This document shows, in pieces, positions 1 through 64,000 of a stretch of DNA of 64,000 bases. The notes under the pieces were generated by a model. It was not told where the DNA came from. It was given only the letters and a program-made list of their open reading frames with translations, and ran no database searches. This DNA comes from Eledone cirrhosa (taxonomy: Eukaryota). Where the stretch lies: the NCBI GenBank assembly GCA_964016885.1, contig OZ024740.1:392646001-392710000 (forward strand). Reading direction: 5' to 3'. Each line of letters starts with the position of its first letter. Position 1 is the first letter of the stretch. A program made the position numbers and the translations under genes.

Positions 1-138
1 CTTTGCTAAAAAGCTAAGCATTTATAATTTTTTACTATTTCTCCTCATCATAGAGAAATCTAGTTACCGGTTGCTCCATGGCCCGGGAAAAGCGCCTCAT
101 TCACATGTTTTTTATTTTACTTATTTTCAAACTCATTT

Positions 139-561
<423 letters not shown>

Positions 562-793
562 TAATAAAATCTATGAAATAAAAACAAAGAACAAGTTCCT
601 TATATCAAAAAATTCATCATTTTACGATCGTTTCTGGGATGTATATGTGTGTTGGTATGTATATCATGTTTAAGATCTATGTAAAAATATTACAAATTAT
701 CAGAGAAAATATATATACCTTCACATATACATGCCGTCCTCAGAAATGATGAGATGTGTTTATTGAAAAAAACAAAGAATTGATATAAAGAGT

Positions 794-3155
794 TTGTATG
801 ATTTCACCACATATACGAACCCACCACACAACTCCTTTCTTGAAAACTTCGAGAAAGACCTATTTGACTTAATCAAACACCTCAGATTTAAGAAATATAA
901 ATCTAATTTTCAAAAGGATCTCGACTCTACCCTATTGGAACTAATAAAATCTAGCAAAGTCCACGTCCACTCTGACAAAACAGGAAATCTATACCACATG
1001 GATATTGATAATTATAATGAGTTCATTTATAAGGAACTCAGGAAAAATTATAAAAAAACAAATAATGCGGCTCTTACCAATATCAAAAACAAAACATACA
1101 ACATAGTAAATAAACTCAATATTGAAGACAGAACTGAACCTTTGGCACTGAAAAAACCACATTTTAACCCGAAAGATCACAAATCTAACTTCAACTCTAA
1201 TCCTTCTATAAGACTTATATGGCCTTCCAAGTCAGACATTGGCATTATTAGTAAAAACAAATTGGATAGAATTATCCCACAATTAAGAAAACACGTTAAC
1301 TTACCACTCTGTGAAAACACATCCCAAGTAATTAATTGGTTTTCTAATATTAAAAATAAATCCTCTGCTTCATTTCTACAATTCGATATAGATGCTTATT
1401 ATTCCTCTATATCACCCATACTCCTGAACAAAGCCTTGATATTTGCCAAAAATAGATCAGACTTAACTATGGATGACATTAATATTATCACGCACGCTAG
1501 ACAAACACTACTGGAATTTCAGAAGGAGTATTGGACCAGAAATACATATAATAATCTCTTCGACATAACTATGGGCTCTAGTGATTCTGCCCAAATAACC
1601 GATCTTATGGGCCTCTTTCTTCTATTTAACATTAATTCATCTTTCCCCCACCTTAAAGGTGGTTTATATCGTGATGACTGTCTTCTTCTATCCATTAATC
1701 TTAGCCTATCAGAAATTGAAAGAAATAAAAAACTTAGAACTTTCCTCAAAGACTATTATAATCTCACTATTACATTTGAAAACACCAGTAAAATAGTCAA
1801 TTTCCTAGATATAACTATGGACCTATCTACGGGTATCTACCAACCTTACCATAAACCTAACCAAAACTTGCATTACATACACTCACAATCCAATAACCCT
1901 AGATCTATCCTTAAAACCTAGCATATAATATCTCACTCAGGATCTCTAACCTTTCATCAAATCAGGATGTATTCGATAAAAACGCGCCCTTTTATAACGA
2001 AGCTTTAGCTAGAAGCGGCCACAAAAACAAATTAGTCTACATACCTCGCACCAATAATATTTCAAACATACAACCTAATATTACCAACAAACACCAAATG
2101 AAAAACCCACACCTAAATGCCACTCATACTACACCTAAAAAAACCAACCCAAAACTTAATTTCTCTACCTCTTCTCACATAAAATATAATGACTTTCAAA
2201 AAAACCATTCACCCTAATACTCCAACATATGTTAACAACATAACTAACAAAATTCCTAGTAATCAGACTAAAACACCTACATCAGTTAATCTAACTAAAC
2301 CTATATATAATAAAATCACTAATAGTAACTCTCTTAGTAAACCTCCTGATACATCGTATAAGAAACAATGTCGAAACCGTAATAGATGGGTTACTTGGTA
2401 TAATGCTCCATTTAATCTACAGATTAAAGACCATATCCCTAAAAAATTCTTTGCTATCCTAGAGAAAAATTTCCCACCAAACCATAAATACCATCAAATT
2501 TTAAATAGATCTACTGTCAAATTTTCCTACTCCACTACCAAAAATATACAACAGTATATAAGTGCATACAATATATATAAGTGTAAAAGAATCATAAATA
2601 TACCACCAACACATCAAACCAACCATAATGCTAAAATAAACCATAACAAACCACCATCTCCTTCACCTATAACAGGTCCTGTAAACTCCACACCAATTTT
2701 GACTAACTCCCTGATATAATATTTACGAATGGTTGTAACTGTAGAATCAAAAGAAATTGTCCATTAAAGGGAAATTGTCTTATTAATAACATAGTCTATA
2801 AATGTAAAATTAGCACTAAGGATTCCACTCATTCATATATAGGAGCTACGTCTAACTAATTTAAAGTAAGATTTAATACCCATAAACATAGTTTTAAAAA
2901 TGCCGCATTAGCTAATACAACATCCTTGGCCGAAGCAATCAATAATTATAGAAAGAAGAACATTCATTATAACCTGACCTGGAGCGTGCTTAAAAGGGCC
3001 ACCCCTTATCAAAATAACAGATACGAGTGTAGGTTATGCTCCCAAAACTTTTTGAAATCATGAAATCTAAGGATATCCTATTAAATAAGCGACAGAAATT
3101 AATTATATCTTGCAATCATAGAATTAGAAAAACCTTAAAATATTATAAACTTAAT
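794..3155 (+). pseudogene. PLE RT + GIY-YIG polyprotein, disrupted by stops and frameshifts
   Basis: ORFs 794-1921 and 2189-2719 plus an endonuclease remnant in other frames. Confidence 0.85.
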
Positions 3156-3908
3156 TAATATATACCTTACTCTTATATTTTACAAATTATTATAATTGTT
3201 TTTTTTTTATTTAGTTAACCTATAATTAGTATTTTACTACAGAGAATTTCATAATTTTATTTCCCTCTTACAGCTCTCTTTCCTTAAAATTATTTTTAAC
3301 CTCACTATTTCATTTAATCCCCTATTTATCACATTTATCACATTTATCACATTTAATACCTATGATTATTAATTATAATTAATATCCTTAATATCATCAA
3401 TGTCCGTATAGATACAATACTCTTTATAATTTTTTTTATCTATCTCAGTTTTTTCCATATATATATATTTTGTATTGCTTTAATTTTTTACTTCTTTATT
3501 TATCACATTCATATGAATTAATATAATTTTATCCCTATAAGTATACCTATCAATTAATTTAATTTCCTGTTATGTATCTAGATTCCTTGTAGTTTAAATA
3601 AGATAGGTATTTCTCACTAATACCCTTATCCCCCCCCCAATTCTTTTTCCTTCGTTTTTAACAACATTCTTTAATAATATCAAATTTTCGTGTACACTTC
3701 ACTATCTTCTTGACTTGACCTCATTTTCTCCTCCCCATTGTATTCTTTTCATTCAAAGCATTAATCTGCACTCCTCCACACCTAGATTTAATTTCTACTA
3801 CTGTTATTCTATCAACTTGACCTCTAAATCATTTCTATTGGTCAATTCAAAACCTGTTCCGAAACAGACTCTTTATATCAATTCTTTGTTTTTTTCAATA
3901 AACACATC

Positions 3909-4047
3909 TCATCATTTCTGAGGACGGCATGTATATGTGAAGGTATGTATATTTTCTCTGATAATTTGTAATATTTTTACATAGATCTTAAGCATGATAT
4001 ACATACCAACACACATATACATCCCAGAAACGATCGTAAAATGATGA
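3909..4047 (+). ncRNA. Hammerhead ribozyme with ~100-nt stem II
   Basis: Stem I TCATCATTT/AAATGATGA; CTGAGGA 3918-3924; stem II ATGTATATGTG/CACATATACAT and GGTATGTATAT/ATATACATACC; GAAA CGATCG TA. Antisense copy at about 614-752. Confidence 0.88.
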
Positions 4048-4236
4048 ATTTTTTGATATAAGGAACTTGTTCTTTGTTTTTATTTCATTGTTTTTATTAA
4101 TTTATCTCGACTCTGTTTTCCTATGACTTTTATCGTAAATTTTTGAATGCATCTCCTCTTTTTATGATATCTTCTATATTGGGATTACATTGAGTTCTTC
4201 ATACGGATTGGACACTAGCGTATATTTTGGTAGATT

Positions 4237-4365
<129 letters not shown>

Positions 4366-4960
4366 ACACATACACACACACACACGCACATATATATATA
4401 TATGTGTGTATATTTATTAAAATAACAGATTAAAGTTTAAGCAAAGAATCGCTGCTTTCACCCTCAACGGGATCTTCTGAAACTAAAAAAGTCAATCTGT
4501 GAACGCAGAAGTAAATATTTCACAAAACGTTGCAATCGAAGGAAGACAGGAAGACGATACTTTGCTTTGTGGAAACGTTCCCTGGCAAAGAACGGAAAAA
4601 AACGAAGATAATACGTCATTATTTGGAGCGAAGAAAACAATTACACGCAAAGACAAAATCACGTAAATGGTATAACTGAAGTCGTAGACTAAAATTCTAT
4701 TTAGGAAACCGAATGATTCTCGGCTTCAGAGTTAAGAATAAAGTACATAAAATACAGAGGTAATTGAAATTAAATATATACATACACGCATCCATATACG
4801 TACATACACAAGCATACGCGAAAACACTCGCCATGGGTATGCAAATACAAGCACGTACACCAAAAAACACGCACGCACATACAGAACCCACGAAACGCCT
4901 GTACCCACGCACATACGAACATATACACCAAATACACATAAAAAAAAATATAAATATATA

Positions 4961-5208
4961 TAAATATAAAGGTTTACATATACATAAAGTCATAGATATA
5001 TATGTTTTGCAACCGGTCACGTTGTGGCTCAATGAAGAATTAATAAATTAAATAATCAGAGCAATATATCATGTCTTTAGAATCACTAGATATAATATAT
5101 ACCATTGCTCTGATTATTTAATTTATTAATTCTTCATTGAGCCACAACGTGACCGGTTGCAAAACATATATATCTATGACTTTATGTATATGTAAACCTT
5201 TATATTTA
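4961..5208. repeat. ~105-bp inverted repeat (4961-5065 / 5104-5208); the spacer is itself an inverted copy of 5712-5750
   Basis: Direct reverse-complement comparison. Confidence 0.92.
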
Positions 5209-5399
5209 ATAATCTCCCGTTAGGTTGAGATACAATTTGGCGATATTGGGCTGCGCTTTCTAGCACCAAGCCTACCCGCCGTAAGCAACTAATCACATCC
5301 TTTCTAACTTGACCACTGCCGCTTCACGATTCTCAGCCATTTTTGAATCTATTTTTGGCGCGATCACTTTGGAAAATTAAATGTCTAATTTTGAGTTCG

Positions 5400-5473
5400 C
5401 TCCTGATGAGTCCGAAGCTCTGGACATTTCCTGTTATTGGATGTCTTAAAATACGGACGAAACCATGGTAGAG
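5400..5473 (+). ncRNA. Hammerhead ribozyme with extended stem II
   Basis: CTC CTGATGA GTCCG...(GACATTT/GGATGTC hairpin)...CGGAC GAAA CCATGG TA GAG. Confidence 0.85.
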
Positions 5474-5753
5474 ATAATTAAGGTATGTACGCATTTCTTC
5501 TAAGTTTGAATTTACACCTAATTGTGTATAGTTGACGGCATATTTGGTCGATTTCTACATGCTGTTGAAATGTTGGATAAATACTCTATTGTGGCCACCG
5601 CGAAGAGGCCGCTTTCGGTTATTTGTCGAAAATTTCTTCATAGGAGCCTTTATTCTTATAGCTTGGTCTAATTGATTTTTTATATGGTTAATTATGCTAA
5701 TTGGGAGAGGAAATGGTATATATTATATCTAGTGATTCTAAAGACATGATTTA

Positions 5754-5846
<93 letters not shown>

Positions 5847-6003
5847 TGTGCGTGTATACATATAATTAAATAAACGTGCTCTACGGTTCTTATATATTTG
5901 ATATATATTTATCCTTATCGAGTCCTCTTTGGATTTTAGTCTTCAAATTTAATATTATTACTATTTATGTATATATTTGTATATATATACCCCCCCCCCC
6001 CCC

Positions 6004-6064
<61 letters not shown>

Positions 6065-6560
6065 TATTAAAACAACAGAAGGCCGGAAAATTAATTTTGC
6101 GAAAGCACTATACTTATTTAGATAGCCCAGCCCTATCGATTATGATGCAAGTCTAGACAATTTCATCAGGTGTTATTTGCAGAATTATATAACAGGTTTA
6201 AGTTGAACCCAAACAGAGAATAGAAAATAGACAGCCTGCCAATTTGGTGTTATATCGATGGCAGATGGACCTCGAATATATATATCACAATCAGGAAATG
6301 CCTGGAGTTTATGTTTTCTATATTGTTCAATGTAATAGACATATCACCCGGAAAATTGATGAGTTTTATAGAAAAAAGAAATGTAATAATCATTTGATTG
6401 GCCATCGCTGTATTTCATATATATCCATTTATATCAATTACTATAATATTTTTCCATATTTCCTTCACTCATTATCAAACTAAATTATGAGGATTTGTTC
6501 TACCTATGTATGATATATAAATAGATAGACAGAGAGGTGAGTAGATAGATAGAAAGACAG

Positions 6561-6633
<73 letters not shown>

Positions 6634-6634
<1 letters not shown>

Positions 6635-7185
6635 ACGAGGGGGCTTCAAAAGGTTCGTGGAAAAGGGACAGCTGGAAAAAACGGTTTAAGCTATGATGTT
6701 TATTTTTCAACATATGTTCCATCTAGGTCAATACACTTCTGCAAGCATTGATACCAGCCTTTAAGTACATCTGTGTAAAACTGAGGGCCATGCGATTTAA
6801 ACCATGTCAAAGTAACTTTTTTTACATCTTCGACTGAGGATCATCTTCAACCTCATCTCTTCCACTTCTATAATTATATCCATTTGTAGGTTGTTGATTT
6901 CTTTGGAGTATTGTCCCCATAAACTTGCTCCAGAGCGTCAATGATTAGGCTGCACTTCCACCCTAGCTTCACTATGAATTTGATGTTTTAATGGACGCCG
7001 TGTTGTTCGAGCGGGTGGTGACTTCCGACTGGCGGCGCCGGGTTGCAGCATGCATTTAATGGTTCATGTTAGAACATGTTATGATACGTCAGTAAAAAAA
7101 CGTACAGGTCCATTCAGATCAAAATCCCTGCATATGATTTTTAGTTATGTACTTTTTCCACGACCTTTTTGAAGCTTCCCTCCTA
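6634..7185 (-). mobile_element. Mariner deletion derivative
   Basis: TIRs CACGAGGGGGCTTCAAAAGGTTCGTGGAAAA / TTTTCCACGACCTTTTTGAAGCTTCCCTCCTA with TA on both sides; minus-strand transposase C-terminus (FYTDVLKGWYQCLQKCIDLDGTYVEK*). Confidence 0.85.
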
Positions 7186-7197
7186 TATATATATATA

Positions 7198-7371
7198 AAA
7201 CGAAGGAGGTGTGGTAAGGAACCAGAGTATTCAATACTTAGGGTAGTAGAGTGGATAATAGGAAAATGTTTAACCCCGACGGCAGAGCTCAAACCGTTTC
7301 GACGGCTATTTCTGAACTCAAGAAATAGCCGTCGAAACGGCTTGAGCTCTGCCGTCGGGGTTAAACATTTT

Positions 7372-7376
<5 letters not shown>
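7198..7376 (-). mobile_element. PLE terminal fragment forming a 56-bp-arm hairpin (7258-7313 / 7321-7376)
   Basis: Near-perfect inverted repeat; tail homologous to 26431-26600; (TA)n on both sides. Confidence 0.75.
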
Positions 7377-7406
<30 letters not shown>

Positions 7407-7409
<3 letters not shown>

Positions 7410-7835
7410 TTTTAATATAGATGAGATTCTACAGGACTAGAACTGTTTCATTCTTTAGAAATCATAAGGAATCTGGGTATAAAAAAATAAATATGGTATT
7501 TATAGGCCTCTTCAGGTGGTAGGAGAGGGTAGGGAGTGGGATGGGTAGAGGTCATTGGTTGATAGAAAAGGGAATTCATTAAAAGCTAATTCTTTTAATG
7601 AATTCCCTTTTCTATCAACCAATGACCTACACCCATCCCACTCCCTACCCTCTCCTACCACCTGAAGAGGCCTATAAATACCATATTTATTTTTTGATAC
7701 CCAGATTCCTTATGATTTCTAAAGAATGAAACAGTTCTAGTCCTGTAGAATCTCATCTATATTAAAACTTTTATACTCTGCTATGTATTGAGTACCTTAC
7801 TTATTGTGGTTACCTCCGATTCAACCCGGAATAAC

Positions 7836-7836
<1 letters not shown>
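7407..7836 (+). mobile_element. PLE terminal fold-back (arms 7407-7585 / 7592-7770) with degenerate hammerhead and unique tail
   Basis: ~180-bp inverted arms; CTGAAGA 7662-7668 ... GAAAC 7728-7732 ... GTC; tail homologous to 8241-8302; (TA)n on both sides. Confidence 0.8.
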
Positions 7837-7904
<68 letters not shown>

Positions 7905-7907
<3 letters not shown>

Positions 7908-7995
7908 TAAAATAACAGATTAAAGTTTAAGCAAAGAATCGCTGCTTTCACCCTTAACGGGATCTTCTGAAACTAATTTATTATTATTACTATAG
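7905..7995. mobile_element. Minimal copy of CAGAAGA-family PLE end (inverted hammerhead plus last ~20 nt of tail)
   Basis: Matches ~39647-39716, then the tail end AATTTATTATTATTACTATA. Confidence 0.8.
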
Positions 7996-7996
7996 A

Positions 7997-8192
7997 GGGC
8001 GGTGAATTGGCAGTATGGGTAGAGAGTCGGACGCCATGCTTTGACGTATAGAGTTATGGCCCTTGCCATTCTGAGTTCAAATCCCGCCAAGGTTAACTTT
8101 GCCTTTCATCCTTACGGGGTCGATAAAATAAAGTACCAGTAATGCACTGGGTAATTGCTGGCCTTGTGCCTAACGTAGAAACAATTATTATT
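7997..8192 (+). mobile_element. tRNA-headed SINE (octopus-type family)
   Basis: A-box-like TGGCAGTATGGG, B-box GAGTTCAAATCCC, body TTAACTTTGCCTTTCATCCTTACGGGGTCGATAAAATAAAGTACCAGT; at least 8 copies in the window. Confidence 0.85.
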
Positions 8193-8193
8193 A

Positions 8194-8233
<40 letters not shown>

Positions 8234-8300
8234 TTTGTTTACACTCTACTAATGCATTGAGTACCTTACTTACTGTGGTAACCCCAGATTGAACCTGGGA

Positions 8301-8356
<56 letters not shown>

Positions 8357-8367
8357 AAGAGAAAGAG

Positions 8368-8403
<36 letters not shown>

Positions 8404-8406
<3 letters not shown>

Positions 8407-9368
8407 TGTTTCTTTATTTGCCACAGGGGCGTACAAAAATGGGACATTACAAGATGTGACGGCGGGGGTTTTACATAAAAATAACTTTAACATTAATAAA
8501 TAACAATAAACTATATATAATAAAATAACAATTGAAATCCCCAGTAGGGGGAACGTTACTGCAGGGTTGTTTTACACCCCGTAGAACAACCCTCAACACC
8601 AGGAACACGTTTTGTAGGTGTTCCTGTCTTCCCTCTGTTTATCTTCCTCAACCTACAGGTTTATATACAGAGAAAGCCCATTCACTCGGGCCATTTTCGC
8701 CACATTCACCCACCTTTCAGCGAATTTACTGGCGTGTAGCACCTCTCTCTCCACTCTCACCTTCCTTCCTTCTGAAGTGATACTTAAAGAAGAGGATAAG
8801 TTGTTGTCCGGAGAGAAAGATGTTTGCCCTCAGTCCTTTTAACCTCGTCCACCATATTACCTCTTTCGCCATAGCCACCAGACAGAGGAAAACCGCCTCT
8901 CCTTCGTTCTTAAATGAAGGCGGCGGGGTGATCCTCACGATGGACACGGCTGACAACTGGATGCGTCCCACACGTGACAGTAGCTGTTCGACATAATTCT
9001 ACAGGTCGGTCACCCCTGGGCACTGAACAATTGCGTGCAGAACGGTTTCGGTGTCCTGCTCGCATCTTGGACAGGTCCTTTTGGCAGGATCTCTGCCAGG
9101 GAGTCCGTGCCTGTAGATTTTGCCTCGAACTGGTAGAGCTCCTCAGTAGCACTGCCAGGCCAGAGACCTCTGGAAATTATTCATAGGCCCTGGACGGAAA
9201 GTCCTCCCGAACAGAATGGTCAGTTCGTCCTCCTCGATGCCTAGAGTTTCCCCGAGAACGTCATCGCACTTATCCTCCACTAATCCCCTATAGAATGTCG
9301 AAGTGGAGTCTCCGCTGATTGCCGTTTCCGCTTGGTAGGGGGCTGTGAGCGCCTGTAGGCACTCGTGA
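8404..9368 (-). mobile_element. Tx1/L1 3' fragment ending in (TC)n
   Basis: Translations homologous to the ORF2 C-terminus at 33781-34473 (FYRGLVEDKCDD, AVFLCLVAMAKEVIWWTRLKGL); AATAAA followed by (TC)n. Confidence 0.9.
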
Positions 9369-9623
9369 TAGATAGACACATAGATAGATAGAATCCTACT
9401 CACATAATTAGCTATAGATAGCTGTTGTTCTACCACTGACCATTCTGTCAAAACTGAGTGTGTGAGAGACAGTGAGATAGGTTGGAAGATATAGAAGCAC
9501 ATACATGCTCAAATTACCTGACAAATCTAGCGCAAAATGCTTCTCTTGTGATCATGTATTTTATTATTATGACATATATATATGCGTCTGTTTGTGTGAA
9601 TGTATATATATATATATATATAT

Positions 9624-9926
9624 GATGGCTGCCCCCTCGTTATCGAGTATGGCCATTGCATGATATACCATTATTAATAATTATTAATTAATTCTAACGT
9701 GCAATGCCTGTGCGTGAAGATATTTTTTAAAGTGAGGAAAGACTGTGCACTGAGCCAATCCCACTCTCTGAGCGACAGTAGCTATAACCCGAAAAGAAGA
9801 AAATATCAACATCATCGGTAACTATTGAGCCGCAGGTTTTATATCGGAGTTATCCCAGTTTCCTGAGTTGCCTTCTCCTAGAAGAATGCCCTGACAAAGG
9901 CTAGGGGTCCTTCACTCTCAGCGGTT
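9624..9926 (-). mobile_element. Diverged RTE-derived non-autonomous element
   Basis: Both ends resemble 11422-11973 (GGCTGCC..CTC.TT.TCGAGTA.GGCCA; CTTCTCCTAGAA..TGCC.TGACAAAGGCTA.GGG). Confidence 0.55.
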
Positions 9927-10017
<91 letters not shown>

Positions 10018-10098
10018 ATATATACGTATATATATATAGTCTTGCATCATAATCGGATGATAGGGCTGGACCATCGAAATAAGTATAGTGCTTTCGCG

Positions 10099-10168
<70 letters not shown>

Positions 10169-10176
10169 GTATATAT

Positions 10177-10320
<144 letters not shown>

Positions 10321-10862
10321 ATATATATATATAATGTATGTATATATATAAACACACATATGCATATATGTATATCCGTAAAATAGCGGAACCAGGGAGA
10401 CAGAGAGGACAGTAATTTTGGTTTATTGCATTAAGAAAATCTTTCTATGTGAAGGTCAACTAACAGACTTTGGTCATCGCAATCTCTAGTTATCCGACCA
10501 TGTGTGTGTGTGTGTGTGTATGTTTGTATGTTTGTATGTATGTATGTGTTTTCCTGTGTATATGTGACTATGTTTGTCTTTCACTCATCAGGAAAAAAAA
10601 AGAATTTTACATGTAATTTAAAGGGTCCGCTTTATCACACACTATGCCTCGCTGAATATCTCTGATCAGGAGTGTACACGTGTCTCTGGAACGGTCACCT
10701 ACTTGTACCTTCATTTCACAGACAGGCTGTTCCGTTGATCAAATAATTGGAACATTCACCGTCCGAACAAACGAAAGTTCAACACACTGCCCCCTCTCCC
10801 TCACACAAATGCATGTACGAATTGATCTTTTATATCTATATATCAGTCTATCACGTAATCAT

Positions 10863-11053
10863 TGGTGGATTGGCAGTATCGGTAGAGGGTCGGACTTCCA
10901 TGCTTTGCAGTATACGGTTACGGCCATTGCCATTCTGAGTTGAAATCCCGCCGGGGTTAACTTTGCCTTTCATCCTTACAGGGTCGATAAAATAAAGTAC
11001 CAGTAATGTACTGGGGTAATTGCTGGCCTTTTGCCAAAAGTAGAAACAATTAT
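10863..11053 (+). mobile_element. tRNA-headed SINE copy
   Basis: Homologous to 7997-8192. Confidence 0.85.
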
Positions 11054-11289
11054 TTCATTGCAATACATTCATTATTTTTCCTTCACCAATGTTGCGACAG
11101 GCAGATTTCCTTTTCTTCTCCACCTTCCCCGTCTGTCTCCTGTACATACATACGCATGCGTGTGAATACACATGCACATGTACCATACTCATGTAGCACT
11201 TTAGCGTATATTTTTTCTCCTCCCACCCAATTTGTTTCCGTTTCCTCTTCTCCTCTATCTTTCTATTTCATCTTTTATTTCTCATTCTA

Positions 11290-11325
11290 TTTTCTGATGA
11301 AGTACTAATGTCCGAAACGTTAAAA
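11290..11325 (+). ncRNA. Minimal hammerhead in an old PLE terminal fragment
   Basis: TTTT CTGATGA AGTAC TAAT GTCC GAAA CGTT AAAA; stem II has a mismatch. Confidence 0.55.
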
Positions 11326-11421
11326 CTCTTTTCGTACTATATCAAGCATTAAACTACTGTATCGGTTGCTGTTTGTTCTGTTTACTTTTGGCATTTCATA
11401 CATACATACATACATACATAC

Positions 11422-11973
11422 ATGGTGGCTGCCAACTCATTTTCGAGTACGGCCAATACTTTATATCCATCTAGGAGAACCCCTACCGATGCGCTGAACG
11501 AATATGACTTTTTAGTCCATCCAGCGACTTGAAAACTCTGGTACAAACCTGTGACAATTATTGACACATAGTGCTGGGCCCATGGTACCATGTAACGACA
11601 AGTGCAGAAAGATCTCCAGATATAAAGCAATGCCTGTGCCGTGAAGCTTTTATAGTGAGCAAAGGCACTGCACAAAGCCAGTCCCACTCCCTTAACCAAG
11701 ATGATATTTACCAAAAAGAAGAACAAGTCAACATCATTGGATACCATCAGGGTTGCAGGTGTTATATCAGAGTTTTCCTTCTCCTAGAATTCTGCCTTGA
11801 CAAAGGCTAAGGGGTCATCTCTCCCGGTGATTTTGGATGGCCATTGACTCTTAAGAGCTCCTTTGCCCTTTGACAGGTTTTGTTTTTAGTCCTGCAGGAT
11901 GTCCAAAGTCACCCTCCTCACCAAGAAACCTTGGTGGGGTTGTCAGTTTAGTCGCCAACGACCCGACCATGAT
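11422..11973 (-). mobile_element. Bipartite RTE-derived non-autonomous retroposon with (TATG)n tail
   Basis: RTE-like 5' part (CTAGGAGAAGGAAAACTCTGA) fused to an RTE-like C-terminal zinc-finger remnant (FKSLxGLKSHIRSAHR); flanked by (CATA)n; other copies at 48287-48427 (+) and 62486-62770 (-). Confidence 0.7.
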
Positions 11974-12992
11974 AGATACATACATACATACATACATACA
12001 TACATACATACATACATACATACATACATACATACATGCATGCATACATACATACATGCATGCATGCATGCATGCATACATACATACATACATACATACA
12101 TACATACATACATACATACATACATACATGCATGCATACATACATACATATATTTTGCATTATGTACTATGTTGTTTTTGCGGGCTTGTCCGCGGCGTGT
12201 AGCCCCAATATCACTGCGCCCTAAGCCTAGAGCCCATAACCCTCCCTATTCTTTTGTCACCCTAGAGCCCTTGCCTTTCCCTTCCTTTTCCGTTTTCATA
12301 ACCATAAAAGATACTTGAATTTTTTACAATAAATCTCATTTACGACATATTTTGAAATGAGGTTTTGAAGATCCAGTCGATACGTTGCTTTTATTTCACG
12401 TCATGTTTTATGGTGCGACATATTGTATATCAGTTTTACCGCTACTTTCACTCTTCTCAAACCCCCATCACTTTAAGGGACCATTTTCAAATAACAAAAG
12501 AAATAAAATTGCGGTATGTTAAAAAGGTTATCCGGTGAATCTTATTAATCCAAAAGCCATTGTAACTAAACACTTACCTTTAGTTTTATTTGTGTTCTGT
12601 TGTTCTGTGTTCTGTTGTTCTGTTGTTCTGCATTGAAACGTTTCCACAGTTTTAAACATAGAACTTAACAAATAATTAATACTTATCCAAAGATACAGCG
12701 TATATTTGAAGATTTAGAGTAGACTTAAGGTAAACATAATTACCGTTTTTTAATTGAAAGTATTAGCTTTGAAACGAATGGACAATGAAGTGTAAATAAT
12801 TTCAACTATTTCTCTGTACATAAAAATTATTTCTGATATTACTGTCTTTATCAGAGAATAACTATCCCTATGATTTCGTGTACGGAGGAATACTACAATA
12901 ACAATGCTATATATCTTGTACGGAATTTAGAAAGTACCTGAATTAATTTGGCGATGTAATTAACTTAATAATATTTAGAGCACAGATGACTA

Positions 12993-14982
12993 TATAGGGA
13001 AGATGGTGGGTTGTATGAATGTAACAAGGAGGCTTTGTTTGTGTGTATAATATTTAATTAACAATCATGGATATATATAGAACAGTATAGTTGACATGTC
13101 AAAGAAATAGATGATAGAATGAAACAAAGTTAGTAGTTACCGTTTTGATTGCCAGGCAAAGCGAGACGCCTGGCGAAGGCCAGGCGCCGGAAGGGCAAAT
13201 GAGAGGGTGAGAGCCGAAGGCTATTCGTTTTATAGGGCTCTGCCGGAAGTTACAGAAAGGGTTCTACTTCCCGTCTAGATGTTGTTATTCTATTGGGGTT
13301 GTGAGTCACAACAAGGGAGACAACCGCTACACAACCTCCCTCCAGAATTTTAGAATATAAAAATCGCATGAAATATGTAGCAAGTTCGCGAGAATGTTGT
13401 AACAGGCATGAACATTACGACAAAAGAATGTTTGCAAAAATCAATGATAGATATCAAGGTAGCCAACCGCTCTTGGCCAGAGAACGACTGGACATCTATC
13501 TATCCATCACCCAAAGATACAATGTAATAAAGTAAGAGAAGAGCTCAAAGTTCAAATGTACAAAATATAGTTCACAGGTGTGCAATCACATGACAGCAGG
13601 AAAGAAAGTGTGTTCCAGAGAATGAATGCAGGTGGTTTCTGTTCTGTGGTATATCGTGAAATTTCCAACCTCCGAATGGATTTTCTCACAGGAAGAGTGC
13701 TGCAAAAATAAATTCTCTGGCTTGTTCTGCTGGTTTTGGTTGTTTGTGAAGCTGTGTTGCTGTCTCGCGGAGTGAGCGTATTCAGTGTTTAAATTCACAG
13801 TAAAAAAATTTTTTTCAGAAAAAAAAATGAGTTGCGCAAAGTGCTAGAAATAACAGTCGAAGTTGATGGTCGATGTTGAGAATGCGTTGACCTGGAAGGG
13901 TCAAGAGGCCAGCGACCAAAGAAATAAGCATTCTGAATAAATGCGCAGTTTTCAACGGCAAATTTACGTGGTAAATTTTTAAACCGGCAAATAGGAGAAT
14001 ATAGCTTAAGGCTGAAGAATCCTTGGCGAGAAACGTTATCTCTGGCGTGCGGCTATCTCTGTGAGTCGAGATATCTCTGTGAGTCGAGAATTTGTGTTGC
14101 CCACACGTGCCAACACAAGGTTAAGCTAGGTTGAAAAAATAATATTTCTAACGCGCGAGAAAATGATAGTACAAGTGTGAAAGTGACAATGATGAAAAAG
14201 AAAGGCTTCACTTAGCATAATTAGTGGTGTGAACTTTTGAAAAAAAAACTTGAACGATGAAGAAAACGATGAAAAAAAGAAAGGCTGGTTCATCGAAAAT
14301 AAATGTTCCTGTTGAAATGTTTTTTAAAAAATATCAAATTTCTTTTTTTTTTTTTTTGTTTGTTTTGAAAGTGTTCGTTGTAAGAAACGAGAAACATATA
14401 TATATATCGTGAAATGCGACAGTTAGTTGATGCGTGAGAGAAAAAGTCTGTCTGTGCGAAAATTTCACATGTGCGTGGTGTGTTCGTTTCTTTTACTGAG
14501 TATTTTCATAGTTTGTCAATAAATTTGCTGTGTATTCGTAATGCTACTCACACAACGCCAGATTGTGCTATTTTTTTCTTTTTTCGGGGTGACCACTTAT
14601 GGCGATGAACGGCTGCGTGTTCGTATCACGTCAGTGTTACCAATTTAGGGAAGATGGTGGGTTGTATGAATGTAACAAGGAGGCTTTGTTTGTGTGTATA
14701 ATATTTAATTAACAATCATGGATATATATAGAACAGTATAGTTGACATGTCAAAGAAATAGATGATAGAATGAAACAAAGTTAGTAGTTACCGTTTTGAT
14801 TGCCAGGCAAAGCGAGACGCCTGGTGAAGGCCAGGCGCCGGAAAGGCAAATGAGAGGGAGAGAGCCGAAGGCTATTCGTTTTATAGGGCTCTGCCGGAAG
14901 TTACAGAAAGGGTTCTACTTCCCGTCTAGATGTTGTTAATCTATTGGGGTTGTGAGTCACAACAAGGGAGACAACCGCTACA
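12993..14982 (-). mobile_element. Non-coding LTR retroelement (TRIM/LARD-like, Gypsy-type ends)
   Basis: 339-bp direct repeats 12993-13331 and 14644-14982 with about 5 differences; 4-bp TSD ACTA; tRNA-Trp PBS ending at 14642; purine tract GGAGGGAGG next to the 3' LTR; no gag/pol ORF. Confidence 0.92.
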
Positions 14983-15016
14983 ACTAGTTGAAAATATTTA
15001 TACTTTCATTATTTTA

Positions 15017-15100
15017 CTAGCTCTTTATGGTCTGAGTTCAAATCCCGCCGAGGTTAACTTTGCCTTTCGTCCTTACGGGGGTCGATAAAATAAAGTACAC
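15017..15100 (+). mobile_element. Partial tRNA-headed SINE
   Basis: CTGAGTTCAAATCCCGCCGAGGTTAACTTTGCCTTTC... Confidence 0.75.
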
Positions 15101-16289
15101 TACACAATACTTGTAATTTGTAAAAGTAGTTTTAATTTAAAAGGATACGAGAAACGCCACTATCGCTTTGCGGAATAATGTAATACAGTTTTGGTCGTTT
15201 CAGTTATCTAAAAATGCATCTTTCACGAAAATTTCATTAAGATTTACTCCCTGTTTCTCTATCAGTTCTGCGTCATTCCTTTTATGATATCATCTCTGAA
15301 TTGTAACAACACCATTGCACCACTTCACCGTGAAAGTGCTGTTAGTAATCTGCCATGAGATAACAGGCAAAGGACAGGCTGACCCAAACTACAAGAATCT
15401 ACATTTATCACTTATTAACAGCAGACAGCTGAACTTGTAGATCACCAATGTTGTAACGATAGTTTTAAACAAGACTATTATACATTTATATTGCTACTGC
15501 TGAAAGCTATTTGACAATGCTTTTCAATCTACACCTGCACACTTGTTTGTTGTGGGCGCCTGGATATGATAACAAACGCGAATGTACTACTTTATAAAAT
15601 TTGGCTACATGAACTTTCTCCTTGACCGTTCGAAGATGTCTGTTATTACCACTTCAAACTCGAATCTGTTCAAGCTAGGAGTAATCTTAGTAACTTGACT
15701 GTCGTCTGTTTCGGAGATGAGCTTTCCAGTTGTTCGGTCAATGGGAACTTCATACTTGTAAGGTGGCAGTTTATTAAAAAAAACACGTGTACTCTTAACA
15801 TAATTCTCAGGGAGATTCAGTGCGGCATATTGTGTGGAAATACCTGTACAATGCAGCCATATGGGCTTCTAAACAATATCCATCTACGCAATTTCATTCA
15901 CAAAACTTGAGTCGACTGATGCTATGGTAAAAGACTACTTCCCAAGATGTTATGCAGTGGGACCGAACTACACTTAACTCATTCATAAGAAATTTACAAA
16001 TTAAAAATATTTCGACTTAAAATTTTTACCAAGCTCATATATCATCTGGAAGTAAAAGGCTTCAAGCGACAAATAATGAAATAGACGAAACATTATAATA
16101 GAACTGCAGAGAGATATTTTGAATAACCTACAGCTGAGAAAATGATACGCTATGAACTGCTTCGAGTCATTATCTGTAAATGTGGTAACGGATTAGCCTT
16201 ATGCACGACCCATAAACCTTGTTACATTCAGAACAAAAGTGCTAATGGTGTGTGCACGCGCGTGTGTATGGGGGTTTGATGGTGGCGGG

Positions 16290-17570
16290 GGTGGCTTGAG
16301 TGCGACGGTATAAGGCGTCTTCGGTTGGAGACCAGTTGCTCCGTGTGACCCCTCTCGAAGTTTGTGGTGCTTTCGTTGGAGATATTCCGCCATTGAACAC
16401 AGTACTAGTTTGTGTTTCCAATAATGCTGGGTCGATCTGACACGGCTTCAGGATGACTTTGAGGACCTCTTGGTTCCGCTTACACTTCGCATCACATGAC
16501 TAGCACCTCTTTTTCAGCTGTTTGAATAGAAGAGCCTTGGTGCTGCATCGTCACCGGATCTCAATACTGGTGTCCTTGTCATTCCAGGTGTCCCGGAGGA
16601 TCTTCTTGAAGCAGAACACGTGGAACTGCTCCAGCCTTCCAAGATGTAAGCGTACACAGTTCATGTCTCACAGTTATAAAAGAGGGTGGAAAGAACCCCA
16701 GTAAAGTAGCTTTGAATCTTAGTGATAAGTAGAGCACCACGTTCTATCCACAAGTAGTACTGTAGATGTGAAAATGGCTCCCCATCCTGGCTGGTGTGTA
16801 CCGAAACGCCACCACCTACTTGTAATTCTGTGAGACCGCACTACCGGGAGGAGGAGGGGCTGAATTGTCCCTGGCCTTGAGTGGTTAATTATTGATGGTG
16901 ATGACTGGTAGAAAGTTTGGCGGAGTATATCAGTCTTCTTTAGACCAACGGTCATTCTCTACAAGGTAGTGGCTGTGGCAAACCCACCAATGATACTCTG
17001 AGAATCTTCTAGACGAGATGATCATGTAGTAAGGTCTACATACTTCTCCGAACAAATTTGAAAACCTTATTGAAATAAACAATCACCCTTTAGAAGTCTC
17101 GGCTTTCCCCCATACACTTTTCTTGGACCTGTCTTGGGCCAAACAACATTTCAAATATGCCACTCAAGGCTCGAAGTTCATATTGATTTTCGGTCTGATG
17201 TCAACGATATAGTGTAGGAGATGGTTGGTGAGGACATAGCCGATGAATTTTCCTAGTTATAAAAACAGTGAGATGCTTCGATGATTGTCGCAGTGGAATC
17301 CGTTCTTCTTGTACTTATAGAGATGAGTTATCGTCACATCTCAAAATTACTGATGGACTGATTACAAATTACAAATGGCAACAAATAACTGAGTACGACT
17401 TTTAATGATAATATTCCCTCTATATTTGTACCCTTCAGAAGGTATGCCGTCTGCACAAGGTGATTTCTTACTAGAAATCTGTGAGGTGTCTTTTATGATT
17501 TCATTGATAGTCGGGAGCTTGTTCAGCTTGCCAATGATAAGACACCACATAACATGTGTGTAGTTCAATA
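16290..17570 (-). mobile_element. Highly degenerate RTE-clade LINE fragments
   Basis: KKSPCADGIPSEGYKYRG motif (ORF 17362-17568) and RTE-like C-terminal remnants near 16300-16650. Confidence 0.6.
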
Positions 17571-17940
17571 AACTGGTAGAAAATATGAAGGATTATATAG
17601 TCAGGGAGAGAAATTCGATTAATTCTGTCAACAAATGCTATTAATGAATCGAAACTGAAGGTATCAATTTGGTGTTATAGCTTATGAAGAGACATGGACT
17701 AGCAATGGAAAAGAAAACATGAATAGCACAACAAATGCCCAAAGGTAATGTAAACAAAATAATTGAATTTCAGAGCAAGAAAAAATGAGTGACTGCCAAC
17801 ATTGCCAGAAAGGAAACAGGAATGAAGTGAAATTAATATTTGGTGTTGTATTAAATATGATAATGGAAGTTAAAGGAACAAAAACCGCAACCTTTAAAAA
17901 CGTTTGGATATAATCCAATGAAACTGGGAGGGGGGGGGGT

Positions 17941-18044
17941 CTTCTTCTTCTTCTTCTTCTTCTTCTTCTTCTTCTTCTTCTTCTTCTTCTTCTTCTTCTT
18001 CTTCTTCTTCTTCTTCTTCTTCTTCTTCTTCTTCTTCTTCTTCT
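17941..18044. repeat. (CTT)n microsatellite
   Basis: Direct reading. Confidence 0.98.
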
Positions 18045-18589
18045 ACCATCATGTTCGTGATCATCCTCTGGGTCTCTTTTGCCCGTGAAAAGTACTACCA
18101 GAAAGTACCACCAGAAATTACTACCAGAAAGTACTACCAGAAAGTACTATCAGAAGCAACCGTCTTCAAATGATCCGACTGGGTCTCCAAGTGAGACCAA
18201 CCTAGCTCATATATCTTATCCAACCATTTTGCTCGTTGTCAATCTCTGGGTCTCTTTTACCCGTAAAAGCTCTCCAGCGACTCTTTCTTTCTACATTTCG
18301 GCCGCTTGTATTCCCGATTGTATTTTTTCGGTCATTACCCAAGATTCATGACCATTGGTAAGGGTATGCACGAATACTGAATTAAAGATAACGAGTTCTG
18401 CTTAAACCTACCTCTCCTGAAAAGTCTATGCTAAATGTCTGGTAAAGAGATGTAGACAGATCGTGGTTTTGAAACGAACCTCTTAACCACGCAGCAACGT
18501 CCACGCCGCCTATATTGCTATTTGAAATTTTGAATTTTGTTTGGATTTATAATAATGGAATGTTGACATGAGAAGTCCTTATAATACGA

Positions 18590-18798
18590 AAGAGAAAGAA
18601 AGGGACAGAGACAAAAAGACAAAAAGAAAGAGACACAGAAAGAAAGAGATAGAAAGAGAGAGAGATAGAAAGAGAGAGATAGAGAGAGAAAGAGAGAGAG
18701 GTAGAAAGAGATAGATAGATAGATATATAGATAGATAGATAGAGAGAGAGAGAGATAGAAAGAGAGAGAGGGATAGAAAGAAAAAGAGATAGATAGAT

Positions 18799-18879
<81 letters not shown>

Positions 18880-18910
18880 AAAAGAGAGAGATAGAAAGAG
18901 AGAGATAAAT
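18590..18910. repeat. (GA)n/(GATA)n compound purine tract
   Basis: Direct reading. Confidence 0.95.
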
Positions 18911-19469
18911 GAGTGAGAGGTGGTGAAAATAGAAATAGAGAAATACTAAGAGTGTTTGTATTGCATTGTTATTGATGTGTTTCAGAAATCAGGCATAAAT
19001 GTCATTATTTCATTTTTATTTATATTGTTCTATCTCTACAAACATCTCTCACGCTTCATAGATAATTATCAGAATTATAATTCATCAGAGCTTTAGTACT
19101 GGCAGAAAAACAACTGCTAGACTATTAGTGCATATCGCATAGCGTTGAGCGTATTTAATTTTCTTGAAGTCCAGAATTAGCATGCCATATAGATCTGGAT
19201 TATGAACAATCATACAGACTGAGAAATTTGCGACTTGATAAATTAATGGCTTGCGTTAGAGAAACCCTATAATTTATGTTGATTTCGTAAAGTGATTAGA
19301 GATAAGAATGATATTTTAGTAAAACCACAATTAATTATGTAATATAATCATATTTACAATTAAAAAATACTAATATTTAAATGAAACAAAAATAAGAAAA
19401 GGGAAAGAATAAAAATAAAAATAAATTAAGCAGCGAAAGAAAGGGAGGGAGAGAGGGACAAACTCTACA

Positions 19470-20285
19470 CCCCAGTCAGAGCGGTGATTCAGTCGTGTGC
19501 CCCACAAACAGAATGCCACGGAGAATGGACAGCGTCATTCGCTGAAACAGCCACCCTACCTCGAATAGCTCCTTCTTCAGGTAGGCTGCTGTCTTCCGAT
19601 TTTGTGGAGAAATCAGCAGTGCAGGACTAAGGACACTAGACGGTGGCCGGTACGAAAAAGAAGCATTCGGTCAAGGTCTGATGTTTGTTTATCTTCCTCT
19701 GCATTGTGGGTGGTGATGCCCGGGTTTGCGGCCGAAGCAACAAGGTTGAAGGCAGAGAACGAGTTACAACACATTGAATGGGAAGAGGCTTACTCTGTCG
19801 TGGCGCTTTCCATCGGCTAGGTCGAGTCCAGCTGGTTCCAGTTCTGACGGAAAGCCGACCGCATCAAGGCCCTCTTGATGTCATTCAGAGGGGTGTGTCT
19901 GAGGAACCGACCTACGCTAAGTTGGCATTGTAGCGGGTGCAGGCCGAACTCGTCAACAACAACTCTACAACGGCATTTTTGTGGCCCGCACACACGGAGG
20001 CCGTGGTGCTGGGCTGCTCCAATGCGAGTGCCCTCATCATCAAGAATGGTACCAGTTTTTGAGGAAGGCACTGAATTGAGCTACGTGCTGCTGTTTGGTT
20101 GTGAGGCACAGAGAAGACATGCAAGACAGTATTGATCCAAGGAAGACGCAATCCGCCTGAAGGAACACCTGTACTTGAAGTCGTCTCAGTTACGTTGGAC
20201 ATCCGTATATTGGAGGACGGCGAGACCTTTCTTGATTTAGTCGGCCAGAGCTGACTTCAGTTCCCAAGCCACATCAGGTTCCTAG
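19470..20285 (-). mobile_element. Degenerate CRE-like RLE non-LTR retrotransposon 3' fragment
   Basis: GLRVCGPQKCRCRVVVDEFGLHPLQCQLSVGRFLRHTPLNDIKRAL zinc-knuckle/RH motif typical of the CRE clade. Confidence 0.7.
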
Positions 20286-20398
20286 TAATTAGAAAGCGAA
20301 CGTCATATTGTATTGTAGCAACATGATTGAGATAGTAAATTCATTGTATGTATGTGGGTATGTATGTGTATGTGTGTATATGTTTGTGTTTGTTAATG

Positions 20399-20481
<83 letters not shown>

Positions 20482-20484
<3 letters not shown>

Positions 20485-20630
20485 TTATTAAAAGGGTGAA
20501 AGCAGCGATTCTTTGCTTAAACTTTAATCTGTTATTTTAATAAATATTTGCTCTACGGTTCTTATATATTTGATATATATTTATCCTTATCGAGCCCTCT
20601 TTGGATTTTAGTCTTCAAATTTATTATTAT

Positions 20631-20634
<4 letters not shown>
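20482..20634 (+). mobile_element. CAGAAGA-family PLE tail with a 12-nt inverted 5' stub
   Basis: Reverse complement of ~39571-39695; stub TATTTATTAAAA 20482-20493. Confidence 0.8.
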
Positions 20635-20664
<30 letters not shown>

Positions 20665-20666
<2 letters not shown>

Positions 20667-23328
20667 TGGGCATGATACGACGGACTAATGATTTCATCCG
20701 CAGGGTCCGATGGAAAGCTTACCATTTCGATAAGGGACCGAATACCAACGCAAAGGAATTTTCTAAGGAAAATTACGGGTTTAAATCCTGCAAAAACCCG
20801 CCAAACAACCCCGCACTCGATGCCTTCGAGTTGGACCTTATGAACATGATAAGTGAAACTAAATTTAAAAAAGGAACAAATCACAACAAATTACAAAATG
20901 ACTTAAATACACTACTAAAAAAACTAAAAGACACTAACGGTATCATAGTAAAAGCAGACAAAACATCAAACGTATACTCTATGGACATTAACACATACAA
21001 TAGCTTTATCCAGCGTGAACTACATAAAAAATATAAAAAAACAAATTAATCTACACTCACCAGCATTAACGTGGAGGGCCTCAAGATAGTTAATAAACTC
21101 GGAATTCCAGATAGGACCGAACCGCTAACCCCGTGCAACCCAACATTTAACCTGAAGGATCACAAAAATAACTTTGAAACTAACCCCACCATTAGATTAA
21201 TATGCCCATCCAAGTCAGACATAGGTAAAATTAGCAAGAACATTCTAGATAGGGTAATCGCACAAATAAAGGGTAAACTAGAAATCAATTTATGGGGCAA
21301 CACTAACGAGGCAATTAAATGGTTCAATAAAATACAAAATAGGGAGACGTGTAACTTCATACAATTTGATATAGACGACTACTATGCATCCATATCTCCA
21401 GCTACCCTAGATAAGGCGCTTATATTTGCCCAAAATAACTCTGATCTTACCCACGATGAAATTGAAATAATAATAGCGGCTAGAAGGACTATCATAAAAT
21501 TTGAAAATAGCTACTGGGTAAGAAAAGATAGGATAAATAGCTTCAATATAACAATGGGATCAAATGATTCTGCGCAAATCACAGATATCGTGGGGCTATT
21601 CATAGCACACAACCTACATAAGGAATTCAGTAACCTCCAAGGAGGAATTTATAGGGACGACACGCTACTTATAGCTAGGAACCTAAACAACCAGAGCATG
21701 GAAAGACTAAGAAAAAATATTAGAATATTCTTAAAAAAACTAGGCCTAAGTATTACCTACGAACTAAACCATAAGAAGGTAAACTTTCTAGATGTGACTC
21801 TAAATCTAAATACGGGATTAATAGAACCTTTCCACAAAAATAATGAAAATCTTGCCTACATTAGTTACAACTCAAACCACCCCAAATCCATAATTAGATC
21901 CATAGCACGTAGTATATCCCTCCGAATATCCCGCTTATCCTCTAACCTAGAAATCTTTAACGAGCATGCTGACTATTATAACGCAGCATTACGTAGGGCC
22001 GGTCATAAAGATAAACTGCAGTATATAGTGAATAAAGACAACGTAAACAATCCTAGTAACTACTACACCAACCGCTCACACAATAATAGAAATAGCTGGA
22101 CTAGACATAGGGTTAGACACGTAACACCTGGAGTAAACGGTCAAAACACTAATAACGTAAACTCAAGAAACAATAGAAGAAACAGACAAAAAAAATACCT
22201 ATGGTTCAACCCAATCTTCAACTCCTCTATAAAAACTAGACTGCCCTCTACATTCTTTAAACTAATAGATAAACACTTCCCTATCTCACATAGATATCAC
22301 AAAATACTCAATAGATTTACTATAAAACTCTCATACTCGACAGCAGCAAATATAAAATCACACATAAGCAGGATCAACCACAGAAATATCTGTAGTAAAT
22401 CAACCGCACCTATACATAACGTAGCACCAAATTATAAGCATAAACACATCACAGCATCACAACCGCAAGCGCATACAAACGCGCAGCAGCAAAACCCCAA
22501 TGGGCATATATCACAACCCACTTATAACAGAGTACTAAACAGGAATGTAGAAGCTGCACAAAATAGCGCCTCAAACTGTAACTGTCACCTACCAGATAGG
22601 TGTCCATTGGCGAACAGATGTCTCGATTCGAGCCTAGTATACATGTGCACGGTCATCTCGGATAACTCCACCTGGAATTACATAGGATCCACCGTGGGTT
22701 CTTTTAAAAAAAGATAGTATGTGCACAGGCACTCAATGAAAAACCGTGCACTTATGGGTTCCACAACCCTCGCCAAAAAAATATGGGAACTGAAGGACAG
22801 CAGCACTAACTACAGTATTAACTGGTCGAAGTTGTCGGCTGCTAAAACCTATAGTACAGGTATGTCCCACTGCGGGCTATGTGATCTAGAACTAATGTAT
22901 ATCCTCAAAAATGTAAAAAGGCTACTTAACAATAAGTTAGAAAGATCTATCTTCTGCAGACATAGAATTGCCACTAAATTCATAAGATTCAAACCTCCGT
23001 GAATCGAACCAACACAACATAGCTTTAAATTAGGATACCCACTACCCTGCATAAATCACCACAGAAATATACTCATTAAGTACACTCTAGCTTTCACAAG
23101 TCTATACCACACAAATGGCTGTAAGTACCTCATCAACCCACAAACTTATTCCTTCTCAGCTGCTGCCATCATTTGATCCTAAATCCAAGTATTTCTCAAA
23201 TCACTACTACAATGTAACTTTACCTTCCTTTTGCCATAATTACAATCAGCACGCTTATCTCTTTGCATGTATGTATATTTTTGTACGAGTGTATATTGAT
23301 GTGTATGTATGTGTCTATGTACACATGC

Positions 23329-23390
<62 letters not shown>

Positions 23391-23961
23391 ATATATGTGT
23401 GTGTGTGTGTGTGTATAAATATATGTGTATATTACCTCCTTAACCGCTGTATTAACTCGCCCACTATTTAGCTTTGACAGTGTTGTCCCATTCATGTATG
23501 TTATTGAAGATGAAAAGAAAGACTGTAAACACCGGCTTATCTTTAAAATTTAAAATTGATACAATACACACTACGATACTCTGTACATGCCAAACTTTTA
23601 CTTCTGCTTCATGTCAGCTAGTTTTACACGCCGAAATCTTAGATACACTATACCCCCCCCACCTTAGTAATGTCAGGGTCTCCTCAAATAATTTATTAAT
23701 AGCATTGTTGTAATTGTTGTTATTGTTCTAACTGAATGCCATTACTACTTCATATAGTAGCCTGTATATTCCTTTCATGCCTGTATATTCTCTTCATTCT
23801 CGCATGCTCCGAAGAACTGACTGGTTATAATTTTGTATTGGCGATCGAGTAACGTGAAAACAAGCGAATAGCGATCTCTAGACCTACCAGTTCAGAGAAA
23901 CAATTGTCAGCAATGAGATTAAAAACCTTTTTTGTATAGTAAACCATGTCAACCTTCTTTC

Positions 23962-23965
<4 letters not shown>
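20665..23965 (+). mobile_element. Naiad-type PLE, nearly complete ORF
   Basis: Frame 20672-23002 broken only by TAA (21047-21049) and TAG (22715-22717); [22 protein letters not shown]-x5-CPL-x3-CL, LVY..YIG; HHR in 3' UTR; (TA)n on both sides. Confidence 0.95.
23805..23912 (+). ncRNA. Hammerhead variant (core CCGAAGA) with long stem II
   Basis: TGCT CCGAAGA A CTGACTGGT...ACCAGTTCAG A GAAA CAATTG TC AGCA. Confidence 0.78.
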
Positions 23966-24518
<553 letters not shown>

Positions 24519-25309
24519 AAGTGCTAAAACATTCAAAAGTTAGTTTAGAACATTTATTTGCTGACAATTGTTTCTTGCCGAAGGAAATCTGGAATCATCG
24601 AAGCATAGGGAATGTTAAAACATGTGATTAAAATCCTAGTCATTCAGAACATTTAGGATACATAAGTGTTGTTAGTGTCATAGATATTATGTGGAGAATC
24701 AGGTGTTAAAAATATGTTATGCTTGAGAGAACAAGCACCACTGATTGAAAGTGTAAGAGGTATAGCAAAAAGTACAGGCAAAAAAGTTACAATCAAGGAA
24801 AAATGTGGGATAGGATAGATATATATATATCTTAGATAGAGCTGCAAAAGGCAATTAAGCTGCTTTACAAATATTTTCAACACATTAAAACCAACATTCG
24901 CTTTTCTTTTTCTATCTCTTGTTCACGTAAAAGTAATTACCTGCCTATCTCTCTTCTGCAGAGGGTCACCAGATACATTCATACCTCTTTCTCTCATTAG
25001 CCAGAGTGTGTGCTCCTCTTCCTGTATCCACCATTCAATATCTTGCAATACACCCTCCGTGCCCGCCCACCCTTTTCTGCAAACAGCAACATTCAGATGT
25101 TGAAAAAGAACACCGAGCGCAACAATCCCAGAGAATGATTGCAAAGGTTACAAGTACTTCCTCCTTTCTCTCACTAACTAATACAAAATTACTGCAAACC
25201 ATATTACGTTGATTGGAAGTTTCTAACTCCAAGGATATGAACAAATTATACATTAACATGAAAGATTTTGTAATGTAAATCTAATATTATGCAATACACA
25301 CGCAGACAT

Positions 25310-25376
<67 letters not shown>

Positions 25377-25401
25377 TGCTTACATACATACATACATGCG
25401 C

Positions 25402-25438
<37 letters not shown>

Positions 25439-25439
25439 T

Positions 25440-25715
25440 AAAAAACAAAAAACAAAGAATGCAGTACGAACAGTGTTGATATTAGGTTCACTCTTGAGAG
25501 TGAGGGGAGGGGACGTTTCGGGCATAGGCCTTTCATCAGGAGAAAGATGGGAAGGAAAAGAGTTCGAGGGGGTGTGAGGGGGACTAGTGGAAAGACATTA
25601 AAAAAGGGGGGGGGGATTAAAATGAAGGAAAAAAATTAAAATGAAAACAAGTAGTGAAAGGGTGTGCGGCGTGTAGAGGTGGTGGCTGGTACAGCAACGG
25701 AGTTAAATTTTATTT
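25440..25715 (-). mobile_element. Neptune-type PLE terminal fragment with minimal hammerhead (25508-25545)
   Basis: Minus strand CTGATGA AAGGC CTAT GCCC GAAAC GTC; similar to 43780-43935. Confidence 0.7.
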
Positions 25716-25941
25716 GATTAAAATAACAGGAGACCGGACTGGTGATGTCCCTAAAATATATATATGTGTTTTTTTCACAACAAAACTTTAAAGGGATATT
25801 ACCAGTTCGGCCTCTTCAATCAAATATACAACAGAATCTCCAACAACTTGGAAAGTCCTTTTACTGGTGTATCAAGGAAACTGGATAGCATCGAGCTTCT
25901 CTCATATTTATTAGGATCTACATTGGAGTACCCCAATATCA

Positions 25942-26020
<79 letters not shown>

Positions 26021-26026
26021 GTATAT

Positions 26027-26263
26027 ATATCACAAAAAATGTGCTTCGTAGAATCAAGACATGTCCTAGGACCTTGCGATTTTCAGAGTCACATCAGTCG
26101 TGCCTCGAGCTGGTCGCCAGAGAAACGATTGTATTATGTCCAATAAATTCCATACGTCGCAACACTGATTCTCTTTTTTTCTTGTGATATCATACTCTGC
26201 TCTATGAGAGCATCGAGTGCTCAAACGGCCTACCACATACGGACGCTTTAAGCATCCAACACC

Positions 26264-26268
<5 letters not shown>
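26027..26268 (+). mobile_element. PLE terminal fragment (3' half of HHR plus tail)
   Basis: CCAG A GAAAC GATT GTA, then ACTC TGCTCT ATG AGAGCA TC GAGT hairpin; (TA)n on both sides. Confidence 0.6.
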
Positions 26269-26305
<37 letters not shown>

Positions 26306-26341
26306 TTTCTGAATATTGGCAACACGGCCCTCCCAAAGTAT

Positions 26342-26430
<89 letters not shown>

Positions 26431-26434
<4 letters not shown>

Positions 26435-26597
26435 AAAAGTGTCAGGATCCCGACGGCTGAGATCCGGCCGTTTCGACAGCTAGATCCGGAGCTCAGCCAT
26501 CGGTCCTGGCTCTTTTCCTATTACCCATTCTACTACCTTAAGTATCGAGTACTCTGGTACGTTATGGTACACCTGGTATTTTACCACACCTTCTTTG

Positions 26598-26600
<3 letters not shown>
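26431..26600 (+). mobile_element. PLE terminal fragment with imperfect fold-back
   Basis: Homologous to 7198-7376; begins TAGGAAAAG, inverse of CTTTTCCTA at 26512-26520. Confidence 0.7.
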
Positions 26601-27864
<1,264 letters not shown>

Positions 27865-28018
27865 ATATAGCTATATGCAACCGGTACTAGCAGTAAAACT
27901 TATGCTTGTCCCGTCAACTTATTGTAATTCTTTTAATATATATATATTTTTTTTTAAGCGATCGACTTTCGTCAAATCGGACCGAGGAAACAATGTTTCC
28001 GTTGGTCTTTCCAGTTGC

Positions 28019-28094
<76 letters not shown>

Positions 28095-28100
<6 letters not shown>

Positions 28101-28480
28101 TAAAATAACAGATTAAAGTTTAAGCAAAGTACGCTGCTTTCACCCTGAACGGGATCTTCTGAAACTAACAAAGTCAAGCTGTAAACACAGAAGTGGATAT
28201 TTCAAAAAACGTTGCAACAGGAAAAAACGAATATAATACGTCATTAATAGGAGCGGTGAAAAACAATTACACGCAAAGACAGAATCATATATATAGAACC
28301 ATATATAACAAGCGCACACACATACCTAATTGTAAATACACAAATGTTCGGAGACGTACGTCAACCAAAACACGAAGTACACATATACACACATTCTACC
28401 GTTCTTATATATTTGATATATATTTATCCTTATCGAGCCCTCTTTGGATTTCAGTCTCCAAATTTATTATTATTACTATT
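28095..28480. mobile_element. CAGAAGA-family PLE end: inverted, internally deleted part (~28095-28392) plus forward tail
   Basis: Homology to 39571-40395. Confidence 0.82.
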
Positions 28481-28495
28481 ATTATTATTATTATT

Positions 28496-28843
28496 GTTCT
28501 TTGAGTCTCAGTCATTGATGTTAGTTAACTGGAAAGTTTGTTGAAATGAATATCAAGCCACTACCTGCAGCCTCAGATATTCAGGACGTATCGGAGGGTT
28601 CTTGCTGTTCCCAGCAAGCATGCCTTTTGAAGCGTTCCAAAAAGCGTGGCGGGGCCAATTTTCTTTTACCATCCATGGAAACTTTTTGAGATAGTACCTA
28701 GTGCGCCTATGACAATCGGGACCACTTTGACTTCATGGCAGTTCCAAATCCTTTTTACCTCCCACTTTAAGTCCTGGTATCGGTTAATTTTCTCCCTCTC
28801 CTTCTCTTGCACTCTCGTGTCGAATGGGCAGGCCACATCCACA
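28496..28843 (-). mobile_element. 5'-truncated copy of the R4/Dong-like element, in (ATT)n
   Basis: Close reverse-complement match to ~39193-39543; (ATT)n on both sides. Confidence 0.93.
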
Positions 28844-29072
28844 TTATTATTATTATTATTATTATTGGTCTAAGCGGACGTATTTTGCTCGCTCACAGTA
28901 AGTCGCTTTATTTGCCTGTTTAAATTATTTTGTTGTTAAATATTTCTTGTTGTGTAAGGTTTATAAGCCCTTAGACTTTGCCCCGTGAAGGGGAAAGTAT
29001 AATATTTGGGCCTTTTGGCCCAAATATTTGAACTTTTTTTACATGTTAAAAAATTTACGAAGAAAAAAAAAC

Positions 29073-31041
29073 ATGGCTGAGCCACGCCCCCCAGCGATAT
29101 GTCGGCTGTCGTGCGACAACGACGTAGAAGTTGAAAGGAGAGCTACAGCGAAATTAACACACATTGACAACACAAACACCACCACAAACAAGGTAAACAA
29201 AGACACCAATGATACCAATAAGAACTCTAATTTGAAAAAGAATGACAGTAACAGCGACAACGAAAATACAGATAACAAAAATAAAATAACAAATACAACA
29301 ACAATATCAACACCACTAACATGAAAACAAATAGCGACAACACCAACAGCAACAATACCAACTGCACCGAGAACAACGGTAGCAGCAAAGACAACAATGA
29401 TAACAGCGACAGTGCTAACAACAACACCAACAAGAACAACGTCAACAACACCCCCAACGAAAACAAGACCACTTTCGCTGCGGCAGCAGCAAAAAAGAGG
29501 CCATGCTTCAACATGGACCTCTCAAACAAAGATGAAAAGTTGGCCCAGGCATGGAAGCTCATCAAGCAAGAGCAAACTTGGGCCAACTTAACTGTCCCGG
29601 TAGAAGCTATTGAGGCAGTGGAGCGCAAAACGGTGCATTATAGATGCATCTCAGCACAAACCAAAAGGGCAGCGTTAATCCCACAAGAAGATATCGAAGT
29701 CGCGCTGAGGTGCATCAGAGAAGACACCCAGTACATAGAGAGGGGCAGACAGTACGGCACCATTTCGGTGTTGTTCAAGTCAGAAGCCCTCGCGATGAAA
29801 CACGCCATGACTCCTTGCAAAACCATCAAGGTCATAATGTACCCCTCCCACATGGGGAAAAGAACGGCCTGTCTCCGCAGTCCCAGAATCCCACCAGGAC
29901 TTGACATGTGGTGGCTTCTGGGATGTGTGATTGTGGAGGGGACGGATACAGTCCCTATAGAAGTGACCAGAACGGCCAGAGAGGACTGGTCCGGGGTTGA
30001 CCTAGAGATCCTTCTCCAGATCAGGCCCGAGAATGTGAAGACAATCCCAGACCACATCCGCCTTCAGAATGGGACTGTCATTCACATTATGACCGAAGGC
30101 AAAAGGCCGCAGTGTTTTGTTTGTGGGGAAAAAACCCATTTGCGAGCCTTCTGCCCTCAACTGCTGAAAGAGGCAAGGGGTCGAAAGGCTCCACTGCTGC
30201 CGACGCTGGAGCGAGGACCACAACCAACACCTGCACCGGCAAAACCATCAACAACAACACCAATAGAAAGGCCACCACCAACATTGACCATCCAGGGGGG
30301 AAACGAGGGAAGCTGTCAAATTCCCCCCCCCCCCCAAAAAAAATACACACACCTTAAACATACATACAGACACACTTACAGAAACAGACCCCTAATCTAC
30401 CAGTAGTGAAAATGAGGGAAATCCAAAATCCCCCAAAATACAAAAAAGGAAACACAAAAAGAAAAAAACTCAACAAAGCACAAAAGAACCCACAATAAAA
30501 AAACGCAGACACCACCCACGCAAACATCTATCCAATAACACCAGCATCAACACCACCATCACCATCACCAGAATCCCCCAAACGCAAACAACCGAAACAG
30601 ACGCAAGAACAAATATACACACAAACATCTGAAACCACAGACATCGCACTCACAACAAACACAGATACAACCGAAACAACACCACCAAAACCATCACCAC
30701 CACAGCCACGCAAACAAATAAAATCACACCAACAAAACATACAAAACTTCGTGCTCGTCAGGAGGGCCAACAAGGAACTGATGGCCCTCGTAGCACGAAG
30801 TGAAAATATACGAAAAGTGGGGGAAATGTTTAAATCGAGCACATTTCGCGTGCCGGAAGATTTGGTTCTGGTGCGAATGTCGCTCGACATATTCAAAGAA
30901 ATACGAGACAGCTTTCCCCGGGACGTGGGAACCCCGAACGTAAAACCCACTTCAAGACTTTTAAAGGGGTTCCCAAAAGAAACCCCACTATCTATGGAGG
31001 TCGAACAACCCGACCTTCACAAGAGCTCGGAAGGTAAGTAA
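29073..31041 (+). pseudogene. Tx1 ORF1 (frameshifted)
   Basis: ORF pieces 29028-29324, 29321-30406, 30751-31041; Asn/Thr-rich N-terminus, zinc knuckle. Confidence 0.8.
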
Positions 31042-31072
31042 ACCTTCCTCGTTCTTTGTTTAACCTGCCAAC

Positions 31073-34000
31073 ATGGCCGTATTAAGAGTAGGATGTTTAA
31101 ATGTTCGAGGCCTGGGATCGTCCTGGAAGCAGGGTCACCTGCTCAACGACCTCAGGTCTATAGAAATGAATGTAATTGCAGTCAGCGAGACCAGGATTTC
31201 CGATACGCGCGCACTAACTCCCATTTTCGACGACTATCAGATCTTTGCATCTGTTAACCAGCCGGGAATGGGAGGCGGGTGGCAGTGCTGTTTAGGAAAG
31301 GCCTGGATCTCGAGGTAAGGTCGATCTTCCGGGACCCGGACGGGAAGTTGGTGGTCCTGGACGTGAACAATAATGAAGGTGGTGCCTTTAGACTGGTGGC
31401 CGTCTATGCTCCTATTGGGGCAGGACGGCCGGACTTCTTTAGACGCCTGGAAGCCTTTCTGGGCACGTCTCGCCCTTTACTGTTAGCGGGGGACTGGAAC
31501 GGGATCTTAGACGCACGCTGGGACTGTGTGGGAGTATCCGATAGGAGCGGGGGGTGCAAAAGCCTCAAGAACCTGATCAGCCAGTTCCAACTGTCTGAAG
31601 GTACCGACTAGATTTCCCTAATGCGCCAGTGTGGACCGGGGCTAACCGCATAGGGTCATCTAGATCGTATATAGACAGGATATTCATTAGGAAAATAGAC
31701 AGAAATAGTGTAAGCTGTCCACGTTTTGAAACGGTCGCCTATTCAGATCACAAGTTTGTGATCTGTATGGTCGACCTAGATAAGACGCGTAGGTTAGGAC
31801 CTGGTTACTGGAAGCTAAACATGTCATTTCCGGCTTACAGGGACCAGGTCAACAATTTAGTTAAGAAAAATTTTGACAGGGGGAGTCGTCAACAATAGAT
31901 GGTGGAGGGCTCTCAAAAGAGAGATTAGAGTAATGTCGATAGAGTTTAACAAAGAAGTAGCATTAGAGAAAAATAGAAAGGAGGGAGAGTTGGTAGATAA
32001 GTTAGACGAGGCTATTGGTAGTGGCATTGCAACTGATGTGCTAGCGGCGAGAATGGCATTAGACCATTTCTTCAATGCGAAACACGAAGGTTGCATTGTC
32101 AGAGCTAAGGCGCGTGCTCTGAGAAACGAGGGAACCAAAGCTGTTCGATGGGCCCGCGTGGCAGAGGCGCAGCGTGGTAATAAAACCACGATTCGGTCTT
32201 TGACGGACCGAGACGGGCTCGAGCTGAGCGATTCCAAGCGGATGTGTGAGGACTTTCGCCAACATTTTGTTGTTCGGGGAAGTGGCGGGTCAGAGATGGT
32301 GGCGGACTTCAGTCCCTACCTCTATGGCTTGCCGCAACTCTCGACGGCTGACGCTGGGCGCTGCGAAAGGCCAATTACTTCAGCCGAGATTCAGGATGCC
32401 CTTGTAGGCTGCATGAGGCGCAAGTCACCCGGTTTGGATGGTCTGCCCTACGAGCTTTACGTAAATATGCCAGACGTGTTCTCCAATCTCCTCGAAGCGC
32501 TCTACTGCAACTGGCAGCAAACGGGAGTATTCCCAGTTCTGTGAGCCGGGGCGTAGTGACACTGATACGGAAAGACGAGAACAAGAGGGACACACTAGAC
32601 AATTTCAGGCCCATAACTCTGCTCAACACAGAGTTTAAGATTTGGGCTAGGGTGTTAGCGAAGAGGTTGGCGCTTGTCGTCGGGGATTTGGTTGGGGAGG
32701 CGCAAACTTTCGCAATCCCAACCAGGTCCATACACGACAATCTCCACCTAATGCGATACATCATAGAGAGGGTAGGGTGTAAATCTGGCTTCGGTGGGGC
32801 CCTGATCAATTTAGATCAATCGAAAGCATTCGATAGGGTCGACCATCGGTACCTGGAGGCTGTCCTCAAGGCGGCTGGCTTCGGCCCCGTCTTCAGAAGC
32901 TGGATCGCTGCAATGCACAGCGGCACCTGCTCGATGGTCAAAATTAATGGCCACCTCTCGGAACCGTTTCAGGTCTCCCTATCGGTCCGTCAAGGGTGCC
33001 CTCTCTCCTCCCTTCTGTACTTATTGACTCTCGAGCCTTTACTGCGGAAGCTGGAGCTGTTGCAGGGCATCCCGCTCGAACCGGGACGCGGAAAGGCTGT
33101 GTCGGCTTATGCGGACGACATCACCGTGATGGTGTCGGACACCTCAGAAATCGAGGTGGTCGGCAACTCATTGGAGGAATATGAAAGGTTGACGGGAGCA
33201 AAACTTAACCCTGAAAAGTAAGTGGGCTTGCAACTTGGCACCTGGAGAGGCAAGTCCATGCCGTCCAACAGCGTCGTTAGGCGCTGGACGGACCGGTAAA
33301 GTTGCTAGGGGTTTGGTTCGGGCCAGACCTCCAGGTGGATAAGAATTGGGACGAGGTGACGGGCAGGGTAGTCAGTCTCACCCAGAAATGGGCTTGGATG
33401 AAGCTATCACTGAAAGGTCTGGCGGAGGTGGCGAATGCGTACATCGCGTCCGTCATCTACTACCGTCTGAGTGTCGTCCCTTGCCCCCGTTCGCGCCTCG
33501 CCATCTTGGAGCGGCTCCTCTTCAAATTCTTGTGGAGGGGTCAGGTTCCGCTGGTGAGGCGGTCCATCTGCTGCCAGCACCCTCTACGTGGAGGGCTGGG
33601 CACGCCGTGGCTAATGATGCGCAGGCACGCGCTGAGGCTGCGGCATCTCCAGATATTCTGCCTAAACGGTGAACAGGTGTGGTCGCCGTTTGTCAGACGG
33701 GTCTTTCCGCAGCTCGTTTCTTTGACTGAGTTGCAGTCCTGGGTCAAGAAGAGACTGAGACTGGGTGACTGGCATCTGGAATGTTGCCAGACACTCACTT
33801 ACTCTACCAGGCGGGCAATGCGGTCAGTGGAACTTCCACTCTCGAGTTCTATAGAGGATTAGTGGTGGGCAAGTGCGACGACGCACTCGGGGAGGCTCTG
33901 GGAGTCAACGAAGTCGAACTAACCAGTCTGTACCGGAGGACTTTCGAGCCGGGGACGATGGATTATTTCCAAAAATCCCTCGCTTGGCAGTGCTACCAGA

Positions 34001-34473
34001 GGGCACTACCGGTTCGAGATAAACTCTACAGGCACGGAAGTGCTGTCAGACGGACCTGCCCGAGATGCGCGCAGAGCGACGAAACCGTTCTGCACGCACT
34101 CGTCCAGTGTCCGTGCATTACTGACTTGTGGAGTTATGTTGAACAGCTGTTGTCGTGTGAAGAACGGATCCGGCTATCGGCCGAGTCCATAGTGAAGATC
34201 GACCCGCCGCCTTCTTTTGGCCAGGAAGGGTAGGCAATTTTCCTCTGTCTGGTGGCAGTAGCGAAAGAGGTTGTATGGTGGACGAGGTTGAAAGGACTGA
34301 AGACAGACACTTTTCTCTTCGGCCAATCCCTCATCAACTTTTTCAAGTTTCACTTGGAAAAGAAGGTGAGGGTGGAGAGAGAAGTGCTGCCCCCCAGTAC
34401 ATTTGCTGAAAGGTGGGTGAATGTGGCGAGAATGGCCCGTGTGAGTGGGCCTACTCTGGTCATGCGGCTGTAG
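31073..34473 (+). pseudogene. Tx1 ORF2 (EN-RT), multiple frameshifts and stops
   Basis: Consecutive ORF pieces 31073-34473 carry EN, RT and zinc-finger motifs in order. Confidence 0.92.
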
Positions 34474-34920
34474 GTAGGTAAATTTGAAGAGGAGAGGGGG
34501 TGCCCTTCCAGGGTTCTCTCGAAGCGTCGGGTCGTTCAGGATGGTGGCGTACCTGAGCGAACCCTAGGTGGTCATCTCCCCATATTGGGGAATGTTTTCT
34601 TGTTGTAATTTTCTTGTTACTTTATTGTTACTTTGTTATTGTTACTTTGTTTATTCATATTGTTTACTCGATTTTTCTGTAAAACCCCACTGTCCCAGTC
34701 TTTTGTATTGTCCCCTATATGTCGGCCCTTGTGGCCAATAAATGAAATTATTATTATTATTATTATTACTATATATATATATATATATAGCATTTTAAAG
34801 GGTCCGTCGAGCTGCCGATTATAGAGTCGGGTAAGATCGATACAGATCGAACCTTGAGCGAAACGCGCGTCACCTACCAATAAATGTATTGAAGGAGTAA
34901 CCAATCGTCCTTGTTATCCT

Positions 34921-35001
<81 letters not shown>

Positions 35002-35002
<1 letters not shown>

Positions 35003-38000
35003 GGGAAGAAGACGCACGAGGTGACGGAGGTCATGAAATCGCTCCCGTAAGTTTTGAATTTTTAACATATTTAAATCATTTGTGAAATAACAACTCTTAG
35101 TACAAATGCTACGTAAAGCACCCGGCTTGAGCCCCAAAAAATTCGGACCCAAAATATATTGTTATAAGGCTCAAATATTCAAATATTCAACTTTGTATTG
35201 TACACTGTATATCCAAAAAAGAAAATGGCTATAAATGGAAGAAGAACCCCCCCCCCCCTCCTCCTCTGTCTACACTATATAGAACAGCCAAACTCACCAA
35301 CACCAGAAACTAGATACACCACCCACCCCATCACCTGTGTACACTAAACCACCACCGCTCACTACGGCCATCATTACAACCATTATCCCATCACCGCCGC
35401 CACCACCCCTTCACTCCTTCACTGCTACCACCGCTACAGCACCATCACTACAGTAATACGGTCACATCACCGCCACCACTGCCTCGGTATCGACATCACC
35501 ACCACCACTGTCTCAGTATCGCTACCGCCGCCAGTCTCCCACCTCCGCCAGCTGGCTGCTGCCACCACATTATAGAATCCCTACTGCTAAAAAAGAGGAA
35601 GGCATCAAAATATATAGATAGACTCAAAAGAAAAAAGAAAAAACAAACAAAACCAAAGCAGCACAGCAACAACAGCAAAAAACGAGAAAAACAAACAGAG
35701 AAAAACAAAAACAAAAAAAAAACAAAAAAAAAAACAAAACAAAAAACCCCCAAAACGTAAAGAAAATAAGAATGAAGAGAGAAGCAGGCGGACGGACAGA
35801 GAAGAGGGGGGAAAAACTAAAACTTAAAAAACAAAAACTAAGTCAGACATTCGAACACTACATTACAATGAAACTTATGCTTATTCATTTTTGGGGCCCT
35901 TTCTGCCTGTGTGTTTGTTTGTTTATGTGTGTTCGTATACAGCGTGGTGATAATGCCACACAAGGGCCAAGTGGAATGGCGGATCCACAGATGGATATGT
36001 AACCATACATTCGCCAATCCTCGATAAGAGTGTTTAAATATCGAACATAAACAGTTCGAATAACGGTGAAATGGAGACTAGAACGTCATGTGACAGACTC
36101 TCACCCAACAGGTGCCCCCTGGCTCAGCAGCAGGAACCTGACTGTCAACCAAATACTGCTGATGTTGGAGGAAGGAGATGAAGGAAAGGGGCCAGAACCA
36201 ACTGGACGAAAGAATTGAATAGAACTGTTATGCAATGTTACCTGAAAAGTAACCCCAAGGAGAGGGGCTACAGGAGACGGATGCATAACATCTGGAACGA
36301 GATTGGTTTATTTAAATTAGATGAACAAAAATTGGCCGGGCAGGCTCGGGTAATAAGAACTAATGGATGGATAAGCGAGATGGAACTGGAGGAACTGAGC
36401 AGAGAGAATGGCTTGGAGATGGCGGGTGTAGTATGCCAGACAAGCGAGCCAGTGGGAAATGAAGGTGAAGAGGTCCTGAGAACGGAGGAACCACCCGAAG
36501 CAGACAATGATCTGAATACTGAAATAAATAATACCTGGAACAGAGATACGGCCACTGAGGAGATGAATGCTGACGGGCTAGGACAAGATTCGGTTGACAT
36601 CCTAAATTTAGTGGTAGATGAATTGAACAATGATAGTGGGAGACCTATGAACCTAAGATTTGTAGACAGGAAAAAGTTAAAAGAAACAACAGCTAAGGTA
36701 AACAAAGTCATCCCATACCTTGAGGCGAGGAGCCTTCACCAGTGCAACAATATCCTCAAAGCAACAGCAAATACGGTGAGGAAACTACTTGGTATAAAAG
36801 CGAGAGGAAACAACAGACAAGAAAGAGCAGAGCCGTGGTGGAAGAAGCGACTGAGTGGGCAAATCGGGGAAATGAGAAATGACATAGGAAAGCTTGAGTC
36901 ACTACTGAATGGGACACTAAAAAACATAGGCACTAAAAATAGACTGGAAATAAAATACAAAACTAGGAGGAAAAAGCTAAATATTATCATAGAGGAACTG
37001 AAGCAACGCATTGTAGCAAAGAGTGCAAAAATCAGGCGATACGAGAACAGAGTCAGTCAGTATAAACAGAACCGCATGTTCGACAACAACCAGAAGATGC
37101 TGTTTGGACAGCTTGAGGGGAAAGAAAGAGGCAACGACTTGATCCCTGGGGCGGAGCAAACTAAAACATTCTGGAGAGGAATATGGGAGCAGGATGTTAG
37201 ACACAATGCCCAGGCAGGGTGGATTGAGACAGTACAGAGGGAGATCGGCGAGCAGGCACAACAACAAACTGATTTGAGTATCACAGTTGAAACTCTTAAG
37301 GGGCAGGCCAAAAAACTAACCAACTGGAAATCACCAGGCCCAGATGGTGTGCAGGGGTATTGGATTAAACATTTAACATCCCTCCACCCGAAGCTGACGG
37401 CCATGTTCAATGACTGCTTGGTGTCGGGTGAGGTGCCAGAGTGGTTGACAAAAGGTACCACAGTTCTGATAATGAAAGACCGAATCAAGGGTAATGATGT
37501 TACCAACTATAGACCTATCACATGTCTGTCCGTAATGTGGAAACTGTTGACGAGCATTGTGTCTGAGGAAATCTACCATCACCTCCACACAAACAACTTG
37601 TTACCGGACGAACAGAAAGGATGCCGAAAGAAGTCACGTGGTACAAAGGACCAGTTACTTATTGATAAGATGGTAATGGGGAATTGCAGGAGGAGACACA
37701 CTGATCTTGCCATGGGATGGATAGACTACAGAAAGGCATTTAACATGGTGCCTCATTCCTGGATCACCAAAAGCCTGGAGATCTTCAGGGTGGCAGATAA
37801 CATCAGACAGTTGCTGGGCAGGAGTATGGGGTCCTGGGAGACAGAGTTGACATCAACTGGAGTATCCTTGGGAAGCGTGAAGATCAAGAGAGGTATCTTC
37901 CAGGGAGATAGCCTGTCCCCTCTGTTGTTTGTCTTTGCCCTGATGCCCTTGACCATTATGCTGCGAAAAGTGAGAGCAGGATACAAGTTGGGAAGGGGAG

Positions 38001-39543
38001 AGCTTACCATCAATCACCTCCTCTTCATGGACGATCTTAAGCTCTTCGGGAAAAGTGAGAAGGAGTTGGATGTGCTTGTTGACACTGTCCGTATTTTCAG
38101 CAGTGATATATGTATGCAGTTTGGTATTGGTAAATGTGGAGTCATTGTGATGAAGAGGGGTAGGTTGAGCAGAAGTAACGGGATCCAGATACCAACAGGT
38201 GAGATGATAAAGGAAATTGACTCTGAGGAAGGATACAAGTATTTGGGCGTTCTGGAGGCTGATGGCATAAAGAACAAAAAAATGAAGGAATTGTTAAGAA
38301 CTGAATACATTCGGAGAGTAAGGAGCGTATTGAAGTCACATCTGAACAGCAGAAATGCCATAAGCGCAGTAAATTCCCGAGCTGTGTCTATTATTAGGTA
38401 CAGTGCGGGAATTCTGAGATGGAATGTTGCTGAACAAAAAGAAATGGATAGGAAGACTAGGAAGCTATTGACTATCTACAACATGTTCCACAAGAGGAGT
38501 GATGTCGATAGACTCTACCTAAGGAGATCTGAGGGTGGAAGAGGTCTTATCAGCATAGAGGACTGTGTTCAGATGGAGAAAAACAACCTATACAAATACG
38601 TGACCTATAGTAAGGAGCCAATGCTCAGAACTGTACTGAAGGAGGGGACAGTAGGCCAGGGGATGTCCAAGGAGGAAATAACATCAAGGAGGAAGAGCAG
38701 CCTTAAGGGAAAATCCCTTCATAGTACCTTCTTTGAGAAAACTGAATTTAGAGATCCACAGACATGGAACTGGTTGAGAAGAGGAGACCTCAAAAAGGCT
38801 ACAGAAGGAATGCTAATGGCTGCGCAGGAGTAGGCCCTCAAAACGAAGTGGTTGAAGCACCATATCTACAAGGAGGAGGCTAGCCCACTGTGCAGGATCT
38901 GTGGAGAGAGAGAGGAGACTGTGGCTCACATTGTGTCCGAGTGTAAACACCTAGCCCAGACCCACTATAAGGGCTGGAGACACGATGTGATGGGCAGGGT
39001 GATCCACTGGCACCTGTGCAAAGTAAACAATTTACCACATTCTGAGAAATGGTATGAGCATAGGCCAGAGGCGGTGATGGAGAACAATCAGGTGAAGGTG
39101 CTGTGGGATTTTAGGATACAGACGGACAAAAAACTGGAACACAATAGACCTGACCTGGTGGTTGTGGACAAAGAAAAAAGATCGTGTCTGATTGTGGATG
39201 TGGCCTGCCCGTTCGACACGAGAGTGCAAGAGAAGGAGAGGGAGAAAATTAACCGATACCAGGACCTAAAGTGGGAGGTGAAAAGGATTTGGAACTGCCA
39301 TGAAGTCAAAGTGATCCCGATTGTCATAGGCGCACTGGGGACTATCTCCAAAAGTTTCCAGGGATGGTTAAAGAAAATCGGCCCCGCCACGCTTTTTGGA
39401 ACGCTTCAAAAGGCATGCTTGCTTGGAACAGCAAGAACCCTCCGATACGTCCTGAATATCTGAGGCTGCAGGTAGTGGCTTGATATTCAATCCAACGGAC
39501 TTTCCAGTTAACCAACATCAATGACTGAGATTCAAGGAATAAC
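35002..39543 (+). mobile_element. R4/Dong-like RLE non-LTR retrotransposon between (TAA)n arrays (5' boundary approximate)
   Basis: ORF 36215-39463 with RT (QGDSLSPLLF, FMDD), CCHC (CRIC...H...C), RHD and PD-x-D RLE motifs; (TAA)n at 34953-35001 and 39548-39569. Confidence 0.9.
36215..39463 (+). pseudogene. RT-RLE ORF with one in-frame TAG at 38831-38833
   Basis: 872-aa and 203-aa ORFs are in the same frame; AAQE*AL corresponds to the usual AAQEQAL; the probable start region near 36070 is frameshifted. Confidence 0.9.
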
Positions 39544-39570
39544 AACAATAATAATAATAATAATAATAAA

Positions 39571-40975
39571 ATTGAAGACTAAAATCCAAAGAGGGCTCGA
39601 TAAGGAAAATATATATCAAATATATAAGAACCGTAGAGCAAATATTTATTAAAATAACAGATTAAAGTTTAAGCAAAGAATCGCTGCTTTCACCCTTAAC
39701 GGATCTTCTGAAACTAACAAAGCCAATCTGTAAACGCAGAACTGGATATTTCAAAAAACGTTGCAACCGGAGGAAGACAGGAAGACGATACTTTGGTTCG
39801 TGGTAACGTTCGCTGGCAAAGAACGGGAAAAAACGAATAATACGTCATTAATAGGAGCGGTGAAAAACAATTACGCGCAAAGACAGAACCACGTTTATGG
39901 TATAAAAGAGGTCGTAGACTAATGTTCTCTTAGGTGGTGCATAGAGACGTTCTCTGGCAATGAACGAAAAAACGAAGATAATAAGTCAAATGTGGAGCGT
40001 GGAGAACAATAGCACGCAAAGACAAAATCACGTAAATGGTAAGCAGAAGTCGTAGACTAAAATTCTAACTAGGAGACCAAATGAATCTCCGCTACAGAGT
40101 TAAGAACAAAGTAAATAAATACAATACAGAAGTAATAGAAACAAATAAATACATACACGCAAACAGATACGTACAAACACAAGCATACGCAAAACCTTAC
40201 CATAGGTATACAAAACCACGCACATATAAATATGTGTGTGTGTGTATGCTTGTGTACAAATAAATAAATAATTATATAAACGTATATAAGTAAATAAATA
40301 CGTATATAACAAGCGCACACGCATACCTACATATAAATACACGAATGTTCGGAGACGTAAGTCAACTAAAACAAGAAGTACACATATACACACACCCACC
40401 ATACGTACGAACCTGCATACTCACGCAGACGCAAAACTCCCGTATACACATAGCCAAACCCTAAATACCAGAATATGTAAAAATTATACGCCATAACAGT
40501 CAAATATACGTACGAGAAGGTATACATACCTTCACAAAACATACAGGTAATATATACTTACCTATGCAAATAAGTAAAGGAATAAACAAACATATACTTA
40601 GCTCCCACATCAAGACGTAAAATATCCACGTATAGATCGTGCTATCCGTTAGGGTATAACGTGGGGCTGTAATACAGGAAAGTTTTGTGCAATTTATGTT
40701 TACAAGCCGAAATTGCCTCAGATTTTTTGTTTAAGATGTGGTCTGTGGCGTAGAGTATTTCCAGGCCCTCAGCGGCGCAGAGGTCACATGGTCTGTTATT
40801 TCCGTTATACGATCTAGCCCTAGCTAGGATCTCCCAGTGTAACTTATATTGGGTGTGGTTGTCTTTTAGACTCCAGATATAAGCTGAAAGTGACGTCATA
40901 TTCCTTCTAAGAGGGTAACGAAAAGAATGGGTATGCATGTAAAGACGCTGCTTGAAACTATTGGCGGTTAACACC
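39571..40975 (-). mobile_element. 5'-truncated Naiad-type PLE (reference copy of the CAGAAGA family)
   Basis: GIY-YIG C-terminus ORF 40642-40974 (FKQRL..H..SF, LSAYIWSLK, CDLC..E, CKH); ~1.07-kb 3' UTR with HHR variant. Confidence 0.9.
39666..39715 (-). ncRNA. Hammerhead-like motif with CAGAAGA core (also 4434-4484, 7924-7974, 28117-28166)
   Basis: Minus strand AGTTT CAGAAGA T CC(C) GTTAA GGG T GAAA GCAG CGATTCT TTGC TT AAACT; stems I-III pair. Confidence 0.72.
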
Positions 40976-40995
40976 TAAGAGAACATTAGTCTCTC

Positions 40996-41031
<36 letters not shown>

Positions 41032-41033
41032 AA

Positions 41034-41142
<109 letters not shown>

Positions 41143-41147
41143 TACAA

Positions 41148-43937
41148 GAATGGGCCCGAACTATGCCAACCTTTTTGTTGGCCATGTTGAGGCCCAAATC
41201 TTTGCCCAGTACACCGGCCCCACGCCCGAACTGTACGGTCGTTACATTGACGACTGTATCGGAGCCACGACCCTCACCCGAGAACAGCTCGACTTCTTCC
41301 TCTCCTTCTTCTGCTCCTTCCACCCTCCCTCCACTTCACCACCTCTATCTCCACCACCCACGTCCACTTGTTAGACATCTCCGTCGCCTTCGACCCCTCC
41401 CACCACTCCCTCGTCACCTCCGCCTTCTTCAAACCCACCGACTCCCACTCTTACCTCGACTTCACCTCTTCCCACCCCACCCATACTAAACACTCCATTC
41501 CCTACTCCCAACTTCTCAGGATCCGCCGCCTCTGTAGCCGAGATGCTGACTTTGAGTCCCAGGCCCTTTCCCTAGTCAGCCATTTCATCCGCAGAGGTTC
41601 CCCCCCCCCTCCGTTCACACCGCTCTCACCCGCGCCCATGCTGTCCCCCCCTCCACCACCCTCACCCCACGCCACCGCACACCCACCCACCGTCTCCCCT
41701 TCCCCATCACCTACCACCCCTCCACCTTACCCCTCCACCGCACCATCCGCCGCCTCTTCCGACGCCTCCAGTCCGACCCCTCCACCTCCCACATCTTCCC
41801 AACCCCACCACTCCCCTCCTTCAAACGCGCACCCAATCTCCGCACCCTCCTCGTCCACAGCTCCCTACCCCCAACCCACGCTCTGTTTCCCCCCGGTTCC
41901 TTTCCCTGTTCTAGGCCCCGCTGCAACACCTGTTCCCACATCACCAACACCACCACCTTCCAGGGTCCCAACGGCCACTCTCTCTCTGTCCGGCATGCCT
42001 TCCGCTGCACCTCCTCCAACCTAGTCTACGGACTTATGGAGGACTTATGTCGGACAGACGGGACGTCGCCTGGCGGACCGATTCACTGAACACCTCCGGG
42101 ATATTCGTCTCGGGGGTAGTTCCCCCATCGCCCGCCACTTTGGTGGCCCTGGACATTCCGCACGCCATCTCACAGTCTGTGGCCTACTCCAGTGCCACGG
42201 AACACCCGCCAATCGCCTTAGAGTCGAACAAAGAACTATCTTCATCTTACAGACCCACACTCCCCCCGGCCTGAACTCCCCACCCTTATTCCTTTAGCCT
42301 TCGACCGCCCCCTCCTCCCACACTTATCTCCCACTAACACCACTAACACACCCCTCCTTTTCACCGCCCACCCCACAACTAACAATACTAACACCTCCAC
42401 TCCACCCCTCATCTGACCACCCTTCCCCAACTAACATACTAACATCCCTCCCTTCTTCTCCCCCCCTCCTTATCACACGCACACACCCACCGGCACATAT
42501 ATACACGCGCTCACACTAAACACACACCCTACTACCACCACCAACCCTCCCCCCACACCTCTCCCCCCACACCTCTCACCCCCACACCTCCATCCCACCA
42601 CCCCGCAACTAACCTCACTAACACCCCCTGACCCCAAGCACACGAACACACGCACCCACTTACACCACCCACCCCACACGCAACTAACATCACTAACACC
42701 CCCAACCCCACGCACACGTACCCACACACCCTCGTACACCACCAACTCTACACACCCTACCACCACTAACCCCCACTCACACCTGCATTCAACCCCTCCC
42801 CACCTCCCGTATACTAACACCCACTAACACCCCTTCATCAAACTACACACACCAGTACACCACACTCCCTCCATAAACCTACACACACACACCATTCTCT
42901 CCCCGCTCCACCCACACCCTCGCTCCACACTCACTCATCCCACTAACACCTCTACTAATACACACACACACACCCTCCTCACTCCAACTTTCACACCTAC
43001 CCATCCTCGCCCCTTTACCATTCCACCGACTGCTGCTATGCCCTCTGACCACCTCCCAGCACAAACAGATACACAGCACTCCCACTGCTTGACCACTTCC
43101 TGTTGCGCGCGCACCCCACATCTCTCCTCTTCCGACCATCGCTTCATGGAATACTCGTACGTAGAACTTGACCACCACAGAATCCACTAAACATCATCGG
43201 ATTTTACCAACTTTTCAACCATCCTCTTACGTAATCACCTATATAACTCACCCACACACACACCCCCCAAAATTTTTTTTTCTCCACACGCCACCTACAC
43301 CCACAACACGCTTAAACCCCACACACACGTGCTTTCCACCACATATTTACACCTTCAGCCTCCTGATTCCTCTCCCCCACCCCTCTAGCAACACACGCAC
43401 AGACACTCCGACCTACAACCCCCCCCCCCCCACACACACCTCTTCCTGAACATGCAACCCCGTTCTTCCCCCAACCCTTACTTTCACATACACACACACA
43501 CACACACGTACACCTACACACACACACCACCTTCAGCCCTCCCCGCTCGGACACCCCGTCTCCCTCTCCCCACTCCACCCGCCACCACCCCTACACACCC
43601 CACACCCTTCCACCACCTGTTTTACCCCCCTTTTAATTTCAGTTTATTCTGATCATGCTTTTATATTTAAATTTATTTCATTCCTTGTATTTTGATCATG
43701 CTTTATTTTTATTTTTATTTTTATTTTTAATTTCATTCGCACCGTTTCATTTCGCTATATGTCTCTCCACCACTCCCCTACACACCCTTTGAACTCTGTT
43801 CCCACACACTTCTCACCTGAGGAAGGGCTTATGCCCGAAACGTCGTTCCCCACCAACACCCCACTCTCCAGAGCGTGAAATTAATAAACATTCGTTGTAC
43901 TGCCTCTCTGTTTTGTTCCTGTTCAAATGTTTCCATT
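41148..43937 (+). mobile_element. Neptune-type PLE, 5'-truncated and disrupted
   Basis: MGPNYANLFVG, RYIDD, KPTDSHSYLDFTSSHP, SIPYSQLLRIRRLCS; C-x3-RC-x-TC linker, FRCTSSNLVY, YVGQTGRRLADRFTEH; minimal HHR; (TA)n on both sides. Confidence 0.9.
43812..43848 (+). ncRNA. Minimal PLE hammerhead
   Basis: CTGAGGA A GGGC TTAT GCCC GAAAC GTC; stem I weak. Confidence 0.65.
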
Positions 43938-44429
43938 ATATATATATATATATATATATATGTGTAAAATTTGTCTGTCGTACATAAAACCATGTACTTA
44001 AAAGATACTTATTTTATCTATCCCTGAAGAATGAAATATATTGTTTTATCACCAAATTAGAGAGTTAGTGACGATGTAAATATGACGAATAGAATATAGC
44101 CGATTATGTGCTTTCCAGAACCACAGAATGACAGAATTAGCTACTCGTTAAATGTTAACTCGTATTTACTGTTGTTAAGTATATATCGGTCAATTGCAAA
44201 CTGCTTTCTGAATGGCACACCTAATTTCACTACTGCCTTGAAGTTCTTAGTAGAGCGACCCGCCTTATAATGAGACACATCCTATGCGACCCACATCTCG
44301 AAAAAGGTTACCCATGCTTAATAGATATCATACCATAGAGAAGATAGGAAGTCATAATGCACACTGTGATATGCAGTGATGAGTCATATGAATCATTCCG
44401 TAACTTTAGGAAACATAACAAAATATATA

Positions 44430-44615
44430 ATTGTTTCTACTTTTAGCACAAGGCCAGCAATTACCCAGTACATTACTGGTACTTTATTTTATCGACCCCA
44501 TAAGGATGAAAGGCAAAGTTAACCTCGACGGGATTTGAAATCAGACCGTAAAGAGACGTAACTATGCTAGAAAGCATGGCGTCCGACCCTCTACCGATAC
44601 TGCCAATTGACCGCT
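44430..44615 (-). mobile_element. tRNA-headed SINE copy
   Basis: Reverse complement of the 7997-8192 family. Confidence 0.85.
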
Positions 44616-44906
44616 CTTTTAAAATATATTATGGAATGTGATGCTATGAAGTTAGACATGGCCTGGGCCAATACTGGCCGAAACCTATCAAAGTTATCAA
44701 AGTTATATCTGTGTTCAAATCCAAAGTGAACAGCATTAAGACAGAATCAAATGTAATATCGCTCTCACCACCCTCGGTCTTTCCAACAACCATTGCTACT
44801 ATGAGATTACGATAATCTAACTCATTGTACCTGTTATAGGCATGATATTTTTATAATTGTAAATATGTGTGTATATAAATATGCATATATATATATATAC
44901 CGAAAT

Positions 44907-45030
44907 CGCGTGGCTGAGTGGTTAGAGGATTGGATTTGTAATGGTGAGATTGTGAGTTCGATTCCCGGAAGGGCTATGAGCTATGTCCTTGAGCAAGACA
45001 CTTTATTTCACATTGCTTCTTCTACCTGGA
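44907..45030 (+). mobile_element. Second tRNA-derived SINE family (degenerate copy also at about 61899-62015)
   Basis: A box GTGGCTGAGTGG, B box GAGTTCGATTCCC, CORE-like TGTCCTTGAGCAAGACACTTT. Confidence 0.7.
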
Positions 45031-45149
45031 GTTGCGACCGATAGATAGTACTAGCAACATGAAAGACCGACGAAAACATTGATTCCTCGGTCCGATTTGA
45101 CGAAAGTCGATCGATCCTTTATTTTATTTATTCTTACTGAGTATTTCCT

Positions 45150-45472
45150 TTTTAAAATGTGGAGTTTCCAATTGTCATTACTTTGGTGCCTTCCCAGAGA
45201 TCCAGATCTCCCGGTCAGAAATACCTTCTCTATTTAAGGCTTTTAACATCTCAGGCCCAATTTTTTCCTCTCCAGAGGCTTTGCCGCATTTGAGGGCTAT
45301 GATCGTTCTAGTGACCTCAGCCACCGAAAGGTTAGACATCATTCATAGATGCACCTCGTGTATATCAGAAGATACTCTTGTGACCGGATTTAGGAGACCA
45401 GCAAAGTATTCTCTCCACCTCGTGGGGATGCAACTATCTCAATAGAGAAGAATCTCAAACGAGTTCCTGAGA
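45150..45472 (-). mobile_element. Degenerate RTE-like LINE fragment
   Basis: Minus strand WREYFAGLLNP...LKCGKASGEEKIGPEMLKAL. Confidence 0.6.
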
Positions 45473-45474
45473 GT

Positions 45475-45596
<122 letters not shown>

Positions 45597-46114
45597 TGTT
45601 ACCAGTATATCAAAGAAGAGAAGCTTATTGTTTCTGAACTTTATAGTGAGTTGGATATGAGGGTTTATATTATTTATGAAACTTTGAGAAATGTTCAGCT
45701 TATTAAGAATTTCTCTTTGCAAGATAAAACAGTGGTACAATAGAACACGTAATTAATATGGTTTATTGCAGCTATAGAAAGTGACATACGAGGTTTTATT
45801 CACACTACAAAATACACCTTTACGTATTGCCCAAAATTCAAGCGCTCCTACTTTCCAAATTTCAAGTGGTCCATCTGGCATCCTGCTAAGAGAATTTCTG
45901 CGAAAGCTGCAGAATCATCGTATCCTCCATTTCTCAACCAGGGTGACTCTGTTTACAACAATTTGATGAAAGGGCCTCTACATTTGCCGCCTGCTTGGCT
46001 TTTAGTTGTCAAACGTTGAGTATATTCATTCACTCTTCTCTTCCACTCAATCGCTTTCACTTCAACGTAGTCACAACATCACGTATGTTACCATCTAACA
46101 AGGTACATAAATAC

Positions 46115-46340
46115 TGATTTCTACAATAGGCACCATGCCAGCAATTTCTTTTGGGGGGGGCAGGGGGGAGGGAAAAGTCGATTAAATCGATCCCAGTACT
46201 TACTGGTACTTTATTTTATCGATCCCGTAAGGATGAAAAGCAAAGTTAACCTCGGCGGGATTTTAACTCAGAAGTAAAGGGCCGTAACTCTATGCTTCAA
46301 AGCATGGTGTCCGACACTCAACCGATTCTGCCAATCCACT
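46115..46340 (-). mobile_element. tRNA-headed SINE copy
   Basis: Reverse complement of the 7997-8192 family. Confidence 0.8.
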
Positions 46341-47536
46341 GAATAATGTCCTTACATTACCATCAAACAATCTGCACAAGAGTTCTATCTTCACCAAGTT
46401 CTTCAATACTTCTCTCACTTCGTAATTTAGTCGTAATTTACAATGTGTATGAACCCTAAATATCGACCTAGTGTTCTCATTGCAATCATCTCAAAATAAT
46501 AAAAATATTCATTGATAATCACGTTTTCAGCCACCGCCAATACATCTTTAACTTCAACCGAAGATCTGCTCTCTTATATCATTTACCAATAATATATCAC
46601 ATTTGAGAATTTAATTGAAAGCATTTTCGCTGCTCTTAATATTATAAAGCTTCCTATCATGAGAACATTGTACCTAAATTTGCTCCCTCCTTGTAGATTT
46701 CAATTGTCTCTTGATTCTTGGATTGGTGAAGCTTAACGTTAGACTACATGATGATACACTTCAATGTTTAAGCTTAAACACACCGCAGTGCTTCTATTAT
46801 CTCTAAAGATGAGAACATCATCCAATTGAAATATTATAACCTAGTCTCGTTCAACATCACAAAGAAACAATTACTACGCATTAAAAAAAATACATTACCT
46901 CTATTCATAAACAATGCCCTCAAAGTCGCAAAAATGCTAGGTCTTCAAATATATGGTTTTCACGTCGCGACCTTACGTATATAGGACCGCCCAAATGACA
47001 CCCTCAAGAACTAGGTTCACAAAATAATTCAGTCTTGATCAGTTGCTGATCCAGTACAAAGCTCAAATAAACCCATATTGGTATGCTGCTGACATATATA
47101 TAGGTCTGTACTGTTGCTACATATACTTCTATAACAACCTCACTCACTAATGCGCTGTAATCTCTAAGTGATAGCAACAACAATGGTTTCCGTTCATGTG
47201 AACCACTGCCTATCAAAGAAAGCTTCGCTCATTTTCTTTCACTACACCGTTGTGGCTGTTTGGAATGTTCGCATCCTGGTCTTTTTATAAACATCAACCA
47301 AAAGATGTGAAAAACTCAACATTGACCGAACCGATTTCAACCTCTGCAAGGTTATGAGTGGCACACAAAAACAAATAACTGACAGATGCGCGTAATGATC
47401 CCGTTAATCTAGTGTATGCTTGTATGTATGTATAGCATCTTTGTGTGCGTGTGTTGAATTAGATAAGTAAGATGAAATAAACGTTGTGCATTTTCACCTG
47501 TTTGATTTGCTACGTTATTTTGTGTTTTATTGATAG

Positions 47537-47615
47537 GATCAGCAAAGAGAAGTGTTAATCAAAGCCAGGATGAGTTGTAACGAATTAAAACAGAAACATG
47601 CGTATCCAACTTCGG
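47537..47615 (+). CDS. Exon of class B1 GPCR (PTH-receptor-like), N-terminal helix of the extracellular domain
   Basis: tag|GAT...TCGG|gtagg; translates DQQREVLIKARMSCNELKQKHAYPTS(G); its phase-1 end joins the next exon in frame; supplies the first ECD cysteine. Confidence 0.75.
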
Positions 47616-50399
47616 GTAGGACACATTTTACAATTCTTTATTTTATTGTTTAGTGTTTAGTTGGTCAGCTGCCAGACTAAGTGCTTTATTGTATTTGGTC
47701 CCGTACTAAATATGAGTTCAACTTACATCGATGTCTAGTTCATCTTTCACATTTTTTCTGCTTGATTCGACTTTAACTTTTCCCTACAAATACGTATTCA
47801 TTCCATTGAGAACAACACTTGAAATTTGTTAGAGACAGATAATATGTAAATTAAATTGGACCCATTATATTACTGGAGTTTATTTCATCAAGCCCAGAGG
47901 GATAGGTAAAAATTCCACTCCGGTAAAATCTGAAAGTAGAATGAACGCAGTAGCAGGAAACTAAACAATATATGATATTTGGTTCAGTTTACGTCTGTTT
48001 CTACTAATTAATTGCCCGAAATTGGGAAACATTATTTACTGCGAACAACAAATAAGACTTCATTTATATCAATGATATTTTAAAATTAATTTATTCAAGG
48101 AATGTGCTATTGCATTATTTGTATGAACAGAGCTTGGGTGGAATAGAAGTGTGAAACTAAAAATTGAAAAAAACATTTAGTTCGGTATAGTTTCTACCAT
48201 TTAACTGTCTTCTCTTCTGCCGGATCACTCTTCTGTCAGGTCACTATTGAGTGCTACTGATAACATGTAACTCAGTACAACCTGTCGCATGGTCGGGTCG
48301 TCGCCGACTAAACCGGAAACCCCGCCAAGTTTACTTGGTAAGGAGGGTGATTTTGGACACCCCGCAGGACAAAAAAACAAAACCTGACAAAGGGCGGAAG
48401 AACTCATAAGAGTCAACGGTCATCTAAAAAAAAAATAAAATCCTACCAAATCAATGGATGGCAGTCGTTCCAGCTGCACGCATCGAAGACTGGTGTAGTG
48501 GTTCTGAGAACAATGCGGCTTTGCAGATGATCAATGTAAATTGACAATGGAAAGGCGCTCCCGCTCGAGTTAGAAGAGAACTATTGACCTTCAGGAGAAG
48601 CAGCAACCCCTGGTTGTATTCAGCAACCGAAACAAATATGAAATACACCAAATCCAATGCTCCTAGGGGCGGCCCTGGTTCTTCTTATTTTCGAGTGTAA
48701 ACTCGGCCAGATTAGATTAGATTAGATCTTCTGCACCCCCCCCCCCCCGAAAATATTTGAAGAAGAATGATTTCGTGAAGGGCAACAATGACTTTATTAT
48801 GATAATTAGACCTATACCCTATGTTGTTCAACTGTTAATTAGCAATTATTCTTCGTGTTGTGATACAATTATTATTGACACCTTCTTTTGTTTCCAAAAG
48901 GAGTAGTCCAGAAGGAATGTACACTCAACTCACTTTCACCATTTCTTTCTATATGGACCAATAGTCAAAATAAGGATACACTGGAGTACATTACATGTCG
49001 TCTTGCTTTACTCATAAGAAAATTTAGATTAAATTCTATTATGAATTGCTCCTGTTGCTTACTGAAGCAAGCTGTATTACTCATCACCTTTCATACACCT
49101 GAATGAAGTGAGTCAATGTGAATAGGTCTCTTTGATAAAATGATTATTGATGTTAACAAACAGTTCCGCTGTGTTTCATGTATGTAATCGTCCACCGACG
49201 AGACAGAGCTGTATAAGCAAGGTGAATAAAATTTTTCTATATTTTAACAGAAGTTTACGCTTAATTTCAGCATTAGGAGAGCATTTGTACTTAATGGCCT
49301 AATGGCTACAAAATCACATTTTATCTTAGCAGTTGTCGTTGCTGGGCTCTAGTTCAGCCTTAATTAAGCAAACCTATGTCTAAAGGCATTAGAGCTGTAT
49401 CGATATCACGTTTTTCCAGACATAGTATATCTACAACTGCTTTTATGTATTTAAGATTGTAGTGTATGATTCAGAAAAATTTCATTGCTACTCCCAGCAG
49501 GTCATAGGTTCTGCCACTTTGGTTCTATTTAGCCTTAGAAGTCTAGAAGAGAGAGATAAAAAGCTAAAGCATAAAGATAGACATGTCCTGCCTACAGGAT
49601 TTTGCATTAGTGTTAATTAAGTTACTTTTATATCAGTAGTTGTTTGAAAACATGAAAGATTTATTCCTACGAAAGATAATGTCATATGAAAAAAACAAAA
49701 CAAACAGTATCACTGAATAAACATAAACGTCTGTTTAAGAATGTGCATCTGTTAAAGGTAGTTGCTTCTATGAAAACAATAAGAATTAAACACTTTCGCA
49801 GGCAAGGTTGGTGAGATCGATGTGGTGAATGCTGCTCTTGACAAGCTGCAAGTTGACGGCTATACATTAAAAATGGGTAGATATAGGGAATTTCACATGG
49901 TTGGACGATATGGTGAAGTAGGACTGGATTTAGTGTTTAATACGGACCTGGTAGAGTGAACACAATATGAGTGACAAAAAGGAGAGAGACGACTGAGTTG
50001 TGAGTGCAATGTTGGCAGACAACACGTATGTTTACCAGAACTTGAAGTGTGTTAGCAAGTGACTTCTTGCTAATCAGTCAGGTTTATTTAAATTATTTTT
50101 TTTATTAAATACAGTCTATGTCAGTATAGTATAAAGAGTACATTTCTATGTACTTTTAAATGTTTAAACGAAGTATAGTTAGAAAGAGAGAATGGCGTGC
50201 GTGTATGTGAGAGAAGATATATATATATGTCAATAAAAACTGTGTGGTATGTGGAACTCCCACTTTTAATTGTCATTCGTATGTGTTCTGACTCTCAATC
50301 TGTATTTGATAATAAAAAAAATCTTAAAACATTCTTCTTAAAATATTTTCAATCATTTTACTAAATTCACTAAGAGAAGATATATATATATATATGCTT

Positions 50400-51642
50400 T
50401 CCGTTTTATTTATTTATTTTTTTCTCAGTTCTTGTCTTTCATTCCTCTTATTTGGCGGCCTGACACTTTTGCAGACGTAAGATCAACGACATCCCAGACA
50501 TGACCATATTCTCTATTTTTTCAGACATGTTGTATATACACTGGACTTCATTATACGAAGTGTCCTTTTAAACAACTTTAGGGTGTGGCGTGGAAGAGAT
50601 TTGGCTGTTATATTTACTAGATCGGGCTACTACGTAGAGGCGCCCTCTTCGGCCCGGCCTCTCGTCAGCTGGATATTAATTATTTTTCATTTAGGTAGAA
50701 GTGGTTACACAACAGTTAGTTCACCATACCGAGAACAATTGTTTCACGTTAGCGGATCCTCAGCTCGGAATGGGCATGGTTATAGGAACAGGAAGGACAA
50801 CCGTACGAACGCGCATGCGCAGAAACCTGGTCACTTCACACAGGCAATACTAGACTGCGTGCGAGAGGTGTAAGGGAGATAAATGCGAAAGTCCGAAAAG
50901 TTTTTAGGTTGAAAAAAATTACAAAGAATCAGTCCGGAGCCTTGTAGTTATGCAATAGATGTTCGGTGACGTGTGGACAACGTGTGAAAAATTCACTTTT
51001 CGTGTTTAGGCAATCACTATTGCGTAATCTCTTTAGAATAGTTATTCGTTCGTCAATACATAAGCCACACGCCGGATTTCCCCTTGCGTATGGCTTGGAC
51101 TTAGTGATGGCTTTCCATTGAATGGAGTAGTCTATACTTGAGTCCTTGAGGGACCATACGTGGCTCGCGAGTTTCATGGATGAACGTCTGTCCGGGTACC
51201 TGAAGGTAGATTGGTGGTTCAGGAAACGTTCCTTATATCGGCCCTCCGCCATGCCCACATAGGATTTGACCTCCTGTGGTTCGTTTGGTCGGTTGGAAGT
51301 GACCACAGCTTCATAAATTACAGCTGGTGTGTTGTATTGCTGTTGAAGGGGGAAAGCTTCAGGCTTGCGGCAAGAGCACCCTGGTGGGGTGTTGCTCCTA
51401 GGGATGCTGGTGATGTGGGCCTTCATGTTCTTAGCGCAGGAGTATCCTAGTTTAACTTTGTGTCGGTTAAATATGGAGCGGTATTTATGGGGAAGTGTCT
51501 ATCTAAGAGGGCTAGAAATTCTTTTCCTACATTGGTTTTAACGTTGAGTGGGAAGGGAGGAGAGAACCAGATAGTTTGTCTATTGTTGCGCTTACTTTTC
51601 TTAATGGTGTTGTTGCTAGCAATAAAAAAAATAACAGGTCCA

Positions 51643-51645
<3 letters not shown>
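50400..51645 (-). mobile_element. Naiad-type PLE 3' fragment
   Basis: [17 protein letters not shown]; ORF 50929-51426 with CSC linker, VIY..YVG, CGLC..E; HHR in 3' UTR; 3' boundary approximate. Confidence 0.88.
50724..50773 (-). ncRNA. Hammerhead ribozyme
   Basis: Minus strand CCATtCCGAG CTGAGGA TCCGCTAACGT GAAA CAATTG TT CTCGGtATGG; stem II weak. Confidence 0.7.
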
Positions 51646-51703
<58 letters not shown>

Positions 51704-51775
51704 TATATATATATATATAAATAAAGTACCAGTAATACACTGGGTAATTGCTGGCCTTGTGCCTAACGTAGAAAC

Positions 51776-51853
<78 letters not shown>

Positions 51854-51867
51854 ACATATATATATAT

Positions 51868-51899
<32 letters not shown>

Positions 51900-51901
51900 G
51901 T

Positions 51902-51979
<78 letters not shown>

Positions 51980-52010
51980 ATGTATATATATGTATGTATG
52001 TATATGTATA

Positions 52011-52041
<31 letters not shown>

Positions 52042-52049
52042 GCATACAT

Positions 52050-54325
52050 AGGCTAGGAAAACTATTATCAAGTTTGATAACTGCTACTGGGAACGTAAGG
52101 ACAGACCCACTAACTTCGACTTCACCATGGGTTCCAATGATTCAGCGGAGGTCACAGATATTGTGGGAATTTACATATCCCACATACTACATTGAAAATC
52201 TAATAATCTACAGGGGGAATATATAGAGATACGCGCTTCTATTAGTTAATAACTTAAATAACCAAAATCTTGAAAGGCTACGGAAAAACATTAGGAAATC
52301 TTTTAGTGAACTGGGTCTAAAAATAACGTACGAATACAATCTTAAAGTAGTAAATTTTCTAGACGTAACTCTTAATTTGAATACAGGACTGATACGACAA
52401 TTCCACAAGATAAATGAGAACCTTACCTATATTAATTTTAATTCGAATCACCCACTTTCCATGATCAAATCGGTTCCTCTAACTCTGATATTTTCAGTGA
52501 ACATGCTGAATACTATAATAACGCATTAAGGATACATTGATAAGAATCTCCATAACACACATAGCTACACACGAAATTAAGGATTATGTAACCGGGGTAC
52601 AGAAATACAAGCGCACACACGCAATACCACCAGACATACTAATAATAGAAAATCATCACCAAACTCAAATAAATTACGTTGTAGAAAGTATATCTGGTAT
52701 AATCCCATTTTTAAGGCTTCGATTAGTACAAAACTATCTCTTTCATTCTTTAAATTAATTAACAAGCATTTCCCTAATTCCCATAAATACAGTAAAATTC
52801 TAATCTCTAAGACTGTTAAGCTATTATACTCCACTGCACCAAACCTAGAAGCATACATAAAAAAACTTAACTTAAAGCAATTATTAAACAGCACTACAAA
52901 ACAAAATATTTTAGAAACAGATGGGCATAACGTAATATCAGCCTCCCAACCCACCTGAACTGTTATCCCAACCCATCCATGGTACACCTGCTACCCACAA
53001 CAAAAACTGCAACTGCCACCTACCCGAAAGATGCTCATTGAAGAATAAATGCCTAGAGTCCAACATTGTTTATCAATGCACTGTCGAATCGAACGACCAG
53101 AAATGGTATTACATTGGGTCTACCACTACCTCCTTTAAATCTCACTGGTATCGTCATCGATTTTCGATTAAACATCCCGAACACCGTTTTGTAACCACGC
53201 TCGCCAATAAGACTGGCAATTCCGTGAATGCAACCGACAGAAATGGGATAAATTATCCAGCGCTAGTGCATATCGGAGTGGATTGAAGTACTGCAGATTA
53301 TGCAACCTTGAACTCTTTTATTTCTTGAAATCCCCCAAAACTTACTAAATGATAGAATCGAACGATCGTTATACTGCAACCACAAACTGAAGGCTAAATT
53401 TTCACACTATAAAATAACTTAACATTCGAACCTGAGACTACAACACCACTTTCTCGCTAACTAATTTCACCCAATAACTAATTCCTAACTATATCCCCAC
53501 CCCTACACTGCAAGCCAGTACCCTGCTTATCCTTATAAATGGATACTTGAGTGCTATCAGCAGACTACAACTATGCACTCGATGTATACCGCCTTTCCTT
53601 CCCCTTCTCGTAGCTTTTCTCTGTCCCCTATCTCTCTCTCGCCTTCTCCCCCCCCCTCTCTTTCGCCTTCTGTCTACCTCCCTCCCTCTCCACATCTATC
53701 AACCTGCTCTCTGTGGAAATAAATAATTCCAAACTTGACAATATCAACACAATGCCTAAGTTGTCACTTTGAGAGTAAGCAATATAATAAAACCACTTGT
53801 TGGACCCTTATCACAGCATTTGATTAAGCTATCTGTATTCTTCAAACCACTCTCTCCCATTTTTCCGACCTCTACATATCTCTCTTTCTCTCTCTATCTC
53901 CCTCTCCCATTCTTTCTCTCTTCCTTTTTCTACTCTATCTTCCCCAATAACTTCCTTTAAGAAATACAAGGGAATTTACACTTTAACCATTCTGCTCTGA
54001 GGACACAGTAGGAGAAGCAGCATTTGAAAATTGTATATCTGCAAATAAATAATTGCCAATTTGCACATAGCATGACTAGGCTGTGTAACTACTGTTGAAA
54101 CATTTGTAAGCACTCGGAATAAATTACCTTTTTATGATGTCTACCTGTTTTATTATTCATTCTTTATCTACACTCCGGAATACAGAAGAATCAGGAACTG
54201 GGTTTCTTTAACTATTCTTCCATAACTCGTTGAGTAACCTCTCACCGTACGTCGACTCTATCTAGTGTAGTAATTAACCATTACTGCATTCAGGATAATC
54301 CTAATCATTTCTTGCATAACATAAT
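52050..54325 (+). mobile_element. Degenerate Naiad-type PLE, 5'-truncated
   Basis: [37 protein letters not shown] remnants related to 20665-23965; HHR and tail. Confidence 0.88.
53993..54112 (+). ncRNA. Hammerhead ribozyme with long branched stem II
   Basis: TGCT CTGAGGA C ACAGTAG...TGCAAAT..ATTTGCA...CTACTGT T GAAA CATTTG TA AGCA. Confidence 0.85.
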
Positions 54326-54495
54326 ATATATAGATATATATGTATGTATATATATATATATCGCTCGCTTTGATTATATGGTTATATAACAATACATGCA
54401 TATTTTAATGAGCTGTCAACGTGTTATTCCTTATCTCAAAGTTATCATTGCCATCCCCATTACGTTTATAATCCTTGTTATCATTATCAATGTAG

Positions 54496-54606
54496 GCGTC
54501 TTCTGCAACATTACCTTTGATGATATTCTATGCTGGAATTATACAAGTGCCGGTAGTCTTGCTCGGCAACGCTGTCCTACCTACATCCACAGGTTCACAG
54601 ATAAGA
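54496..54606 (+). CDS. Exon of class B1 GPCR, hormone-binding domain
   Basis: tag|GC...AAGA|gtaagt; (G)VFCNITFDDILCWNYTSAGSLARQRCPTYIHRFTDK matches the C-x3-(W/F)D-x3-CW...CP secretin-family motif. Confidence 0.93.
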
Positions 54607-54699
54607 GTAAGTTGCATTTATTCATTTCTCTTTATTCACTAGTATGTCTTTATGTCAGTCGACATGTTCTGCTATGTTCATCGATTCATTATATCAAAA

Positions 54700-54887
54700 G
54701 GCGGTGGATTGGCAGTATCGGTAGAGCGTCAGACTCCATGCTTTGCAGCATAGAGTTATGGCCCTTTAAGTTCTGAGTTCAAATCCCGCCGAGATTAACT
54801 TTGCCTTTCATCCTTACGGGGTCGATAAAATAAAGTACCAGTAATGCACTGGGATAATTGCTGACCTTGTGCTAAAAATAGAAACAA
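54700..54887 (+). mobile_element. tRNA-headed SINE copy (intronic)
   Basis: Homologous to 7997-8192. Confidence 0.88.
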
Positions 54888-55067
54888 GTATATCAAGCGA
54901 CGCGTTCAGGTCTTAGGTAGAGGGAGGTGGGCTGTTAAGGATACGTGTCCCGAGACCTCTGGGAGTGTCCTGAAGGAAGTGTACAGCTTAATATTTAGAT
55001 ATCCATACCTCTCTATGTGTTTAAAGTTGCGATATTCCTGCTTATCATTGGATGTCTTATCGTTTAG

Positions 55068-55201
55068 AATTTTCTACAAGACTCTGTTTACTCAATGGAA
55101 ATTGGAGCCCGAAAAATGGAGCCGATAGCAACATCACAAAAGGTTGGACTAATTTTTCTGAATGCTTCGATAAAAGAGCAGAGGTACCAAACTTTGTGAA
55201 G
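55068..55201 (+). CDS. Exon of class B1 GPCR, end of hormone-binding domain
   Basis: tag|AA...AAG|gtgagt; (K)FSTRLCLLNGNWSPKNGADSNITKGWTNFSECFDKRAEVPNFVK with R-x-C-x2-NG-x-W and WTNFSEC motifs; phases 1/0 fit the neighbouring exons. Confidence 0.93.
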
Positions 55202-55279
55202 GTGAGTTTTTACAATTTAATTTCTATATATAAAACTCACAGTGAGTACAGATCCACACACACACACACACACACGCAC

Positions 55280-55407
<128 letters not shown>

Positions 55408-55544
55408 ATGAATGTTATTGTATGTATGGATCTCTATGTTTTGAGTTATATGTGTGCATGTGCATGTTTTGTATCTATATATGTGTATATGCAGTTATTA
55501 CATGCAGAAATTTTGGAATGTTTTATTTATTTATACAGTTCCAC

Positions 55545-56384
55545 TGGTAACTTCTAAATAGTGGGCTCTTTCTGGTTCTGTGAAACCCAGCTTCTCAGGA
55601 TTTGTACTGAAGCAGTTAGCCACATATGCCAGAGCTCCAACAATCACAGATATAAATCTGAAGGTATAGTCAGGGTGAAGTATCTGCAGATTCCTCATTA
55701 GTTTTGCATAGGTGTTCTCTTTAATGCTTATCTTTAATATTATATTGGCATCTGCTGGGCAGCTGACTTACACTACTATGCATACCTTCTTTTCCCTGTC
55801 CCACATCACTATAGCTGGTCTGTTATAATTGCATTTTATTGGGGTTTTTACTGAAACATTCCACCAGTACTATTTTATATTATGTATGTATATGTCGTCC
55901 ACATTGCTGTAACTTTTATTTTCTACGAATTGCATTGTACAGTGTTTTGGCCAGTACATCATGCCTCATAGGTAGATAGTACCGTGATGACATCTTTGGA
56001 TAGCTGTTTATGACATGGGTGACATCGTCAATGTTAATTCTGCAGAGTCTGCATTTGTTGTCACATCCATCTAGTTGTTTTGCCTGTTTCTCTATCTCTT
56101 TTGTATTGATTTCCTGTTCTTGGATTGCAAAAGCATATCCTTCAAAGTGAGAACCAATATAGCGGTTGTTGGTCAAAGATAGACTACTTTCCCTATCTAT
56201 ATTACTGTCACTTTGGAGCCTGCTGGGCACATATCCATGCATGATTCTTTGCTAATAAGCATGCAAGTTTTCACCCCTGGGTTCACTGCGGTATTGCTGG
56301 GCAATTTCCCTGGGTGTGAGTTTTTGATTATTATTCAGGGAGTATTTCTGAAGGAGTTCCTTCCTAACTCTCATGATATTATCT
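55545..56384 (-). mobile_element. Degenerate RLE non-LTR 3' fragment (continues at about 58707-58795)
   Basis: EGYAFAIQEQEI, CRLC...HV, RYYLPMRHD; related to 62810-63675; interrupted by an LTR element. Confidence 0.82.
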
Positions 56385-58706
56385 TGCCGGCAGGCCAACG
56401 TGCAAAATCTCACCGTCACATGTTGGCTAGTGATTTCACGACGAAAGAAAGTTAGTTGTTTACCTTTTCACAGTCAGGATGCGAGAGGCTGATTCTTCAA
56501 ATCAACGCGGGAACTTTTCCCTCAGGGCGCGTAGAGATAGATTCTCTTCTACTGGCGCTGATTGGCTGAGCTGAGCCAAATCACGCACAGAGAATGTATG
56601 TGAGCCCGCGGAATGTAGGTCACTACAATACTCTCCCTCTAGACGTAATACGTACAGATTATTGAATCAGCAGAAAAAAATGCTGAAAGAGCACATGAGT
56701 GAAAAAAAAAATTGAACAGAAGAATGCATGCAAGAAAAAAATGAGGCGCTAAGGGCCGTGTTGAGCTGCTCTGTCAAATGACTAGCTGTTTTGTAGTTTA
56801 TACGTGACCACCAAAGGTCTAACAGAAAACGGATAAAGTCTGACATGGGCGAAGTTGCTGTTCTTGCATTAAATGTTAATGGTAAATGTTGTACCAGTAG
56901 CTGTGGATGAAGCTATTATAGTAGTTTACCAGTGTTGGCAAGAAGATTATGGGTAGGTGAGAAAATGTCGGCCTCCTAGATGTATTGCCGAAAGTGCTAG
57001 GCAGCCAGGAAAAAATGGCTGGTTGCTTTGAAAAGAAAAAAGCAAGTTGAATCTGTAGGTGGATAGTAGTTGCAGTGTAAATTCCATAATTCCGGCGAAT
57101 CCACAGAAATGGTGGAAATGCTGACAAGTCCAGTTCCATTTGTTGTTTACTCAGGGACTCGGGTAAGGTAACCAGATGGAGGTTGTTATGGACGATGAGT
57201 GTGCAACGAGATGCGAAGCTGTTTGAATCCAGCTGCAATTAGCAGTTCTCGTGTTGCGGTGCCTGTTTGAATCCAGGTGAATTAAGCTCTATGAGTCGCT
57301 AGCATGTTTTTATACCTCCACCAGATGAAAAGGGATCTCGCAGAATATTACGACGCTTGGAGATCATATACTATAGACAACAACATGTTGGTGGGTGGCA
57401 AAGAAATGTGTGCATATGCAGGCATGTAATACAGCAAAGAAAATGTGTGGGTGCAGTCATATATACAATGATGAAGAAAATGATGCAGTCATATATACAA
57501 TGATAGAAAAAAATGAATTTTCATATAATACAGTTTAAAAAAAATAAATGTCCAAACATTGCCTGAAAAAAAAAGGAAGAAAGAAAGAATTGTTTCTTTT
57601 CTTTTAACAAAAAGTTCGCTTTTCTTTTCTTTGAAATTTCTTTGGATCGCTCTTACTAGGAAGCTAGTAGAATTGTTGTTGTTATTGTTAAAGCAAAGTC
57701 ACAATGAATCTTCTGTAGAATCGAAGTCGAGCGTTGAAGAGCCTAGCTTCACCAATATGGCAGTCACGTCTGACGCCATAGTGGTGAGAAGACTGATGTC
57801 TTAATTTCTCGAGACCCCGTGGTAACGAGACAGAAGATATGGTGGTTGCGTTGGTAAAATTACAAGCTGCCACATCGCCATTCCCTGGTGTTGGTTAGTA
57901 GTTAGCCATGTGTTGCTGCTGATGGCTGGTAGTAGAGAAGTACTTGGTGGTAGCCATTTTGAAATTTCCTCGTGGCGTAAATTTTTTTTATACATACACT
58001 GCCAATTTTAATTTTATTTCAAAAGGAATATTTTGAACTGAAAATATTCATCACGTCGGTGTCACCACTTTTAGCAGCGTAGTATATAAATGTTATTGGT
58101 ACATGAGTAACATAATAATGATGTCAACAGCAGGAATTAGAGATGAAATGTATGTTTATTTTTGTTGTAGCACAAATAATTGTTTCTACTTTTGGCACAA
58201 GGCCATAACTTACCCAGTGCATTACTGGTACTTTATTTTATCGACCCCGTAAGGATGAAAGGTAAAGTTAACCTCGGCGGGATTTGAACTCAGATCATAA
58301 AGGGAGGTAACTCTATGCTACAAAGCATGGTCTCCGACCCTCTACCAATACTGCCAATCCACCGCCTGTTGTAGCACAAATAATGTTTGTTAACTTATAT
58401 GGTTGAAGTTACACATAAAATAAGGTTACAAAAGGGAATGTGCTATTGTTCCAGGCCCAAGGAGGCCGGCAGGCCAAAGTGCAAAATCTCACCGTCACAT
58501 GTTGGCTAGTCATTTCACAACGAAAGAAAGTTAGTTGTTTACCTTTTCACAGTCAGGAAGCGAGAGGCTGATTCTTAAAATCAACGCAGGAACTTTTCCC
58601 TCTGGGCGCGTAGAGATACATTCTCTTCTACTGGCGCTGATTGGCTGAGCTGAGCCAAATCACGCACAGAGAATGTATGTGAGCCCGCGGAATGTAGGTC
58701 ACTACA
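56385..58706 (-). mobile_element. Second non-coding LTR retroelement; 3' LTR partly deleted
   Basis: Direct repeats ~56386-56627 and ~58465-58706 ending CTACA; PBS ATCACGTCGGTGTCACCA 58050-58067 (tRNA-Trp); purine tract AGAGGGAGAG; TSD ATCT (56381-56384, 58707-58710). Confidence 0.85.
58181..58366 (-). mobile_element. SINE inserted in the LTR with an 18-bp TSD
   Basis: TGTTGTAGCACAAATAAT at 58163-58180 and 58367-58384. Confidence 0.92.
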
Positions 58707-59447
58707 ATCTTATCTGTTTTGGAGGTCCGTAGATGTTGTCGGAGGGATATGATGTGACACACAAATGCTGTATGGCCTCTGCCTTTTTCTGCAAATTTGA
58801 ATCTAAATTCTAATAAATTTCTAGTAAGAAATGATAATTTTTATTAACCCCCGTACAAAAACGTCAGGGTAATTGAAAGTCGTTTGAGTGTTGGATACAA
58901 TAACCTCCCACCCAGGTTATCTTTGCTTGACACCTATTCAAATTCGATAAGTGCAGAGACGGAATTGTTAAAGAGTCGGACAGGATGCTTTATGGTATTT
59001 GTTTCGGCCATGTGCAATCTGAGTTCAAATCCAGCTTCCTCTTACTCGCATCAAGGTCTACATTTTCATTATATGATTTTCAAGAAGTTAGTGTGCGCTT
59101 TTAATGAGATTTGGTTGCTATTTCTAGCATGCTAAATAACTGGCTGGTTCGAAGTTTCAAAATTTTATAAGCTCGATACTTTTCTTGTTTCTGTAAGGAA
59201 ACGAAAACAGGATATACATCTCTTTCTGGATAGATCGTTCATGTATTGTAGGTAAAAAGTTTCCTGAAGATCTGGTCCCCATCTGTGATATTAAGGCATG
59301 AAATGTTCTGGTTCGAGTCATTACAGTGGATTCGAGATCGTGAACGTTAAATTCCGATTGCATATATTTTACTCGTGACTATAATGATGATGATAATAAT
59401 GATGTTTCTGATGTTGACCACGATATACTTGTTAGGGCTTCAGTTAT

Positions 59448-59523
<76 letters not shown>

Positions 59524-59647
59524 AAGAAGAAAAAAGAAAGAAAGAGAGAAGCTGGGGAAAATCAACACCAGCAGTTGATTGTTACATTATTTTATCCATC
59601 CTGGAACGATGGAAGACAAATCCTTGGTGGTAGTTGACCTTAGAACG

Positions 59648-59841
59648 CAAAGCACCAGAACACATGTCGCAAGGTAATTTAGCCGACTATCTAACTATAC
59701 GGCTGCTTATCAATCACCTTTTGTCATTATTAGAAGATACTTGACCACTCATGATTTTAAAAATCATGTTCAGTTAAAAAGGATTTTTAAATAATTAAAA
59801 TATACACAGACATAATATAATGTAAAATGAAATTGGAAGGC

Positions 59842-59893
<52 letters not shown>

Positions 59894-60087
59894 GCCTTCC
59901 AATTTCATTTTACATTATATTATGTCTGTGTATATTTTAATTATTTAAAAATCCTTTTTAACTGAACATGATTTTTAAAATCATGAGTGGTCAAGTATCT
60001 TCTAATAATGACAAAAGGTGATTGATAAGCAGCCGTATAGTTAGATAGTCGGCTAAATTACCTTGCGACATGTATTCTGGTGCTTTG
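59648..60087. repeat. 440-bp near-perfect palindrome centred on (AT)24
   Basis: Arms 59648-59843 / 59892-60087, one mismatch seen (59661 vs 60074). Confidence 0.95.
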
Positions 60088-61129
60088 TGACCACGCTCGC
60101 CAACAAGACCTGGCAACTCCGTGAACACAACCAACAGTTCACCTTAAAATGGGATATACTTTCCAGCGCAAATGCATATCGGAGTGGTTTGAAGTACTGC
60201 AGGTTATGTAACCTTGAGCTATTTTACATACTAAAATCCAAAAACAAACTACTTAACGATAGAATTGAACGATCATTATACTGCAACCACAAACTAAAAG
60301 CTAAATTCTCTCACTATAAAATAACTTAACATTCGAACCCGTAACTACAACACCACTTTCTAGCTAACAACCTTCTCTTCTCCCCCACACTACAAGACAA
60401 TACACTGCTTATCACTATACATGGTAACTCAGTACAATTCCTAGATTACTACTACAAAACCAAAAGTTCACTCACCACATATACTTTATCTGTCCCCTCT
60501 CTACCTATATATCTCTCTCTACATCCATTACACTCTCTCTCTCTCACCTTTGACCTACCTCCCTCTCAACATCTATGAACTTGACCTCTGGTGCAATAAA
60601 TAATTCCGACCTCAACTATCTACGCATCTCTCCAAGAGTAACTAATAAAACCCCTACCATAACATTTTGATTAAGATATCTACAAGCCACTCTCTCCTAC
60701 TTCTCCAACCCCTGCATATATTTCCTTCTCTCTCCATCTTCCCTACTTTTCTCTCTTCCTGTTCCACTCTATCTTCCCCAACAACCCCACTTAAGGGTTT
60801 TTACATTGTATATTTACCATTCTGCTCTGAGGAAACAGTGGTCACAGCATTGGATATTCGAGTTCTGCAAATACTTGTGAATTTGCACGTAGCGGAACTA
60901 GGCTGCAGTACCACCGTGGAAACACTTGTAAGCACACGGAATAAACTACCTTTTTATGATGTCTACCTGTTATTATTCATTCTTTATATACACTCCGGAA
61001 TACTGAAGGATCAGGAACTAAGTTTCTTGAACAATTCTTCCATAACTCGTAGAGTAACCTCTTACCGTACGTCAACCATATCCAGTGTAGTAATTAACCA
61101 TCACTGCATCTTGGATAATCCTATACCTA

Positions 61130-61130
<1 letters not shown>
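60084..61130 (+). mobile_element. 5'-truncated Naiad-type PLE
   Basis: GIY-YIG C-terminus (TTLANKTWQL..CRLCNLEL..CNH) and 3' UTR homologous to 53188-54300; ends in (TA)n. Confidence 0.9.
60823..60934 (+). ncRNA. Hammerhead ribozyme with long branched stem II
   Basis: TGCT CTGAGGA A ACAGTGGT...ACCACCGT G GAAA CACTTG TA AGCA; paralogous to 53993-54112. Confidence 0.82.
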
Positions 61131-61161
<31 letters not shown>

Positions 61162-61195
61162 GGGTGTCTGTGACCTGTATACACTGGTTACAGAT

Positions 61196-61280
<85 letters not shown>

Positions 61281-61394
61281 GTAATAATAATAAATGTGAA
61301 GACTAAAATCCAAAGAGGGCTCAATAAGGATAAATAAGATCCCGTTAAGGGTGAAAGCAGCGATTCTTTGCTTAAACTTTAATCTGTTATTTTA

Positions 61395-61397
<3 letters not shown>
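61281..61397. mobile_element. Minimal CAGAAGA-family PLE end (tail on -, inverted piece on +)
   Basis: Homology to 39571-39610 and inverse of ~39647-39707. Confidence 0.8.
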
Positions 61398-61425
<28 letters not shown>

Positions 61426-62121
61426 CCTGCACACATATACACACAAACTTAGAAACCCTTCCTATTTAGCAGGAAATATTCGCTACACACACTCTGTCCT
61501 AACACAAGTTATATGATACATATGATTTAATATTCAGTCACCAAATTTTAGCTAGATACAGTAATGTTGTATTCGATTCTTTGCAGTCACCAGTTATAAT
61601 TTCATTCAACAGCACCATCAGCTCTCTATCTCTCTTTCTCTTCCATTTTCGTTCTCTGTCTCCTTCTCTCTCTATATATCTCCCTTTCAATCTACTCTCC
61701 TAAAACTCCGCACCTCGGGAACCCGTGCTCCGATTTACACGAAACTTGTTTCATTCCATTTGTATTCCCATTTCAGGAGCAACTTCCTTTCAAAGTATTT
61801 CCCCATTATGCGCCGTTTTGACTGTACACAATTAGAGCACACAATTACAGAGTTTTAGTAGTATATAGATAGGTATATATATTTTTCTATTTGTGAAGGA
61901 GCGTGGCCTAGTTGTTAGGGTTCTAGAATCACGATAATAAGTTTTCTAGGCTCCATTCGTGGATCGTACGGCGCATTGTGTTTTGGAGTAAAATACTTTT
62001 TATTTCATGTTACTTCTGAAAGGAGTTGTTTCCTTGATCTGATCAGATAATTACCACCTTTCCTTTCTGTGCTTATTTCTCTTAATAAAAATTACATTAG
62101 AATTTTTTATTTAAATTTCAG

Positions 62122-62216
62122 GAACATATGAGAACTTGGCGGATTATCTACAATGTTGGATACAGCACATCATTATTTTCTCTCCTTGTTGCTATATTTA
62201 TTATGACATATTTCAG
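62122..62216 (+). CDS. Exon of class B1 GPCR, TM1
   Basis: ttcag|GAA...TTCAG|gtaa; EHMRTWRIIYNVGYSTSLFSLLVAIFIMTYF(R), resembling PTH-receptor TM1 (IYTVGYSxSL...YFR); phase-2 end; gene continues beyond the window. Confidence 0.92.
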
Positions 62217-62387
62217 GTAAATTTTGAATCTTTGGTTTCATTATTTTACTAGTTTCAATCTTTAAATTACATGCTGGGGTACCGCCTTGCTTTCATCGAT
62301 CATATGGACCCAGTATTTGTGTTTCATACTTTGTATATATTTTACCGATTCCCCCTCGCGCTCTCCCACTCTATACCTTTCTCTGTA

Positions 62388-62475
<88 letters not shown>

Positions 62476-62485
62476 CATACATACA

Positions 62486-62770
62486 TGGTGGCTGCCAACT
62501 CGTTTTCGAGTACGGCCACTACTTTATATCCATGTAGGAGAACCCCTACCGATACGCTGAACGAGTGTGACTTTTTAGTCCAGCCAGCGACTTGAAAACT
62601 CTGGTTACAAACACTACACTTGTGACAATTATTGACACATAGTGCTGGGCCCATGGTACCATGTGATGACAAGTGCAGAGAGATCTCCAGATATAAAGCA
62701 ATGCCTGTGCCGTGAAGCTTTTATAGTGAGCAAAGGCACTGCACAAAGCCAGTCCCACTCTCTTAACCAA
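62486..62770 (-). mobile_element. Truncated RTE-derived retroposon
   Basis: Close match to 11422-11700; (CATA)n flanks. Confidence 0.8.
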
Positions 62771-62780
62771 CATACATACA

Positions 62781-62809
<29 letters not shown>

Positions 62810-62811
<2 letters not shown>

Positions 62812-63675
62812 TGACCAATTTACAGAAAAAGTTGTGCATGGATACTTGAGGCGTAAAACACAGACCATAGAGGGGATAAACCACTCAAAAAGCCTGGCAT
62901 GGAGTTCCGACAAGTTTATGACATCACACCATGAGGGATATCTCTATGCAATACAGGAACAAGAACTCCCTACCAAATATCTGCTGCACAAAAGAGGAGG
63001 GCCAGCAGCTGACAATAAATGTAGGCTATGTAAAACAAAGATCGAGGATGTAAGCCACATTGTTGCCAGCTGCGAAAGAATGTCATCTCGCTACTACCTC
63101 CTCATGAGACACGATGGGATAGCTAGAACCATCTGGAACGCACTTCGGAAAACAAAATTAACAACAAACGAGGAAGAATATATTGAGACAGATGGCACTA
63201 AGGAATACTGGTGGAACCTGAAAATAAAAACTGCCACCAAATTACAGCACAACCGGCCTGATATTGTTGTTTGGGACCACACATTGAAAACGTGTTCTGT
63301 TGTGGAGATCAGCTGCCCACTTGATGTAAACGTTGTCAGAAAAATACAGGAGAAGGAGGACATCTACGGACCATTGATGAGGAGTTTACAAATCCAGTAT
63401 CCAAGATACACCTTTAGCTTCATACCCATCATAATTGGAGCTACGGGTTATATACCAACCCGCTTGGACCAAAGTATGACTGAACTTGGATTTGCGGACA
63501 AAAAGCGCAGCTCCCTAATTCATAGTCTACAAATAACTGCGACAGCTGGCACCTTCAAAATTTGCAAAACATTCTTGCGATTCAAAGGATGACAATTTCT
63601 TTTCTTTTACAACCTTGCCACCAGGAAGGTGGCCGGTCAAAAAAAAAATACTCGAAATTAAGAGAAAGAGATAAC
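62810..63675 (+). mobile_element. 5'-truncated RLE non-LTR element in (CATA)n
   Basis: Open frame to 63592: EGYLYAIQEQEL, CRLC..H...C, RHD, NRPDIVVWD, EISCP; (CATA)n on both sides. The first ~55 aa of the tracked ORF 62642-63592 are flank read-in. Confidence 0.88.
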
Positions 63676-64000
63676 ATACATACATACATACATCCAATAA
63701 TCGCAAATCATGTTATCAACTGGTTATTGTTATCCAAATTAGTGATGTATTATCAGGAAGATAGTTGTGTTACTAAATTCTCGCAAATTCTTTATTATTT
63801 TTAAACATGTTTGAAAATTTGTTTACAGTAGTTAATTGATGTTTATAATGGTTAAAACAATTTAATAGAAAAAGAAAAAAAAAGATTAAGAAAGAATGAA
63901 ATGTAAAATTAGAAAATATTAAAAAAAATACGGAAAATGAAGGGAAAGGAAAGGGCGTTGGTCTCAAGGAAGAATGGGGGAAGGAGAGAGTGATGGGCTC

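Follow-up and report, generated by a model that had tools for sequence, protein, structure and literature searches.

A palindrome of host flank beside the 5' end of a Penelope-like element in Eledone cirrhosa: a probable case of target-end fold-back at an (AT)n tract

L1 insertions occasionally carry a short foldback inversion of the sequence upstream of the target, and one study describes 3 + 1 such cases (0.3% and 0.1% of insertions, respectively; 52 to 220 bp) (PMC10191854). A second L1 study describes two reciprocal-end inverted duplications in which a 3' end annealed to itself, in one case via 2 bp of TA/AT (bioRxiv 10.1101/2024.12.14.628481). The snap-back 5' junctions described for R2 contain cDNA in antisense orientation and, more rarely, target DNA in that orientation (PMC11371274). 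Among Penelope-like elements (PLEs), the Hydra clade is described as having a (TA)n target and an endonuclease at the C terminus, whose conserved E and N residues are surrounded by CxxC and CxH motifs (PMC8557442). The integration of PLEs, including how their inverted structures arise, is poorly understood, and target-site duplications (TSDs) are mostly unreadable where the target is a microsatellite.

The locus described here lies in a 64,000-nucleotide stretch of the E. cirrhosa genome (contig OZ024740.1), i.e., the window, to which all coordinates refer (forward strand unless stated otherwise). A left arm (59648 to 59843) and a right arm (59892 to 60087) surround a pure, self-complementary (AT)24 tract (59844 to 59891). 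The arms are 196 bp each and are complementary without gaps at 195 of the 196 positions (99.5% alike; self-BLAST E value, 1.6e-175), the sole mismatch being C59661 versus A60074. Since the tract is self-complementary, the palindrome has no spacer. Its predicted DNA fold reaches -251.8 kcal/mol (compared with -43 ± 4 kcal/mol for 100 shuffles); the inverted repeat is far beyond chance. A sequence-only reading had reported a 196-bp inverse repeat around (AT)24, and the self-BLAST and the fold bear this out; its description is right in position and length, but the arms are not identical, differing at one position. No similarity was detected between the arm and any PLE copy in the window, again as that reading had maintained.

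The right arm abuts a 5'-truncated PLE with Hydra-clade features (60084 to 61129), which consists of the C terminus of an endonuclease (an open frame of 81 codons, 60084 to 60329, with CxxC..E and CxH motifs) and a 3' noncoding part. The match to another PLE copy at 53188 (53188 to 54303; 72.6% over 1,145 columns) begins at 60084 and stops at 61123, and an imperfect (AT)n tract starts at 61130, where the PLE had been said to end in (TA)n. The last base of the PLE is approximate. We compared positions 59892 to 61195 with Logan contigs from 4 of the 10 listed sequencing runs (i.e., X1, X4, X5, and X8; best share, 0.59), with positions 61120 to 61195 excluded; X4 and X5 come from one sample (S4). 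Family sequence upstream of 60084 was taken from a 98%-identical contig (462 bp; record 1 of X1; 9 differences and 2 gap letters) and from the loose ends of seven X5 contigs. This sequence is endonuclease coding sequence, unlike the arm, and departs from the arm at 60083, so that the overlap between arm end and PLE is exactly 4 bp (TTTG, 60084 to 60087), in agreement with the microhomology proposed earlier.

The 81-amino-acid fragment has the CxxC and CxH motifs flanking the conserved E and N. A search with a longer relative in the window gave 277 matches, among them at least 120 homologues, mostly of 500 to 800 amino acids; the few named sources among those listed are a sea cucumber and a coral, and the fragment aligns with the C termini of 95 of the 120 homologues listed. 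Further motifs are carried by relatives in the window and were lost by truncation from the studied copy, i.e., CxCX5C in the 72%-identical copy at 52046 to 54303 and RWK, DKT, and CxCX5C in the copy at 20664 to 23003. The presence of (AT)n on both sides of the PLE corresponds to the (TA)n insertion trait of the Hydra clade. At the Pfam cutoffs, none of the four proteins searched matched GIY-YIG or any informative family. On the basis of its motifs and its (TA)n target, the studied PLE appears to match the Hydra clade, with which it shares the CxxC/CxH endonuclease and the target; relatives in the window carry the RWK, DKT, and CxCX5C motifs. The studied PLE differs in that a motif search found no canonical hammerhead core in the studied copy, and its placement is one by motifs only. 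A core-like motif is found at 53997 in the 72%-identical relative, and pattern matching located others at 257, 11294, 14012, 25539, 43817, and 50763, which are candidate PLE-type ends. Rfam returned no hammerhead family in the window, where all 102 matches at E values up to 1 fell below the gathering score; a microRNA gene was rejected, these matches being hairpin or microsatellite chance matches. Copies of the PLE family also end at 60990 in TA repeats (14 and 11 contigs; 142 reads). This position marks another 3' end of the family, about 140 bp upstream of the one at this locus. The distance exceeds the 30- to 40-bp tail described for PLEs, and the second end recalls an Anolis element with two reported initiation sites (PMC11167929).

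The polarity of the duplication can be read from an old dispersed repeat at 59568 to 59723 (reverse strand; nhmmer E value, 1.6e-12; model positions 7 to 164), which we call SINE-like by appearance; the profile was built from six window copies of this repeat of about 200 bp. The repeat spans the left boundary of the palindrome at 59648, yet it is cut at the end of the right arm. Its parts inside the left arm (z = 4.8) and outside it (z = 13.7) both scored above all dinucleotide shuffles in pairwise comparisons (0 of 500 in each case), while the 83 bp past the right arm showed no significant similarity to the repeat (416 of 500 shuffles). The in-arm half alone gave no nhmmer match and contributes 17 bits to the score across the boundary. 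At the mismatch site, the letter of the left arm is that of all four readable SINE-like copies (two of the six could not be located by motif). Because the repeat is continuous on the left only and the left letter is ancestral, the left arm is the original host flank and the template of the duplication, and the right arm a later, inverted copy that was cut off at the PLE and that bears a single derived change at 60074. The old repeat and the ancestral letter thus uphold the proposal that host flank was duplicated. The left arm does continue outward, as had been claimed, but what was called ordinary flank consists of two older repeats.

The inner part of the left arm (59755 to 59843) is the end of a high-copy repeat adjoining the (AT)n tract, as judged from contig depth. 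The summed depth is 20,000 to 53,000 over the corresponding positions of the right arm (59892 to 59979) versus 10 to 14 over the outer arm, where the outer 107 bp is represented by a single contig per run (X4 and X5; depth, 9.64 and 14). Other copies of the inner 89-bp repeat are about 88 to 90% alike, one of them with adjacent (AT)n, and, according to a consensus of the loose ends from 21 contigs (agreement, 0.64), the family leaves the window sequence behind 59980. The tract had taken up this older insertion before the PLE. At the 5' junction of the high-copy repeat, a putative 5-base inverted copy (59750 to 59754) forms part of a near-palindrome of 19 bp (59750 to 59768) and is a possible miniature snap-back.

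Behind the PLE, the imperfect (AT)n tract (61130 to 61161) is followed by GGG (61130 to 61164 in total), which is the same arrangement as that of the center tract and the first three bases of the right arm. Of the window's 58 (AT)n tracts, these two alone have GGG behind them. The chance of this coincidence is 0.7% from base composition, and, in an empirical null, 144 of 3,306 cross-pairs of tract flanks match over at least 3 bp (4.4%, a value inflated by compound microsatellites). The occurrence of (AT)n-GGG on both sides is suggestive of a TSD and probably is one. Since (AT)n and GGG flank the insert on both sides, the notion of an inverted duplication in place of a TSD finds no support. We infer that the empty site had the form CCC-(AT)n-GGG, i.e., a hairpin closed by a three-pair clamp, and that the cut was located in the (AT)n tract. 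The center tract is of the same (AT)n type as the tract behind the PLE 3' end, and the fold-back point lies at self-complementary bases; the locus offers a rare view of the position of a top-strand cut.

We consider it probable (about 0.6) that the end of the cut target snapped back on itself at (AT)n, primed the copying of about 196 nt of its own strand, and was then joined to the PLE cDNA by microhomology. The GIY-YIG endonuclease would have cut in the (AT)n of the empty CCC-(AT)n-GGG site, and reverse transcription would have been primed from the bottom-strand end; copies of the family end in TA repeats. At the upstream end, the partner strand would have been resected or displaced, so as to leave a 3' (AT)n tail, probably with GGG, that could pair with its own CCC-(AT)n. 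The end would then have copied about 196 nt of its own strand, and the product is present as the right arm. This copy ends at the TTTG overlap with the truncated element, to which host microhomology-mediated joining may have linked it. Replication would have opened the hairpin into a palindrome, with (AT)n-GGG now on both sides, and one substitution would later have hit the new arm. Product, polarity, overlap, and target can be read from the locus, and the order of the steps is our reconstruction. The right arm stops exactly where the family homology starts, with four shared bases, which counts for fold-back and joining; a spacerless center is the expectation for a self-complementary primer, and the same product in the same size range in L1 also argues for fold-back. 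The snap-back proposed in the sequence-only reading stands as far as the flank copy and the microhomology join are concerned, but a replaced TSD finds no support and the mechanism, being known for L1, is not novel.

At the contig level, the form with the left arm only was recovered in two of the four runs (one sample), and the junction between arm and PLE was seen in none of the four among the matches listed, so that independent support covers part of the structure. X4 and X5 have one contig each on 59981 to 60087, with one difference from the right arm, and these contigs run on for 134 and 150 letters without a match to the PLE. They are most simply left arm plus flank, because the lengths of their extensions end in the (GA)n tract at 59449 to 59549. 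In both runs, the depth over 60024 to 60067 is that of the single left-arm contig (9.64 and 14), and X8 and X1 give zero cover of this interval. X8 is a RAD data set (a PstI site lies 110 bp from the junction) whose reads end at AATT sites. X1, which carries a different organism label, contains copies of the PLE family; its only match in the arm is a 35-bp piece whose two ends are loose, and no orthologous flank was found in it. The contigs have been graph simplified in ways that are not specified, and they show presence only and cannot prove absence. An unbroken left-arm contig is therefore not readable as absence of the insertion. The left-arm-only contigs are compatible with polymorphism of the insertion, with pruning of a branch, or with an artifact, and S4 may be another individual without the insertion. 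An empty site was not seen bridged in the contigs of the four runs among the matches listed.

The absence of the junction from these matches, together with a sample that has only the left-arm form, is what an artifact of assembly or library (i.e., a fold-back or amplification chimera) would produce. However, a substitution separates the arms, with the ancestral letter on the left; the inverted part ends at the exact 4-bp family microhomology, with the PLE frame intact; and both the graph simplification and the possible origin of S4 from a noncarrier weaken the negative result. We regard an artifact as quite improbable. The arms might also represent a MITE present in many copies or part of the PLE in inverted orientation (i.e., an ordinary inverted pLTR), as the high copy number of the inner 89 bp and the standard occurrence of inverted 5' copies of own sequence in PLEs (described in PMC8557442 and PMC3846280) would allow. 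A MITE would be multicopy as a whole and have conserved ends, but the outer 107 bp is single copy, and the outer end sits within half of an old repeat that continues on the left only; the upstream sequence of the family is endonuclease coding and unlike the arm. These observations largely refute both forms, which we reject as highly improbable.

The sequence by itself does not separate fold-back during integration from a switch of the cDNA end or from later repair. In the latter case, the PLE would have inserted normally, and a later break in the (AT)n tract would have been followed by fold-back synthesis and by a TTTG join that deleted the 5' part of the PLE. An (AT)n tract is a hairpin-forming fragile site, and these events would give the same sequence. 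The arms are 99.5% alike, yet the comparison of the PLE with its family has 135 difference rows (i.e., dozens of positions unlike most copies), which would suit a young arm beside an older element. Few of these differences are private to the studied copy, however, so that the ages need not differ. Among 40 of the 135 rows, five positions (60592, 60636, 60720, 60725, and 60736) keep the letter of the window at <1% of depth in X4 as well as in X5; two of them (60592 and 60720) are private also against all or all but one of the X8 raw reads. Two to five private changes in 1,046 bp predict 0.8 to 1.9 differences between the arms, and one is observed; the probability of at most one difference would be 0.11 with 10 private changes and 0.005 with 20. 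The ages of PLE and right arm are compatible in this rough test, which covers 40 of the 135 rows. In addition, a long palindrome extends from just 1 of the window's 58 (AT)n tracts (the next longest is 14 bp), and it abuts a PLE 5' end. Later repair is thus unlikely in our view. In the remaining alternative, the 3' end of the truncated cDNA would anneal at TTTG to the upstream bottom strand or to the sister chromatid and copy 196 nt toward the cut, after which the (AT)n would anneal to the top strand; the order of events is reversed and the product is the same. A class of R2 insertions has the cDNA end priming on nearby target DNA (PMC11371274), and the loop of another inverted repeat in the window (4961 to 5208) is the inverse of the 36 bp behind the adjacent insert, as expected from copying of an intact target if its arm is flank. 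Against this, pairing over just 4 bp would have to suffice for invasion of a strand that would be lost to resection, and there would be no need for the GGG match; the L1 study prefers end remodeling and joining (bioRxiv 10.1101/2024.12.14.628481). We judge such a switch unlikely and retain fold-back of the target end as the preferred reading.

Four further inverted structures occur at PLE-like inserts in the window, and fold-back repair of 5' ends looks common there, although only the arm at 59648 to 60087 is shown to be host DNA. A near-complete Hydra-like PLE (559 to 4102), next to (TA)64, is preceded by 239 bp of its own 3' end in inverted orientation (an inverted pLTR, 559 to 797 versus 3864 to 4102; 5 differences in 239). 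At 7408 to 7769, 178-bp inverted arms with three differences and a hammerhead-like core, likely to be element sequence, have a 65-bp repeat end and then (TA)35 behind them (7408 to 7836 in total); the arrangement resembles a snap-back of cDNA between a pair of TA tracts. A head-to-head pair at 26799 to 27688 (394 bp; 14 differences; 96% alike; 101-bp purine-rich spacer), the right copy of which ends in (TA)n, probably represents two 3' ends of one element. The perfect inverted repeat at 4961 to 5208 (about 105 bp; 38-nt loop) lies directly before an insert with a hammerhead core at 5403 (5209 to 5711), and its loop is the inverse of 5715 to 5750, between this insert and (AT)26 (region 4961 to 5754); it may be another fold-back of flank or else a PLE tail in inverted orientation combined with a template switch. 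Two related GC-rich hairpins bounded by AGGAAAA/TTTTCCT (7261 to 7373 and 26432 to 26518) each touch a TA tract, have 52 bp of adjoining sequence in common, and are a candidate repeat end. A long LINE-type open reading frame (36182 to 39569) and a truncated copy (28467 to 28843) both end in (TAA)n by a repeat of the type at 5877 to 5973, which suggests a preferred target. The window also contains direct repeats at 56386 to 56629 and 58465 to 58708 (244 bp; 96.7% alike; 2.1 kb apart) and at 12992 to 13331 and 14643 to 14982 (340 bp; 98.5% alike).

One locus says little about frequency. It is nevertheless conceivable, though doubtful, that (TA)n-targeting PLEs of the Hydra clade make inverted host-flank copies routinely, above the 0.3% of L1, as the target itself is a hairpin. 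If this were true, cleavage would perhaps act on a hairpin or cruciform form of the target and work best on hairpins closed by a CCC/GGG clamp; the PLEs, with their hundreds to thousands of copies, would keep supplying these genomes with spacerless palindromes of host sequence; and the 105-bp inverted repeat at 4961 to 5208 would add another case within the same 64 kb. Host palindromes are unstable and can yield hairpin RNA. The inverted host DNA also links the resolution of PLE 5' ends to the host end repair proposed for L1.

Among PLEs, inverted 5' copies and pLTRs resemble this locus in that an inverted repeat lies at the 5' end of a truncated element, joins show microhomology, and self-priming has been proposed; they differ in that the inverted sequence is the element's own there and host flank here (PMC8557442 and PMC3846280). 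We found no PLE with duplicated host flank in the open full-text literature searched (main texts), and the available portions of PMC9977147 and PMC13282606 make no mention of flank duplication. The R2 snap-backs are attributed to priming by the cDNA 3' end and come from engineered insertions in the rDNA of cell lines (PMC11371274). The L1 foldbacks share with the present locus an inverted upstream flank at the 5' junction of an insertion made by TPRT, and the inverted segment here is likewise host flank and not element; the extra synthesis of 52 to 220 bp in L1 compares with 196 bp here, or 220 bp with half the tract. They differ in that they concern somatic human L1, while the present case involves a GIY-YIG PLE at a microsatellite target in an assembled animal genome (PMC10191854). 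The reciprocal-end duplications of L1 share self-primed synthesis, ligation to the reverse transcription end, and a retained TSD-like duplication, and they differ in using small hairpins in unique DNA rather than a long (AT)n tract with a possible CCC/GGG clamp (bioRxiv 10.1101/2024.12.14.628481). The mechanism is therefore already known from L1, including the size of the copy and TA/AT priming. The locus is probably a real, young example of this known rare outcome and apparently the first such case noted for a PLE.
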